A DNA stretch of 64,000 nucleotides, taken from the NCBI GenBank assembly GCA_907165135.1, contig OU015569.1, positions 4,092,001 through 4,156,000 of the forward strand. The letters run 5' to 3'. Under the pieces are notes generated by a model that had not been told where the DNA came from, ran no database searches, and saw only the letters and a program-made list of their open reading frames with translations. Below, one piece after another: positions 1 through 64,000 of this stretch (positions within the stretch are counted from its first letter, which is position 1; each line of letters begins with the position of its first letter). The DNA comes from Oikopleura dioica. Lineage: Eukaryota; Animalia; Chordata. The position numbers and the translations under genes were made by a program.

Positions 1-1056
1 AAAGCAATAACCCAGAATAAGTGTTCTACTTTTTGAAAAAGAATTAAGCTGAAAGTTGATGTGTCTCTTGATTTTGTTTTTGATTTTTCGGTTTGAAAGT
101 GTATTGTCTGAGAGAACAGCGGGGCGGCTTTAACCGTCGCAGCGGCAGAAGATGGCGCCAAATGTGGACGCAAATTCAGGTCGACCGATGCTATCAAGCG
201 TCACACTTGGCACAGTTATCGACTCCATCACCTGCCTTATCAATTTTACGCCTCACACATTCTACTAGGATTATTCTGATGGCCTACAATCTGAATGTTA
301 TTTAGGTCTTCTTCAGACAATTGTAATCATTTCACGGCTAGTAGCCTACTGCCAGTAAAGTATGCAGTATAAAGTTTCTAATAAAAAATGGATACCAATT
401 TCTTTCTTGTAAAAAGCATTGATATCTGTCGAATTAAACGATTTATGTATGAATCTATTGCATGTAAAAAGGAGAATTGACAATTTGAAATTGTCTTTTA
501 TATTTGTAGATATGGCAATAGAAGATATTATGGCAGTTATTTTCGTGCCACCATCCGAGAATACTTACTTACTTGTAAACCGTAAATCATTTAATCAAAT
601 CTGAAATCAAAAGTTTTTGATGCATGAAGCAAACAACCGGTGTCTACCCTAGAAATTGATCAGCAGAGCGATGAACCGATTTTTCAGAAGCCCCTTGGAC
701 CGAAGCGAAGCCATTCACTCAACCGATTCCCACTGTGAGATCGACTCGTGGAAGATGACCTGATTTACAAATGTAATTACAATTGATACTTTTACTGCCT
801 GGTTAGATTTTATAAAAATAGTGAGCAGCTATCATATTTTATAACAGGAACGTTTGAACCTATTGAACTCAAATTCGATTCAAAGAATCAATTCAAAATC
901 TGATTTTCAGTTCTCGAGTAGCCACCAAATTTCCGGTAGATTTTAATCTCGTTGTTGCTAAAATGGGAACGTAGTCTTCTTCATTTCGTTATTCTTAAGT
1001 TTCTTTTTTAAGTTTTTTACGTTTATTAATTTTTCTTGAGTTATAATTGATTAATT

Positions 1057-2608
1057 ATGTCAGACGACAAAAGAATGATTCAAGAAGAGATGGCTAAAAA
1101 AGAGAATGAGAAAGATGCAAGAAGGAGGTCGACTGCTAAGTGTGCTTCGATCACCCGCATTGTTGTTCTTGTTGTTGTTTTCTTCTCGTTCGGTGTTGGG
1201 ATTTATTAGAGCAAAAGTTAAGATGTTTAAATGATAAAAACAAAACCCACAAAGTGCTGTTCTCGGATTTTATGGACCCCTGATTCAGAAAGATACGTCG
1301 CTTCTTTTTGCTAGTGGACGAACTGTTCCGTTTGTAGACAGATATAGACTCAGCCATGAGAATCTGCCGTTGGAATGGTTTCATGAAGACATCTGTTTGA
1401 ACCACTCAAATGCCGACTGGGCGCTAGAAGGTAGAGTCATTGGTGGCAGCGACGGCGATATCAAAGACCATCCCTGGCAAGTATCGATTCAGTTCCGTCA
1501 AGATGGCCCAGGAGAGTTTCCATTCCAACATTTTTGTGGTGGAGCAGTCATTGCTCCAAGCGAGGATTAAAAATTTTTAATCATTTTTTATCATTTGATA
1601 ACTTTTTGAACAATTTTTTAAATCTCTTGTTTTTCATCCAGTCGAAAGTTTTGTCCTATCCGCTGCTCACTGCTTTGAAGGCGATTTGAAAAGTTGGAAA
1701 ATTTGGCCGAAGCTTTCAATTCTTGCTGGAAGTACTAAAACGAACATAGGATTGAGCCAACTCGCAGACTTGATCGGCGTTCAGACACGGAAGATAAATG
1801 CGGTGGAGATTCATCCGAGATGGGACAGCAAAACCTTTTACTATGATTTCGCACTTCTTATGCTCGACGAGAAACTTGTCTATCGCTATGGAGCACACGC
1901 AGTTCGACCGATTTGCATGCCGAAGTTAAACGAACAAGGATGGGCTTTCATATCTCATTTTAAAATGTGTCCTGAGACTATAGACTGAATAGCCTGAAAA
2001 GAAAATCATGATTTAGAGATTCTGCGCTTTCTCAAGACACATTCCATGACATGCAAGATTGCTGGCTGGGGCGTTACCGTAGCCGATGGACAAACTGCAA
2101 GTGAAAGGACTGGTTCAAGTTATCAAAAATCGCATATTTTTTCTATTCGTGTTCTTGACCATTTTCAAGCCTCAAAGTAGCGGATTTGCCATGGATTGAG
2201 TCCGGTCAATGCCAGAGATTGTTCAATCAAATGCGAAACTTGAATACGAGAGTCAGAATCCAAGATTTCCAGCTGTGTTTTGGCGTACTCGCTGGAGGAA
2301 CTGATGCGTGTCTAGGCGATTCTGGGGGCTCACTGTCATGTGAAATCGACGGCGTGCCTTTGAGTCTTGGCGTTGTAAGCTTTGGAATCGGTTGTGCCAA
2401 ACAAGGACATCCTGGAGTCTACGCCAGAACTTCATATGCAGCTGACTGGGCCATAAAATCCATGAAAAAGATGAACAACCTGAAGTTACGAAAAGGGTTC
2501 AGCGTTCCCCAACACTGGCAGAAAAGAGCTGAGTGCATGGACGAAGCAAATAGAAACACGAGAGCATGCAACGATCTTCTTCTACTTATGGGGAATGAAA
2601 CAAGTTAA
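1057..2608 (+). CDS. Type II transmembrane trypsin-like serine protease (S1A), 5 exons
   Basis: ATG 1057 MSDDKRMIQEE, then a hydrophobic segment IVVLVVVFFSFGVG. Activation site R|VIGG; catalytic motifs LSAAHC (His), YDFALLML (Asp), GDSGGSL (Ser). GTDAC suggests trypsin-like S1 Asp. Introns about 1200-1254, 1560-1641, 1939-2016, 2108-2169. Confidence 0.9.
1200..2169 (+). other. Four consecutive non-GT-donor introns (GA-AG, GC- or GG-AG, GA-AG, GA-AG)
   Basis: Frame and trypsin-motif continuity require donors GATTTA (1200), a non-GT donor near 1560, GATGGG (1939) and GACTGG (2108). Confidence 0.75.
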
Positions 2609-2940
2609 GGTTATCAGGGATGTAATTTATTTTCCAAATTGCATCGTAGAAATAGTTGAACAATTGATTCACATCCCCGACAGTGGCCAACATTCATCAC
2701 ATCGTCCGCCAATTTTATCAATAATTTATGTTCCTCTGCTTTCAATAATGTTATGTTCAACCTTTTAACATCTCAGTATGTATTACTGTTACTCGAAATA
2801 AAACTCATAGAAAGACAGAATTTCTTGCGTTAGTATTAAGACAAGTAAAAATTGTCTTAATGTCTTTGTTCATGAAGACGGAAATACTTTATTTCACATA
2901 TAAGCAGGGCAGGAAAGGAGAAAAAAGGACATAATAGCAG

Positions 2941-4264
2941 TTACAAGAGACCAGCCATTTCTGCCATAAAATTTTCATATGCTTTATCTTGATTCTTTGG
3001 CGGAGCTGGCTTAGCGACGGGTGGAGCAGGACGCGTCGACAGAGCCCTCGGCGTAAGTGCAGCATTGCTTCTTTTGTTTCCCCTCAATGAGCTCGGCATG
3101 AACATGGTATTTTGAGCTAAACTTTGTAAGGAAATAAATTACAAAATAGAATCACTTTTTGGACGGTTAATAACTGGTGCGGCCGAGAGCGTTTTTTGAT
3201 GGGTGGCTGACAACTTTTGAGCGCTCTCTGTGGCTCCTTTTGGTGCGTTGTAGGACGTTGGAGCAGATGAAATGTCTGGTGCCATTAAGCCCGTTGCGGG
3301 AACAGCTGGACGCATGAACGCTGCTTGTGCTGCAAATTGAGGAATTCCAGCAGATATTGGCTATGGATCAGTAAACGAACTATTCTATTCGGTAGTTCTT
3401 ACCATAGCATGCGCTTGCATAGCCGCGGCAGGATCAACAGGCCGAGGGTGGAATTGAACAGCATAAGGATTCCTCGTTCGATTATCGAGCGGAGGAATTC
3501 CAGGAGGTGGAGGAGGAGGATTTTCTTCTTCGCGCTCTCGAGCTTCTTGTCCGGCCAGAGCCAGAAGAGTGTTTTGAATCGTGCTGTCTTTCTGCGATGG
3601 CCGTTTATATCTCTTCTTTTCTAAAAATTGTTACAAAGAGTAAATTGGTTAGTTTATACCTGGTGGAGGCCCGGGAGGAGGGCCAGGTGGCCCAGAGGAC
3701 GCGCGAGAGGATGATGATGCTCCCATTCGTGGGGGAAGACCCATTGGCAAGGGGATCCCAGCGATGCCCGAGTCCGGAAGAGGGGCATCTGGAAGTGGAA
3801 TTTGGTCAACGGACCAGTTCTTTGCTTTCAATACAGCTTGGTACAAGCTTTGTTTTCTTTCTCTTTCTCGCTCATATTGATTGTAGTCATCTTGGTACTC
3901 TTTCCAAGTGTCCATTTTTCCGGCAGTTTTGTAGTACTCTAGAATCTGAAACGAAAGATCATCTACCGAGTCATCTTCAGTTTAGAACCTTGAAATAAGT
4001 AGCTTTCATTCGTTGCCGTTTTTCTTGCATGACTCTGTCGGCGTAAGGACATTCATTTTCAGCGTCGAATTCGAGATCGTCAAGTTTGGATAGCTCATCG
4101 AGGACTGAGTTTGGATTCTTGCTTTTGATGACTGCCTCGCGCACTGCTTCTCGCTGTTTTTTGTGCTTTTTGAGTTGCTTCTTTCGCTCCTCTTTCCGCG
4201 CCTGGTCAGTGGGGTTCATGTACTTTCCGCCCTTCGTAGAGGAGGTTTTCCGATTGCCCCCCAT
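2941..4264 (-). CDS. WBP11: WW domain-binding protein 11 (splicing factor SIPP1/NpwBP)
   Basis: N-terminus TSSTKGGKYMNPTDQARKEERKKQLKKHKKQR matches the Wbp11 family. Central proline-rich PPGPPPGPPP tracts. C-terminus DKAYENFMAEMAGLL* resembles the human ending; stop at 2941-2943. Confidence 0.92.
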
Positions 4265-4552
4265 CTTCCCCGAATAAAACTCTATAAAAAGGCAACTCAG
4301 TCGAAGTAAACCAATAATATTAACGAGAAGATTAATGGTTTAGCAAAGTCCTATTTCAAATTTTAACGTTTATTGGAACAGTTTTTGTCACAAAGGAGTG
4401 AATATTGTTGAACTCGACATAAAGTCGGAATAAATAGATCTAGCTGGAATGGGGAATTCCATCGCCAACTGTTTTAAACCAGTAGGGGGGAGCTTTTGAT
4501 GTTGTTTTAGGAGGTGAACAGATTTTTGGACAGAACAGATCTGGCTCCAGAA

Positions 4553-5244
4553 TTACTGGCAGTGGCCGTCCATGACTTCGCCGAAGACGGAGAAGATACC
4601 AGGGCCCTCGAGCGAGTCTTGCGAGCCAGAGTTGGCGATCAAAAGACAGAGGAGGCAGAAAGCAGCGTATGGCTTAGCCCATGTAGACTGGAGTTCTTCT
4701 TCGAGGCCCCAGACGTTGTGTCGTCTTAATTCGCTCGTTTTAAAGCATATATTTGGAGTGCTTATTTACCGGTATCGCTCGACGTTGGCCTTGAAGAGTC
4801 GAGGGTAAAAGTAGGCGGCTTCGTAGACGTCTTCGGTGAACCAGGAGCTCTGCTTCTGGAAGGGGTGGTAGACGGTAGCTAAATTGGTTAGAGTAAACGC
4901 CAACTCGGATTTCCCTGATTGTTACCCTTCTTTCGTCGGGCTTCGTACTCGTCAGCTCGCGAAAGAGCGGTCTTGAGGACGTGCTGCTCCCAGCCATCGA
5001 TGTCTTAATTATCGGTGTTAAAGGTCGATTCTACTACTGATGAATTACCCTTGAGCTGAGCGATGTGGGCGGCTTCGTTTCGCTTGGCAACCATCTCGGC
5101 GAAGGCAGGGGTGTCAGCAGGAATGTCCTGGTTGAAACCGAAGCCGTAGGTCTCTTCGTACTTGTCACCGACGAGAGATGGTGGAACACCGGCCGGGGTG
5201 GCGGCAAATCGCACAGGAACGGAAAGAACCCTTCGAGCCAGCAT
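4553..5244 (-). CDS. Uncharacterised, probably mitochondrion-targeted small membrane protein (4 exons)
   Basis: N-terminus MLARRVLSVPVRFAA is Arg-rich and acid-free, like a presequence. GT-AG splicing gives in-frame exons AQLK|DIDGWEQHVLK...RRKK|..VYHPFQKQSSWF..ERYR|..NVWGLEEELQSTWAKPYAAFCLLCLLIANS..GHCQ*. Family not recognised. Confidence 0.6.
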
Positions 5245-6093
5245 TCTAAGAAAGAAAACGTTTAAGTCGAGAAAACTCTTTTTGAATCAGACAGGAATTT
5301 CAACAAACAATACTCAGCCAAGCTCTAGAAAATTGCTAAATCGGCTGAAATATAATCTCTGTGAAGAATAGGAATATTAACTAGTAGCTTTATATCATCT
5401 TATAGCTTTAATCATTTTTTGTTAGCTTCTATAATTGACTGTAATTGAATTAATTTAACGTTTATTATCGAGCACAAAGATATTTCCTCAAAAGAAAATC
5501 GCCCTGGAATTTCAAGAAGGAAGTGAAAAAGGGAAAATACTAATTGCGGAATATTACTCAAATTTTTACGCAAACTTTAAATTTAAAAGGAAGGAGGATT
5601 TCGAGACGCGAGAAGTTTATGATAAAGCAATTGAATGATAAAATATATTTTTTAACAAAACTAGAGATGACAATTTTTCGGAGCCTGAGAAAGACGAGTA
5701 CAGTAGATTCTTCTTGCAAGTGATCTCTACCCGAAAGGGCTTGGATGGCTCATTCCGAAACGGCGCTTTCTGTCTCGATTTTCTCGCCGCCTACGCAAAG
5801 GGCCAATGAGCGCTCTTCTAGCCAAAAATCAAGTCGATCTCAATGAGAAGAACATTCTATCAGCACAATAATGCAATCATCCCTGGGCATTACTGGTAGT
5901 TTTCCTGAAGACAGAATCAAGACTGAACCACCAGTTGAGAGCAACAGTCAACAACCAAAAATTAATGACGAGGAAATGGGTGCAAATCTTAAATTTTCTA
6001 CCCCTATTCTAGCGGTCACCTATTGCTCACTACCAGAGTACAGTGATCACTTATTCTCATCCAGGTTAAAAGAAAGAAGAGGAAGAAACTACG

Positions 6094-6703
6094 ATGAAGA
6101 AAATCAAGAAAGTGCGAGGCGACCTGGTCCGAGTGCTCCAAAACGACTCTCAGAAATACTTCAGGAGTAAGAATTTCTTAGCAGCTGGTAGTCAATTGAC
6201 GGATAGCGCTTAGGATGTACTTCGTGGGCAGATTTGACCTGAACAAGCTAAACAACGAACTTGCGAGCATTTTAGACGAACGAAGCACCCCTCAACACAA
6301 CATTCTCATGTCTCTTCTGGTCGGAGATAAAGCAACAATTAAAGATAGCAAGGATATTGTCACAACTTCTAGAGGTAGATTCATTCTCTAGAATTATGGC
6401 TATTTACTGTGCGTTTTAGATATTGCGCGAATTCGCGGCTGCAAAAGAGCAAGACTAGCGAAAGAAGTGGAAGTTTCAAAAGCATGGCAGCCGCCAGCTG
6501 GGAACACGCTGGCACAGACGATTCTAGTGGGCACTTTCGCTGAAGGACTCGAAGGAGTAAACGAAGAGGCCTTTAATTTGATCGACTCGGCGCTGCAAAT
6601 TTATATTCAGCGAATACTCGCGAACGGAATTGAAGAAACGCTCGCTAAAGAACCCTCCCTGCCAAACATTGAGCTCTACGCTGCTTCTCTCGCTGATATT
6701 TGA
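6094..6703 (+). CDS. TADA1: TADA1-like SAGA subunit (histone-fold); true 5' end uncertain
   Basis: Spliced KVRGDLVRVLQNDSQKYFRTLRMYFVGRFDLNKLNNELASILDERSTPQHNILMSLL resembles the TADA1 N-domain. AQTILVGTFAEGLEGVNEEAFNLIDSALQIYIQRIL resembles human [36 protein letters not shown]. Confidence 0.65.
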
Positions 6704-6753
6704 ACAATTTACTGATCAATCCTGTTAGTTAACGATTTTCTTTATTTCCTAGC

Positions 6754-8150
6754 ATGCTCTCGGGCTTCATCGAAGGCATCATCGGACTGATCTTCTCGCT
6801 GTTTCAATCCGTCGCTACAGGCATTATTCAGCTCTTTTTCCCACAGCTAAGCGAGGTTCACAAGCATTTTCAAGAAAACTGGAAAAGATATGCCACTTTC
6901 GCTTTATACGCCTTTCTGACGGCCTCACTTCTGGGAGGATTGTTCCTCTTTTGCTTGCTACTCGCCTACTTCTTCAACTCGTGGCTCTCTTTCGGGATGC
7001 AAATCCAGCGAATTGACGTTGACTTTGACATGGCTCGCGAAAACGGGCTCAAGTGGGGATACGAGTAAGTATTTACTTTACCTTGCCTGCTGTTAAAATT
7101 CGATTCAGAGCGCCAACAATGGAGGACTCTCAATTCGAGGAGTATCTGAATGAGTTCATTCTTTCGAAGGAAAGTGCAAGCTCGTTCGTACGCGATAGGG
7201 ACTCCTCGCGCTATCATCACTACGAAGATGACGACTCTTACAGCGAATTTATTGACACTATCAAGGTTTTCGTTCGCCACTAGATCATTTTCGAAAAGTT
7301 TTTCGTAGAGATCGAAGAGGGAGATTTACAAACTGAAGAACAAGCTCAAATCGCAGGCTGCAGATTCGATGCGATGTGTTCAGAAAGCGTCAATTCCCTC
7401 TGCTTTGAGTCAAGGAGTCGAGTTTTCCATGAGCATTTCTTTCGTAACACCAGAATCGCATTATCAGAGGCTCGAAGCGAACACGCCTCTGCAAGTTGTA
7501 ATAGGTAAGACAAAATGACGCTAGAGTCTAGCGCTAGACAGTAAAAATCTAACAATCCTTTTTCATCAGGAGATCAAACAATTATCAAGCCGATTCCAAC
7601 GCCTTCCCGTTCATATCTTCTCTCAACCTTCCGAACGATCTTCTATTCTCCGTATTTGATTCTCGGGCTAATGCCGGAAACGAACGACATCGAAATTTCG
7701 CTTTACGGAGGCGCAAACAAGCCTTTCAAAAGCTCAGTTACCGAGCAATCAATCGAACTGATTGTCGAGTCCTGTGATTTACAAATTCTCGATGCGACAT
7801 TGTTGGTAACTCCGACCATCTCCTGGTTTCAGTCTGCTCTGGGTCGCTTTCCACTTCTCTCTCTTTTCTTCACAGCTTCAGTTTTTAACGGCCTCGGTAA
7901 GCCAATTTTGCATCACTTGAATAATCTGCCTCTGTAAGTGTTAATAGCTATTTCTGCCTCTGGGTTGGTCTACGTCCATCTTTCGTCGAAGTCCTCCGAA
8001 AAACCGACAAAAAGAACAAGCTCTACTAAAGATCCAAACTCGAACGTAGAAAACATCTCAACTGTTCCTGACTCTCTCTTATCGGAGCGAAAGAGCTTCC
8101 GACAAGACACTGATTCTTGGTCGGAATGTTCCGACTCGCCTGTTTCTTGA
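6754..8150 (+). CDS. BSCL2: Seipin (lipid droplet biogenesis protein)
   Basis: Two TM segments flank a luminal domain. LSQGVEFSMSISFVTPESH resembles LMYGQPYRVTLELELPESP; SRSYLLSTFRTIFYSPYLILGLMPETNDIEISLY resembles [42 protein letters not shown] resembles LLYNFPMTC. Confidence 0.8.
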
Positions 8151-8496
8151 TTCGCCCTTTTCTTATTTTTTAACTTAATGCAAAGCCATGATTTACTTGA
8201 TAATTTAGTAGGTTCTGTAATTTAGCTTAGCTATAAAGTCGCTTTACATTAATTACCCGAAATGCCAACAAAACAATTTCCAAATCATTAATTACGATTA
8301 AATGATTTGCGCTCTAGTTATTATGCTAAAGGCATAATTATGCCCCCTTTTCCCGCCACAGATAAAAATTTCTTCCTGCTGTTCTACCTATCGCTCTGTC
8401 TACCTTCAAGCTAACTACGTAGCTTAGAACTCAACCATTCTATTCCCTTCAAGACAAAATTGATTCTGACGAAGTCTGTTCTAATTTACCTTAGAA

Positions 8497-9755
8497 ATGG
8501 ACTTGAAAAAGTTCGCTTCTTTGCCTTCGATCGAGGCGGTGGATGACGATTCAGCTTCTTCCCCTGTGCTGGATGACATAAAAGTAACGAATTGTAAGAT
8601 GGCCTGTCCATTCTATTATTCATTTACCTAGAATTAATACAGGCACACACGACGCTGTTAGTCTTCGCTGGCAGTCGCTTCCTGGCCAGAATACTTACGT
8701 TATTGAAGAGAGGGATTCATACGGCATCGGACGCGTTTTCGTTGGCCACTCGACAGAATGTACGCTCAGGGGATTAGAGCCGCTCTCCCAACACGAATAC
8801 AGGTATTCTCGAGTTACTCATTTCCATATTTGATCATAAACATCTAGACTTAAAATCCAGACGGAGCAAGGGACACTGACGAGTGGATGGATGAATGCTT
8901 TCACGACAAAAGAGCCGGTCGGCGTGGATCATCTAATTCGCGCCTGTCGTGCTTCAGACACCTATCGCCTGAGCGTGTTACTAAAAGAACTCGGAGAAAA
9001 AGGATCAAATAAGAAGCTTCAAATCCTAAACTCAATGGACGCGAAGGGACACACTGCTTTGATGGAATGTTCGATCGACGATTTCGCTGACGGGGCGGCG
9101 ATGCTGATCGAGCACAACTGCGACGTCAACATTCAGAACTACGACGGCAAATGCGCACTGACGATCGCGGCGCAACACGGCCACACGCAAATGGTCAACC
9201 TCTTGCTCGAGAACGGCGCCAATTTGGCTTGTCGTGATCGCAGCGACTCCAACTTGCTCTTCAGTGCGACGGATCATGCGGGTGTCCTGCGAATCATTTT
9301 GAGAGAGAAAGTGATCGACGTTAACGAACGGAACAGCTCGGGTTGGACGCCGTTGCACAAAGTCGCTTCTGTTAACTTGACCGAGTCGGCGACGAGCTGC
9401 ACGAACCTGCTCATCCGGGCCGGGGCCGATGTTAACGCCAAGGATGCAAATATGAACACTCCTCTCTGTCTAGCTGTCATTCAGAGCAACTACGACGCCT
9501 GCAAAGTCCTGCTCGATAATGGCGCCGACCCAACGATCCTCAATGAGAACGGAAACTCGCCTCTCAAACTTGCCGAAGCGCTGCAGGAAAGGGTTTTCAT
9601 TTCCTCTCTTTCTTTTCAAAATTAGAATTGACCGTAGTAAACTCGAAAAAGAACACCAAAGGCGCCATGTCACGATCAGTAACGTCGCTCTTCCAGTCCG
9701 CCCTTGGAGGATTCTAGTTTTTCAACCAACCAATATTTTTCCTACTTTACTTTAA
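8497..9755 (+). CDS. FANK1: Fibronectin type III and ankyrin repeat domains 1; last exon uncertain
   Basis: Exon 8633-8801 encodes an FN3-like segment (VSLRWQ...GHSTECTLRGLEPLSQHEYR). It is followed by AFTTKEPVGVDHLIRA (human VSTTREPISSEHLHRA) and 5-6 ankyrin repeats including SGWTPLHKVASV. Confidence 0.85.
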
Positions 9756-10357
9756 TATCTATTTTCATAATAAAATAATAGCTATTCCCTTCACAATTTT
9801 CGCCAGCCGCAATCTCTCTACTTCAAAACTCCATTTCTCATTTTTTATCACGTCTCTTTACAACGGTTTTAGTTTCTAGAACTAGGATTAAATTTTATTT
9901 TTTTTTTCGAATTTCATTTTTGGTTTTAGCGCGTCGCCGCGGCAAAGGAGCGTGGGCGGAATACGCGCTGCCCAATTCAAAAAAGCCCGAGACGAAAAAA
10001 CATTCCCTAAGCCAGAGACCTTTTCTCTCAGAAAAACACGAAGCCCATCATCTTTCAATTTGGCTCCAGTTTCGTATAAAATTGTTGTTATTTTTGGTCT
10101 TTGGTAGTTTTAAACTTTGCTTTGAAATTCAAATTATTGGGCGAATTTTTATTCAAATTGATTAGTATGGAGTTTTTAGTATAATCGATAAATATTTCTC
10201 GATATGAATGTCGTTCACTAAAATTTTAGGTGGATGAGAATCATCTTAGATAAACTGTTCTTCTTCTGAAAGGTTTCATTAACTACTGGCTTTGCTTCCT
10301 TTTAATATTTTTGGATGAAGAGCTTATCTGACCGCATTTTTCTTGTAGAGGTCGAGA

Positions 10358-10931
10358 ATGTTGAAGGCCGCCACTCGAGTCAGCAAAGTTGCTCTTCGAA
10401 GCGCCGCGGAGATTCCTGAGGGAGCCATGGCCTTCTCATTCGCTTCTCCCCACGAGGTAAGCCTTCAAACTTTGTCGTTCTCTGTTCATGTGAGATTCAA
10501 GGAGTTCTACACCGCCGACATCACCATCAAGCAGGTCGACATTCCCACCACCACTGGCATGATCGGTGTCCTCCCTTCCCACGTCCCCACCTTCGGCACC
10601 CTCGCTCCCGGTGTCATGACCGTCATCTCTGAGGCCAGCACCTCCAAGTTCTTCATCAGGTGAGTCTCTCTTTTTCCAAAGAAAAGCAAAGACCGATTGG
10701 TTAGCTCTGGCTCCTACACCGTCAACCCTGACTCCTCTGTCTCCGTCATTGCTGAGGAAGGTGCCGCTCTCTCCGACTTCGACAAGGAGGTGAGAATCTC
10801 AGTCCGCTAGCAGGATAATTCTAATGTCTAAATTTTAGGCTGCCCAGCAGGCCTTGAACGCCGTGAACACCTCCACTCCCGAAGGCGAGATCGAAGCCGC
10901 TGTTCTCTCTGACCTTGTCGCCAACTTGTAA
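10358..10931 (+). CDS. ATP5F1D: Mitochondrial ATP synthase F1 delta subunit
   Basis: FSFASPHE|EFY...KQVDIPTTTGMIGVLPSHVPTFGTLAPGVMTV...KFFI|SSGSYTVNPDSSVSVIAEEG; 4 exons with GT-AG introns; stop 10929-10931. Confidence 0.95.
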
Positions 10932-11260
10932 ACGATCCTTATATTTAACATCACTCTCGTAATCATTAACAATGATTCCTTCCCACAACAACACCAACAT
11001 GAGAAGCTCAACGCTCCGACCATTCTACTCTAGTTAAATTATTCATTTACGTATGTAAATGTAAAGTTCTGTCAAGTCCGAGAAAAGAAATCTTATTTAT
11101 TGATTCCAATTCAACTGTTCCCTGGAATAAAAACATTGGAGACAAACTTCAAATACACCTCGCTTTCTTGATCCTAACAGTTTCATTTCGGTTACGAGAA
11201 CTCAATTATTTGTTCTGAAAATACTGGGGCATTTTTGACGGAAAAATGATTTAGAGGAAA

Positions 11261-12219
11261 ATGGACGCAGACGCAGGAGCCGAATACTTGGCTTCCATTT
11301 TCGGAACGGAAAAGGATAAGTGAGTATCGCAGTCAACTAGAGCAGCCTTGTTGAGATTGTTGCTTAGGGTCAACTGCTCCTTTTACTTCAAAATCGGCGC
11401 CTGTCATTACGGAGATCGATGCTCGCGTTTGCACAACAAACCAACCTTCTCGCAAACGATGTTGTTGCAAAACTTGTACCGTTCGCCGATCTTGGACGAT
11501 GACAGCGGTATGCTCTATTTAAACGATCAAAATCAATGCTCTTTTCAGGCCAGCAGATCACCGAAACCATGCTTCAAAAGCATTACGATGAGTTCTACGA
11601 AGAGGTATTCTTTGAGATCGAAGACAAATACGGCGAAATCGAAGAGATGAATGTTTGTGAGAATCTCGGTGATCATCTCGTTGGCAATGTTTACATCAAG
11701 TTCTACAGGTCTGTCGATTGTTTTCTTCTTCGCCTGAGCTTTTGCCTAGGGAGGAAGATTGCGAAAAGGCAGCTGAAGGAGTGAATGATCGCTGGTTTGG
11801 ATGTCAGCCCATTGTGGCCGAGCTCTCTCCCGTCACAAACTTTAGAGAGGTAATAAAATTATATAATATTCCGACTGTTGTTATTCTTTGCTAAGTACCA
11901 TTATCTTATCTAGGCCTGCTGTAGAGACTACGAGATGGGAGAGTGCACTCGTGGTGGCTTTTGCAACTTCATGCACCTTAAACCGATCTCGAAAGATCTA
12001 CGAAAGAAACTCTATGCAAAGAAAGATAGACACAGAGGATACAACCCCGATAGACGGCGAGGAGGTCGTTCCAGATCTAGGTAATCTGAAAGTTAAAGAT
12101 AACGAGGTAACACTGACAATAAAAGATCTCCTGGTCGAAGACGAGATCGCGACCGCGGTGGCCGAGGTGGCCGAGGAAGACGCCATCAACCTGACTTGGA
12201 TTGGTCGCTCAACTACTAA
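11261..12219 (+). CDS. U2AF1: U2 snRNP auxiliary factor small subunit (U2AF35)
   Basis: [13 protein letters not shown]|[29 protein letters not shown] (ZnF1); [28 protein letters not shown]; ZnF2 [21 protein letters not shown]; RS/RG tail. Confidence 0.97.
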
Positions 12220-12393
12220 GATTCATCATTGTTTCCATTCTAAGCTCGACTCAATGGACCGAGACACAATTTTAGTAAAATTTTAAATGCTCTGCACTGT
12301 CACCTACTATCCAAAAATTTAGTAGTCGTCTATTTGATTTTATAGTAGAAAGAAGTCAGTTTAATTGAGTGATTCTTTCAGATCTAAATTAGA

Positions 12394-14164
12394 ATGGGGA
12401 AAATATTCATCGGCAATTTGACCGACAGGGCCGAAGGTCGCGATGTTGAAGACGCCTTCAGAAAATTTGGAAGAATCAAAGAGATTTCTCTTAAAAATGG
12501 CTTCGGTAAATAAGAGTGAATGTACAATTATTTTCAGGAAATTATTAGGCTTTGTCGAGTTTGAAGATGTCCGCGATGCTGAAGACGCAATTCATGAAAT
12601 GAATGGGGAGCGACTTTGCGGCGATAGAATTACTGTCGAGCTGGCGAAAGGTAAACATATTTTATCCACTCGTTTCTTATAAGTTTTGAAAGGCGGCGGC
12701 GGTGGAAGATATCGCTCGCGTTCACGGTCAAGAGGTCGAGACGGACGCAGCTCGTATTGGGACTCCCGAAGATCTGGTAGAGAACGACCGCATCGAACTC
12801 CTTACGCGGTTATGGTCGACAATTTGAGTAGCAGATGCACGTAAGTCGATTCGATTTCTTTGATGGCGAGAATCAAAAAATGGGCGAGACAAGATTTGGT
12901 GCCACTCACTTGGTTTTGTCTCGTTTCTCTCTGTGCTCCAAATCCTGGTCAAAAATTGTTGGGTTGTCGAAAAAGCTAGTTGGATAGTGACCTGTGGTGC
13001 CGTCCGTGATTGATACTGGCATATTCTCTCTATCTCTTGCTACTATTCATGTGTCTTTCATGAGACCATTGATCTGAAATCTTTTGTACTGAATGATCTC
13101 TGGTGTCTACAGCTGAACTCTGTTTTGGCGTGGCTGTTCGATAACCAAGTTGGACGCCTTGGTGGCATAATTGTAGAACTGATTCACATCATGGCCAACT
13201 ACTCTTTTCTTACCCGGTATTGTCACTTTTCTTGACCCATTTCTATTAACTCTAACTTCCAATTATCGCAAGTCCAGTTTACGCTTATGGAGCTGAAATA
13301 TACTCTGATCTCTGAGTTATTTGTTCTTTAGGTGGGCCGAGTTGAAGGACATTTTCCGCAAATTTGGTGAAGTGACATATACAGATGCTCACTACAGATC
13401 TGGTGATGGGAGAGGCGAAGTCTGTTTTTCTTCCCGAGAAGAGCAAGATCGTTGTCTGGACGAAGCCGATGGCATGGATATCAACGGAAGAAGTAAGTCC
13501 CTTCGAAACGCTCAAGTCTTTTAACGTTCTCGATAAGGCATCAAAGTTTCGCCTGGAGAAGGTGCTGATCAACGAGAGCGATCACGCGGAAGATACTCTC
13601 GAAGTCGATCTCGAAGCAGATCCCGTGGCCGAGGTGGTCGAGGCGGAGGTCGAGGAGACAGATCTCGCCCCCATCGAACAGAGTTTACTCTCGGCGTCGA
13701 TAACCTCTCTTCCCGCTGCGAGTATGTCCTCTTATTTCTATCGGCAATAATTTGTGTTCTTAGTTGGGCGGAACTAAAGGATCTCATGCGAAAAGCTGGA
13801 GAAGTTACATACGTTGACGCTCACACCCGCTCAGGTCGAGGTAATTGATTGACTTTGAAACGCCTCCGTACTTAAAATCGCATAGGTCGGGGAGAAGCTT
13901 GCTTTGCTACCCGGGAGGAGTTGTATCGCGCTCTCGAGGACTTACAGGGTATGAAAATCTACGATCGTGCTGTGAGACTGCGCGTCAAAGAAGACGGCGA
14001 TCGAGATGTCCGTCGATCGAGGTAAGTCGGTGTTTGTGGTGACTTGCGGTGAACCGTTTTTATCTAATAGATCCTACTCTCGCTCTCGTAGTCGATCGCG
14101 CTCACGATCCCGCAATGGTGCCCGTTCGAGGTCACGATCGCGAAGCCGTTCCCGCAGCCGATAA
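12394..14164 (+). CDS. SRSF4/5/6-family SR splicing factor with one canonical RRM and two pseudo-RRMs
   Basis: RRM1 KIFIGNL...[19 protein letters not shown]. Pseudo-RRM copy [30 protein letters not shown]; copy [32 protein letters not shown] tracts between the domains and at the C-terminus; 8 exons. Confidence 0.92.
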
Positions 14165-14755
14165 AGCGATTCTGTCACGTGAAACATCGATAACGCATAT
14201 GATAAATTTTAACCTTTGATCAAACAAAACCCTCTTCATATTTGGAATTTCGAATTCCAACTCCGTAGCTTTAAATCATCGTCTTACTTCAAAAGACACT
14301 TTCAAATTCAACGAAACGTGCAATGTTTGGATGAGTAGGAGAGTGCCGTCTGGAGAAACTCGTTCAAGTCACCAGATTCACCCTTTTTTCTACAATTTTC
14401 TGGCCTCGGTTCATTAAACCGTTAAAATCCTATCTTCATGATTATTTTTGCTATATTTTCAATTTTCAAAGTTGAAGCGCCGTGAATATTCCAAAACTAA
14501 CAATAAACCTTCAATGTAGGCTTCCGAAGCCAGCGTGCAATATACTAGTCAAATAATGTCCTCATGTTCATGAGCCTCATGAGGTTCTTATGTGTTCTTT
14601 CTTTCCTAGAGATGACAAATAGCAGGCGTAGTCATTGTTAGTGTAACACGAGTTTTCGCCTCTTCTTTCAACCTTGGTACTAAGAAGTGTTATTAAGAAC
14701 TAAGTGCAGGATTCGTTTCGCTTCCAACTTCATCTTAAAAAGCGACTAGTTAGAA

Positions 14756-17393
14756 ATGGCGTGGCAGCAGCAAGGCTACAATCAAAATCACGGAGGCGGT
14801 CAAGGCTACGGCCAAAGCAATCAGTATGGACAGCAACAGCAGTTTAATCAGCATCAGCAATATGCGGCGCAAGTGCTTTACGGAGGGCAGTCACAAGGAT
14901 ACAACCAAGGAAATAACTGGAGTGCGGGTCCGTCCAATATGAACAAGGGACCTGGTCATTTCGGGAACTCACACCGAGTAAGATTCACTCTAATTTTCCG
15001 CAATAACAAATATCTTTTCAAAGAATCCAAATTACGGATACGGGGAGCAAAGGTACAATGGTCAGGAGGCAATCAAAATCAGCATAACTTGATGCCACAT
15101 CGTGGTCAACGTCCAATGAGCCAGAACAACCGACAAACTCAACGTCAAAAAGACCCACATAAGCCAATCAACGCTACAGAGGTCAAATCATATATAAATG
15201 CATGGGCAACAAAACAGAAGCTAAAGGTGCGCCTTGTTAAAAATACTTATATGACTTGTGATGCTTCAGCCAGAGTACTCTTATAAACAAGAAGGGCAAA
15301 CTCCATTTGTGCTTTATAAATGTACGCTCTCCATCGGTCAATACGACTGCCAAGGCGAAGGGGCTGCAAAAAGCAAGAAACAAGCGCAAACGATTGCAGC
15401 CTGGGATATGTCAGAAAAGCTTGCAGCAAAAGGAGTCCTTAACCTTTCGGAAGTTCCACCTATCCCCGAAAATCTACTCGGTGCTCATGCTACCAAGACT
15501 GCGAATCGGGTTGAAGGAAACAATGAAAATGTTTATGTTGAATACGGTGAAGAATATGGCGGTTGGACAACGGAAACTGCAAGACAACGTCTGAACAGAT
15601 TCTGCATGCAATTGGGGATTAGTTGCAACATCATTAACCATGTCACTGGACCTCCACACGCTAGAGTCACCTCTGCATCCCTGTCGTTGATAATCGAGCG
15701 GCTCAACAAAAAAGTTCTTCAAGTCCAAGTTGATGCTCCAAACAAGAAGTCAGCAAATGCAAAATGCTCCATGGAGATGCTAAAACAGCTTTTTGCTCTC
15801 AATCTTATTGAGAAAAAAGGTGAACCAGAGATGAAGCTCTTGCGTAAAAGGTAATGTCAACTGTGACGCACAGAAAAAAAACGCTTTTCATAGAAAGAAT
15901 GAAATCACCTGGACAAGGACGACGGCCCCTAGTCGGTTGAAAAAATTCAAGGAAGAAAATTCTGGTGACAGCTCGTTTGGAATAAGCGAATCATCTGCCT
16001 TTCAAAACGGTCAATTCACAATCTCTACGGTCATCAATTGCAAGGGGATCAAAATTGAAGCACAAGCTTCCGAACCATCCGAAGAAGAAGCAAAGATATC
16101 GGTTGCAGTTATGCTTGCTAATAAGCTGTGCGTTGCAGGATTGATCGAAGCTAACTTGCCGGTAGCTAAAAGCAAGGTTATCATCTGAACAATAGTTGGA
16201 TGCCACATAATTTATTTTGTAGAAATCAAAAGAAGAATATCTTGCTAATATCCGACAGACCAACATCGTAATGGTCCCCCGTTTCAATAACACTGGCAGA
16301 AATACCCCAGGTGACGACCGCCAACTAAAAAAGAAACTGCTCGACCTCGAGCAAAAGGAAACTTACAAGCGACTCCGTGTCAACACAATGAACAAAATCA
16401 CTAAGTGTCTGAAGGAGTCGGAAAGTTATCCACAAATTGAAAACTTGCACAGAGTTGGCGAGTTTTTCAAGGGACTTGAACTTGCAGGTAACTATCGCTT
16501 AATTAATTCTGAAACTTATCTTTTTTTTTAAGACGAAACCGAGGACTTGGAGCTCGTTGTCGTCTCCAAAGAAAAACCCACGAATTCTTTTGTAAATGAA
16601 GTTCTTTCCGTACTTGCTTCTTTGGAAGGATTTACGGCAGATAGATACGAGGACTTCCTTTATCTTACGACTAAAGAGAAGCCGGAAGTATCTATCTACG
16701 TCACATTTACCTCAGCAGCATTTTATCCACCCGATGGTAAAGGTAAAACAGGTCATTCCCGCAAGAGAAAAACATTGTTTTTAGAAGAATGCGCAGATCC
16801 AGAAGGCATGATTCTTCGTGACGGATGCGTTAATGTCTGGATTCGACTTCAGCGTTGTCTGTTTTTGATGGATCGATGCCACAAGCTTTTCAACTCACTT
16901 GCCGTATTGCGTGTTTTGAAATTTCTGGCGCGAGATGCCGAGATGGATGGATTTTCTGGCTGGTTAATGGAACTGTTCGTCATCAGAGCTTTAGAAACTG
17001 CCCATAGTTCTGAACCAGCCGGAGATGCGCTCCGACGTGTTTTTTCCATCTTATCAGGAGGAATTCTACTGCCCAACGTCAGCTCTCTCATCGATTTGAA
17101 CGGAACTGACGACCTCTTAGACCAACTTACCGTTATTCAACGAAACAAAATCACTGCCAAGGCCCATACCTATCTTCGTCTCCAAACATTCAAGGTAAAG
17201 AAAAATAAAACACGCAGTATATTTTAGACTCTAAAATTTAGAGTTAAAATTATTAGCATCTTTGATTAAATATTTTTAGCAACTGCACAAAGTGCTTGGA
17301 ATCGACTTTGTCCAGAAAAAATCGTCGCTGAAAATTGAAGAACCGAAACCCACTTTTAATGAAAACGATAACAGCGTGGCACAAGCTAACTGA
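14756..17393 (+). CDS. G/Q/Y-rich N-terminus + DHX9-type dsRBD pair + third dsRBD-like segment + DZF (NF90/ZFR-type) domain protein
   Basis: EVKSYINAWATKQKLKPEY and GGWTTETARQRLNRF...NKKSANAKCSMEMLKQLFALNLIE resemble the DHX9 dsRBDs. RVGEFFKGLELAG..DLELVVVSKEKPT and GWLMELFV..AGDALRRVFSILSGGILLP..LRLQTFKQLHKVLG resemble the ILF3/ZFR DZF domain. Exons join in frame through GT-AG introns. Confidence 0.85.
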
Positions 17394-17615
17394 GTTATTT
17401 CCTGCCTCAAACAAGTCTTTTTGTTAGCTCTTAGTTTGAGTTATCGTCACCACGGTAGCTGCTAAGACGAGTTCCTGAATAAATATTCATTTATCGTTCA
17501 ATCCTAACGCTCTGACCAATTGATACCTATCTTGGTCAAAGCTGAATTATGAAGCTGTCTAGTAGTCGACACAAATTTAGCAGAAAAGTTAAAAGCAGGT
17601 TTCGCGCAGGTGCTT

Positions 17616-20488
17616 ATGAGCGAAAGAACAGCAAAAGCCATATTTGGAAATTTAAAAATATTTCGTAAAAAACATCGCCCACAAATTATGCTTAAATGGT
17701 CTCGCTCACTAAGAGATTTAAAAACAATGTCGCCCGTTTCTTTGGAATTTCAGGCAAGCCTCAATATTTTAATACGGCAGGCCTTGCCTTACTCTTAATC
17801 GTAGGGAGAGTTCACCTCTGAAGAGAGGAGTGCATGGCAGAATCGGTTCAGAGAGATGATGTCCGGTTAGTTATATTTATAAATGTAAGATAGCTAAACT
17901 CTGTAGAAATTACCGTCGATCGACCGCGCAGTAGCACGAGTAAGTTCAGTACTCTCAACACACCCGATCAGCCTAGCCCCGTTCAAAAGGCCCGGCTACG
18001 TAAACAACTACCCCTAGGTATATTTTTCTTTTTACTAAGACCGTACAGTAAGTGTTGTTTTATCAGCCTAAAAAGCAATGCAAAATTGTCTTGCACAAGA
18101 CCGACTCAAATGCGAATGAGATCGCAACGGGTTCTTTATCTCCGCAAAAGAAGAACTCCGTCGATGGCGTCGCAAGCTACATGGTTCCCGTTTCTGGCGA
18201 CTCGAATGAAAACGACATTCGCTGTATTCGCGACATCGTCGAGAGGTTTCACTCCACTGGGGGAGAAATTAGCTGGGCTAGTTATCGCTCATTGCCAAGA
18301 GTGAAGCCGATGCGCGCGAACACTGCAGATAGTGCGAGTATGTGCTCACACGTCATTGCCGAACACCTCGACTTAGTCAATAAATTTATTGGACACCAGA
18401 AGTTTCTGAAGGCATCGAGTTTTATTGGATTGTAGGACGCATCACTGATGCGGGATCACATAGCTTTAATAAACTCTTAAAAGTACATAATGATAGAGAA
18501 TCAGCGATACAAAACCTCGTGCTACATTCAGCCGCATATCGCCCAGTGTATCTTCAAATACACAGACTACTTCATCCAGGCATACTCTGAAAACAGCATG
18601 AAAGTCTGCGGCATCATAAACCTTCCATTCCCCAGTAACGTTGAAGAATTCTTTCGTATCCAAGAAGACTTCTTTTCGGACCATTTTGTTGACGTCTCTT
18701 CGAAATATGCAGATTCCGGATATGAGATTCGTGAGCACGCGAAGCTACTAGGTAATTTTACGTTCTTTAAAAGTATTGATATTTTTTTCAAGACAAAGAA
18801 CGACTCAGCAAGGACATGAACTGTCCGAAGTATCGATTCTGGACTGATATCTTTGAATACGGAAAAGAAAATGCGGAGTACTTCTTAGAGCGCCAAACGT
18901 TTGCTGATCTTTTTGCGGAAAGAAATCAAAAATTCATCCAAATGAAGAACGTGTGCGAGGTAACTTTTGGAAACAGGATACACTTTAATACTGCTTGAAG
19001 CGGCTCTACTCAACGTATGAGAAGTACGACAGTGGAAAATTCACTCGTGCGATGCGTTTTATAAATGTGCAGGTAAGTCTCCTCGTTGATTTCATCAACA
19101 AATAAACTCAATTTCAAGGTCAAAGCGATTGAAAATAAACTCAAAGAAAAGCAACAACAATACCGACATTTTGAGTTTTACGCAACCGTTCAAGACTTTC
19201 CTCCGCTGGAAGCTCATCGTGCTGGAGTTGGTTTTATTTTCGAAGCACGTGCCCTGCCCCTGGAAAAAGTGGAGACGGAGATTCTTTATCCCTCCGAGCC
19301 GACTTCTACTCCGATCGAAGAAGATGTCATGGGCCATTTGTCACACGAAGAACTTTATAATACAACTGACAAACTTCGCCTGGCATTTTACGATGAGTTC
19401 ATGATTGTAAGTTCATATCAAGTCCCACTGGCACTGATTACTGCTTTAGATTTGCAAGAAAGAACGTTCGAAACATTATCGAACGTTACAAAGAAAGAGA
19501 TCAGGAAGAAGTTGGAAATTTTGCGAGCTGATTCCTTACTATCACATAACAAAGATTATCCAGGTACCGTTTTTAAAGAAATTTCTACTGACAGGAATTT
19601 AGGACGTGAAAGCTTCGCCCCATTTTGCGGTTGTTTGCGAAGGAGGAGGACGAAGGCTTCTTCTGGAATACCAAAGCTCATCAGAATACAAATCCTTCGA
19701 CGATTTCGTTAAAGGTTTTTGAATTGATAGTGAGAGAGCGTGACCAAAGTATAGGATTCTTCGACGTCGTGGAGAAGAGATTAAAAGAAGTGGACGGGAT
19801 CGTCGAGTTTTCAAAGATCGAGATGGGGCTTCGAGGAACTAAGCGGATAGTGCCTTTCTTCCGAACGTCAGGTGGCAGAGCCAATATCGCCCCTGAACTC
19901 GCTCTTCTGCAATCGAGAGTTCAAATTCAATACGTTGAAACGGTTGGCTCTTGTTTATAAAATACCTTAACCTTCGACTATCTCTAGGTGAACAAATGGG
20001 ACATGAGAGTGTCTCCTTTCATCGGCAGAAGAAGCGATCATATGCGAAGATCGAAAAAGCGGGAGGGATCGTCTGGAGAGTTGACACTTCCAAAGGTAGA
20101 CAAAAATTGTCTGTATTTGTTCAAAATTATAATAAGTACGATCTCATTCGTCCACACGCTTACAAACCATGGACTTCAACCTTCAAACTGTCCGATTCAC
20201 TGACACACATTTCTCCAACTAAAATGGGCTTTCCTCGGTAAGAAATTTCAAACTGCAACGATCAAATTAAATATAACTCTTTATAGAAGCCAAACGTGCT
20301 TTTCAATGTACGAAGGATTGATGAGGACTACCTCAATGAGATCGGTCTCGTCTTTGAATTCATACCGAAGTCATCTCAACAACTCGGCGAACAATTTGGA
20401 TGAATGCAACGAGTCGCCAAATATTCTCGAGCATGCGTCTGGCGACGACGTTTTCCTCAGTCACAATGTTGAGAAACTTGTCATTTAA
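17616..20488 (+). CDS. Large multi-exon uncharacterised protein; boundaries approximate
   Basis: A chain of + strand ORF segments (18052, 18490, 18816, 19086, 19625, 19988, 20306) separated by short introns, including a GC donor CAG|GCAAGC near 17755. No family recognised. Confidence 0.6.
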
Positions 20489-20509
20489 ACGATTCTTTTG
20501 TAAACATTT

Positions 20510-21155
20510 TCACTGCCTATGGTATTTATTGTTAATAAAATTCAGATTAAGTGCTAACAGGATAAGAATAACGATCGCAGCCAGTGCATCTAACTAGATT
20601 GATCAAAATATAGGAAACCTCTTCTTTAGGAGGAGATAACTCGCGGTACTCTGACTTCCATTGACCAGTGCTCGTCTTGATGAATTTGGCGTGAATGCGA
20701 GAATGAAGGAAATCATCGTCTTCAATGTCAACGACTGTTGTTTCGAAATCGAGTCCGGAGTAGTAAGGTTGTTCTTATAAAAATTGTATAATCATGTATT
20801 TGCTCTGACATACCAATGGTAGAAATTGATATTTTGAAGAAGAACTTGCCGGGATCATCATCCAATTCAGTGACTTCTGTTTTGAGCGTCCATCCACAAT
20901 TTGTGACTCCGTACTCCGAGAGCTCGAGCTAAAAAAGAGCAGGGCCGGCAGATTTGACCATTGATCGAGTCCACGGTTATCTGTCGTCGCCATCTTCTCA
21001 ACGGCATTTTTGAGCAAAGTAGAGTGGTTCCAAATTTCGAACTCCTCTGAGCACAGTAGTTTGTGAGCAGTTTTTTAAATCTCCACGATTTCACAAAGAC
21101 TAGAAATGAGTGCATAAATTGCAAATTGTCAGTTTTCTCTGAAAAGTAGCTCCAT
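20510..21155 (-). CDS. Possible divergent intracellular lipid-binding (FABP/CRABP-like) or other small protein
   Basis: Putative exons KLLCSEEFEIWNHSTLLKNAVEKMAT / LELSEYGVTNCGWTLKTEVT / EQPYYSGLDFETTVVDIEDDDFLHSRIHAKF loosely echo FABP KLVDSKNFDDY..ATRQVAS..LTLKTHST. Junctions not all resolved. Confidence 0.3.
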
Positions 21156-21352
21156 TTCTTGAGAATTAATCGCCGCTAAAGGTTGCGCGGAATTTTTCAG
21201 AAGACGGACCTTTTGCTGCGGCTTAATCCACTTTGTCTCGAGGCGAATGTGCTGGCTATATATTGCTGGACTCACTGCTCGCAATGTCAAAGTCAGTCGT
21301 CTGATAAAGATACTGATAATCCATCCTTTTTATAATTTACTTTTCGTCCAAG

Positions 21353-22155
21353 ATGAAACTCGCCGTTTTTGTTATCGCTGCTGCCAGCGCCAAACGAGTT
21401 GCTCGACAAGCTGATGACGCCGTCGCAAACGAGACTGCCGAATATGACGATTATGGCGAGCGTAAACGTAAGAGAAAAACTAAGAGAACATTGTTCGGAG
21501 GCTAATGTTACTTTCAGTCAAGGGAAACAAGGCGAACAAGAACAACTACGCCCCAGCTTCTGGCTCTTACGACCCTGCACCAGCAGCTACTTACCCAGGT
21601 ATGAAGTCATAAACAAAAAGGTTGTAACTTGGATTTTAGCGGCGAATAACTACCCAGCCAACAACTATCCAGCAGGAAACAACTACCCAGCCAGTAACTA
21701 CCCGACTCAAACTGGTTATTCTGCCCCGGCTTACCCAACTTCTCCTCTCAAATGCTGGCATTGCGACGCCATGAGCTTCGAAGAATGCGAAGCCAAGGGA
21801 ATGGAGAAGACTTGTCACCCCAACGAAGGATCTTGTTTTTTGGAAATCAGAGAACGACGACAGAACGGCCACGCTGGCCCATTCATGCAGATTTGCATGG
21901 GCTGCAAGAGCAAGGACGCCTGCGATAACATGCAGAACCAGAACTTCCAGGTGAGAAGAGCTCTCAGCTTCCAAGAGCTCACAATAAATTTAGAACCAAA
22001 ATCCCGCTTACACCCAATGCCGCCCAGAGAACTACTACGGCGAATCCGTTTGCCGACAGTGCTGTGCTTCTGACAACTGCACAAAAGAACCAAGCTGGTG
22101 GTACCCTGCCGACCGAAGCGAATGGGCTTACAAAGGAGAAGAATCTGGATATTAA
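21353..22155 (+). CDS. Secreted protein with NNYP repeats and a Cys-rich Ly6/uPAR (three-finger)-like domain
   Basis: Signal peptide MKLAVFVIAAASA. ANNYP/AGNNYP/ASNYP repeats, then LKCWHC..C..C..SC..ICMGC..AC..|..QC..VCRQCCASDNC; stop 22153-22155. Confidence 0.8.
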
Positions 22156-22528
22156 AAGTGAATTTGATTTATTCTCCTCTTTGACAGCAAACTATGCTGC
22201 TTCCAGTATTATTGCAACTCATCTTGTCAAATCAGAATAAACGTGGTGAAACTTGATCCTTACTCCAAACGTGTTCAAAACCCTTTATTAGATTAGCCCG
22301 CCTAATTTGAACTTGTGACTCATCCAATGGGAGCGAATTGAAGGCTTTTGAGCGAAATCGACAGAGAAGCAGATTTTTGTAAAATTTTTCTACAAAATGT
22401 TAAATCCAGACCATCTTTCCATCATTTATTCCTCAAATTTATGCATAACATAATCATTTATTAAATTGAAAAATAACAATTAAAACTTCTCATTTTCCAG
22501 AAAAAAGGGCGAAATCGGGCCCTCAAAA

Positions 22529-23009
22529 ATGCCGCCATTAATTCCAAACGATGAGGGTTCATCCGATCTCGCGGATTATTCGGACGATCCCGAGGAGTGG
22601 CATCCTTTGGCTGGTCAACGTCGAAGAAACGAATTTTTTTTGCCGGAATTTCTACAGGGAATACTAAACGAGGCTTTGGAGGGAGCGCCACTGATTCTCC
22701 CAGGCGCCCCTTGGATGGAAGACCTCTTCGATAATGAAGAGGAAGAAATGGATTCTGGAGAAGAAGACGAAAATGGAGAAGACGAAGAAGCAGAAGACGA
22801 CGACGAAGAAGAAGAAGATTCTGAAGAAGAGTTCGAGGAAATGTGGCGAGAGATCGAAGAAAGGATCGGTATCAGAGAAAGAAAACTCAAAATTTAAATG
22901 AATTTTTCTTGAAGCCAGAATAAGCCTTGACGAGCATCGCGAAGCTTTAGCAATATTACGAGAGATGAGTCCAGAAAACGGAGAAGAGCGATGAACGAAT
23001 ATTTTTAGC
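22529..23009 (+). CDS. Small highly acidic uncharacterised protein (2 exons)
   Basis: ORF 22529 has a long D/E tract. A GT-AG intron near 22869-22914 splices in frame to ARISLDEHREALAILREMSPENGRRAMNEYF*. Confidence 0.55.
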
Positions 23010-24806
23010 TTCAGCTCAACTGCCCTTGACTGGAAAAGAATTTTTTGTTTTAATAAATGGAAATGATTTTAAATCAATCGTAACTTTGAATTGAAATCAA
23101 CGAAGAATACTACTTCATTCGAAAATTTCGTTCTTTTTTATGATATTTCCAATTTCCAAAAAATGGAGGATGAAATATTTTTATAGGGAATGTTTTACTA
23201 AGAGTGGCTTTCTATCTGACCGCCGTGTAGTCTGTCGCTTTCAATTTGGTATTCTACGTCGTTGTCTCAAAATTCCAGCGGCAATCGGAACAATCTGATT
23301 CCATTTTCCGGCCACTTAGGCCCATATTTTTGCCCATTTGTTCTCGAATTTTTCGTAAAACGGGTCGGTTTCGCTGCTTTTTAGTGGGAAGTTGGAGCTT
23401 GCCTCTTGCTCCGGAATTGAACTTATGGGTGTAGAAGGGGAAAGCGTGTACCTTTGGAATAATAAATAAGGTGATCCCGTGATGACATTAATTCGACACA
23501 GAGGGGCGTGAGATTCTTTTAGTTTGTTCGCAGAGCAGCTCTCGGAAGTTTTAGGTAAGCTTTTCTTTCGGAAAGATTTACGTCTGGTGCGGATAATCCA
23601 ATATCAACTCTGTCGGAAACGTCTGCTCCGCGCGCCGTTCCAATTAAAATAATCAAATCACCCCGAACGATAAGCTCGTACCAGCGTGAAAAATCCAAAG
23701 TCCACATGCAATTTTTTTTTCACAGGCTTTAACAACCACTTAGCGGACAGTTTGCGTTATACGTTTGAGCTTACGAAACTGGAGTACTCGAGGCGTATAT
23801 TTGTATTGTGCAGTGGGCGAAAAGGCCAACTTCAATTTGGTTTTCCTGCGAAACTTTGGAGTGCTCGGTTTACATTGCTCCAAACTTTGGAAAGTAGATT
23901 CAAGAGACACTTTTGGTGGTTTTGGCGCAGGGGCGCAAAATCAAAAAATGAAATTCGACGGGTACTCGAATTAGTGTAGGATTACTGCTGTCGCTATTTA
24001 TTTTGATAAGACGGAGACAGATAAAAGCGCGAGGCGCGTAACAACTTTTTTTCTGACGCAGCACACTTCGTTCTAGAGCCAGCTGATCAAAGCTGATTAT
24101 TGCCAATCGGGAATAGGAATCCTACTTAAATCAAAGGGAAGAGCTTCGCCCGTTCAAGAATGTATACATTCATCTTGAAAAAATGATTAAATCTTCTTCT
24201 TATTTTAATTAATTTTTTTACCATTAAAATAATTCATTTTCCCTCCTTGAATTGAAGCGTCAAATACCGTCTCCTTCAGTCAGAAGATAATGAGGAAACA
24301 GTGCGGAAAGCAGTTGTTTTATCTTTACTAACTTCTATGCTTCGCATCCAGCAGAAGTTTCTTTTTGATTTTGCTTTCGCCTTTTTTGTGGAAAGCAGCT
24401 GAAGGGAAGTTTATTAGTAAAAGACATCTTTATCGAACGGCAGGTATCGATGTTTATTCTACTTCAGCTGCAATATCTCCGAAAGTCCGCCCGAAATGGA
24501 AATACATTTTAGCTAAAAACTCTGTCCAAATCTGATAACTCCAGTCTATTCCTTCTAAAGACTTCCTAGTTTTGAACTTTACGAAAAAAAAAGAGACATG
24601 TTTTAATTGACAGAAAAATAGTAAAAAAGACACATCAAGAACATTACTGATGACAAATATAACTATGTATGTAGTACGAATAAGATAGTCAGTTTCACTT
24701 TTGTGAGTTGAAAACAAAGCGGGTTCGCTATTAGAGGTCAACAGTCGGCCAAAGTGTCGATTTGAGGAAGGTTTTTTTGTTTAGTTGTGTCTTTTGAGGA
24801 GGGCGG

Positions 24807-24898
24807 CGGAAGTGACCTTGGTTTGGAAGTGACGGATTTTGTTGCTGTGTGGAATGTTTTGGGGAGTGGATAAATCACTAGAATACCGCCGGAAGTGG
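24807..24898. promoter_or_regulatory. Cluster of three GGAAGTG (ETS-type) motifs
   Basis: CGGAAGTGAC (about 24807), GGAAGTGAC (about 24825) and CCGGAAGTGG (about 24889) lie within 100 bp. The target gene was not identified. Confidence 0.3.
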
Positions 24899-25553
24899 CA
24901 ACAAATAGTGGCCTAATATGGCGCTAATCCCTATATTTACCCATATTTATGGAAGAGCTGGCAGGGTAATAACGCAATATTATGGGCCAGAAAGGGATAA
25001 GCAAACACAGGAAGCGGAAACGGATTTGTGAAAAGCGAAGGCGAAAATAAATTACTTTCTACGTTCTAAGCGCTCTTCGAATTTGGACTCGGAGGCTAAT
25101 TAATCCCATTTACGGCTAATTGCCAGCCACAATCAACAAACGCTTTTTATAATAAATTGACTTTTCAGTGACTAAAATTTTTAAGTTACAAAGTAGTATC
25201 TTGCCAGTATCCGACTCATAATTTTTAATTGACTTAGAAGAGAAAGCGAAGCTTTTAGATATGTTCTTGTGCTAAAAATAAGCCTTGGTCTGAGAAGATC
25301 TGCTTGGTGCATTCGCGCGAAGACCCACTTGGGCTTTGAAAAAAGGGATTATCTTTTAGGTTTTGGTTGAAAATATCTTTAGAATAGATACAGTTCGCAG
25401 GTCAAATTTGCCAGGAAAATGTTTATTGAGACAAAAACGGCGGATTTGAGCTCAGTTGTCGCTCAAAATACATCCACAATCAATCGACTGATTTTCCAGA
25501 GTCTTCCGAAAAGATTTTAGAAACGGCAGCGTTTTCCTATCAGAAGCCAATTA

Positions 25554-27612
25554 CAGTTTTTTTCCATCTTTAGAGGCCTTTTGAGATTACAAGGGCCAAG
25601 AAAAAGTCCTCTTAAGTTGGAAATTTTTGAGTCGAGCCAGGTATACATATCTTAAAATTCTCTTCTCACTAATATTAAAGCCACACAACAACAGAGAAGT
25701 TAAAATTTGGTTTTTCCACTGAAAGATCGAATATTAACAAGGCTATGATTATTTCCAGAACAAGGCACGCGCCCATGTTTTTAATTTTTACTAATTCATT
25801 CCTCGAAACATATTTTGCTGGAAACATGTCCGAAAAGAGAATTCACATGACGATGGCAGAGAAAAAGAAGTATGCAGAGATTTTGGTGAATGGTGCGAAC
25901 AGGAGGAATGCTAAAAAGGCTGTAAATGATCTGTACCGAAAGCAACATGGACACGATATCCCGAAGTGTACATTTACAAACCTTTATAACAAAAGGTTTA
26001 CGATCCTGTCATCGAAATCGAAGCATAAATTTCAACTAACACAGAAGAAATCTTCATCAATGCAGAAGCTAGAAGAATAAATCAAGGAACTTTACCCTCA
26101 ACGCCAACATAAAATGAAACTTCGTGGAGCTGCAAGATGGTTGCGAAAAATGATTGATGAAAACTTTCCCGAAGACAAAGAGATACAAAATCTGTGTATT
26201 TCTTCACGCTTTGTCACACGAATTATTCGTGATTATGGACGAAAAACCTCGAAAAACACTGATGTTGTATATCTCACTGAAGATGAGAAAAATTTTGAAA
26301 TTCAGCGTTTACGAGCCTGTCGTTCTAAATATCCATTGAGGTGAGAAATTATCATTTATTTTTGCAATTATTATATTAAAGTGCTATTTTAAACTGTGAC
26401 GAAACGGGCGTCAACCGAGAGATCGACACGCGTAATCGTATCTTGCTTGGATCTGATGATCAACTGTCAAAAATCGCTCATCAAAAGAGCGGTTAACATT
26501 TATTCCGACTATAAATGTGTTTGGGCCGCTAAAAGATTACCGCCCTGCAATAATTACACGAAATCAAGGAAGTAAGTGGCAAAGTGCCCCAAGAAAACAG
26601 ATCGAACGAGTGGCCAACCCGAACTATGACGAAACCAAGCCCTCTTCCCCTAAAAATCTCCAATATCATGAAGTAGAATTCAGAGATTTTAAAGGTAAAA
26701 ATTGAAAAAAAACCAAGCTTATTTATTTTGAGATTTTCGACTTTACTGGAATCCCTCCGCCTGGTGTACAAGACCGATATTTATTCTGGAGCTGACTCGT
26801 CTTTCGACTTTTTTGAAAGAAAAAAATCCATCGCAGCGTTATTTGATGTATATCGATAACTGCCCTGCTCACAAGCTTCTTCCAAAGTTCAAAAATCTGG
26901 ACTTGTGTTTTTTTCGACCAGGGACTACAGGAAAAGTTTGATCAGTGTTATTTTTATCTTTGCGCGAAAAATATAAAATTTATTTTCAAACAAAAGAAGG
27001 TGTATACCAACCCTGCGATAATCTTGTTTTTTGTAATTTTAAGAAGAAAATCCGCTGCTTCCTCGATGATTTTATTGTCGATCACGATCATCTGAATATC
27101 AAGGAGGAAGAGCTCGTGAAAAAAGCCAACGAAATCTTCATGAACATGAACCCTGGAATCTTCAAGCGAAGTTGGATCAATACGGGATTGATCAAAGAAG
27201 AAGAATACAAGGATACTGTTGAAGAAGTCGAGGGCTTGGACGTTTTGGAAAGTATCTTGGAGAAACAAGATGAAGAAGAATTGATCGAGCATTTCCTGGC
27301 GCTTCAAATCGATGAAACACAAGCTGCAACCCCGATAGATATTGAGGAAGAACCGCAAATTCAAGTTTCAGATGAAGCTGACATTGCAAAGCCATCGACT
27401 TCAAAATGGCCAGAAAAGCAGTCAAAGATTTCTAGCTTTTTTACTGCTAAAAAAAATTTCAATTGATTCACTGTTAGCAGAAAAATTTTCTAAAAATTAA
27501 TAAAAATTATCGAGAAAGTCCTCTTAAGTTGGAATTTTTCAGGGTGACAAAATCGGCCAAATTGACGCAAAAGTCCTCTTAAGTTGGGGCCTCTTAAGAT
27601 GGAAAAAAACTG
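25554..27612 (+). mobile_element. pogo/Tigger-like DNA transposon (Tc1/mariner superfamily), 2059 bp, decayed
   Basis: 25-bp terminal inverted repeats CAGTTTTTTTCCATCTT(T/A)AGAGGCC with one mismatch, flanked by TA at 25552-25553 and 27613-27614. Internal CENP-B/DDE-type transposase remnants. Confidence 0.92.
25826..27466 (+). pseudogene. Disrupted pogo-family transposase with two short introns
   Basis: HTH region MSEKRIHMTMAEKKKY; NCDETG (26392-26409); frameshifted QKERLTF; YWNPSAWCT; YIDNCPAH; FFRPGTTG. In-frame TAA at 26078-26080; frameshifts or stops near 26485 and 26938. Confidence 0.85.
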
Positions 27613-27838
27613 TAGCTGGCAGCTCTTATTGTTTGCCGCTAATCAGACGAAATGACAAACAATTAATGCAAATTCGCGCGTTTACGAAATCTCAAAGAAT
27701 CGACGCGCTTTATTGGCATTAATCTTGTAGTGTGAAAGCTATTATTGCAATTGGCGCACAATGGGCAGCACATGTATTTGCGGGGGTGTTCTGGCGGTGA
27801 GGGGGGTCGTTTATCGTTTGGTTGTGCAATTTGATGTT

Positions 27839-28699
27839 TTACGCAGCCGCTGCGGTGAGGATTCCCCAGCCTCGCGCCATTGTCTTCGTCTTGTACTCGC
27901 ACATGTCGACGACTTTGCACCTCCACCGGTTGGTGCATTGTTTAGTGTCCAGAAACCATAAAACATCCACAGCAGAAGACTTCTACTAAGAAATTTCTGA
28001 CTCCGCCCGCGCCTTGTAAAACAATGCAGCATGAAAATACGAAACACGCATTAGCCTAAAAGGTGTCACTTTTTCCAAAGAACGCGTCTGGCTCCAAAAC
28101 GTCAGAAAATTACGAGCACTCTTTGTTTTCATTCAGCATCAGCTGTGGAGTCGCTTCATGCTCGCCCGTAAACGACAAATATTCTCTAATGGCGTTTGAT
28201 TATTTTACGTGGAGAATTGTTGAGTTTAATAAATTCTGTTGTTGGAGCGAGTCAAATGTTAGTGTTAGATATTTGGTTTGGTCAACATAAGGAGAGGGAA
28301 GTTTGTATCCATTTGCAGACTGGCCTCTAACAATTTGTAATCAACAGAGGTTTCCGAGAAAGGCTTATAATATCAAATATTTAGCGAACAATAAATAATA
28401 GACATCGAATGTTATTTTTATTGAACATTTATGAGTTTTTTTAGGAAAAGAAAAAACAAGTCAGAGGAGTAGAAAACTTCTATCTTGCTCAAGAATCCAT
28501 CTGGAACCTTAGTTTTCGAATAGTCTCTACGATTGTTACTGTTCTTGTGGTGAAACATGTCTCCGGCACTTTTAGAATTTAACCGGAAGTCCTTCAGTGG
28601 CAGATAAGCCCGAAATTCGGGCTGTCCGGGAATTTCAAGATTTGTTTGGGGTGCGGTGTCCTGCAATCCCTCCAGCCTTGCCTTCCTCTCAGTACTCAT
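27839..28699 (-). CDS. Putative multi-exon uncharacterised gene
   Basis: ORF MSTERKARLEGLQ... plus exon-like segments GQSANGYKLPSPYVDQTKY, EYLSFTGEHEATPQL, LMRVSYFHAALFYK and a terminal KSSAVDVLWFLDTKQC...ARGWGILTAAAA*. An AATAAA follows about 130 nt downstream. Some implied introns are very short. Confidence 0.35.
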
Positions 28700-29260
28700 C
28701 TATTCGCATCCTTTTGACTCTTCATATTTGAGACCAAGCCTTATCTATTTTGCTGTTAGTTCTCGTTCAGTAAGTTAGTAATTTTGCCATTTAGCAAACA
28801 CAAAGAACGATGCGCGTCTACTTATCCGTATCAATAAGAAAAATGAGTTATTGCTAATTCGATGGTTGGGTATAAACAGAATGAGAAGCGAAAACTGGTA
28901 AATGCGATTGAAATATAGAACGTAATCATTTTTCAAAGAGTTAGGGTCTCGGACGAGTTTCGCAAAAATTGAGTTTACTTCAGTGCCTCATTTCGGACAC
29001 ATTCGGCGGGCGAGGGGCGAATTGAATTTGAAAAAAAGAAGAGCGGAACCGCCGTGCGCTGATCAAACCAAAACGACAATCCAAAATGCGTTTTGTTTAT
29101 ACCCAAGCCGAAAACCATAAAGAAAAAAACGCCAGCTTACATGATTAGCTGAAGCCATCATCCGATCCCAAAGCCGACCATTCCGCATAATAACATATGA
29201 AAAGGGCCCTTTCAAACTGGCAACTCTGTTTTATTTGCGTGCATTCATTGTAAAACTTAA

Positions 29261-29333
29261 CCTTACGACGCCAAGTGTGTCATATATGACACATTGTCGT
29301 CGTAGGGGGAAATTCTCGTTTGTCGTCGTAAGG
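29261..29333. mobile_element. 73-bp piggyBac-type MITE
   Basis: TTAA on both sides (29257-29260, 29334-29337). Inverted ends CCTTACGACG(C/A)CAA. Internal perfect palindrome TGTGTCATATATGACACA at 29276-29293. Confidence 0.75.
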
Positions 29334-32300
29334 TTAATTTTATTTCAATAACTGGACAGAAGAATGATAGACAGGTGTCATTTTAGGAGGGCAATATACA
29401 GGTTATTAGAGTAGAAAATCGTGGATATTGACTTGGACGAGCTGCATCATCTGATAATTGCTCGTAAAAGGTAAAGAGGCTGAACGCGTGTCGAGCAGAA
29501 TCAAGTCACGAGTACCCTAAATGTTAGTTAACAGCTTGTCCTGATAGTGCAAGCCTTTTTGGTATTTAGGACAGCAACAAACAAGCACTTCCCGTGTCAG
29601 CAATTTTATTGCCTGTAAACAACTCCTCGCCGAGGAGTCCTCGGCACATCCCTGCTCACCCAACGTTCATCGGCAACAATATCCTTATGAGATCAAAAAT
29701 CCTAATAGATTGCGGCCTGACAAGAGTGGCGACAGTCTGAAAATAAAGCTGAGATATTCTAACCACAAACGATCGAAGTGGTCACGTGCTGTCCCAGTCA
29801 TTTGTCTTGAATGCATGTTTCATGTTCGTAAGCATTAGAATAGGAAAAATAACGGGCAAAGTGAAATAATAAATTCAAAAATAAACGACATATCCTGAAA
29901 TTAGTTTCACATTTATTTTGAGTGTCCCCGCTGGGTCAAACAAAACATAAACTTTCTTCTCCAAAAAATACTTTTTTTTTCTTCTGCTCCTCTCGAGAGA
30001 CAAGCGGATTCCGTGGAAAGCGAGGACCCGAAGAAAGGATTAACCATTGGCTGTAACTACTTCTTGTTTGCCGATGCTAAGCGTACTGATTTCAGCGCAA
30101 TGAGCGTTTGAGCTCAGAAGGCGCGCAAGTATGGCAGGTAACGGTGTTTTGGGTTTGTATATGTAAATGTATTTGAGTAAAGCTGGCGGATTACATCTCC
30201 CAGTTGGAAGGACTCGCGTGCACAATCCGATCCCGTCAATCCCGTTCCGTCTCAGTACCTTATCATATGTTCGCGTGCCGCAGCCCGAGCGAAACCAATC
30301 CAAATTTCCACGAAGCAAAAGAAGCCTTCCAATCACCTAATAAGATAAGGCGAAGCAGGCGACGATTTTATCTGTTCAGAAAATGAAATAAACCGCGAGC
30401 TCTTCACGAAAGGGTGCTGGAATAGGGCAAAGAGTGATTTGAAAATAATTTTTTCGTCTTTTGCTCATTAGTGCTCAGTGCTGGTGGCACAATCTGGCGT
30501 GATCTGCCGTCAGAAGTGCTTTAAGTCTCCCGGAGGACGGGGTGACGTTATCAAAGGGGCGTCGCGTCAAAAACTGAGCATAAATGAATCTACGTTCTTT
30601 CTGATAGTACGCGAGCGCCTGGTTAACTTGGGCACCTTACTGTCTGAGTGCTGGTACTCCACAATTGGCAATCAAGTGCTCATTTTACGCTTTGCATTCG
30701 TCGACGAGAATTCGGTGATTTTTTCTGAAGCACGCGAGTCCGGACTATGCCCCTCGATTAGATAGGAAATCATGTGATTGGTATTTTGCATTTTGTTGTG
30801 TTGGAGTAATTTAGAGAGCGGCTCACATGACCTCGGTAGCGAGAGCTGCACTTGGTGGTGCTAGATACTGGTGTAATTATCCAAATATTTAGCTGCACCA
30901 GAGCGGGTCAAGCCTCTGCAATATTGGCGGGGTGTAATTTTGCTAATTTTTGGCGTGGCTGCCTCGGAAGCCCGTCGTAGCTAGAATTATTTCGCCAAGT
31001 TCACTTTTTATTCTGTACGCATTTCACAAGTAACTCGCTATCAATTGACTGGTGCCTGATGGCTCTAACTGATGTGGCGATGTAAAAGATTCAACGATGT
31101 TTGATGGCAAAGTAGAGCAGTCGAAAAAATCGTTATGGCCCTGGCCCTGAAACGAGAAGATAACAGTGCTCCCGTGCACTGATAGGAGACGTACGTTTCC
31201 ATTTCTTATCACTAACGGAGTACCATTGTTCCGGCGCCAAATTTTCGCCCTTCAACGCGAGACAGCCCGCGCTGACTAGCTTCCTTTCCCGCACTCTCAC
31301 AGTAATAGTAGCAATTTTACTGATGATCTGATAATTGCTTATCCCTGGCTTGTAATTGAGCAGTACTCGCCAACTGTAGCTTTGACTGAATGGAAAATCT
31401 TGGTCAAAATCTCATCCCTCGATTAATGATCAGATACTGCCCCAGATATCTCGCCGATTTTTTGGTTGAGTGCGCTCGCACAAAATTCAAAATTTCAAAT
31501 TTCTGCAGATTTTCAGCTGCGCGCTTATCAGATGGAGTAAAACTGCTGAGCTGAACCATCGCTAGAATCCATCGCGATTTTCACCTAGACCTGGCTGATC
31601 ACATCTCCTTCACTCTATCGAACTAAATCTAAGCCGTAAATCCACAAAATTTATAATCCGCGGGTTTTATGCCTCCCAAGATATCCAAAACTTCCAAAAC
31701 TTGAGTTACGGATACATATGATCCCTCTATTCCCTCTAAGAAAACATTTTGTTGAGCCGTTTTGTAAAAATAATAAATTAAAGGGCGAGCCGACGGCGCT
31801 GCGTAGCTCAGTGCGACATCACTAGAATCGGGACCCAGCGCTCAACAACTTGTATACAAAAATAGAAAGCCGAAAAATAAGCAAGATCAAACGGTGCTTG
31901 TTGACGAGGGCTACTTTCAGCGCCTCAATGGGCGTATTTAGCTTTCAGTATATTCTCCGTGAATTGTGTATCCAGCCGGACGACCTTGTGAAAGATACTA
32001 TGCGTGTAAGTGTATTTTATTTTATTTCTTCGGTTGGCCTATGACACGGGTTAGGATCAGGTTAGGTCAACAATCCTATAGCTGCAGGTGTCCTGTGGAA
32101 ACGATAAGAAAACGTTTCCGCCAGCTCGGGGGGGCTCGTTCAACCATTCAATAAAAATAAAATAATTCCACCAAGGAAGTATCACGCGCCAGAATAAGTC
32201 ACACTTCATCTCATCCGATTTCGGATTAAGCAGCACTTCCGCATCAACTGTGACCTTCTCCGAAAATCCACACGAGCCAGGACGCTGCTGAAACTAGCCA

Positions 32301-34637
32301 GCTTGAAAATTGTTACTCAAATTAGCCTTTTCAAACCTAGTTTCAAAGATCAAAATACGCAACAGAATTTTTTTTTGTTTGCGATGAGCCTTATATAAAA
32401 GTTTTACAGTGGCTCTCATGTGAGGAATTCGAAAGAAAGTGTCTGCTTTGTAACTAATTAGTAGACTTTTGATTATTTCCAAAAATTTGCCCAAAATGGC
32501 CTCGCGTTAAATAACGAGGTACCCCAAGGTCGGTTGCTGATTTTCCGGTTCCTCTTCATAGAGTCGGCTAATTAGTTCCAAGCTCTGTCCGCGCGTCTGT
32601 GCGTGTGTCTCTGCCCGAGCGGCAGTTTTGATCAGCAGGTGCGCCGATTCGCCTCACAGTCCTAAATGAGGTCAGAGGTAATTAATAAACCACTCCAGTG
32701 ACCTGTCGATTAAGACCTGCACTGCGAATGATTTTCTGCATTGGTTCTGACTCCTGTTTGGCGATTCAAAAAAGTCAAGTATCTGTGGCGCGTCTTTAGT
32801 TGCTCAGGTGAGCTCTCATCCAAGTCAATGGCATTAAAATGTTTTTGAACTTTCTAGCGCGCGCGTGCTTTGCTTAGACATAAAAAAGAATTTAGGAGCG
32901 GGATAAGAAGAATTCAACGACATTTAAACAGAGCCACGGAACGGAGAGCGGCAGGTGGAAATTTCGGAATTTAAGAGGAGAAAAATTTGCATCGAAAGGG
33001 AATTCCTGCGGAATCTGGCGCCCGATTTATGTCCAACCCGAATCGAAAATTCCCCCAAAGCCGTTTAGAATCGGCTAAGCGCGTTTATACGGAGTCTGTC
33101 TTCTTTACTGTCGCTTGTACTGTTCTTCAATGTGTTTTAGGCAGTCTAGCGTCGAAGACGTCCCTTGGTTGAGATTTCACTAAATGATTTTTTCTCAGTT
33201 CAATTAGATAAGTAAACATTATTGGCCGTCTAAATAACTGTCGAGGATTCACTTGAGTGCTGGTGTCTGCTGGATAGCTTATCCCTAAAAGTTTTGGGTG
33301 TTTGTGTTGGGCTCACTTTGTCCTGCATAACCTTGACGCATTTATTTACTAACTGTTTGTTCATAATAGTTTATGGTTGTTTTGCCTGTGTATCTTTAGT
33401 GGCAGTTTATTTATACTTGCCGCGTGCCCCGTGCTCCGCCTTGTTTGTAAGCAACTTTCAATTATTATACAACTATCTGACAGGCAACGATTTCACACCG
33501 TTTCCGTTCTGACTTCTACACGTTTTCCAAACATCAACAAACCTTGAAGAAAATCGACAAAATAAAGTCGCCTAAACAATAATCGAATCAATAATCAAAG
33601 TGAAACTTATCAAAAGAAGCGAGGAGAATCGACGATGAAGACTGCACTCTCGCGACGAGGAAATAAACAACAACAAACCAAAACTAGCGATAACAATAAA
33701 GTTTTCAGTCCCAGAACTAACAAAAGAGCTATCAAAGACGGCGCGGGCATCGAGAGTGATGCAGAAATAATATACAAATTAGGCTCGATTCACTTTGGAG
33801 CAATTATAGTGCAGAGATCGGCTGCAAGCTTTGCGCTGTGAGAGTTTGTTAAATAAAAGTGATGAGCTTGTCTGAATTACAAACTGAAGCTGATGATGAG
33901 CCCGGGAGGCGGCCGGATTTGCGTTGTAAACGGCATTCACGAATTAATCCCATCGAAGCTCCATTCTACCCTCTATGAAAATATACAACGCGTAAATGTT
34001 GTTCCGCCTCTACAGTGGCTATTTGGCGATTACTTGTTGGAATCGTAAATTATTTCTTTACTGCTAGGTTTAGGCGCAAGGGCGGTATACGCCGTTTATA
34101 AATATTTATCTATCCAAGGTTTTGAATGTTATTGAGTTGGATGAATCTTTTGGCGGTGGATGTGGCGTTGGTGGAGGCCTCGCTGGTGCAGAGTGTTTAC
34201 CACTGTTTACGTTATCACGTCAAAGTTTGCGCCGTGATTGGCCGAAGGCAGCCCTGGTGCCGCAGCCCCGCGCCAGTTCTAAAATCGGCGCAAGGTGGCG
34301 CGACCGCGCTTCGCTCTCGCTAGACGGCGCCACCGCTGGCCCTCTCCCACCACATCTAGAACCCTAGCCACCGTCTCTCACCAAAACCAAACCTCCCAAG
34401 AGCTTTATTAACAACACACTCTATCTATACGAAAAGAAACGAAAAGCGACGAAACAAGGTCTCGAAAATAACAAAACAAAACACTTTGTCAAAAACACAA
34501 CAAACGAAAAACTTATCGGATCCTTTACAACGATCCAGACAGAGACTCACCGATTAATCAAGAGATAAACAAAAATCATCAAGCTGGCGTCTCCAGATCT
34601 CCAAAGCAAGGTCGGCTATCCGACCTCGACCCTATCG

Positions 34638-39120
<4,483 letters not shown>

Positions 39121-39662
39121 AAAGTCTTAAATACTGAAAACGCTAATTCCTCCACTGAACTTCTTGCTAGATTTTCAAGGAGACTGTGAACAGCACTTCT
39201 GTGAAAATAGACCCTTTCCAAAAGCGAATCTTAATTTGTGAAATAATTTCAGTAAAATAGTCAGTTCGAATTCTCCATTCGCGCGAATATGATACTCAAC
39301 CAAAAATAATTCAAACTTGCATGTTACAACTGCCGATTTTACCTTTCCCTGAATATTTCTGTCAACTTACACGTTACTGTCATACTGTACATAAACTATT
39401 TAACTCGTTCAAAAAGCAGTTTTTTGATAAACACTTCGACCCTATAAAATGGACAAACTTGAACGTTAATTATCACTCTCACTTTTACACAGAGCTCAAA
39501 ACGCACAATAAAGTCAGGGTTAGAAAGAAAGGGCTTTTCTTGCAAAATATGAAGCAGTGATTAAATATAACTTGATTAAATAGAACGGTAAACGAATGTA
39601 GATATTCAGCTTTTGCATAGATATTATTATCTCTGAATGCCATCTTTTCGTGATTGACGACT

Positions 39663-40774
39663 TCAAACCTTTGTCTGAACTTGAGAGAAAGGATTTTCTT
39701 CCAACTGCGTTGCGATCTGAGCAACAGAACATGGGCACAAGAACAGGGTCACTTTAGTATTGATCATTTTCGAATAAAAACCGAGAACGTACCGAGGAAA
39801 CTTCGAAATATTTTTTTCTGCTGATGATAAATTTCCGTAAAGTGAATTCGCAGTGTCGTAAATAATAGAATTGCCACGATATGAAAGAACAAAATTATTG
39901 CTAAACCAGCAATATACTTTCCCTCCCAAAGCTTTTCCGAGCAGTTTTCGAAAACGCAATCATGGAGGAAAATAGAGACGCAAACGAGCTGAAAATACTT
40001 TGGTGATTGGTTTTTTTATATAGTTTTTTAACCTGAGAAATCCAGGCGACTGTACCGAAAAGAAGAAAGATCCAAGGTCTTTTAAAGTCCAGCCCCTTTG
40101 ACAAAGCAATAATGTATCCAGTTAGCGGCCAAAACGTCACAGAAAATAAAAGCCAATACCAATAGTCGGTTATGCAAATTCCTTTGCGCCTGCAACGCTA
40201 TTAATTTGTGATTTCTCAGCAAACGCGTACCTATGAGTGTTGTAGCATCCACAATTATAGATGCGGATTCTGCTCCGTTTGCTCAAAAACATTCGTCTTC
40301 GTAAATCATACAGGTCTGATTTGAACTTGTGTGGCGTAATATACTGAATCCAATCAAGCTCGTGAATCTTTGATAGATCTGCCTTGAGATTCTCAGTCGA
40401 TCTAGACACTTCAAGTGTAGCTTCTAAATGATGATGAAAATAGAGAATGAATTTTCTTCAATTACCTTCTACATTTATCGAGACCTGGCCGATACTCTGT
40501 TTAGTCTTCCTCAAAGGCGGTAACGGGTCAACCTTTGCCACATTTTTAAATCTATTAGGCCCAATTTTGATAGCTGCAAAACGAACTTGAGGATTCTCTT
40601 CTGCCATTTTCAAAAGTTTAATCGCTGCGTTTGGGTTCTTTTTTATGTTTTTCCTTTTGAAGCAAAATACACACTCAGAGCATTGCTGTCGTAGTAACCG
40701 AGAGGCTTATTTGCTTTTCAATATCTTTGATCGCTGTAATTCTTAAATTTGTTCTAGTTATCTCCAATTTTCAT
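39663..40774 (-). CDS. PLAC8/cornifelin-like Cys-rich membrane protein; 5' end uncertain
   Basis: Spliced YNCGCYNTHR|RKGICITDYWYWLLFSVTFWPLTGY..WIFLLFGTVAWISQ. Terminal VTLFLCPCSVAQIATQLEE resembles PLAC8 ATLCCPHCTLCQIKRDI. Confidence 0.45.
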
Positions 40775-41470
40775 CTCTACTTGGATAAAAATGATCGCGG
40801 CCTTTATTCCGATCAATCTTTTATCGAGAATAATTTGTACAATTACTTATTTTTTCAATATTTATTAGCATTGTTTCTTATGTGAAAATCCCTTATTTAT
40901 ATATTAATTTCCGTCCACAAACGATGACAGAAACAAACAGAACCACTCGTTGATTTGTTAAGTTCCAACAAAAGGTCTTCTAGGAATAAAAAGGAGCTCA
41001 GCATGACGCAGTTCTCAAATAGATACAGACATGAAGGACAATAAAACTAGATACATATGTATCAAAGGCCTTCCAAGCCAAAGTTAAAATAAATATTCAA
41101 TTTTTGGCCAAATTTAAAAAGAGATAGAAGATGGCTACCGATTTTAATATGCACGATTTTTCGCATCCGAAGTATTTTCCTCTTTTTTTTTCAAAGTTGA
41201 CGACTATTTTTAGGTTTAAATATGCTATTCGCCGTCCAAGAGGTAACTCGCAAATCATAACAGTAGAAAAAGTATTTGCTCTGTCACTAATGGTGACAGC
41301 TTTGATAATCAAGTGTCACTGCTTGTGTTAGTACAACAACAGTTCGATCCAGAACAGAGCCAGTCTGTTTGCTCTTCATCCGACTGATTGTCCCTTTGTT
41401 CTCCGGGCTCTCATGATTCTGGGTCATAATCTATTTTACGAAATAAAAAATAAATTCAGAGGGCTTGCAA

Positions 41471-41940
41471 ATGCCGAAAGGAAACGTCAACATCGTGCAC
41501 GATGAACTCATCTGGAAGAATCACATCAGGGTACTCCAAGAATTAATTCCTCTCAAATATTTATTCTAATGCGTTTAGAACCAAAACGAGAGTCTCGCTC
41601 TCTGGGAGAGAAATTGGGGCTTCACGAAGGATCTCTACTCGAATATGCAGGTAAACTGGTTCCACGTTGAAAGAGAATGACAGTATCTCGTCTTGTAGAA
41701 AGAAATTAACGGCGAGCAAGAAGCAAGAGATCTCAAACCACCACCTAAAACTACCTCCGGCTTTTACGGATCAAGGCAGCCGAGTAAACTTCTGCTAGGG
41801 ATCTTCGATAATTAGACCTACCCTTAGTCTTCGTTGATTCCAATTGAATAAATCCCGAAAAGCTAAAACTCGAAGGGCAACGAGTTCCAAAGAAATCAAT
41901 CCACAAGACATTAAAATGGCCAGCTGACGGCTGCTACTGA
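41471..41940 (+). CDS. C20orf85/CIMIP1-like ciliary microtubule inner protein (in-frame TGA in the last exon)
   Basis: NVNIVHDELIWKNHIR|NQNESLALWERNWGF resembles MNLVGQDEIWKYRLKAESEARQNWPQNWGF. PPPKTTSGFYGSR resembles PPVPQTTQGFIGWR. SIHKTLKWPADG resembles FARELCWPKQG. Confidence 0.7.
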
Positions 41941-42321
41941 ATTATTTTGCTCATTTTTTACTGTTTACTAAATAAAGTTTAATTTTCTACACAAAGCCAA
42001 TCTGTTTTGGAGTTGATCGACAATGTAAAGTTTTTCTAGAACCAGCAGAAAGGGATACTAACTTCAGTTTCGTGTTTTTCAGTTGCGGAGGCAGAACGCT
42101 CAGTGATGAGCATCCTCGAGAGCTGAGAAAGAGCGATCCTCTGCGGCGCTCCGCCAATCACGAGCTGTTGATTTCAGACTTTTTCACGGTCGGCGTAGAG
42201 AGCGTAAATTTGACTCTGATAGAGAGATAAACACTTTTTCCACCATTTGACTAGAATGAAATCACTTCTTTTTTTCTCAGCTGTAAAATTTTAAGATTGG
42301 CTAGCGCTTCGACGGTTTGCG

Positions 42322-43141
42322 ATGGCAGAAGAAGTTGTTGGAAAGTACTGCTGGCTTGAACCATGGCTGGAAAAATATCGTCCTCAGAACTTCTCTGGTC
42401 TGGGTGCGATTTCTGCCCATGGTCCAGTCGCCGGTGCTGGACCGCTCAGTATCGACAAGAACAAAGCCGTTTTCCGTGAGATGCTCGATCAAGACAACAA
42501 CTATCTTCTGATGGTCAGCGGGCCGCCGGGCTGTGGAAAGAAAGAAGCGCTTCTCGACTTCGTCAAAGAAATGCACGGCGAAAACTCAGAAAGCATGTAC
42601 TACCAGATCAACGCTAAACAAGGAAATAGTTCACTAAGACTTTTCTCTATCGTTAGTTTTGAAAAAGAAACAACTTTCGAACTTTAATTTGAGGAGCCAA
42701 GGAAATTGAGCGACAAGCGTTGCTTCTGGCTCGTAGCGTTCCCTTCAGCTTGTATTGTCAGATATCGGGCAAGCCGAAAATCCTCATTGTGGAGGATTTC
42801 GACATTCTCAATACCAGCGAGCAAAATGCCTTGCGATATCTCTTTGTAAGCGAAAACTGGCGGCTGCGTGTCTTCTTGACTGTGCACGAGCCTGACAACG
42901 TGATCGTCTCTATCCACAAGCTGTGCGTCGAGTTGCCCTTTGATCCATCGGCGCACCAACGACGAATTCGCGAAAAAGTACACTCATCATTCCCTAGTTC
43001 TTTCAATTTCAAGTTTTAACCTCAGTTTCACATATTCACTGCCTGTATATTCTTAAGTTCACTATTTATTTGCAGTCTCGTTTCTGCCAAGTTCAGGAGA
43101 CATCCTATGTTGCTCTTGCCAAGAAAATCATCGCAGGTTGA
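42322..43141 (+). CDS. Divergent, truncated replication factor C small-subunit-like AAA+ protein
   Basis: PWLEKYRPQ (RFC box II), GPPGCGKK (Walker A), KILIVEDFD..TSEQNALR (degenerate Walker B and box VI). The 3' end is uncertain. Confidence 0.7.
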
Positions 43142-43391
43142 GAATCAACTCGTTGAAAAAATACATGTACGTTGCTCCCCCAATTTCATTCGTCCTGTTG
43201 CAAGTTTTGTTCTGGTGCATGCAGGAGGCAGTAGCAGCGCTAGTGATTTCATGTTAAAAATTGAAGAATGGGTAAAAAACAGCGTTCCAGTGGTAATCCT
43301 GGAATACCCGGTCTCAGCGGGATGGCTGGCTTCGGAGAGGTTCCACAGGTAGATTTGTGGTGAAATCAAAGAAATATAATTGTTAATAAAG

Positions 43392-46300
43392 ATGGACTTT
43401 GATGATGCCGATCTGGAGGCAGAGCTTGGTGATATTCTTGGGGAGGATAGACCTAAACCAAAGCCGAAAGCAAAAGGCGGGAAGAAAGCGTTTTCTTCGG
43501 TCGAGGAGTGGGCCAACTTTGACAAAATGGTAGCGGGTTGCATGGACGATATCGGAGATGATGACGATGAGGATATTGATGATCCAGACCTACTAGCTGA
43601 GCTAATGGATGTTGCCGAAGACGAGGAAGAGCCCGCTCCCAAGCCGATTAAAAAGCCTCCGGCAATTGTATGTTAAATTTCTATTCTACGGTCAACTTGA
43701 TAATATTATCAGCCTCCCAGAAAGGTAGCCGCTCCTCCTCCTCCAGTGCCAGCGCAGGTTCCTGCGACGCCTGCCGTTTCATCGACGAGTCTTCTTACAC
43801 AAAGAATGGAAGAATATAAAACAGCTGCCATTAGTGCAAAAAATCGCGGTGACAAAGAATCAGCAATCAAGTTAATGGGAACATTCAAGGCGCTGAAACA
43901 GTGCGGTAACAATAATTCGAGTTTTGCTTGTCTTGAGATATTTCATAAGCACAAAACGGTGAAGGATTCGTTGATCCTGGACCTCCTTCTGGCATTCATG
44001 TTAACCAAGCCCCTCCGCCTCAGAATTCATCTTCCACTGCATCCGATACCGCAGCTCCTTCTTCTGGTGGTTCCCTTTTAGATGTTCTTCGACAACATCG
44101 TCATTTATTCTTTGTGCGTCTTCAAGCTGAAACAAACGCGTCAAAAACGAGGAGATACACCAAACAGCTGAAACAATTTGACGATGCTATCAAAGCTGTC
44201 GAAGCTGGTAAAAATGTGGATGTTTCCGGCTTGCCCGTTATGCCTGGAGCTCCGCCATTTCCTAGCGAGGAACAAGAAGTAGTCGCCCCTTCACCTTCTA
44301 CTGAAGAAGCAACGGAAAGCATTCCAGAACAGAGTCGTCCTGAAACGCAGTCAGAGCCGACTGTTGCCAAACCCCAACAGCCCCCTCCTCAACAAGAATC
44401 ACCTCAGAAGAAAGCAGCTATGCAGCAGCCGACTGAATCAGTTTCTTCGACAACCTTGGATCCTCCAAAGTCTGTCCTTGAAGGTCTTCTCCAGCGTCGA
44501 GAAATGATGCAGACAAGGAAATGTTTAATCTCATATTTATATCATTACGCAAATTAAATTTTTACTATTTTTGCGAATCAAAGAGTAAAAATTAACATCA
44601 ATAAGGGTGAAAGCAGAGACTGGCGCTAAAGCTCGACGACTAGAAAGACAGACGAAACAATACGATGCAGTAATAAAATCGTACAGAGGCGGAAAGGCCG
44701 TAGACTACTCATCGCTAGTGGTTCCTCCAGGGGCACCAGATATGCCTGGCGAAACGCAACTAACGCTGCATCAAAGGAACGATTATTACTAGTTTTCTAT
44801 CGATAATTGATATATTATGATAGATGAGGTGCTTGTGTAATCGGCACAGAATGAAACAAGCCGACGATAGTGGAGATCATGCTGCCCCATCGCCAATTAA
44901 CTCCCCGCAGAAAATGCCTTCCCCAGCGCAGCCTCAACAAGTGAACACTTCAAAATGCGCAAAACAACTGGAATTTCTTCAAAATAGACACGAAGAGTTT
45001 AAGAAAGCTGCGATTCAAGCCAGAGATAATGGGAACAGGCAAGAAGCGATGACTTTTATGAAGACCATGAAGTCGCTACAGAACATGATTGAGCATACCA
45101 AAAATGGCCTTCCATGTGATATCAGGTAATCCTTATTTATTATTATTGCGCATGTCGGGGAGTTGTTCGGTTATTTACTACTTTTCTAGTAAAGTCCCAG
45201 CTGCTCCTATTCCTTCTCGCCCAGCGATTGGAACGATTCAGGGATCACAAAAACGCAGTCCAGCTCACTCAAATCTGCTTGAAGATCTGCAAGAACAACT
45301 GAAGAAAGCAAAAACTCTATCAAAAACATTCACGGCTTTGAATATGTTGGATAAAGCGAGTATGATGGACAAATGGGCTTCTGAAACATTCCGAGATATT
45401 TCTGCAGTAGACATTCTAACAAAGCAAGGTCGACCAATACCAGATGTAATTTGGGAAACGCGGCGGGTGAAATCAATCAAGTTATTTACGCACATCGAGC
45501 CCAATCAATGCGAAATCAAAGTTGAGAATTTGCTCGAGATGCCGAAAGATCTCCACAACGAAAGTATATTTGTTCAAGGAACAGTTCTATAACGAATGCT
45601 TATTTCAAACATGAATCCTAAAGACGAATCGTAGGAATATGAGACAATAATTTGAACTGTAAATAGTGCACTTTCCATATCCAAGAGAGCCAGAATGCAT
45701 CTTCCGTTCTGGATACGTTAAATCGAGTGCGAACATCAACCTTGAATTTAAACATGTTGTTGGAATCGATCGTCAGAAGAATGCATTCAAACGAGCGATT
45801 GAACGAAAGCCTGTCGAGTTTGAAGTATTTAAAAAAGGAGGAATATTTAGTTCTGACAGGTAAGCGGCATTGTTTCGAAGCTTCGTATTAATCGTTTTAG
45901 ATCTCTTATGAAGAGCGCTATAAAGTTGACAGATTTCGAAACTGAATGTGAAATCAGAAAAGTCCTTCCCCTCGTCGCAAATAAGAAGTCAGTTGCGAAA
46001 ATTCAAGTGCGACTAAGACTGAGAGAGCCGATGGAGAAGGCTCAAGTTGTCGAAGAAGAAATGCAGTGGGCTATTCTCGACTCTGTTGCAAAAAAATCTC
46101 AAGCGAAGAAGCCGGCCACCAGAGCTCAACCAACATCACAATCGGCAGCTCAGCAACGGAACTCAAACTTGCCAAAATTAAAACCAAAAAGCGCTCTGAA
46201 ACATGATATTGCCATTGCGAAGGGAGGGATCGAAATCGCGAAACAAAAAAGAGATCAAGAAAAGTTCCAAAAGTTCTCACAACAAGTCAAATTACTTGAA

Positions 46301-46498
46301 GACGAATTGGCACGTTCTCGGGAATATGCGAGATCGCACCCGGCTGATTACAAAGTGATTTGCGCAAATTATATTCAAAAATGTATGACTGGACTGGAAA
46401 TGGCTGAAGAGCAAGGATGGACGGAACAAGCTCTCGATATCTCGAAAAAAATTGGCGCATGCAATGCCGAAATCAAAAGTCTAAGCGAGGGCTTTTAA
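43392..46498 (+). CDS. CC2D1: CC2D1A/B (Lgd/Freud-1) DM14-repeat and C2 domain protein
   Basis: Acidic DDPDLLAEL N-terminus. DM14 repeats QRMEEYKTAAISAKNRGDKESA and QNRHEEFKKAAIQARDNGNRQEA. C2 region with FKRAIERKPVEFEVFKKGGIFSSD. Confidence 0.9.
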
Positions 46499-46575
46499 TC
46501 ATAAAATACCGATTTAACATAAGTGAATCGCGGCTAACTTAGAAATCACCAAATAAATTATTTTCTTAAGCCTAT

Positions 46576-47255
46576 ATGAAGCAGTTAAGGTTGTCTACTT
46601 TGCTACCTCCTCCAATCATTCGCTATTTTAATCGAGAAGAAGCAAATGGCCAACCGATGCAAGCTCACCAACGACGCACCAAAACCCAGCTACTAATGGA
46701 AGCTCACAACAAAATCAAAAAGATGCTCAGCCCGGAAACTACTCCCAGCCTCCTCCAGTTAATAATCCTTCCCACAATACACAACACGCTTTTCCGCCAC
46801 CTAACCACCAAAAAATTCGAAAGAAGGGCCGCCGGAATGATAGAAAAAGTCACGGTGGAGGTACCACTTACAGATCGAATGAAAGAAAACCATCTGCACA
46901 ACGACAAAATGAAAGAGAAGAAAATCGACGAAAGAAAACATCGAAAAATTCGAAAAAAGATAGAGCTCCTCCTCCAGAAACTTGTTGTCTTCCAGGGACT
47001 CGCTCTAAAATAACACCAGATGAGAGCGAATCAAGGAGCAGTCAATCTTCTGAATTCAAAGAAAAGTCCAGCAAAGTCAGGGATGATACGATGGAACGAA
47101 GTCATCCAACTCCGAGTTATCCGAGTCCTGCTCCGTATATGGACCAAATAGATCTTATGCCTCCTCTTTTTACTGGTAACCCCGTTTCGGAAGAGGGCCC
47201 AACGACTCGTCTGCCTCCTTCAGAAAACGGTGTCAACGCGCCAGCAGCAATATAA
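46576..47255 (+). CDS. Uncharacterised intrinsically disordered protein (2 exons)
   Basis: MKQLR followed by a 47-nt GT-AG intron (46590-46636) opens a stop-free frame RSKWPTDASSP...NGVNAPAAI* to 47255. This frame is not in the supplied ORF track. Confidence 0.6.
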
Positions 47256-47454
47256 TACTTCACTTCGAATATATCCAAATAAGTTCAACTTTATTCATTC
47301 TAATTCTTCAATATTCAACAGAAAAACTCAATCCGCTCAAATGAAACCCCAGATTGTCTTCTTCTTGATTAAAATTTCTGTGATTTCATTGATTCAAAAG
47401 TTATTCAAAATTCTATCTACTGTTCAATGTCAGCTTTAACAAACATAAATTAAG

Positions 47455-48133
47455 ATGTCGGTTGGGACGGATAGTGGGAGAAGGAGTAACTCAGCAGACG
47501 AAGCTCCAGATCCTGCTACTTTCTATCAATGTAATGTTTGCCTCGACACAGCTAAAGATCCAGTTGTTTCATTGGTAAGCGTAACGACTTCAAGTTGTTA
47601 TCTGATTGTGTTCTTCAAGTGTGGGCATCTATTCTGCTGGCCCTGTATTCATCAGTGGATAGAAACGAGACCACAGAAGCAAGAATGTCCGGTTTGCAAA
47701 GCTGGAATCGGAAAAGACAAAATGGTGCCAATTTATGGACATGGTCAAGGTAAAGTTAGCACGACTCTCGCAGGTAATTAAAAATCCTATTAGAACAAAC
47801 AGATCCGCGAACGAAAAACATTCCTCCCCGACCTCAAGGATCGCGTCCAGAACCGGATCGTCGCGGGGCATCTTTTGGAAACCCGCTCGGAGGAACGCAG
47901 TTCTCATTTGGAATCGGCGCTTTTCCTTTTGGACTTTTCGGAATCGGATTTAACGCAGCTGGGGGTGGGTTCTTCGGCGCACCTCAAGCTCCTAACCAGG
48001 TAACAGCAGTTGAAACTAACAGTCATAACGTATTTTTTATCAAAAGGGCCAAACGACAGAGGACGAAGAATTCCTATCAAAGGTGTTTCTTTATATAGGC
48101 TTGATATTCATCGTGTGGATATTCCTATCGTAA
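47455..48133 (+). CDS. RNF5/RNF185-like ER/mitochondrial RING E3 ligase
   Basis: [17 protein letters not shown]|[31 protein letters not shown]; [13 protein letters not shown]; [11 protein letters not shown]; C-terminal TM segment [20 protein letters not shown]. Confidence 0.93.
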
Positions 48134-48547
48134 AATGTCTCTTGCCGCTCCAAATTACCTTCCGCAATAATTTCATGTGTATTTAATGAATTTTAAAACC
48201 AAAATTTTCAAAAAATGAAGAAACTATCCTCTTTCTCGAAAACTTTAAAAAAGTTGTTTTACTTTTACTGTACCACCCCGCATTGAGGCTCGGAACTTAC
48301 TTTATGAACCGTAAAGAGTAGACGATTTTCAGTGTATATACAGCTTCGTGACTACTAGAAAACTGAATAAAGCAATAGGGAGTCAAACTTAAACTCCACC
48401 ATCAGTAACTGTAAAACAACTTCGGGGAACTATTCCGTTGTTTTTTATCACTACACTTTCCTCATTTCGCTTCAACTGTTCGTTTGATCAATATATGTAT
48501 GATTCTTTCTGATTCAAAAAAGCCTCCAAAAGTGTTTTGAAGACAAG

Positions 48548-51137
48548 ATGTTAAATTGGACCAAACCGCGACTGGCGTCGATCGCCGGTCGATCGCGCAC
48601 TTTGAGAACGCGGACTGAGAGTGTGCCAAATTTAAAATTGAAAGAAGCGATTTCCGGATACGAATTTAACTCTAATGTCGACTCAGCAAATAAATACGAC
48701 GAGGGACCCTACAATTTTAACAAGTAAGAGTTATTTTCTGCTGAAATATTCAGTCAAAGTATTTTCCAGCGTGGAGTCATCCATGTACGCTCATCACATT
48801 AAAATTGGGGAAGAGTTGGAAAAGCGAAACGCAAAGCATCAGAATCTCCAGCGACAACACTTTATGAACACTCGTTACTCGCAGGGACGGGCTCTAACTG
48901 GAGCTCAATTGAAAGATCGTTTCTATACGATCCCAGAATCGGACTTGGAAAAGCTATCGCCCACTCACGCAAGGCAGCCTTTCAAGGGCGACTTGCGACA
49001 CACAAGGTAAATTGAAAATTCTTGGGATCAGGTTTTATTGCCTCGGGTACGGTAATTTGATGGGATAAAGAAAGAAGTCTTAAACTTGGAAGACGTTGTA
49101 AAATCGATTCGCTTTTCTTAATTCCTTGTCAATAAAGTCTTCCAGCGGGTCGTTGAAAAAGTCAACGGGCGATCTCATTTCGTCTTTGAGATGCTAAACA
49201 AGAAAGTGTTTCGTTAGCTTTATAAGTAAAAGTATCTTCACCTTGTATTCGTCTTGCTCTAGGTTCGGGTCGGCTTCTTCGTACTTTTGGATATCTGCAA
49301 GCTTTGTAGCGAAAATAACGTTAAAAAATAAAAGAAAAAAGCGCATTTTAGTATTGACTGAAGGTTTGACTGTGCTTGGACAGTAATAGTCTTTATATTG
49401 CAAGGAAAGAGCTCGCGGATCATCCCAGTGAACCCTGAACTCTTTACCGGGACTCGGTCGTTAATAAATAATCATTCAACGACACCAAACGATGCGTATC
49501 ATAATGATACTCATCAACATCGTGAGAACGTAGATGCTGTCGTTTGCCTGTGAGACTGTTTTTCATGGCCCTAAGTGATTTCTCTCATGAATGATTCAAA
49601 TATAACATTTTCCATCTTCAGGCGTGAGACGTTTCACAACAAAAACGCGACGAAAATGTTCAATGCAACTGGCGAAAGCAAGATCTTACGACGGCGCGAA
49701 GCTGAAAAGATCATCAAGTGGCTTGACAACGAAACCTTCCAGGAGCCCTCGAAACGGGTGATTCTCTATGGCGAAAAAGGTGTCGGCAAGACGATGAGCT
49801 TGCATCAAATCGCCCACCATGGGATGACGAAAGATATGCTAGTTTTGTACGTTGGAAATTTATGGAGGGTCGCGACGAAAAATTATGCGACGGAGCCACT
49901 AAATGTTAGGAAAGATATCACAACGCAGGGTTACGTTAGCGTGGAGAAGCGCGATCTGTGGGAGTCTCGTTACGACCCCTTGATGCAACAGGGGAGCCAC
50001 CGCCCTGAGCTCAAGAGCGTTATCACCTACGACCAGGTCGGTGAATGTTCTCGAATAAACCATCATCGTTACCGATTTCTACCTCTAGCCTGAGCCCGCC
50101 GGAATCTGGCTAGAACATCTCAAAGCGATCAACTCGCACATCCTCGAAAAATACAAAACAACCAGAGATTTCCAGCTCTCAGTCAAAGAAACGCTCCCCG
50201 CCGGAAGGTTCGACCGCGCTCATTATCTCCTCTGTTCAAAGATTACTTTCTAGCACCTTGTTGCAAGCCGTTAATGAAGCTTTATCTCGCTCGATTAAGC
50301 GCTGCGATGGAATCAAATTCATCATCGAAGAAATTAAATCTCTGGCGCCAGAAATGGCCAAGGTCGGTTGTTTCTTTAGATAATGATTCACATTATCCAT
50401 CAGGCCGGAAATCCAGTCCTTGTTTGTGTGGACCAGTGCAATTACCTAACGCAGGGATGTCACGTCGTTGTTTATGACGATCCAGAGAAGATCCGTTCTC
50501 ATCCGGAACAACGAGGTCTTCCTCACTGGACAATCAGGGCAAAGTTCGAAGAAGTTGTCACAGACTCAAGGCGGTTAAATTTAATGCGTCATTTTAAAAG
50601 GTAATACTTTCTGTCGAATTCACGAATAAATTATTTAGTCTCCTGGACGACGACTGGGCCGGTGGGTTTGTCGTTGGAGCAACAACTACTTATCAGACGA
50701 TAATGGGAAACCATTCGTGGAAACTTGGTCGACACAATGACAGAAGTAGAATTGAAACGGAAGATTTACATGATGTTCTCGGTGATCAAGGCTTCCAGGT
50801 TGGTTATTTTCAGATCATCGCAGAAGTTTACTTTGTTTCGTTAAGGATAGCTGGCATCCTTTTATCCCTGTCAGGTTAGAAGATCTTGATCGAGATGAGC
50901 TAGATGCTTATTCGCAGTATTTATATTCTAAGGAAAGGGCTATACTCCGCTTTGTATATTTACGAACTTTTTATTTGTAAGCATAATCACCTGTCGAATA
51001 AGATGAATGTTTCCGAATAACCCTCTAAGAATATAATCTATGGAAGAACGGAGAACGAAATGTCTCAACAGTTAATAGAAAAGATGTCTGGTGGCAATCC
51101 TGATAAATTCTTTAAATATTGCTATGAAATGGCATAA
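48548..51137 (+). CDS. DAP3: Mitochondrial small ribosomal subunit protein mS29 (DAP3)
   Basis: Presequence-like N-terminus; RFYTIPESDLEKL; VILYGEKGVGKTMSLHQIAH (human LLYGEKGTGKTLSLCHVIH); PVLVCVDQCN; DSWHPFIPV; SGGNP near the C-terminus. Confidence 0.88.
49080..49346 (-). CDS. 72-aa secreted peptide precursor nested antisense in the 614-nt DAP3 intron
   Basis: Exon 1 49346-49242 MRFFLLFFNVIFATKLADIQKYEEADPNLEQDEYK. 48-nt GT-AG intron 49241-49194. Exon 2 HLKDEMRSPVDFFNDPLEDFIDKELRKANRFYNVFQV*. TATAAA at 49397-49392 and AATAAA at 49039-49034 on the minus strand. Confidence 0.7.
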
Positions 51138-51217
51138 AAACTTTTCTGGGAAATTGAACAAATGATTGAATTTGACTTTTTTTAGACTGCAACAAGATTA
51201 TCGGTCTTACGTTAAAG

Positions 51218-51825
51218 ATGGCAGCCGGAAAAATTCCAGCAGTTCCGTTTTTTCTTCGCGGAGTTGTATGCAAGGTTAGAAAACGCTCATTTTTGTTTCT
51301 CTCTCTCTCTCTGCGTTTGGTTACTAAAATTGAAATTGTAGGGTTTCGGTCGAGGATCAAAAGAACTGGGATGTCCGACGGCGAATTTCTCCGATGATGT
51401 CGTCGCCACTCTGCCTGAAGGCCTTGACAATGGAATCTACTATGGTTTCGCTAGAGGTGAGTTGATGAGAAAAAACGTATGCTCATGAAGGCTATTTTAG
51501 TTAATAATGATCAAGTCCACAAAATGGTTGCATCTATCGGATGGAATCCATTTTACAAAAACACAAAACGAAGCTTCGAGACACACATAATTCACGAGTT
51601 TCCTGAAGATTTTTACGGAGCCGATTTGAGTGTTTTGGTTTGTGGATATTTGCGGCCAGAGAAAAACTACGATTCGCTGGAAGCTTTAAAAGGTTTGCAT
51701 TCAGTTAGATTTAATTTTAGCTGATTTTTTGCATTTCAGATGATATTCAACAGGACATTCGGAATGCCGTGGAAAAATGTTCAAGTCCGGACTACGAAGA
51801 GTTAGTTAAATCCTCGTTCAAGTGA
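51218..51825 (+). CDS. RFK: Riboflavin kinase
   Basis: FFLRGVVCK|[23 protein letters not shown]|..[49 protein letters not shown]. Confidence 0.96.
51299..51312. repeat. (CT)n microsatellite in RFK intron 1
   Basis: Run TTCTCTCTCTCTCTCTG. Confidence 0.7.
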
Positions 51826-52061
51826 TTCTACCAGCAACTCCATCAACTCAATAATTTCCAATGCGGCTAACTGAATTAGATTAGTCGAGTCTGCGTTTCA
51901 ATCAAAACGTTTTTGATTCTCAAAATACTCCGATTTTAGTCTGTGATCTTTTTCAATCCTGCTTTTCTTTTGACATATTATATATTTATGTGAACTTATT
52001 AGTTTACGGAAATGATCTGTTTTTAATTAAAAGAATCTTTAATAAAGAAAAATATGTAAAG

Positions 52062-53520
52062 ATGTCGTTTCGGTTCTTTTCTGGAAAAGACTATTTCTCC
52101 GCGCTCAATCTATCGACGAGTGCGGGCGACGACGAAATTAAGAAAAGCTTCAGGCAGAGGCTGAAACAATTTCAAAATGCATTACGCCCCGTATTTTCTA
52201 AAGCAATTGTAACAGCCCTTGTTTGGCATTTTTCACGAGTCTATCACCCTGATCGAAACTCGGGGCAAGACAATGGAACCTTCATCAAAATCAATAAAGC
52301 GTACGAAACTTTGAGCAATGCAAAGCTGCGCCAGATCTGTCAAATTCATTTGGAGAACGAAGAGTTGGGCGAGTTTCTCGACAATGTAGCGCAAGCAAAT
52401 GATGCTGACCACACGCTGTTCGATTCGCTCTCCGTTGACGAGCTTTTACGCCGCTTCGATGAGTTCCGGTTTTATAAGAAAACTGGAAAGCCGAGAGTAA
52501 GACTGGAAAAGACAATTATCCATGTTGACCAGTCTACTGTGGAGCAGCAGTTTACCTATGGGAAGAAATTTAGTGGCTCCGCAAAATGGGGATTCTGCCG
52601 GGTTAAAGGTAAAACAGCTACCACCTCATAGGGCTGATAAGTTTACAGGCGCAAACTTTGGTTTTGACGATGACTTTATGTACAACAATAAGAAATTCTT
52701 CTATGGCTTCGATATCGAACACAAAGGTTACAAAAGGAAAAACGAAAAGAACTTGTCTATTTTTGGGAATTTGTACGACTATCACTTGTCCATCTATAAA
52801 ATGTCCGCTCATTTTCAACATCCAGTCGCGAGGGTAAATCTCGCTCATATGATAACCTTGACCGTAACTTGACTTTAGATCGAGCCTTTTGTCACGACGC
52901 ATGACTTCTTTACGCAAGACATGAGGTCGATCTTGGCAGACGAAGATGACCTTGACACATTTACTAGGAATGTTATCCTAAATCCTGGATGCAAATTGAG
53001 AATTCATCATAATTACGTTTTCAAGAAAGGTCAGTTGTTCTATTCAAAAGTCAAGTTTATTATGTAGTTTAGACATTTCTCTTGGCATGGACGAGATTAG
53101 ACTGACTCGCACTCCATCGAAGATAATCATCAAAGCACCAGTAAAAATGACAATCAAGAAGTCGTCTGTTTCTTTTTGTCCCTTTTCGAAAGTTCTTGTT
53201 TTCGAATACAAATCAGACCAGGGAGGATCTTTTCTTGGCATGAGTCTTCAGGTTCGTCTAGCAGTCCATTGATCTTACTTAAACTCGATGTCTAGCCTTT
53301 AGTGAGGATAAGTGTGTCCGACTGGATTGAAATGTACCAGAATCCTTCTTTCGAGATGATTTGGGAGTGCATAAGTCCCGTGATTTCTGTCAAGTTCATC
53401 AGACATGGAGTGAAAACTTCCCTCGACCAGATCACCATTACTGATATCATCGACGCCATTACTGTCAAATCGCCCGATGTCGAGGTAGTCTTTGAGGTTG
53501 ACTCCAAAGTTGACATTTAA
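52062..53520 (+). CDS. DnaJ-domain protein, possibly DNAJC11-like
   Basis: DYFSALNLSTSAGDDEIKKSF..YHPD..FIKINKAYETLSN is a J domain with HPD. SVDELLRRFDEF loosely resembles DNAJC11 TPAEIREEFERL. Later exons are beta-rich. Whether all exons belong to one gene is not certain. Confidence 0.6.
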
Positions 53521-53900
53521 TTTCAGAATGCTGTCAAATCCACGGATGAAGCGGGAAACCCAGTCCTTCTTGCTCACAATCGTCTAATGTTATCACTAAG
53601 CTACTTACTTCAATCAAACCAAGTTATCCTTTCAACGCCTATTTCTATCCCAATTTCCTATTATTCAATTACCAAGGTAGCTTTCACCGCTTGAACAAGA
53701 CTGATTGATTTTAAGTCGCCGGAAGCAGCAATTAAACGAGTCATTTTACCGTTTTTATTCATGGTCGCTATTCGCAACGAAACTATTCAAGAAAAAACGA
53801 AATCCTTCTTATCATATATTTCTTCATTTTGGCAGAGCAGAAGAAACGATTAAATTTCATCGCTCGTTGTTCACCCTTCATTAATTTTCACTCTTGTAGA

Positions 53901-54436
53901 ATGACTATCAACCGGCCCTTGAAGTTTTTCTACTATGCGGTGGCTGTCGGCCGTAATCCTGGCATTTATCATAGCCAAGTGAGTTTTTCTTTATATTTTC
54001 GAGTAAAAGAGAATCTCCGTAGAAATGCTTGATGAAGGAAGTCGAAGGCTTCGAGGGGGCTGTCTATGCCAAGCTGCCGACATCAAAAGACGCGATTGCC
54101 TTCATCAACCAGCATCACAAGAAACCTAATCGTTACTACACAAATGTGAGAAAAAAGATCTAGCATGGATTTTTAAAATAACTTTAGTCGAAGTTTTTAA
54201 CGAATCCTTACCGAAAACTGATCGATGGCAAGAACGCGCCAGAAATGAAAGAGCAAGTTAAGAAGTCTTCGCCAGCGGAGAAAGCTGTAAAAACGCCAAC
54301 ACCGCAGAAATCATCTGCTCCAACGGCCGCGCAAAAGTTAGCGAAAGTGTTTGAAGACGAAAAGAAAGCGCAAAGCTCTGCGCCAGTGACTCAAACTGCC
54401 TCCTCAACAGCTAAACCTCGATTCATCTGGAAGTAA
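53901..54436 (+). CDS. Stand-alone RNase H1 N-terminal hybrid-binding domain (Cauli_VI-like) with a disordered tail
   Basis: FYYAVAVGRNPGIYHSQ|KCLMKEVEGFEGAVYAKLPTSKDAIAFI resembles [44 protein letters not shown]. Stop at 54436; AATAAA near 54591; no catalytic domain seen. Confidence 0.75.
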
Positions 54437-55937
54437 ACTCGTCCTGCCTCTTTTACGAATTCGCGAAAAACTCATTTACTGACATTATCCGCCTTTCTTT
54501 CTTCCAAGCCTTCTGGACGATGTCCTACTGAACCTCTCACATGTAGCTCCTTATAGAAATGTTGTTTCTGATATTCTCAGATAAAAAAGCAAATAAAAAA
54601 CATAAAAGTTCTTCTCAAAAGAACTGCTTGAATGGAATCACCAAATTTGATCCATCAGCAAGCTGTTGAATTAGGCGTTTGATCTCTCCTTCCCAATTCG
54701 CAGGTTTTGTCCAGAGAAAAGCACGGCTTTCTGGTTTAGAGAAAAAAGCAAACTGTGCAAGATAAAAATTAAGGTTCCGCCGCCGACTTGTTTATTGAAT
54801 CTTTGGTCGAATAGTTCAAACTTATCTGAGTGAAAACGCGTCTTCTCTATGTTTGAATCGTTCTTAGGACTCAACTTGAGTCACTCAAGAGATCTCTTTG
54901 TGAATTTTTGCAACCGTTGCAGTTTAGAAAAATCAGGTCACTGGGAAAAGTTCGACCGTTGAAAGGATCTAAACTGAAAGTGAAATGTTCTGGGAATCCT
55001 AGCACCGAAAAAAGCGTCCTGACGTGTGCGCACTTGTTGCGAAAATGGCGAGACCTGCACAGGGCACACCTGCTATTCTATTACAAAATAGGCTGATACG
55101 TTTAGTTCGTCCTTCCAAATACGGCCTACTCTAAAGAAAGGATAAATTATCTTGTCAATGATATTTTCAACGACCTACTACTGTAAACTATTGTCAGCTA
55201 TCACTTATTGCTAATTAGAAAAAAGTAGTCACTTAGCATTTTGATAGCAAGGAAGACTTCAGGATTTTGCTTTCAAATCGAGATATGCATTCTTTTTTGC
55301 ACCTGGGCAAATGTCTACCATTGCATTTAAAAAAATAATTCGCACTTATCTATTTCTGAAGAAGTTTGCAAGCAATAATTATGGGAAGAAACTGATCGAA
55401 TTGTTTATTTAAATAGTTCTAGTTGGACGAAGAGATAAGATATCGTGAGTGATAACGCTGTCAAGATTGGAGCCCGACTTGTAGTAATTTATTTTCTCAC
55501 GTAGCTACGGTCAGCGGACCGCTCATTTCTTTAGAGGTTCTATTACAGGTAAAGAAGTAGCTAAAGTATTAATGATTATTAGCATGATTTAGTCACGGAA
55601 AATTTCTACTGGAATTCGAACTTTCTAGCTATTCCCGATATTAACTGCAAAGATCTTTAGTTTTTGATGAACTCTTGATCACACAGGGAGTCAAATATTG
55701 ACTGACGGGCTATCAACAGTACATCGGACATACAAAGGGCTCTAGGGCTTCCGCGTGATTTCAGCGTAACCATTTCGCTCATTTTCTTTTCTTGTGCTTT
55801 ATCTTTTGTGACTCAAATATTGATCTGAGGGGCACGTTGTGAATCCAATGACTGGAGTAGTAATCGTCCGCAGACACACTCTAGCGAACACGCACAAACT
55901 CGAGACTTAAAACAACCAACTCAGCGTTTACATAAAA

Positions 55938-57972
55938 ATGAGCAAACCCGTCATTACGATTCAACCAAATGTAAGAGTGATATTTTATTGGGACCATTCG
56001 AATTTTTGACGCTAAGGAGCATCTGTCACCAAAATTTAATTTTCATTAGTTAGTCAAAGTGAGCCCCTGTTCTAAAATGCTCAACTGATTTAGAAATCTT
56101 CTGAATATTTTTGCATTACTGGAAATTTCATAAAAAAAACGTATGAAAAATTTTTGAACATTTTCATATACTTTCTAAACGTTTGCTCCATGGATCTTGT
56201 CTCGTAATCAACCTCAAAATCAGCTTCTTATGGTTTTTGGAATTAACAAACTCTACAAAAAAGATGCACTGGTTACGGACGAGACCCGTAAACCTCCGAC
56301 CAGAGTACAGATTGGCTTAAATTAGACAATGAGGTGACGATTTTCAATCTTTGCGGTAGATTCGCTAAGCTCGTCGCATTTTCTGAGACGGCAAATATTT
56401 GATCTGGTTCAAAATAACTCATAAGAAACGAACTCTTTTCGTTGAACATTCTGGCCGTCGATTTGCGACTTCAGTAAAATCTGCTGTGCATCGAAAACCA
56501 ACATTGAGTGTTTAGGAAAATGGCTGGAAAGACTACAAGATGAAAGGCGAGGGAGAAGATGGCGGCGATTCGAAGGTCGCGTTGACGTAATGTTTGCACT
56601 CTAAACCTAGTGAACGATAAGAAAAAGTTTAAAAATAATATTTTTAAAAAGTTTCATTTTAAAAACGCGCTGCAAGTCTGAATATTTGGATGGTGTCGAG
56701 CAGGCTGTCGTGCAGCAGGATCTTTCGCTTGTCGAGTTCATGACTGGCTACGACGTCATTAATAAATACAGGATATGGGATGGAAAAACTGGAGAGACAT
56801 TGTTTCAAGGTATTTTTTATTTTTGAAAGAAACGCGCAAGTATGATTTCAAGCTACGGAAGGAGACATTGGTTGTTGCGCTAGAAATTGCTTTCAAGGGG
56901 AGCGAGAATTCGAAATGCCTCTGAGGACCAAAGGTATACTAATTATTATTTGAACAATCATATAAATCGTAATTTATCACGAGAAAAGAATAAATTCGAT
57001 CATATAAGCTTTGATTTTTTGGAGCAAAAATGCACGTGAAAGTTCAAAATCTTGCGAGCTACTCCAAACCATAATTTTGTTTGTTAAGAAGATAAAGACG
57101 GGGACATGCACCGACTGAGTAAGCCCCGTGCCATTGCGCTGCAGCCTTGCTGTAACACGTGCTGCTGCAATTTCTGGCATCGAATCTTCTGCTGTGGCTG
57201 CTGCGGCTTCGACTTCTCCAAACCTCTGGCAAACCTCTCGAGTAAGTCTGAAATAATAAACAGTCCCTACTCCGGAAGCATTAAACGATGCACGTTACTC
57301 AATCTTTGATAAATAACCGAATGCTTGAGTTAGAACGTCTTTCCTCAACTTCTAAATTAAGCGTTTTTCAACGACAAGAAGACTCATTGGATTCTTCAAA
57401 AGGATGGCGGCAATTGCGGCCGCGCGAACTTTGTGATCACTGATGAAGTCAACAAGAAAATAATTTACGAAATCAAAAGACCCGAGCTCTGCGTCTGCGC
57501 CTGGGACTGCGGTGACGTGGTCTATCCAATTTTGGATCCGGAAGGGCAGGTAATGAATGAACTTGCAAATCATTCATTTTTCCGGTGGAAATTGTTCTCC
57601 CAGCCAAATTTGTTAAATTTCCTCTGACGCGCCCAGTTTAAACTAAAATCTGTCGACTTCGACACTTCGCTCAAAATATTTTTATCAGCTTAGAACGGTT
57701 CGTTTTATGTTTGTGAACTTGAATTCTAGCAAGTCGGCAGTATCACCAAATACTGGGCCGGTGGGAAGAAGGGCTGCAGTGGATGCTGCATCGAAGGTTT
57801 GGAATGAAGGGTTTCTATTTCTAAGAAATATCAAGGTGCGAATGCTTCTACACACGTGATTGACTTCCCTTCCACTGCTTCCCATACGGAGAAACTGGCT
57901 CTCATCGGACAGACACTTCTCATCGACTATACTTATTATCAGAAGAAGAATAATAATAACGGTGGCTCCTAA
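55938..57972 (+). CDS. Phospholipid scramblase (PLSCR family)
   Basis: QQDLSLVEFMTGYDVINKY; ATEGDIGCCARNCF; Cys cluster PCCNTCCC..CCGCCG; VGSITKYWAG; HVIDFPSTASHTEKLALIGQTLLIDYTYY resembles [29 protein letters not shown]. Confidence 0.9.
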
Positions 57973-58857
57973 GTTCATTCTACTCCTGTACATTTCCTAA
58001 CTTTGATTATCACAGTAAACATCGTTTTTTGAAAGACTCTCTTGAATTTTTTGAATTCTAAATCTCTTTGAAAATGAGATTTGGTCAATGGAACGTCAAA
58101 TGAAAAAATAATTCTCAGGAAAATTGGACTTCCTTTTTCATGCTGAAATAAAAAATGGAAAGCTGAAACGTAGCTAAATAGAATCATTTTACTAAAATAC
58201 GTCAAAGAGATGCGGGGAATTTAAAATACTCCATGCGGATATATAATCCCTTAAATCTTTCAAACTAGGTGCACCAATTTTTGAACGAATTACTGAAGCT
58301 TTGTCTTTCGATTCGTAGTTTCGACGTAGCATTTTGCTACTTGTAGTTAACTTTTGGTCGTGTAATAATGTTTGAACCGTAATGCCTTGGTCTTGATTAA
58401 GTGATGGAAGGGGTGTATGTTGGATTATTGAGCGATTAAAGAAGCGATGATTTTCTACTAACGGGCGAGAGATGAATTCGTAGTATCAATAAAGGGTGCG
58501 GAAGAGGGGCATTCTGCTTTGTTTTTAAATAATTGAGCCTGACGGGACGGGACCTGCTTAGATTATCAGTTAGATCAGCTAGCAGCATAAGAAGCCGCGA
58601 AATATCAAATAGGAATCCTTAATAATCCAAGTATAGAGAGATTAAAAGCGAAATTATTAATCAAAGAAAATACGCGCAATCCAATCCCGCCAACAATGAA
58701 AACTAGTCGTCTGCAATGAGCGTAGAGAGGGTAAGTCGCCTCAGCATAGAATACAACTAGAATTTATTTACTTTTTTCGCAAGTTTTTGACCATCTATGG
58801 CCAAGAATTTTCGCTATTAGAATCGAAAGATATCTTAAAAACCAGAGAAATAAATTA

Positions 58858-60030
58858 ATGAAAGCACCGCCAATCTCATGGAGTGGGTATCGAACTCATT
58901 CTTTTTTTCCTTAGGTATTTCCAGACAGTCGATATCCACTTTCAACACAGAGCTTAGAAGAGAGCACCGCTGTAACTTCACAGACAGGAAAGCTTTTCAA
59001 TCATATTTTAATTCGGCCTTGGATTTTTCCTTTCACAGTTCAACCTAAATCAAAGTGAATTTTTTTAATAAAAAAAATAAAAATCAAAGGCTTTTTTTTC
59101 AAATCCAATTTACAAGAGCGCTAACTTCAACGCCTAATTGATAATGAGAAGCTCGCAGATTTTTCGACGGTAACAGAAGCTAACACTGCGTTTACGAATT
59201 CCACGTTAAATCCAGAAGATGAATGGTTGAAAAAAGCCGAGTATATTGCTGTCGTTGTGGCTTCTTCGGTAAGAGATTTCAAGCAACGTTTTAATGGAAT
59301 TCCAAAGGCATGGAGTTATCTCCAAATGGAACAAAAAGGGTCGACCTAAAAATTCCATTCAGATTATCTGCTGCGTGATAGTATTCGGCATACTGGTCAT
59401 CTCCGAATGTGGCCGCCGACTGATATGGCAAGCACAGAATTTGGTCATGAGCTCGAACGCTTACGAGGCAAAGGGAATAAGATTTTCTCAGCGCACAAGA
59501 CTTAAAAAATATTCCAATAAAGGAGTTAAATATAAATATCGTTATAATTTTTAGCAAGTATACAGCTAAGTTGTTTTTCTTCGGATCCTTAATTTTGGAC
59601 ATGGCAACAAGTGTCCGCTTGCTTATCAATGCTGACCCCACTTTTGCGTTCTCTGCGGTTAACTCCGAATAGACTGAAAAAACGTGACTCTTTTAAAAAT
59701 ATTTTCTTAAAAAAAATAGAATTTTTTTTACTGAAAAGGAAATCTCGCAAAAGTCATCATGTAACTGTTTGAGCTGTTTTCGTGGTCAAGTACGCCAGGA
59801 ATGAGTTTTACGAGTTTTTGTGAACGATTTTTCTGATGAAAGCATAAAATAAATTGAAATAACTTCAGTTTTAATCTTTGAAATCGAAAGACGAGAACTC
59901 AAATGGAAGGGCTTCGGTTTGTGTCCAGACATAGAAGTCGAGAGATGGATGGTGGACACGCGTACCTGAGGAAGAAAGTCTTCGAAAGGAAGAAAAAGTC
60001 GGCTCAGACCCTTTGTAATAAACAAATAAC
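58858..60030 (+). CDS. Putative multi-pass membrane protein; model incomplete
   Basis: Exon-like hydrophobic segments EYIAVVVAS, IQIICCVIVFGILVISECG and AKLFFFGSLILDMATSVRLLI, separated by short AT-rich introns. Some frames could not be joined. Confidence 0.3.
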
Positions 60031-60349
60031 GAACAGATCTGTATATCTCAACAATAAGGATGTTATTTTATTATCATGAGAAGCTTTTTATTAAAGATTC
60101 TACAGGTAGTCAAATCATAGCTGGATGGATAATTTCTTTGGATTCACAGTGAAGAGGTGAATTCAAATATGGTTCCTATCGACAAGCGAAAGGAAAAATG
60201 CCTCTTGCGCCCTCAGAGCAAGCGCGATAACCGCGCGCTCGTACACTTTGGCGACCTTGAATTTTTTGTCATTCCCAATCCAGTTGAGAGGCGCCTGTTT
60301 CCAGTAGAAAGAGATAAAAAAAACAGAAGAAAGAGAAAAGACAGCGCAA

Positions 60350-63300
60350 ATGCGATTTAAATGTCTTTGCTTTGGAGTGATACTGCTAGCGCAGACAAGC
60401 GAAGGCTTTAGTGTAGAAGGACTAAGAAAATTGCCAAAGTGTGAACGTGGCATCGCGAGAGAACACAGACAAGATTTTAAATGAATTTTAATGGAAATTG
60501 TTTTCAATGAGTTCAATTTTAAATCAATTTTAAAGAAAATTTTATTTCGAAGAAAGCACAAATTGTCGCTGGGAAGTGCCTAAAGAACTGTCACTTCGGC
60601 GTCACATCAAGTTTTACGAAATTAAAAGTGAGTGTTCCGACAATGAGGATCAGCTGATCATGCTTGATGGCGAAGAAATTATTGGGCCCTTTTGTCATCG
60701 GGAAAAGGATGAGTACAATACTAGACATAGACGTGGACCGACTCTGGAATCGACCGAGTATGAGGTACATGTACAGCGCGATTAGAAAATTCCAACAAGA
60801 TTATGCAATGTCCTAATACACGCTTATTACGAGTCCAGACTCTGGAAGAACCTTTGGTCAGTCATTTTTAAACAAATTTAAAGGTTGACGTGCCGCTATT
60901 ACATCCATCGGAAGGAACAGAAATCATTTACATAACTGCACCTAACGGATACAAATTCCGTTTTAAATTCAACTTCGAATGGGAGCTCATTTCTGCACCG
61001 GGAGTCGCCTTTTCAAATTCCACTTCCCCAATCTACGTGCCATCAGAGGGAATCTGCGGTCCAGGACACTTCGCTCCGTCCTATTTTGTGGCTTTTTCGA
61101 AAAGACTGTGTAAGTTTTCAAATTGATACCCGTACTACAGATTTCAAAAAAATGGTGGAATTTCCTTTCCACAGCCTCCATCTCAAGAATAACAGTGGCC
61201 GGCCTCAAATCCGGACATTCCGCAAAATTGTAGACTTTGCTACTCACGGCACGTCTGAGGAGATATAACGCAATTTATATTTCTTTCGGCTTTAAAATGA
61301 CAGTAATTCTAGCTGAAACAGAGTTTCCAGAGAGCGCACAAGAAGGAATGAGCGAATTCTCTGCTGCGATGACTGGCTTTGAGAACTATTTCGATTCACA
61401 CTTCTCACAGTTCTGCTCATCAATGGCAACCCAAGTGCCCTGCGAATTCTTTTGGGAAGCCAACGATGAAGAAATAACGGCACAGGACATATTTGCGAGC
61501 CTTGAAGGGTTAATACGATTTATTCTCCCCCACTGCGAAGACGGCTTTGGACATAATTGGGAAGCAAGTTTGGAAGAGTTAAAAAATCACGTCGGCGGAG
61601 AAATTCCAGTTGTATCCGTCTCAGAGGATACAAAAGCCGAGCTCTGTGGTCCGTGCAGTAGTGACATTGACTGTGGATCATTCAGCGATTACTTTTTGAA
61701 ATGCTCGGAAGAGACCAAGAAGTGCGTCTGCGCAGACCAGTGGATCGACGAAAACGGAAATCCCAACGACGGATGCGAAGTTTTCAGAGGAGATGCTGCA
61801 ATTGATCATTACCAATGCGAGAGTAGCTCGACCTCAACCACCACGTTGTCGACAACCTCTTCAGCAGTGACTTCGACGACGCTTACAGCTACTACTACAA
61901 CATCGACAGAAGCGGAGCTTGAAGCAACAACGGAAATTGTAAAGCAAGAAAGTTTGTTCAAAATAATGGAAGTAAGCTCAACATGCCCCTCAAATTGGCA
62001 AAAGACTCCGATGACTGCTGACGAAAACCCGTGGAATTCAATTCTGCACTCAACTGAAGAAATGTGCCTCTTTGCGAATCTTCCAGCTTGTTCTGAATCG
62101 CTTTTCAAAACAGTTCTCAAGTCAAACGCTTGCCATAATGAACGCTTGCTGGAAATCTTTCAAATGGTCGTTCAAAAAGTCGCTGAAGTCTCAGTTACTG
62201 GTGATTTTGACAGAACTTGTCTCTATTCAATCCACGAGGCTCCTTGTCATCTTCTCGATTTTAAGCAAACGAAATCGACAAGACAGGGATGTTAATTTTA
62301 TGATTTTAAAATAGTTTATTTCTCATGAAAAAACGATTGTTCCGTAAAGATCAAATTGACATTCCAGTATTAGAGATTTTGTCTATCAACTGATCCATGT
62401 TCTTAAAAAATGGGCATTAGAAAAATGTGGAAAGAATCATCTAAAATCCTTCTTGTTGCCGATGTTATTGGAAATGCTTGCTATAGTTGACGAAAGCAGA
62501 GACAATGAATGTCCAAGCTTGCCGATTACTTTCAACATAAGCGAAGAAGAGTTCGACAATTTGAACTTTTCAGAGTTACCCGAAAAAAGTGCTCAAATGC
62601 AAACCATTGATCACGCTACTCCAAGACCAATTGTCAATCGTAAGTTTACTTCGATTTTTCCGACGTTAAGTATTTTAGGATTCACTACACTAAAAGACGG
62701 TCTCTGCGCCGCGAAATCCTTCGGTCGACTTGCTCCCGTCGTGTTCAAAGCCCGAGCATTTGACATCCGAAATCCTGAACTTGCTATCGACAGGTTTAAA
62801 TCTTTTGCAGAAGAAGTCGGCAAAGTAGGAAAGAAAACAGCGCAACTGGAACGACGAAAGCGTAAATGCGACCTAGCGAACGCAGGAAAGATGCCATGCC
62901 AACTTCTGGACTTTCCGACAGATGAAAGGGCTTGCCAGCTTGCACTGCGAGCAAAGGAGGTTTACGAGTACATGAGCGAACGCTGCGACTTGGAATGGAG
63001 ACAGTACTATGGAAACGTAATAAAAAAAATGTAGAGTTAAATGAACCTTTTTCAATTCAGATAATTGATGAGCTCATCGAATCTTCTGAAAACAGCGACG
63101 GAAGTCCTTGTTCCGACGGGATTGATGAAAAAGCGATGCTTACTAAAACTCGCAAGCTATCCAAAAAGTTCAAGAAAAAACACGGGTACCACTTCAAGGA
63201 GGCTCTGGCGGAAGCGAAAGCACAGTTGAAACAAGAACGGGAAGATGCGAAAGTTTCCCGTCTAGCGCTAAAGAAGCAGCGTGAACAAGAGAAACATAAT

Positions 63301-63939
63301 GTTCGAGTTGAAAAATTAAAGACATTAGCGTCGAACAGGCTCGAGGCCGCAATGCTTGAAGTAAACAAAAAACAGGAGAAGCTTGAAGCTTTAAAGATCG
63401 CTGTTGCCGCTGCTGAAGCTGGGAATTTTGCCCTTTTAGGTACTTTTTTCTGTCTTTTCAAAGCCATAATACTTATCTCAGAACGAAGACAGACGAAAAA
63501 AGAGAGCAATGTGATGCTTTTAGACGTTTTTGGAATTGAAGAATCAGAAGAAGAAGAGGAGGAAGAATATCAATGTTCATTCCCCGAGAATCTTCCGTTC
63601 GAGGAAGCTCGTGAGAATTTTGAAGGTCTTACGAGCAGTTATCTAGAAAGTACCAGACTCATATCATTCGGAATAGTTCATAGAGTCCGGCGTAGATTTT
63701 TCGACGCGCTTGATTACATAGAAGACTCACAAAAAGACTGCTTAGAGCAACAAGTACTTTTGAGCTGCAGAGACCTGCATCTTATATTTTATTCGACAGA
63801 TTCCGAGGATAGACATGTCAAACTTATTATCAAAGCAGCTGCGAATTTAGTCACGCAAGTTGAACGGGAGTGTGCAAAGATTTCATTTCCCGAGTTTTAT
63901 ATAACTATTCGTGGGAAATCAACGAGTATTATAATGTGA
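60350..63939 (+). CDS. Large secreted protein: signal peptide, CUB-like, EGF/EB-like, mucin-like S/T, helical/coiled-coil C-terminus
   Basis: MRFKCLCFGVILLAQTSEG signal peptide. CRWEVP..FYEIKSEC..DQLIMLDG..GPFC is CUB-like. CSSDIDC..C..CVCADQW..DGC is EGF-like, followed by a T/S tract. Long exons at 61.3-62.3, 62.4-63.0 and 63.06-63.9 kb; junctions near 61.1-61.3 kb are unresolved. Confidence 0.6.
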
Positions 63940-64000
63940 ATTCATTTAAAAATATGATAAAATCGCTTTATGTAAATATTAATTGTACAAATCAACAACG

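Follow-up and report, generated by a model that had tools for sequence, protein, structure and literature searches.

U2AF35 (U2AF1) is the small U2AF subunit, which reads the AG at 3' splice sites. The canonical protein, described from human and, as U2AF23, from S. pombe (4YH8, 7C06-7C08, 1JMT), runs from an N-terminal motif through zinc finger 1, a U2AF homology motif (UHM) with RWF and zinc finger 2 to a basic Arg/Gly/Ser tail. In the yeast U2AF23-RNA structure, Arg28, His29 and Gln151 (human Q157) contact -3U, -2A and -1G/+1G (PMC7505975). Arg28 is stacked on -2A, contacts both His29 and the 2'-OH of -3U, and forms a bridge to finger 2, and the R28S protein binds about 10-fold more weakly; His29 stacks on -3U, and H29A weakens binding; Gln151 lies beside -1G/+1G and hydrogen-bonds Arg150, itself stacked on +1G, and Q151R binds more tightly with loss of selectivity (PMC7505975, PMC4536312). 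Loss of any of yeast F20, R35, R150, R159 and F165 abolishes binding altogether (PMC4536312). Q157 and the His29/Ser34 pocket are among the best-studied splicing disease positions and have been considered invariant across yeast, plants and animals. The cancer and MDS mutants Q157P/R and S34F/Y fall on this same position and in the same -3 pocket, sites that set +1, -1 and -3 preference according to the literature; they are somatic, heterozygous and selectivity-lowering, and lead to Pro, Arg, Phe or Tyr.

In larvaceans, U2AF1 is reported to be single-copy except in F. borealis, and ZRSR2 and the minor spliceosome have been lost in both the Oikopleura and the Fritillaria lineage (PMC13326754). 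Fritillaria borealis carries, beside a canonical U2AF1-alpha, the extra paralogue U2AF1-beta, whose finger 1 is remodelled and has His29 changed to Tyr (TCRYGDRCPKVH; TCRYG); the beta protein keeps Arg28 and Gln157, has S34P and R35K, and prefers AC-ending sites. O. dioica introns mostly end in AG, and O. dioica U2AF1 served Soo et al. 2026 as the conserved control (PMC13326754). The protein in the supplement of that paper (Soo et al., NAR 2026) reads GACHYG and CCRDY; neither Q157 nor the His-Tyr (HY) and Asp substitutions are discussed there, and the key of the alignment figure marks beta-specific mutations only (PMC13326754). In RNAcompete, GST-tagged O. dioica U2AF1 gave 1.8 for UAG, 1.3 for GAG, 1.1 for CAG and 0.3 for AAG (PMC13326754 Fig. 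S11), values that refer to high-affinity RNAs with central-A triplets relative to Fritillaria U2AF1-beta (PMC13326754), in an assay that covered Fritillaria 3' ends, the -3 base and the comparison with the beta paralogue alone. The order at -3, UAG > GAG > CAG >> AAG, is conventional and suggests that ordinary UAG sites are still preferred.

The window analysed here, a stretch of 64,000 nucleotides of Oikopleura dioica DNA, carries a U2AF1 gene on its plus strand at 11261-12219. By reading and translation it has six exons with 720 nt in total (239 codons plus TAA) and five introns of 48, 41, 41, 64 and 45 nt, all GT-AG; the bounds given in the sequence-only reading, 11261 and 12219, match the ATG and the stop exactly. 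Exon 1 (11261-11319) encodes 19 residues and then a split Lys codon, and is 100% identical to the database protein P0161 and to the published O. dioica U2AF1. Intron 1 (11320-11367), which lies outside the spliced-contig coverage, was placed by frame and homology. Exon 2 (11368-11507), whose junction with intron 2 was confirmed by contigs, holds zinc finger 1 (CCCH, 11375-11434); on its translation, a His codon, CAT (11405-11407), replaces Arg28 and a Tyr codon, TAC (11408-11410), replaces His29. The UHM is divided between exon 3 (11549-11708), which has contig-confirmed junctions and encodes the first half, and exon 4 (11750-11849), which encodes the second half with RWF and then SPVTNFRE (11826-11849) before finger 2. 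Translation and alignment showed that this last motif carries a clade-specific D-to-N change (TDFRE to TNFRE). Exon 5 (11914-12080) encodes zinc finger 2 (CCCH, 11917-11976), with the Asp codon GAC at 11926-11928 in the place of human Q157 (S. pombe Q151), and the start of the basic tail. Intron 5 (12081-12125) is rich in purines toward its 3' end, where the acceptor is AAG|A. Exon 6 (12126-12219) encodes the Arg/Gly-rich C-terminal tail plus TAA, with 93.5% identity to the end of P0161. The substitutions that had been noticed in both fingers (R28H and H29Y, and Asp at Q157) were thus confirmed by translation.

Part of the window was contained in 20 public runs from eight studies, mostly marine metatranscriptomes. 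Spliced contigs from three metatranscriptome runs of two studies (at least 99% identity) reproduced introns 2-5 to the base and did not differ from the window at 11926-11928; within the gene they departed from the window only by 11637 A>G and 12006 G>A, two synonymous changes. The RNA run X24, which bears the same species label, was 90-95% alike and covered exon 1 and the 3' end only, with the Asp codon outside. All differences seen in the U2AF1 gene in the RNA comparison (12/12) were synonymous.

The gene is tightly packed. An ATP synthase delta/epsilon-type gene (Pfam PF02823) lies upstream in the same orientation at 10349-11153 and has its poly(A) site at about 11153, which leaves 108 nt to the ATG of U2AF1; on the other side, 175 nt past the U2AF1 stop, an RRM/SR-protein gene begins at 12394. 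This packing fits an operon resolved by spliced-leader (SL) trans-splicing, and a candidate SL trans-splice acceptor (tttAGAG|gaaaATG, plus strand, 11253-11256) stands just 5' of the start codon, as suggested by its letters. When the published leader sequence (PMC6883708) was used, two sister-lineage U2AF1 transcripts (P0160 and P0226) were found to begin with the translated O. dioica spliced leader.

Exons were searched singly, and full-length database proteins (P0161) were used as a proxy for the whole spliced protein. Pfam zf-CCCH matched exon 2 at 2.4e-08 and exon 5 at 3.2e-05. Both exons had S. pombe U2AF23 as best match (PDB 4YH8, 7C06-7C08), gapless through both fingers, with exon 2 aligned to residues 16-58 (E 5e-17) and exon 5 to residues 147-186. 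P0161, which is about 97% identical to the window protein (91-100% by exon), aligned with U2AF23 (4YH8, 7C06) over 187 residues (7-193) at E 7e-70, and its residues 48-147 aligned with the human U2AF35 UHM (1JMT) at E 8e-36; Pfam found two zf-CCCH stretches in P0161 and RRM_1 in P0151. Two C-x8-C-x5-C-x3-H fingers therefore stand on either side of a central UHM. The residues essential for binding in yeast were all kept (P0161 F25, R40, R157, R166 and F172 for F20, R35, R150, R159 and F165), and the UHM features for predicted U2AF2 ULM binding were present, namely NDRWFG in exon 4 and an acidic helix A stretch in exon 3. At the family-invariant Arg28, His29 and Gln157 the window protein has His, Tyr and Asp; binding is tuned by these three residues but does not require them, so the departure marks a variant and membership stands. 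The published O. dioica U2AF1 differed from the window exons by a handful of residues, which places the window in O. dioica or a very close cryptic lineage. In Oikopleura dioica, the window gene is the U2AF1 (U2AF35) orthologue, and it is expressed; the first identification as U2AF35 is upheld by both fingers, the UHM and the full-length similarity to U2AF23. Synteny around the relatives' loci was not conserved with the window and added no support for orthology.

Compared with canonical U2AF1, the protein has the same order of parts, no gap in either finger and 10 of 13 RNA-contact residues identical. It is unlike the canonical protein in His-Tyr for Arg28-His29, Asp for Gln157, D104E, D150N and F83Y at columns that do not vary elsewhere, and in a short, Arg/Gly-rich tail. 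The motifs with which it had been compared were correct: S. pombe U2AF23 reads GACRHGERCSR and ACCRQHETSEC, and vertebrates, amphioxus and Ciona read GACRHGD/ERCSR and ACCRQYEMGEC. U2AF1-beta exists in addition to a canonical alpha, whereas only one copy, the protein described here, is reported from Oikopleura; in it Ser34 and Arg35 are unchanged, and its preference in RNAcompete, the assay that also included beta, is for UAG. Since U2AF1-beta combines His29-to-Tyr (RIGTCRYGDRCPKVH) with S34P and R35K and prefers AC, while Oikopleura has the same Tyr, Tyr29 alone gives no AC preference. The window gene adds a second, independent larvacean case of His29-to-Tyr. In contrast to the cancer mutations, the acidic residue of Oikopleura is germline-fixed, homozygous and ancient, and comes with two finger-1 changes and an unchanged Ser34. 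Position 29 is aromatic in ZRSR2 of the minor spliceosome, too (amphioxus and Ciona read GACRFG), but this protein differs in a long disordered N-terminal extension and a finger 2 of the type AICGLF/Y without Arg-Gln. A ZRSR2 identity was rejected, as the window protein starts 19 residues before finger 1, lacks an AICGL-type finger 2 and is of U2AF1 type throughout. In generic CCCH fingers (TIS11d/TTP, MBNL1, CPSF30/Yth1), x-Y-G after the second Cys and a C-[RK]-[DE]-[FY] start are common, as in Oikopleura, so that the Oikopleura changes shift U2AF1 toward the CCCH family-wide consensus; those proteins, however, have their fingers in tandem, with no UHM between them, and recognise different motifs.

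When 1.84 billion cluster representatives were searched with the finger-2 piece, about 77 U2AF1-type fingers were recovered, of which only two (P0011 and P0016) had Asp. Their source contigs (L001-L004) encoded both HY and D, with intron positions different from those in the window. Three word searches (an Oikopleura-type query, a diverse animal profile and a plant/fungal-type profile) were combined with the representative search into a set of 415 U2AF1-type proteins. Position 157 was Gln in 403 of these, plants and S. pombe included, and Asp in 12, and positions 28-29 were RH in 339, KH in 3 and HY in 7, in a survey that is thin on fungi other than S. pombe and on protists, its main gap. The conservation of Q157 stated in the sequence-only reading was thus borne out, and Asp was seen in the Oikopleura-type lineage only among the 415, not in many lineages. 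Each sequence with Asp or HY fell inside one Oikopleura-type clade or had its Asp-bearing part from that clade. HY and Asp occurred together in the loci L001 and L004 and in the proteins P0151-3, P0159, P0160 and P0161. The six full-length Oikopleura-like proteins formed one clade (support 100/99) with two subclades and a stem of 0.5 substitutions per site. RH/Q was kept in the other tunicates compared (Ciona, Clavelina, Appendicularia sicula, Fritillaria borealis U2AF1-alpha), in amphioxus and in Fritillaria-like environmental sequences; fritillariids carry RH/Q even though they have diverged from mammals as far as O. dioica has (about 68% and 67% identity, respectively, to the mammalian reference).

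The relatives' metagenome loci had pN values of 0.08 and 0.11 against the window, with saturated synonymous sites, and they encoded the same residues by other codons (Asp by GAT and Tyr by TAT, against GAC and TAC here). Retention of the residues despite synonymous saturation indicates that HY and Asp are old and held by purifying selection. R28H, H29Y and Q157D are shown to be genuine, clade-wide and kept by purifying selection, and the protein is a clade-fixed natural variant of a known splicing factor. As judged from the more than 400 sequences sampled, the HY/Asp changes are ancient and selected as well as clade-wide, and unique among them, which makes the observation stronger than the sequence-only reading could tell. 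An animal clade with Asp157 and His-Tyr at 28-29 in its only copy offers a natural experiment on the roles of these residues.

Two sequences appeared to combine canonical and Oikopleura-type features, and both were rejected as intermediates. P0154 (RH with D) was a chimeric co-assembly of an 84% arthropod-like N-terminus and a C-terminus 100% identical to Oikopleura clade D; P0155 (Q with an Oikopleura-type tail), also considered as a second copy, had an N-terminus 85-89% like U2AF1 of other animals. The chimera junctions lay at or inside the nucleotide-conserved finger 2, and both proteins, from the source 'merc', are metatranscriptome assemblies. Such chimeras could mislead automated surveys of Q157.

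To locate the changes on the protein, 222 full-length sequences were aligned (6 Oikopleura-like and 216 others), and a column was called clade-specific when it was at least 85% conserved in the 216 and a different residue was fixed in all six. Eight columns were found (R33H, H34Y, N59S, N62L, F83Y, D104E, D150N and Q158D in P0161 numbering). His, Tyr or Asp at the three finger columns occurred in none of the 216 other full-length U2AF1 sequences (0/216), so the pattern is not due to chance. Three of the eight changes fell on the 13 RNA-contact residues among 138 conserved columns (hypergeometric P = 0.028, post hoc), and the other ten contact residues were intact (yeast F20, S34, R35, R145, E146, C148, R150, R159, N164 and F165). 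The claim that the substituted residues are RNA contacts holds, given their stacking and contact roles in the yeast U2AF23-RNA structure (PMC7505975).

The side-chain roles of His28, Tyr29 and Asp157 were extrapolated from the yeast crystal structure. Tyr29 would keep or strengthen the stack on the -3 base; Tyr is the residue at the aligned position of TIS11d-type CCCH fingers and of Fritillaria U2AF1-beta, and ZRSR2 has Phe. His28, a shorter partner, may provide a weaker form of the Arg28-type sandwich on -2A and of the bridge to finger 2. Asp157 could form a pair with Arg156 next to it (yeast Arg150, the residue stacked on +1G); for the cancer mutant Q157R the reverse, a repulsion of charges, has been invoked. 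Since a great many generic CCCH fingers start with C-[RK]-D-[FY], Asp157 should be compatible with the fold. On this analysis, O. dioica U2AF1 probably still binds sites of the type U-A-G|G, with its RNA contacts redistributed. Overall, affinity or the discrimination at -3/+1 would most likely have shifted modestly in this lineage, with no new specificity; because the -3 order (U > G > C >> A) was conventional in the sole assay, any shift may be small or nil. The sequence-only reading had proposed that the substitutions could retune 3' splice-site recognition in a genome with tiny introns, non-canonical donors and trans-splice acceptors. That reading is supported in part: the substituted residues are the right ones to matter, but retuned splice-site choice is hypothetical, and the sole functional assay points the other way. 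To tie the substitutions to tiny introns, non-canonical donors and trans-splice acceptors is conjectural, and fritillariids, with far stranger introns, keep RH/Q in U2AF1-alpha. An RNAcompete data set for the native O. dioica protein already exists (PMC13326754), and the substitutions qualify the use of this protein as a conserved control in the recent paper (PMC13326754).

It is possible, though we consider it somewhat unlikely, that the changes are compensated or near-neutral drift, in which the three substitutions and D150N offset each other and 3' splice sites are recognised as in other animals, the changes having gone to fixation along the long stem of a lineage that evolves fast, with epistasis now locking them in. 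The conventional UAG preference of the authors' conserved control in RNAcompete (PMC13326754) and the mostly AG-ending introns of O. dioica are what drift would lead one to expect, as is the stem of the clade, long at 0.5 substitutions per site. Each of the two new residues is frequent among generic CCCH fingers and hence structurally safe, and the Asp lost in TDFRE is matched by one gained eight residues later. However, fritillariid U2AF1-alpha and the Appendicularia protein are equally diverged and keep RH/Q. The contact residues, moreover, are the most constrained in the family and yet are over-represented among the clade changes, and single substitutions at these sites alter affinity or selectivity in yeast and human (PMC7505975, PMC4536312). 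If the changes are functionally silent, they are informative on epistasis at a cancer hotspot.

A doubtful, stronger alternative to the redistribution of contacts is that oikopleurids, after the loss of ZRSR2, rebuilt both base-reading pockets of their only U2AF35 and thereby measurably changed 3' site use, the His29-to-Tyr change shared with Fritillaria beta being convergent. In the rebuilt pockets, -3/-2 would be read by an aromatic stack like that of TIS11d and ZRSR2, and -1/+1 by a clamp formed by Asp and Arg. Such pockets could bring tolerance of pyrimidine-poor, A-rich AAG acceptors, for example that of U2AF1 intron 5, or an altered choice of SL trans-splice acceptor and of the +1 base.

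The window copy might instead be a specialised paralogue used at some sites only, for example trans-splice acceptors, with a canonical RH/Q U2AF1 elsewhere. U2AF1-beta in F. borealis is a precedent (PMC13326754), and P0155 joins a Q-type finger to an Oikopleura-type tail. This reading is very improbable: Soo et al. found extra U2AF copies in F. borealis only (PMC13326754), P0155 as well as P0154 is a chimeric co-assembly, all other Oikopleura-like sequences found have HY and D, and a second U2AF1 copy was not found within the 64-kb window. A sequencing or assembly error or a strain-private allele behind HY/Asp is already refuted by the data and has a negligible chance of being right, since three independent metatranscriptome runs agree with the window at this codon, the O. 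dioica sequence published from cDNA has the same residues, and Asp recurs, with a synonymous codon change, in two genomic contigs and in five or more distinct environmental lineages.

Further observations were made on the splice sites of the region and on gene structure in the relatives. A window-wide census of 3' splice sites (-3 and +1 bases; ORF-continuity and codon-usage heuristics, four versions) was dropped as unreliable: candidates were equal on both strands (218 vs 223 clusters), known U2AF1 introns were missed or undistinguished, and codon-usage scores barely separated the real frame in the U2AF1 gene. The -3 base was T in seven, C in two and A in three of 12 inspected introns, of which 7/12 were without transcript support, a sample that is an anecdote and no logo. 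Intron 5 of U2AF1 ends in ...ggtaacactgacaataaaAG|A, that is, in an AAG acceptor followed by A and without a pyrimidine tract. This is the site type bound worst by canonical U2AF1, yet intron 5 was spliced exactly in contigs from three metatranscriptome runs (X1, X2 and X3). A similar end, ...cctaaaaAG|T, is found in the relative L004 on an additional intron (about 3044-3099). The D-to-N change in the otherwise invariant TDFRE lies 8 residues before Q157D, so that one acidic residue is lost and another gained beside finger 2; the two may be a compensating pair.

Exon structure varied within the clade. Window intron 4 (11850-11913), directly before the ACCRD codons, was absent in both L001 and L004; L001 was also without intron 2 and had an intron 3 of 535 nt, and the extra intron of L004 lay inside exon 4. 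One Oikopleura-like subclade (L004 2308-2387; P0151-P0153) had a Gly/Tyr/Arg-rich N-terminal extension of about 45 residues (MSYGGGYGRGGYGGGG...), contiguous with exon 1, which the window protein does not have.

Follow-up and report, generated by a model that had tools for sequence, protein, structure and literature searches.

A predicted three-RRM SR protein of Oikopleura dioica with two distinct types of pseudo-RRM

The window analysed here, a stretch of 64,000 nucleotides of Oikopleura dioica DNA, contains a gene that, judged from its sequence, is a real and conserved three-RRM derivative of SRSF4/5/6 in larvaceans, of a kind not found among the named animal proteins listed in our searches. 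Its predicted product carries a canonical RRM (RRM1) followed by two pseudo-RRMs, referred to below as copy a and copy b. The reading that we favor, with a probability of roughly 0.6, is that this three-RRM SR gene arose by tandem duplication, that both pseudo-RRMs would be readers of RNA and that the copy-a intron would serve as an unproductive-splicing switch.

MATERIALS AND METHODS

Exons were searched one at a time, and whole-protein searches used the natural relatives P0133, P0270 and L007:32–1039. The joined protein model entered scripts only, for frames, self-comparison, dN/dS and the tree. SRSF4/5/6-like proteins were taken from three protein searches (the best 120 rows of each, 306 distinct proteins), and a maximum-likelihood tree was built from 43 pseudo-RRM domains of 76 residues. 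The definition of the pseudo-RRM motif is that of PMC5449602 and PMC4705658. The transcript evidence comes from related lineages (80–87% DNA identity and further), other than the window's strain, and each transcript contig was assembled from short reads and stands for one isoform in one sample.

RESULTS

Gene structure and domain composition

Sequence reading and a scripted frame check place the gene in eight exons on the + strand (12394–14164), with a coding sequence of 1014 nt that translates into 337 amino acids. The exons, and the two introns that precede a Trp codon, are as follows, L007 being the complete mRNA of a relative that is described below:

12394–12505, +: exon 1, start codon and first half of the canonical RRM1 (RNP-2 IFIGNL); Pfam RRM_1, 3e-6; junction as in L007
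12549–12650, +: exon 2, second half of RRM1 (RNP-1 GFGFVEF); Pfam RRM_1, 2.6e-6; junction as in L007
12693–12840, +: exon 3, G/RS linker 1, RPHRTP and β1 of pseudo-RRM a (VDNLSSRC); ends in phase 2
12841–13331, +: intron 3, 491 bp, phase 2, GTAAGT...TTTAG; the sole long intron
13332–13492, +: exon 4, Trp and helix α1 (WAELKD) to the start of β4 of pseudo-RRM a; RRM_1, 1e-6
13538–13721, +: exon 5, end of pseudo-RRM a, RS/RG linker 2, RPHRTE and β1 of pseudo-RRM b; ends in phase 2
13722–13763, +: intron 5, 42 bp, phase 2; position homologous to that of intron 3
13764–13840, +: exon 6, D-WAELKD helix and β2 of pseudo-RRM b; checked against L007
13886–14021, +: exon 7, remainder of pseudo-RRM b; checked against L007
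14071–14164, +: exon 8, RS tail and stop codon

All seven introns have GT–AG borders and, apart from intron 3, are 42–49 bp long, as befits a compact eukaryotic gene. In the protein, RRM1 (residues 1–71) is followed by a G/RS linker (72–107) ending in RPHRTP, pseudo-RRM a (~108–180), an internal, RS/RG-rich linker of 42 residues (181–222) ending in RPHRTE, pseudo-RRM b (~223–296) and an RS tail (297–337) that begins at the end of exon 7, contains long RS runs and is R or S at 31 of its 41 positions. Introns 3 and 5 are both in phase 2 and cut the codon before Trp (AC/G TGG and GA/T TGG, with the slash marking the splice site), and in a self-comparison of the gene model exon 3 is homologous to the second half of exon 5. 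Three RRMs, two of them complete pseudo-RRMs, had been claimed in the initial annotation, and the eight-exon, all-GT–AG model and the junctions of L007 bear this out. The RS/RG linker and HRT(P/E) that it described ahead of each pseudo-RRM are seen as RPHRTP and RPHRTE, and its phase-2 introns before Trp (12841–13331 and 13722–13763) are exact to the base.

Pfam RRM_1 matches exons 1, 2 and 4 individually, and exon 4 matches the pseudo-RRM of SRSF6 in the PDB (3e-9). Three RRM_1 stretches are found by Pfam in the orthologue L007:32–1039, and likewise in P0270 and P0158. The best PDB sequence matches are SRSF1, plant SR34 and SRSF6, with E-values of 5e-20 for RRM1 and 1.6e-18 for the pseudo-RRM of SRSF6, and AlphaFold2 (L007:32–1039, alignment A4) predicts three RRM folds with a domain pLDDT of ~80–90, the linkers and tail being at ~30. 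Foldseek returned generic multi-RRM proteins only for the whole AlphaFold2 model. Among the matches listed, the named top matches are all SRSF4/5/6 or B52, over RRM1 and the pseudo-RRM. The locus is a functional O. dioica gene predicted to encode a splicing factor of the SRSF4/5/6 class of SR proteins.

The RNP aromatics are absent from β1 and β3 of both pseudo-RRMs (VMVDNL, GEVCF). Compared with the α1 heptapeptide SWQDLKD, W, L, K and D are unchanged in both copies and Q has given way to A, and the S is T in copy a (T-WAELKD) and D in copy b (D-WAELKD). The SR definition of Manley and Krainer, from 2010, is said to call for one or two N-terminal RRMs and for a downstream RS domain of at least 50 residues, with more than 40% RS and consecutive RS/SR repeats. 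The 41-residue tail of O. dioica is shorter than those 50 residues; tails are longer in L009/L010 and in P0158. With three RRM_1 domains, the protein is outside this definition by the letter and an SRSF4/5/6 derivative by descent.

Transcripts and the spliced leader

A phmmer search of exon 4 against 1.8 billion protein representatives gave three kinds of match: (i) genomic ORF fragments from close lineages, 92–94% identical; (ii) the spliced fragments P0004 and P0017 from other species, which run from the last part of copy a through the linker and copy b; and (iii) P0133, an unrelated SR protein with two pseudo-RRMs. Protein searches also led to a full-length relative, P0270 (336 amino acids), and to the fragments P0277–79 and P0295, and 18 loci came from JGI metagenome and metatranscriptome contigs scanned with the relatives' alignment A2. 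One contig, L007, represents a complete mRNA. Its protein and that of the window are 93–97% identical across the three RRMs, and its exon junctions, as spliced, coincide with the window model.

The 5′ end of L007 is a leader, ...TCTAACAG, followed by A-ATG, and L009 and L010 carry the same leader; it is this shared spliced leader alone that ties the three contigs to Oikopleura-like animals. Spliced-leader trans-splicing is known for O. dioica. The 30-nt leader is encoded 54 times in the O. dioica genome and nowhere near the SR gene, which fits the spliced-leader trans-splicing of O. dioica. The corresponding acceptor in the window is:

12391–12392, +: spliced-leader AG acceptor, one base before the ATG; the window reads ...aaattAG/aATG

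The mRNA is spliced-leader trans-spliced just before the ATG and includes both pseudo-RRM copies. A single open reading frame spans the two copies in L007–L012, P0270, P0277–79, P0295, P0004 and P0017. Whether both copies occur in one mRNA was a question set beforehand, and the spliced mRNAs of relatives, three of them with the Oikopleura spliced leader, answer it affirmatively. Genomic contigs from other lineages (L019–L022) have the intron before the copy-b Trp.

On the neighborhood of the gene, we note that the spliced-leader acceptor lies ~170 bp downstream of a U2AF1-like gene, a spacing that is compatible with an operon without being proof of one.

These transcripts also bear on the idea that the copies are used alternatively, with the exon 3 donor joined to the exon 6 acceptor to give a two-RRM protein and the three-RRM form being minor. 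Because the two phase-2 introns are homologous, skipping exons 4 and 5 would indeed keep the frame. However, skipping is seen in 0 of ~14 transcript contigs and proteins from at least 10 lineages, all of which have both copies in series, and purifying selection acts on both copies and on the intervening linker, making alternative use highly unlikely. A three-RRM protein with the copies in series is the reading that we retain.

Age of the duplication and selection on the two copies

Copies a and b of the window are identical at 43 of 76 residues (57%) and at 54% of bases, and the identical residues use the same codon in only 16 of 43 cases. So low a DNA identity, with so few shared codons, indicates an old duplication and neither a collapsed nor a duplicated assembly. 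We found no point in support of the contrary view, that the duplication is an artefact of assembly or annotation or that one copy is a decaying remnant. An assembly artefact, which the initial annotation had named as a possible undoing of its claim, is contradicted by the 54% DNA identity, by dN/dS and by the recurrence of the structure in independent assemblies (genomic contigs L019–L022 and many mRNA contigs); a remnant is at odds with dN/dS values of 0–0.04 in both copies. We give this view next to no weight and continue with a genuine, old duplication.

In the maximum-likelihood tree, the b copies form one clade (91/96), and the lineages group in the same way among the a copies as among the b copies. 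At least 10 distinct lineages keep both an a-type and a b-type copy, and the repeated groupings indicate that the duplication predates these lineages. The tree of 76-residue domains leaves the sisterhood of a and b undecided, the single-domain P0012 falling near the a copies with weak support. As read from this tree, the duplication is ancient within the larvacean group and took place before several larvacean lineages.

Comparison of the window with L007 gives a dN/dS of 0.006 for RRM1 and 0.04 for pseudo-RRM a, with synonymous sites saturated (dS ~1.7–2, 4-fold sites 34% identical) and dN at 0.01–0.07. Between L007 and L012, dN/dS is 0.014 for pseudo-RRM a and 0 for pseudo-RRM b, and between L009 and L010 it is 0.026 for copy a and 0.022 for copy b. 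Values of ~0–0.04 indicate that selection maintains both copies. The copies differ at three places:

Residue before Trp: S or T in copy a; D, invariant, in copy b; stable across lineages
Strand motif 1: TYTDAH in copy a; TYVDAH in copy b; stable across lineages
Strand motif 2: GEVCF in copy a; GE(A/C)CF in copy b; stable across lineages

At the level of coding sequence, the copies are two distinct, separately conserved types under strong purifying selection, told apart by S/T versus an invariant D before Trp and by the strand motifs.

Pseudo-RRM paralogs and ancestral features

Three other pseudo-RRM genes, L002, L003 and L005, are present in the O. dioica genome in one copy each, and all have the same phase-2 intron before Trp (~180, 435 and 55 bp, respectively). 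Its presence in all four pseudo-RRM genes of the genome marks this intron as ancestral, and any genomic duplication of the unit would therefore carry it; the other introns of copy a and copy b are not in common. The internal duplication that had been read from the paired introns thus stands as a tandem genomic duplication, but the shared phase-2 intron is not its special mark. A similar correction applies to the helix: both copies do read (T/D)WAELKD, yet this is no peculiarity of the gene, since the paralogs L002 and L003 and the relative P0029 read WADLK(N/D). The change of Q to A, being found in single-domain paralogs too, characterizes the larvacean subfamily rather than the duplicated gene.

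The paralog L003 (G000:C1:4072082–4075192, minus strand), in which the intron before Trp is the one of 435 bp, has a non-canonical G/GA...AG intron inside its pseudo-RRM, between ...DDLHA and AFKKFDG, and G/GA...AG is the only splice there that preserves the frame.

Intron 3 and unproductive splicing

Intron 3 is ~10 times longer than the neighboring introns. A repeat or mobile element was ruled out, as the intron is single copy in the genome, and a known or structured RNA found no Rfam match, no supporting covariation and a folding z-score of only −0.23. With the long intron of L003 it shares short co-linear words (TCCGTGATT and CYGTGGTGCC), each at E ~1, which is chance level. Three features can be placed in it:

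12944–13031, +: conserved intronic block 1, 82.7% identical to the L013 lineage and 84% to L016
13080–13216, +: conserved intronic block 2, 78–79% identity with long invariant runs; ends at the internal donor
13217–13331, +: sub-intron, removed with the internal alternative donor GT at 13217–13218; use in the window's lineage proposed by homology

The blocks are 78–84% identical to the L007 lineage, as against 34% at 4-fold sites, and the 3′ UTR is not alignable. Block 2 also contains a conserved CAG/ at 13110–13112, a candidate acceptor for a putative cassette exon of 104 nt reading ACC TGA; no junction supporting such an exon occurs among the relatives' transcripts.

Retention of intron 3 in the window sequence would give AC-G TAA, an immediate stop. 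In the transcripts L013, L014 and L016, sequence homologous to that ending at 13216 is joined directly to exon 4, and a genomic contig of the same lineage (L020) contains the 253-nt GTACTG...TTTAG segment that is removed at the internal donor. Exon 3 of L013 is contiguous with the retained part of the intron and reads AC-G TAA. The homologous intron of 367 nt is wholly retained in L017, from the species of L009, and L018, from another species (L018:380–520), uses a donor 4 nt downstream, so that GTAA is kept and the reading TGC AGG TAA results from a tandem-donor frameshift. P0278 and P0279, also from other species, start in intron sequence. In all the alternative isoforms (L013/L014/L016, L017 and L018, all from relatives) a stop comes right after exon 3, and retention of the copy-b intron is seen in no transcript among those found.

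In the unproductive splicing of SR genes, a poison exon or a retained intron is coupled to NMD. For genes of the SRSF5 type it has been reported to be universal in animals, in a sample that includes no tunicate (PMC4379411). In SRSF5 orthologues, stop-introducing isoforms go together with conserved non-coding sequence, and transcripts that retain an intron occur next to the alternative region (PMC4379411). In the Oikopleura relatives the stop isoforms are likewise centered on one intron of the pseudo-RRM region. We regard intron 3 as a probable unproductive-splicing element of the SR gene. As a switch, partly shown in relatives, the long copy-a intron would lead to a stop by retention, by the internal donor or by the +4 donor.

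The intron of L017 has features of its own. Its 5′ end (L017:1–400) is not GT (CAG/AACCG, with the boundary ambiguous by 2 nt), and it contains four copies of CTGATTGG (inverted CCAAT), two looser TGATTGG, one TTATTGG and four CACGTG. These motifs might belong to an internal promoter or enhancer, or might act at the RNA level.

DISCUSSION

RNA recognition by the two pseudo-RRMs

In SRSF1 and Gbp2 the α1 WQxLKD helix and its Trp are required for RNA binding (PMC4705658), and S133 and K138 of SRSF1 hydrogen-bond RNA (PMC5449602). Both pseudo-RRMs keep the α1 Trp, Leu, Lys and Asp of what is the RNA-binding helix in SRSF1, Gbp2 and Npl3, and by analogy the protein most likely reads two short purine- or G-rich elements at once. 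As we reconstruct it, the RS/RG linker and pseudo-RRM underwent tandem duplication in the DNA of a larvacean ancestor, as a unit of linker, β1 exon, ancestral phase-2 intron and remaining pseudo-RRM sequence. The phosphorylatable RS linker may then serve as a flexible tether, so that binding would gain in avidity or extend over a bipartite motif. Of the two readers, copy b is probably the more diverged, having Asp where SRSF1 has the RNA-contacting Ser133. With Gln replaced by Ala in both copies and Ser133 by Asp in copy b, the canonical recognition of GGA may have become weaker or disappeared, and the altered or bivalent RNA recognition put forward in the initial annotation is plausible. The link that it drew to non-canonical donors of the window in G/GA context is a speculation.

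It is also conceivable that copy b no longer reads RNA and has become a protein-interaction domain, perhaps for partners in export or in the spliceosome, leaving RNA binding to copy a and RRM1. The third RRM of yeast Gbp2/Hrb1 provides a precedent, that of Gbp2 binding THO and not RNA (PMC4705658). The Asp at the Ser133-equivalent position is invariant in every b copy, the independently duplicated P0158/P0133 lineage has it in its second copy too, and copy b is conserved as strongly as copy a, which argues for some function. However, the helix of copy b still has its W, L, K and D, the EVTYxDAH strand is preserved as well, and nothing in copy b corresponds to the N-terminal extension by which Gbp2 RRM3 is blocked. 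Asp before Trp is also found in some repeats of the multi-pseudo-RRM proteins discussed below. By analogy with Gbp2 such a role for copy b may be entertained, but it seems to us unlikely, and we favor two RNA-reading pseudo-RRMs.

Implications

SR proteins are defined by one or two RRMs, in a layout that is very stable from fungi to humans, and the three-RRM derivative described here comes from animals noted for their compact genes, their trans-splicing and their non-canonical introns. It offers a natural experiment on what a second pseudo-RRM brings, be it avidity, a bipartite motif or a new partner, and the two copies, which differ in having Ser/Thr or Asp before the key Trp, lend themselves to a paired dissection of pseudo-RRM specificity. 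The copy-a intron, an element of 0.5 kb, has a conserved alternative region, which suggests that SR genes may limit themselves by unproductive splicing in larvaceans as well.

A bolder proposal, which we rate as quite improbable, is that the two pseudo-RRM types of the larvacean three-module protein would read different short motifs, and that the protein would aid exon definition and dose itself. If so, copy a would be GGA-like and copy b would have acquired another specificity or a partner protein; a bipartite reader could help to define exons in genomes whose introns are tiny and whose splice sites are degenerate or non-canonical, and in which operons and trans-splicing occur; the protein would set its own dose through conserved elements in the intron of copy a; and the convergent duplication in P0158, an unrelated lineage, would point to a general selective advantage of domain doubling.

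Comparison with known systems

Two W..LKD domains occur, among the matches listed, in the larvacean group and in P0133/P0158 only. On the question of domain architecture, three-RRM SR proteins are not common among named SRSF4/5/6: no named animal member with two pseudo-RRMs is among the matches listed. The three protein searches listed no Oikopleura-named protein among their matches, and a full-text literature search returned no description of a three-RRM SR protein of Oikopleura.

The best named sequence matches among those listed are SRSF4/5/6 (Drosophila B52/SRp55), at 45–52% identity over RRM1 and one pseudo-RRM. Shared features include an RRM1 with RDAEDA, a G/RS linker ending in P-x-R-T, a pseudo-RRM with NLSSRxSW..LKD and EVTY.DAH and a C-terminal tail of RS repeats. 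Unlike them, the Oikopleura protein has a second pseudo-RRM after a second RS/RG linker, so that named members cover ~55% of the three-RRM query. The helix is WAELKD in Oikopleura and WQDLKD in SRSF4/5/6, the β2–β3 loop is longer (R.G.GRGE.CF compared with NEGV.EF) and the RS tail, at 41 residues, is short.

In yeast Gbp2, the SR region is N-terminal. Gbp2 and Hrb1 resemble the Oikopleura protein in being SR-like, with three RRMs of which RRM2 is a pseudo-RRM with a WQxLKD helix (PMC4705658). Gbp2 RRM3, however, is atypical: it does not bind RNA, it carries an N-terminal extension and it is not a recent copy of RRM2. There is no evidence for a common origin of the three-domain layout.

Proteins resembling hnRNP M and unnamed, mostly environmental ones contain two to five W(Q)xLKD-type RRMs per chain and make up at least 60 of the best 150 representatives matched by exon 4; the RRMs of hnRNP M itself are weak PDB matches. 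These multi-pseudo-RRM proteins are only 31–44% identical, and 12 of 12 that were read are without an SR-type RRM1 followed by an RS tail. By this comparison of sequences, they are a different family.

The closest parallel in layout is P0158 (439 amino acids) and P0133 (264 amino acids, truncated), in which RRM1, a pseudo-RRM, an RS linker and a second pseudo-RRM follow one another, with a long RS tail at the end of the full-length P0158. The second copy starts with D-W, in possible convergence with copy b. Both of their copies, in contrast to those of Oikopleura, are of the canonical NEG(V/L)VEF type, and the P0158 copies pair with each other (97/99) inside ordinary SRSF4/5/6, which points to an independent duplication in another lineage.

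Follow-up and report, generated by a model that had tools for sequence, protein, structure and literature searches.

Does a single gene of Oikopleura dioica place dsRBDs of the DHX9 type in front of a DZF domain of the NF90/ZFR type and, if so, is its product a one-off chimera or a member of a wider family? The question arises from a window of 64,000 nucleotides (contig OU015569.1; the whole stretch of DNA analysed here), in which an earlier note, made from the letters alone, had described such a protein at 15160-17310 and had proposed that it hard-wires dsRNA recognition of the DHX9 kind onto a scaffold that dimerizes with NF45. DZF heterodimers, in which NF45 joins either NF90 or ZFR, govern the fidelity of splicing, A-to-I editing and antiviral responses. 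Our analysis indicates that positions 14698-17483 (+ strand) probably hold a functional, spliced-leader trans-spliced gene belonging to a tunicate-restricted dsRBD-DZF family.

Gene model, transcript and selection

The gene model spans 14756-17393 on the + strand in seven exons (14756-15226, 15270-15850, 15894-16176, 16223-16487, 16533-16742, 16785-17194 and 17280-17393), and all of its introns are of the GT..AG type. Read from its N terminus, the encoded protein has a part rich in Q, N and G, a pair of dsRBDs of the DHX9/MLE type, a degenerate third dsRBD and a ZFR/ILF3-class DZF. The span described earlier lies inside the gene, which is longer, starting at 14756 and ending with the stop codon at 17391-17393; the junctions named at 15851 and 16178 are the donor sites, the exon ends being 15850 and 16176. 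The features along the gene are as follows.

14698..14755, + strand: putative 5' UTR, directly 3' of the trans-splice acceptor ttattaag/AACTAAGTGCAGG (slash, splice position), inferred from mRNA contigs of relatives
14756..15091, + strand: Q/N/G/Y-rich low-complexity N-terminal coding part (MAWQQQGYNQ...), from the ORF listing
14978-15023, + strand: likely 46-nt intron inside the N-terminal part, from the frame match of the L033 contig after its removal
15092..15226, + strand: conserved Met (MPHRGQRPM...), then the first half of dsRBD1 with helix alpha1 (INATEVKSYINAWATKQKLK) at 15167-15226
15227..15269, + strand: 43-nt GT..AG intron splitting dsRBD1, absent from the collinear L033 mRNA ORF
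15270..15461, + strand: remaining half of dsRBD1, made up of the beta-sheet and of helix alpha2 (SKKQAQ), from Pfam dsrm, aligned to MLE residues 20-83
15558..15821, + strand: dsRBD2 of the DHX9/MLE dsRBD2 type, with the GPPHAR loop and NKKSANAK helix-start motif kept (Pfam dsrm, exon residues 105-174)
15851..15893, + strand: 43-nt GT..AG intron, from comparison with the L033 ORF
15904..16155, + strand: dsRBD3, a degenerate dsRBD2-type copy, from alignment with the clear dsRBD3 copies found in paralogs and in ascidian members
16177..16222, + strand: 46-nt GT..AG intron, from comparison with the L033 ORF
16232..17309, + strand: DZF of the ZFR/ILF3 partner class, over the four exons 16223-16487, 16533-16742, 16785-17194 and 17280-17393
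16488-16532, 16743-16784 and 17195-17279, + strand: GT..AG introns inside the DZF
17126..17191, + strand: DZF helix 9 (LTVIQRNKITAKAHTYLRLQTF), predicted NF45 contact, from alignment and the interface residues of PMC3467086
17391..17393, + strand: stop codon
17478-17483, + strand: AATAAA signal 3' of the stop

The putative start of the transcript is marked by two orthologous mRNA contigs (L033 and L034), which carry the spliced leader first and then align to 14698..14755; the genome of the window contains 53 copies of this 31-nt leader, the reversed control 0. Within the N-terminal part, agreement between the L033 protein (...NPDYGYGSQRYNGN...) and the window is confined to the frame that opens once 14978-15023 is removed. 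A 45-nt non-canonical intron at 14978-15022 was ruled out by the ortholog, whose NPDYGYG... lies in the other frame. The N-terminal frame of the assembly reaches a stop near 15062-15091, with the downstream frame at +1; at the same spot, L034 contains an in-frame stop and L033 is intact, and the break could be either an assembly error or real. The Met-Pro at 15092 is kept in both contigs.

The earlier note had read dsRBDs and DZF as parts of one spliced ORF and had named separate transcripts as one possible objection. The metatranscriptome contig L033 (2485 nt, spliced leader at its start) carries both parts in a single 764-aa ORF, which is collinear with the gene model, 71% identical to it and contains dsrm and DZF_C according to Pfam. 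At the paralog L021 (1724-3781), three dsRBDs and DZF_N (Pfam dsrm, DZF_N) are encoded by a single uninterrupted ORF of 686 aa, so that the fusion there needs no splicing, and the 1187-aa ORF of P0003, on a contig of 3960 nt, combines dsrm, DZF_N and DZF_C. Between the window and L033, pN is 0.17 and pS 0.79 (saturated), with similar values across all domains. The gene is under purifying selection and is expressed as mRNA in related lineages.

Almost nothing from three bulk and one single-cell RNA runs labelled with the species mapped to 14000-17800 at 92% identity or above, because they derive from a diverged lineage. In a related lineage, a loose read end, at 16731, runs on into exon-7 sequence. 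The window's own junctions are based on canonical splice sites and orthologous mRNAs. Searches used exon sequences or the collinear L033 ORF, and the joined model served only for translation, identity and pN/pS.

Given the frame break near 15062-15091 and the reliance on orthologous mRNAs for the junctions, one might suspect an annotation artefact or pseudogene, that is, two misjoined neighbouring genes or a decaying copy. We consider this extremely improbable in view of the collinear single ORF in spliced-leader-capped mRNA contigs from two related lineages, the low pN relative to pS over all domains and the 665 codons that run without a stop from the Met at 15092. A functional gene remains our preferred reading.

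Affinities of the dsRBDs and the DZF

Pfam dsrm recognizes two stretches on exon 15270-15848 (E 2e-9), and the motifs that had prompted the comparison with DHX9 (EVKSYINAW, GGWTTETARQRLN and GPPHAR) are present. When searched against the PDB with phmmer, all 11 of the 11 hits with E ≤ 1 were MLE or DHX9 (best E 5e-14), collinear with dsRBD1 and dsRBD2; dsRBD2 aligned to MLE 162-249 with 47.5 bits. In the dsRBD tree, family dsRBD1 and DHX9 dsRBD1 form one clade (SH-aLRT 97) and family dsRBD2 groups with DHX9 dsRBD2 (support 88), with the dsRBDs of ILF3/STRBP elsewhere; ILF3-type proteins match the query in the DZF only. Judged by sequence, the window dsRBDs are specifically of the DHX9/MLE type and stand in the same order as MLE dsRBD1 and dsRBD2, which bears out the original assignment. 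Helicase and zinc-finger families, also reported absent at first reading, gave no Pfam match on any window exon, and no helicase family matched the L033 ORF either.

The third dsRBD-like segment holds up as a domain by its predicted fold: the AlphaFold model has alpha-beta-beta-beta-alpha topology (pLDDT 86), the best Foldseek matches include dsRBD2 of MLE and DHX9 (3vyx, TM 0.72/0.71), and a local dsRBD HMM detects it with E 3e-4. Its basic NKKxAQKK motif has become an acidic SEEEAKIS at 16078-16101, and in the dsRBD tree it forms a very long branch with no placement. Single-exon Pfam searches miss both this domain and DZF_N, which were traced via paralogs, the local HMM and the fold model.

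For the DZF, Pfam DZF_C (PF20965) matches 16787-17194 with E 3e-12 (47 bits versus a cut-off of 24.3; 47.2 bits in a scan of the window's own genome), and DZF_N (PF07528) stays below threshold in the window exons and the L033 ORF but reaches it in paralogs and ascidian members. With the L033 ORF as phmmer query, residues 480-739 align to the DZF domains of ZFR, ILF3 and STRBP (E down to 8e-24), in ZFRs across the full domain. A careful DZF tree sets NF45 apart from all other sequences, the partner class, with 100/100 support; its backbone is unresolved, and the monophyly of the three-dsRBD family receives 40/50 only, and we read neither a donor lineage nor an order of events from it. The basal position of the window clade in a quick DZF tree was discarded as a long-branch effect. 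By the careful tree, the window DZF is of the NF90/ZFR partner class and not of the NF45 class, as originally described.

These trees also bear on whether the gene could be a tunicate ILF3/STRBP ortholog with permuted domain order, having inherited both dsRBDs and DZF from an ILF3 ancestor of Olfactores. Tunicates are the sister group of vertebrates, eight members of the family fell close to ZFR and ILF3/STRBP of vertebrates in the quick DZF tree, and the Q/G/Y-rich region presumably resembles the GQSY tail of ILF3. However, ILF3/STRBP form a 100/100 clade without any tunicate sequence in the careful tree, where the backbone is unresolved, and the family dsRBDs group with DHX9 rather than ILF3. 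Moreover, the same dsRBD1 of the DHX9 type sits beside a ZFR-type zinc finger in ZFR-like proteins of tunicates, which points to a ZFR origin. We therefore give ILF3/STRBP orthology very little credence and retain the assignment to a separate tunicate family.

The NF45 interface of NF90 involves E312, Q319, R323 and F327 in helix 9, with E312 forming a salt bridge to R319 of NF45 (PMC3467086). Helix 9 of the window protein keeps the equivalents of R323 and F327, with N at E312 and H at Q319 (two of four kept), compared with four of four in ascidian members; the subfamily also lacks the DPCEK motif, and relatives carry H or Q at the E312 position. We modelled the O. dioica NF45-like protein P0207 with DZF residues 440-764 of L033, a complex prediction proposed in the earlier note, and the model gives a predicted pairing via helix 9: it scored 0.84 versus 0.39 for the best of three controls. 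Solved complexes attained this mark in 51 of 78 cases, mismatched pairs in 2 of 108; a high score could, however, stem from the predictor having learned the solved NF45-NF90 structure, and it neither singles out an NF45 paralog nor shows binding. Agreement between runs covers at least 50% of contacts, the partner pLDDT is at least 78, and the predicted interface of the L033 ortholog (residues 699-727) is helix 9, in a helix 9-helix 9 contact.

The substitutions at E312 and Q319, the missing DPCEK and the long branch could also mean that the domains are as described but that this subfamily no longer pairs with NF45, helix 9 serving a homodimer or another partner. We regard this as unlikely, since the R323 and F327 equivalents are kept, the complex model joins the two proteins via helix 9 with a score well apart from its controls, and the N-terminal extension of HxPFDF type, which clamps the partner, persists in all three NF45 paralogs of the genome. 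Pairing with NF45 is thus the prediction we carry forward.

A tunicate family and its possible origin

The genome of O. dioica contains seven dsRBD-DZF genes and three NF45-like genes; for one of the paralogs, the nearest protein in the databases, at 94% identity, is an Oikopleura dioica entry. The window gene belongs to a subfamily with L033, P0009 and P0010, which forms a long branch in DZF trees. The earlier note had asked about the fate of DHX9, ILF3 and ZFR in this species: a separate, intact DHX9 (L030) has its own dsRBDs and a ZFR-like protein (L025) is present, but a canonical ILF3 was not found in the genome. DZF hits of ~390 aa from the large search, considered as NF45, proved to be ZFR fragments; NF45 came from a separate search.

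Contrary to the first impression of an architecture not known from elsewhere, orthologs from the ascidians Ciona, Phallusia, Clavelina and Styela are present in public databases under the labels "uncharacterized" or "RNA helicase". The dsRBD-DZF family is present in all sampled tunicates, so the window gene is no one-off chimera. The label "RNA helicase" of the Ciona member is, by its domain matches, a misnomer because no helicase family matches. An exhaustive protein search returned no named dsRBD-DZF member outside tunicates, and in the literature on Oikopleura or Ciona with DZF, ILF3 or ZFR we found no description of the family.

These findings weigh on the proposal of a unique, domain-shuffled Rosetta-stone chimera that reports and hard-wires a DHX9-NF90/NF45 partnership. 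The DHX9-type dsRBDs and a DZF of the NF45-partner class with predicted NF45 binding are what such a chimera would combine. However, seven loci exist in this genome, with further ones in the four ascidian genera; only the generic dsRNA-binding cassette was copied, the helicase part being absent; and DHX9 retains its dsRBDs. NF90, like ILF3/STRBP in general, is vertebrate-only (PMC3467086), and a fusion in a tunicate can therefore say nothing of a link between DHX9 and NF90. The Rosetta-stone proposal accordingly strikes us as highly improbable, and we return to the tunicate family.

We propose that the N-terminal dsRBD1-dsRBD2 cassette of DHX9/MLE was copied in front of a ZFR/ILF3-class DZF, and that the third dsRBD arose by duplication of dsRBD2. 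In the window protein, dsRBD1 and dsRBD2, which keep their RNA-contact motifs, would bind dsRNA, and the C-terminal DZF would use helix 9 to pair with an NF45/ILF2-like protein, of which the genome has three. In the subfamily, dsRBD3 no longer has the basic motif for RNA contact and more likely serves as a spacer or for protein contacts. On this reading, the protein would be the subunit that binds RNA in a heterodimer with NF45 and would function in RNA processing, a role that falls to ZFR in other animals and to NF90/SPNR in vertebrates, which would make it the tunicate counterpart of vertebrate NF90/ZFR. More speculatively, the RNA-binding arm of the ancient ZFR-NF45 heterodimer could have been rebuilt in tunicates by capture of the DHX9 cassette, convergent with NF90/SPNR, followed in Oikopleura by a radiation to seven partners and three NF45 proteins; diverged helix 9 and decayed dsRBD3 would then reflect paralog-specific pairing and specialization for RNA targets in a combinatorial network of dsRNA-binding heterodimers. 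We put this broader scenario forward as a tentative possibility that is rather doubtful as a whole.

In bioRxiv 10.1101/2022.06.15.495552 the question is raised directly of what led vertebrates to evolve, beside ZFR, another NF45 partner that is based on dsRBDs. The sister group of vertebrates appears to have made its own dsRBD-bearing, predicted NF45 partner from other parts, namely N-terminal DHX9-type dsRBDs. As a natural replicate, this argues that canonical dsRBDs on an NF45 scaffold may be repeatedly advantageous, and with the tunicate family it can be tested how far the order of domains and the type of dsRBD are important. The seven partners and three NF45 paralogs represent a lineage-specific expansion in a very compact genome, and the experimental tractability of Ciona opens the family to direct study. 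The database labels "RNA helicase" and "uncharacterized" are corrected at the same time.

Comparison with known systems

DHX9 (RNA helicase A, MLE) has an N-terminal dsRBD1-linker-dsRBD2 cassette that matches the window protein in motifs, order and spacing, but it continues into a DEIH helicase core, HA2/OB domains and an RGG tail, all of which the window protein lacks. ILF3/NF90 and STRBP/SPNR likewise unite a DZF and tandem dsRBDs in one protein and are dsRNA-binding partners of NF45 via helix 9 (PMC3467086). In contrast to the window protein, however, their DZF comes first, their dsRBDs are of a different lineage, and their DZFs form a clade of their own without tunicates.

ZFR/Zn72D proteins have a C-terminal DZF of the same class and provide the best hits outside the family (E ~1e-24 to 1e-20). 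ZFR resembles the window protein in its N-terminus of low complexity and in having modules for dsRNA binding ahead of the DZF; NF45 is the partner of ZFR and the predicted one of the window protein (PMC3467086; bioRxiv 10.1101/2022.06.15.495552). ZFR binds RNA via three widely spaced C2H2 (zf-met/JAZ) zinc fingers, versus none in the window protein. Tunicate ZFR-like proteins (L025, P0224 and P0225) are intermediate, their DZF being accompanied by a single dsRBD of the DHX9 type and a single zf-met finger; one zinc finger survives in the paralog L025 and in ascidian ZF(C2H2)-54.

The same architecture is found in LOC100181347 of Ciona intestinalis, CAB3262648.1 of Phallusia mammillata, a protein of Clavelina lepadiformis, XP_039252997.2 of Styela clava and UniRef F7AFE0 (labelled "RNA helicase"), for which we found no functional study. 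As in the Oikopleura family, DHX9-type dsRBD1, dsRBD2 and dsRBD3 lie N-terminal to DZF_N and DZF_C; the proteins share ~30% identity with those of Oikopleura, and their dsRBDs fall in the same tree clades. With 834-1004 aa, the ascidian proteins are longer, their helix 9 keeps E, Q, R and F together with the DPCEK motif, not all of which the window protein keeps, and their dsRBD3 is intact with its KK motif, unlike that of the window. Among the listed matches, each named ascidian species has one such gene, compared with five three-dsRBD copies in O. dioica.

Gene model and transcript of the dsRBD-DZF gene

Sequence and ORF reading of positions 14800-17700 revealed a + strand gene of eukaryotic type, whose GT..AG introns measure just 42-85 nt.

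Features of the dsRBD-DZF gene in the window
14756-15226, 15270-15850, 15894-16176, 16223-16487, 16533-16742, 16785-17194, 17280-17393, + strand: exons of the one-frame model (GT..AG, frame kept)
15270-15848, + strand: dsrm, two stretches (Pfam per-exon scan, E 2e-9)
15904-16155, + strand: dsRBD3 (alignment with bona fide dsRBD3 copies from paralogs and ascidians)
16787-17194, + strand: DZF_C (Pfam per-exon scan, E 3e-12)

The exon-by-exon Pfam scan found dsrm and DZF_C and no match to helicase or zinc-finger families on any exon of the gene. The observation of the earlier note, one spliced gene joining a dsRBD pair, a dsRBD-like third segment and a DZF domain without helicase motifs or zinc fingers, is therefore real; of the junctions it named, 15851 is the donor site of exon 2 and 16178 that of exon 3.

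RNA runs labelled with the species name belong to a divergent lineage, and hardly any of their reads map to the window; words of the window are shared with RNA from marine plankton metatranscriptomes. Metagenome contigs searched with the dsRBD exon as query yielded L033 (2485 nt), an mRNA contig of an ortholog from a related lineage, whose one 764-aa ORF (dsrm and DZF_C in Pfam) is collinear with the entire window model from MAWQQQ... through the C-terminus, with 73% identity in the dsRBD exon and 71% across 742 aligned residues. A second contig, L034, resembles L033. Both begin with a leader sequence (L033, 1-21; L034, 1-31), ...CCGATTTCGATTGTCTAACAG, which has 53 sites in the window's genome versus 0 in the reversed control and which we take to be the O. 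dioica spliced leader; given this leader at their 5' ends, we regard both contigs as trans-spliced mRNAs. An acceptor in the window at 14697|14698 matches their leader junction, which is consistent with trans-splicing and possibly with an operon. A read from a related lineage has a loose end at 16731, followed by exon-7 sequence. Since pN is 0.17 versus a saturated pS of 0.79 between the window and L033, alike across domains, the gene is under purifying selection.

For one paralog, the nearest database protein is from Oikopleura dioica (94% identity). In a paralog on contig C1 (L021, 1724-3781), a single 686-aa ORF covers dsRBD1 to dsRBD3 and the beginning of the DZF (dsrm and DZF_N by Pfam), so that the fusion there is independent of splicing. 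One relative of this paralog, P0003, is a 1187-aa ORF that takes up the whole of a 3960-nt contig and contains dsrm, DZF_N and DZF_C. An insertion of 300-470 residues separates DZF_N from DZF_C in these relatives (P0002, 591-895; P0003, 607-1076).

The frame is lost in the Q/N/G-rich N-terminal part of the window gene (14978-15091). Removal of a likely 46-nt intron (14978-15023) leaves the ortholog-matching frame NPNYGYGEQRYNGQ..., then a stop, downstream of which the gene continues in the +1 frame. At this spot L033 is intact and L034 carries an in-frame stop. The break could be a one-base assembly error; it could also be real, with an upstream ORF split from the main ORF and initiation at the conserved Met at 15092, directly after the break.

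Lineage of the dsRBDs and the DZF domain

Window exons and the L033 ORF, standing in for the joined window protein, served as search and fold queries. A phmmer search of all PDB sequences with the dsRBD exon gave 11 hits at E<=1 (best, 5e-14), every one Drosophila MLE or human/mouse DHX9 and none from ILF3, ADAR, Staufen, TRBP or PKR; within the exon, the match to MLE dsRBD1 lay in the first half and that to MLE dsRBD2 in the second. We further built a tree of 74 dsRBDs from tunicate three-dsRBD + DZF proteins (hereafter, the family), DHX9s recognised by their helicase domains, the O. dioica DHX9, ILF3/STRBP and other dsRBDs of the genome; its alignment is short (99 columns), and only starred or near-starred groupings were relied on. 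The dsRBD1 of all family members and of all DHX9s formed one clade (SH-aLRT 97), and DHX9 dsRBD2 grouped with family dsRBD2 (support 88). Family dsRBD3 adjoined these DHX9-type groups, and the ILF3/STRBP dsRBDs were placed elsewhere. The dsRBDs are thus DHX9-type, as first proposed.

The motifs SKKQAQ, GPPHAR and NKKSANAK are retained across dsRBD1 and dsRBD2 of the window gene. Its dsRBD3 reads SEEEAKIS at the position of NKKxAQKK in paralogs and ascidians; the AlphaFold model shows the canonical alpha-beta-beta-beta-alpha fold (pLDDT 86), resembling the dsRBD2 structures of MLE and DHX9 (3vyx, TM 0.72/0.71). In the window subfamily, dsRBD3 may have lost RNA contact.

Searching 1.84 billion representatives exhaustively by phmmer, with the L033 ORF as query, yielded 280 hits at E<=1e-3. 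The best outside the family were ZFRs, ILF3s and STRBPs, matched only in the DZF (query about 480-740). In the DZF tree, NF45 split from all others with support 100/100, so that the window DZF is assigned by sequence to the NF45-partner class, in line with the NF90/ZFR type originally suggested. A further clade, ILF3/STRBP (100/100), contained no tunicate sequences; the remaining backbone lacked resolution, and the three-dsRBD family lay on one side of a branch with support of just 40/50.

A tunicate-wide family, apparently expanded in O. dioica

A six-frame search of the genome (64.3 Mb, 19 contigs) with DZF_C, DZF_N and the dsRBD exon found dsRBD1-2-3 right upstream of a same-strand DZF at five loci: the window (C2:4092001-4156000), C1:4.757M, C1:8.17M, C1:14.447M and C2:8.27M. 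Two more loci combine a single DHX9-type dsRBD1 with a DZF (C2:9.347M, also with one zf-met zinc finger, and C4:12.72M). The former, a ZFR-like gene (L025, C2:9343500-9350500, minus strand 3585-4808), runs from DHX9-type dsRBD1 through an 'NFVGG' stretch and one zf-met to the DZF, a layout shared by the Phallusia protein 'ZF(C2H2)-54' (P0224); it appears to be a form intermediate between classical ZFR and the three-dsRBD family.

In the 1.84 billion representatives, DHX9-type dsRBDs stood N-terminal to a DZF in 13 cluster representatives, of which the named ones were tunicates only (Phallusia mammillata, Styela clava, Ciona intestinalis); another search also brought up Clavelina lepadiformis and, at full length, Ciona LOC100181347. 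Ascidian members have the Pfam order dsrm x3, DZF_N, DZF_C. No named example outside tunicates occurred among the 280 hits, some metatranscriptome clusters being unnamed, and this lack is meaningful because proteins with both domains should outrank DZF-only hits. Two members, P0027 (UniRef F7AFE0, Ciona intestinalis) and P0217 (Clavelina lepadiformis), are labelled 'RNA helicase' with the helicase domain absent, a label evidently carried over from their DHX9-like dsRBDs. The architecture is thus not unique, contrary to what had been supposed: the family spans the tunicates, and its members already have database entries, under names that are uninformative or wrong. The window gene is real and, for its lineage, an ordinary representative of this tunicate-specific, undescribed variant of DZF RNA-binding proteins.

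A separate DHX9 gene at C1:7.01M is intact, keeping its own dsRBD1 and dsRBD2, DEIH helicase core and RGG tail, and no locus in the six-frame search had the ILF3 domain order. Because the copy comprises only the dsRNA-binding cassette, DHX9 itself is intact and NF90 is absent from tunicates, the proposed 'Rosetta-stone' link between DHX9 and NF90/NF45 is unsupported.

Predicted NF45 pairing and comparison with known DZF proteins

Three NF45/ILF2-like loci were found (C4:3.01M, C4:11.33M and C2:11.336M), each with an N-terminal (F/V)IPH(I/V)PFDF-type extension; one corresponds to the named O. dioica protein P0207. All three carry the PFDF-type clamp and helix-9 D/Q/R. Three NF45-like and seven partner-class DZF genes in a compact genome suggest that the heterodimer system has expanded specifically in this lineage.

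NF45 pairs with NF90, SPNR and Zfr via antiparallel helix 9, involving NF90 residues E312, Q319, R323 and F327, and its N- and C-terminal extensions clamp the partner interface (PMC3467086). In our alignment, E, Q, R and F are conserved at these four positions in ascidian family members; in the window protein the positions read N, H, R and F, and the DPCEK motif is missing. We modelled P0207 with DZF residues 440-764 of L033, scoring 0.84 versus 0.39 for the best of 3 controls, a likeness rather than proof because a similar complex has already been solved, and one that does not distinguish the partner NF45 paralog. The mark applied is reached by 51/78 solved complexes and 2/108 mismatched pairs; runs shared at least 50% of contacts, with partner pLDDT of at least 78. 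The modelled interface, helix 9 of each chain plus NF45 residues 39-65 and 362-373, reproduces the published geometry.

NF45 is pan-metazoan, and NF90/SPNR are restricted to vertebrates (PMC3467086). Ascidian ZFR-like proteins (Phallusia 'ZF(C2H2)-54'; Clavelina 'zinc finger RNA-binding protein-like') combine a single dsrm with one zf-met and a DZF, in agreement with the single annotated zinc finger of the Ciona Zfr-like protein (PMC3467086); among the matches listed, ZFRs of other animals have no dsrm. In our reading, the window protein would act as the dsRNA-binding partner in an NF45 heterodimer and would be a functional counterpart of ZFR/NF90.

Follow-up and report, generated by a model that had tools for sequence, protein, structure and literature searches.

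A conserved antisense gene nested in a putative DAP3 intron of Oikopleura dioica, with a predicted secreted acidic product

The host intron and its minus-strand unit

The window analysed here, a stretch of 64,000 nucleotides from the X-specific region of Oikopleura dioica OKI2018_I69, contains a plus-strand gene for DAP3/mS29 with one long intron, and a sequence-only reading had proposed that this intron holds, on the minus strand, a complete precursor gene for a new short secreted peptide. The locus raises two questions: whether the minus-strand unit is a gene at all and, if so, whether its product is best understood as the precursor of a neuropeptide or hormone or as a protein that acts whole.

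The host intron spans positions 49007-49621 of the plus strand (615 nt; donor AAG/GTAAAT, acceptor TTCAG/G), and the plus-strand frame is kept across the join. The median intron in the O. dioica annotation is 49 nt (PMC8008620), which makes the host intron about 12 times as long as the median. The exon 3' of it matched Pfam PF10236 (DAP3) with E = 6e-14 (52 bits against a cut-off of 23) and mS29/DAP3 chains of the PDB with E = 3e-9, and on these two matches it carries the P-loop GTP-binding domain that marks DAP3/mS29. The upstream exon, which belongs to an ORF beginning at 48548 with an Arg/Ser/Thr-rich, presequence-like start, gave no family match in Pfam, in sequence and profile searches of the PDB, or in the Atlas; we infer that it is part of DAP3, because the splice signals are good, the frame is continuous, the start resembles a presequence and the length of read-through varies elsewhere. 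Past the donor, after the residues ...GDLRHTR, other lineages show a stop, 11 residues or 80 residues, and this variable read-through suggests that the host-intron sequence behaves as non-coding. Given that the plus strand also has an in-frame ATG at 49587, there is a small chance that the 615-nt "intron" is a gap between two separate plus-strand genes, which would leave the verdict on the small gene unchanged. The ends of the intron paired no better than shuffled sequences did (duplex energy -11.9 kcal/mol against -10.7 +/- 2.8, P = 0.30), and an Rfam search of the intron returned no match, so that no snoRNA accounts for its length.

The nested unit (49397-49034) falls within this interval on the strand opposite to the host, whose upstream exon is the one joined to DAP3 by the reasoning above. 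The other recognisable genes between 44 kb and 53 kb (a CC2D1-type DM14 exon, a RING finger, DAP3 and a DnaJ protein) all lie on the plus strand, which makes the small gene a lone antisense unit in a co-oriented run. Read along the minus strand, the unit opens with a TATAAA at 49397-49392, 46 nt 5' of the ATG, which we take as a candidate core promoter on the strength of its motif and position, and continues with an Inr-like CAGTC at 49372-49368 and the ATG at 49346-49344. Exon 1 (49346-49242, 35 codons) encodes Met-Arg, an 11-residue hydrophobic core and an acidic stretch that includes KYEEADPNL. It is joined in frame to exon 2 (49193-49083, 37 codons) across a 48-nt GT..AG intron of phase 0 (49241-49194), and exon 2 supplies a conserved acidic core, SPVDFFNDPLEDFI, a predicted C-terminal amphipathic helix and the NVFQV end. 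A TAA stop follows at 49082-49080, and the only minus-strand AATAAA of the host intron lies at 49039-49034, 40 nt past the stop and 27 nt from the host donor. The sequence of the nested intron runs GTGAAG...TTGTTTAG, its final three bases forming an in-frame TAG, and its length matches the modal intron size of the species in the published annotation (PMC8008620). All of the minus-strand elements that the sequence-only reading had listed, including the 48-nt intron and the AATAAA, were found where it had placed them, exact to the base. The CAGTC is likewise at its position, but it is not distinctive, because the minus strand of the host intron holds three copies (the others at 49360-49356 and 49558-49554). 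A further minus-strand TATAAA lies within the nested intron, at 49224-49219.

Genes nested on the opposite strand of introns are common in Drosophila (PMC3814207) and have been noted for compact Oikopleura genomes (bioRxiv 10.64898/2025.12.04.692336). The present unit would resemble them in being complete, candidate promoter and poly(A) signal included, and in occupying a host intron that greatly exceeds the other introns of the host in length; it differs in that the host intron is only 615 nt long and the nested poly(A) signal ends so close to the host donor.

The gene is not new. The spliced two-exon translation, compared by script, is exactly GenBank CAG5096002.1 (72 aa), which is also UniRef100_A0ABN7SF03, named "Oidioi.mRNA.OKI2018_I69.XSR.g14433.t1.cds" after AUGUSTUS model g14433.t1; the annotation of OKI2018_I69 was made by AUGUSTUS with RNA-seq hints (Bliznina et al. 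2021, PMC8008620). The nested gene is thus already public as an unnamed model whose record carries neither name, function nor comment, and in the collections the exact 72-aa protein comes from the genome record alone, on one contig. Our unit and CAG5096002.1 are identical in sequence and exon structure; what is added here is the conservation, the test of the coding frame and the nested position. The database record (P0001 in our searches) served as the spliced protein in the searches described below.

Coding signal and conservation of the nested frame

The unit could be non-coding, either as a chance ORF in an AT-rich intron or as an untranslated antisense RNA or a regulatory element belonging to DAP3. 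Reading frames of this kind arise readily: among 4000 first-order Markov sequences of 615 nt, in which a GT..AG intron of 40-70 nt was permitted, about half (49%) contained a spliced, ATG-initiated ORF of 72 codons or more, so that the spliced ORF by itself is uninformative. The public model is not independent evidence either, because AUGUSTUS relies on the same sequence signals as the sequence-only reading did, and a chance frame would likewise be expected to lack relatives beyond the species complex. The combination of features was much rarer in the random sequences. A spliced ORF with a signal-like N-terminus occurred in 1.3% of them, a spliced ORF with a TATAAA and a poly(A) signal rightly placed in 0.25%, and the ORF, signal-like start, TATAAA and poly(A) signal together in none (0/4000).

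Codon usage pointed in the same direction. With a model trained on 20 long open stretches elsewhere in the window, both exons scored positively in the proposed frame alone and negatively in the other five, whereas the nested intron, read in frame, had a negative score. When stop codons were omitted from the scoring, and against null open frames, the score of exon 1 (+6.5 bits) fell in the top 0.3-1.8% and that of exon 2 (+3.9 bits) in the top 5%. This frame-specific bias in each of the two exons argues against a chance ORF.

Two further sequences allowed the nested frame to be compared between lineages. The first, P0002, is an ENA protein from a 738-nt contig of another isolate, in which exon 1 is read straight through into the unspliced intron. 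It keeps the ORF, the start codon and the 48-nt intron; exon 1 is identical at 32 of 35 residues, the hydrophobic core carries the conservative changes L5V and F8L with its hydrophobicity kept, and of 15 read-through positions in mid-intron 5 differ. The sequence-only reading had made conservation of the ORF in other isolates a test of the gene, and for exon 1 this expectation was borne out.

The second comparison came from the upstream DAP3 exon, which, used as a query, retrieved ORFs from several O. dioica lineages with 97%, 96% and 86% identity. P0005, a 155-aa ORF from an ENA metagenome, represents the 86% lineage and extends 80 codons past the DAP3 exon into the intron on the plus strand, where its tail and the nested gene share exact codon register in antisense. 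The alignment spans exon 2 together with the final 15 codons of exon 1, the first ~20 codons (the signal part) lying outside it. The nested orthologue was reconstructed by minimal change from opposite-strand amino acids, and any substitution that is synonymous on the plus strand escapes this reconstruction. In plus-strand amino acids, P0005 and the window agree at only 21 of 52 positions (40%), whereas the reconstructed nested protein is identical to that of the window at 41 of 52 (79%); neutral simulations put through the same reconstruction gave 26.5 +/- 2.1 identical positions, with a maximum of 36 (n = 3000). Single-base changes were divided 21:5 between plus-strand codon position 1, which is the third position of the nested codon, and position 2, which is the nested second (binomial p = 0.0025; simulation P = 3e-4), and the sole indel inside the aligned exon sequence removes one whole codon. 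A prokaryote-style gene caller had joined the intronic reading of P0005 to the host exon.

The similarity is confined to the proposed exons. By the reconstruction, the 3' 15 codons of exon 1 are conserved at 12 of 15 positions and exon 2 at about 28 of 37, with the one whole-codon deletion; KYEEADPNL would be unchanged (9/9), as would SPVDFFNDPLEDFI (14/14). At the place of the TAA stop the antisense codon of P0005 encodes Leu, which is compatible with a stop there. Neither the 3'UTR (24 codons in the window against 15 in P0005) nor the nested intron (16 against about 13) could be aligned between the two. A diverged JGI contig, L003, carries DAP3 exon 3 at 91% identity, and its 259 nt of intron, next to a DAP3 exon 85-90% identical, contained nothing alignable with the host intron; the nested ATG lies further off, 276 nt upstream. 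That flanking intron sequence fails to align between lineages in which the exons retain the nested frame is difficult to reconcile with a unit that does not encode protein, as are the excess of changes at nested third positions, the higher identity of the nested reading and the whole-codon indel.

Taken together, the cross-lineage pattern points to purifying selection on the minus-strand frame. Because codon usage and conservation agree, we regard the unit as more than a chance ORF; that it is a real protein-coding gene is very probable, and the non-coding alternatives are highly improbable. The core of the sequence-only reading therefore stands, namely that a self-contained minus-strand gene, conserved and protein-coding, lies between the DAP3 exons as joined here. 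An unnamed 72-codon AUGUSTUS model would then be a gene under purifying selection instead of an annotation artefact. The approach, in which a nested frame is read from the opposite-strand ORF of another lineage, may be reusable.

The gene appears to have no relatives outside the O. dioica lineages. Neither exon matched a Pfam family, and a search for paralogues in its own genome (64.28 Mb, 19 contigs) gave self matches alone at E <= 10. A word search and a full HMMER search of 1.84 billion cluster representatives retrieved only the protein itself and P0002. The 72-aa protein found no match in a scan of JGI metagenomes, nor did a degenerate DNA pattern for DFFNDPLEDFI in genome_contigs and viral_contigs. 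In the PDB, a sequence search gave one chance match (E = 0.83), and the ESM Atlas returned chance-level look-alikes alone, of a "transmembrane segment plus helix" type. A literature search for the peptide strings found none of them, and no Oikopleura peptidome paper was among the 15 literature matches listed out of 40.

The predicted protein and its place in the cell

T-rich DNA readily yields runs of Phe and Leu, and the N-terminus is to be read with that in mind. It consists of Met-Arg, an 11-residue core of Phe, Leu, Ile and Val that includes Asn9, and Ala-Thr-Lys; Arg2 precedes the core, and 9-residue Kyte-Doolittle (KD) means reach 2.67. By rules of thumb, a candidate signal cut lies at IFA/T, after Ala13, the core being short. 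The same rules of thumb bear out the description of this N-terminus as signal-peptide-like, if short, and followed by an acidic region, and the product probably enters the secretory pathway. The remaining 55-59 residues are cysteine-free and acidic, with 15 Asp/Glu against 9 Lys/Arg and a pI of about 4.5. An AF2 model from the single sequence was all-helical at low confidence (mean pLDDT 67), and residues ~48-72 were predicted to form a strongly amphipathic helix (maximum moment 0.67; P = 0.005 against shuffles).

The same N-terminus could instead serve as an uncleaved signal anchor, in which case the protein would be a membrane-anchored microprotein with its acidic helical domain luminal or external, or cytosolic if the orientation were reversed. 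The hydrophobic segment stands right at the N-terminus and is followed by no strong -3/-1 site (Ile at -3, Ala at -1), both of which would suit an anchor, and the Atlas look-alikes are N-termini of bacterial sensors in which a transmembrane segment is followed by a helix. However, the uncharged run of ~12 residues (Phe3-Thr14, with Lys15 next) is short for a membrane span, and the tool itself rates these Atlas scores as no better than chance. We consider the anchored form unlikely. A cytosolic, FFAT-like reading of the DFFNDP motif was also considered and was set aside, since the charge distribution would place the C-terminal domain in the lumen.

A short C-terminal peptide or a longer helical product

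As a neuropeptide or hormone precursor, the protein would be cut by a convertase at Arg61-Lys62 or after Arg65 to free the non-amidated peptide ANRFYNVFQV or FYNVFQV, and its acidic part would be a disposable spacer. The layout fits: the start is signal-like, the middle is acidic, and a basic pair stands 10 residues before the C-terminus. In the P0005 lineage the tail retains its core, NR-x-YNVF-x-V. The genome also encodes proprotein convertases (nine matches to PF01483, P_proprotein, above the cut-off, spread over some six or seven loci); their presence permits processing and is not evidence that the nested protein is processed. Non-amidated, tunicate-specific peptides exist in Ciona (PMC6475428). 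The sequence-only reading had expected the spacer to be less conserved than the C-terminal peptide, and the reverse was seen: in the P0005 lineage ANRFYNVFQV is kept at 7 of 10 positions (A to E, F to I or V, Q to H), against 14 of 14 for the supposed spacer SPVDFFNDPLEDFI and 12 of 15 for the end of exon 1. The RK pair named as the cleavage site is indeed present in the window, but it is not strictly conserved, since by the reconstruction R is replaced by K and K by K or Q in the P0005 lineage; the upstream Arg42 is lost there as well, to Ile or Val. RK is a poor convertase site, and here it would fall in the middle of one continuous predicted amphipathic helix. The Pfam, HMMER and Atlas searches revealed no similarity to known peptide precursors. 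Conservation, the basic site and the continuity of the helix all fail to favour a short C-terminal neuropeptide, and we regard the precursor as improbable.

Comparison with the generic prepropeptide and with the Ciona peptides Ci-LF and Ci-YFV/L (PMC6475428) shows where the resemblance ends. Like them, the nested protein is of small precursor size and restricted to tunicates; its start is signal-like, an acidic region follows, basic residues lie close to the C-terminus, and an amidation signal is absent. It has no sequence similarity to Ci-LF or Ci-YFV/L, and it would yield one peptide, unlike their precursors, which yield several. Its C-terminus is VFQV in the window and VFHV in the reconstructed orthologue, not YFV or LF, the Ciona motifs being taken from the peptide names (PMC6475428). 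In contrast to the prepropeptide layout, its conservation peaks outside the proposed peptide and its basic pair is not strictly kept.

The explanation that we favour, by a modest measure, is that this is a small gene restricted to O. dioica lineages whose product is a secreted acidic helical protein acting whole or as a long fragment. The gene would have a promoter and a poly(A) signal to itself and lie antisense within the one long intron of DAP3 (mS29). Met-Arg and the 11-residue core would direct the chain to the secretory pathway and be removed around Ala13, and the mature chain would be a cysteine-free acidic helical protein of 55-59 residues, the last ~25 forming one amphipathic helix. 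Selection seems to act on all of the mature chain that the alignment shows, with its strongest effect at the central SPVDFFNDPLEDFI, which argues that the whole protein, or a long helical fragment, is the likelier product; judged by this conservation, a C-terminal peptide of 7-10 residues is less likely. The working product may bind a partner through its conserved hydrophobic face. A bolder possibility, which we think rather unlikely, is that the gene encodes a larvacean-specific secreted signalling molecule, either the C-terminal NR-x-YNVF-x-V peptide or an acidic helical hormone of ~30-55 residues; of these two, the helical hormone appears more in line with the conservation. Such a signalling molecule, if real, would be one without relatives in other animals whose promoter sits in an intron of a housekeeping gene, in the X-specific region.

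The wider weight of the locus is limited, since this genome commonly has nested genes as well as orphan secreted proteins, the model was already public, and sequence by itself implies no function. If the favoured explanation holds, the gene encodes one more small secreted protein with a restricted lineage distribution, in a chordate whose peptides have hardly been charted. SPVDFFNDPLEDFI and the predicted C-terminal amphipathic helix provide a concrete conserved motif for antibodies, in situ probes and knock-down.

The host intron in a diverged lineage

We examined the intron that precedes DAP3 exon 3 in JGI contig Ga0115008_10082406 (L003), which comes from a diverged lineage and stops short of the position where the ATG of the nested gene would be expected. 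In this contig the intron occupies positions 1-259 and is thus at least 259 nt long, compared with a species median of about 49 nt, indicating that the long DAP3 intron is not confined to the Okinawa genome. The two sequences share a block, ATGAAT(G/A)ATT, located at 49587-49596 in the window and at 224-233 in L003, and its distance to the DAP3 exon-3 acceptor is exactly 35 nt in both; the surrounding intron is otherwise unalignable between them. The ATG of the block is in frame with the DAP3 exon in the window and in L003 alike. The block could be an alternative DAP3 start that gives a form without the presequence, could contain the branch site, or could belong to the promoter of the nested gene. 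The two ends of the host intron (49007-49046 and 49582-49621) did not pair significantly with each other (duplex of -11.9 kcal/mol; P = 0.30 against shuffles).

Gene neighbourhood and a candidate acceptor

The minus-strand nested gene is surrounded by a run of co-oriented plus-strand genes (44114-52869), comprising a CC2D1-type DM14 exon (44114-44554), a RING finger (47455-47778), DAP3 itself (48548 to about 50900) and a DnaJ domain (51990-52628), an arrangement consistent with the putative operon-like region proposed in the sequence-only reading. On the minus strand, the motif CCTTCAG (49358-49364) ends 11 nt 5' of the nested ATG and, judged from sequence, is a candidate spliced-leader acceptor that could either replace the TATA-driven start or be used in addition to it.

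A read-through protein entry

The ENA protein P0005 (155 aa), from a diverged O. dioica lineage, corresponds to 48780-49286 of the window. Its reading frame begins in a DAP3 exon, ignores the splice donor and continues into the intron, where the strand opposite the nested gene is by chance free of stops; the database entry is a chimera produced by prokaryote-style gene calling. Read-through ORFs of this kind are a minable source of nested genes for lineages that lack accessible DNA sequence.
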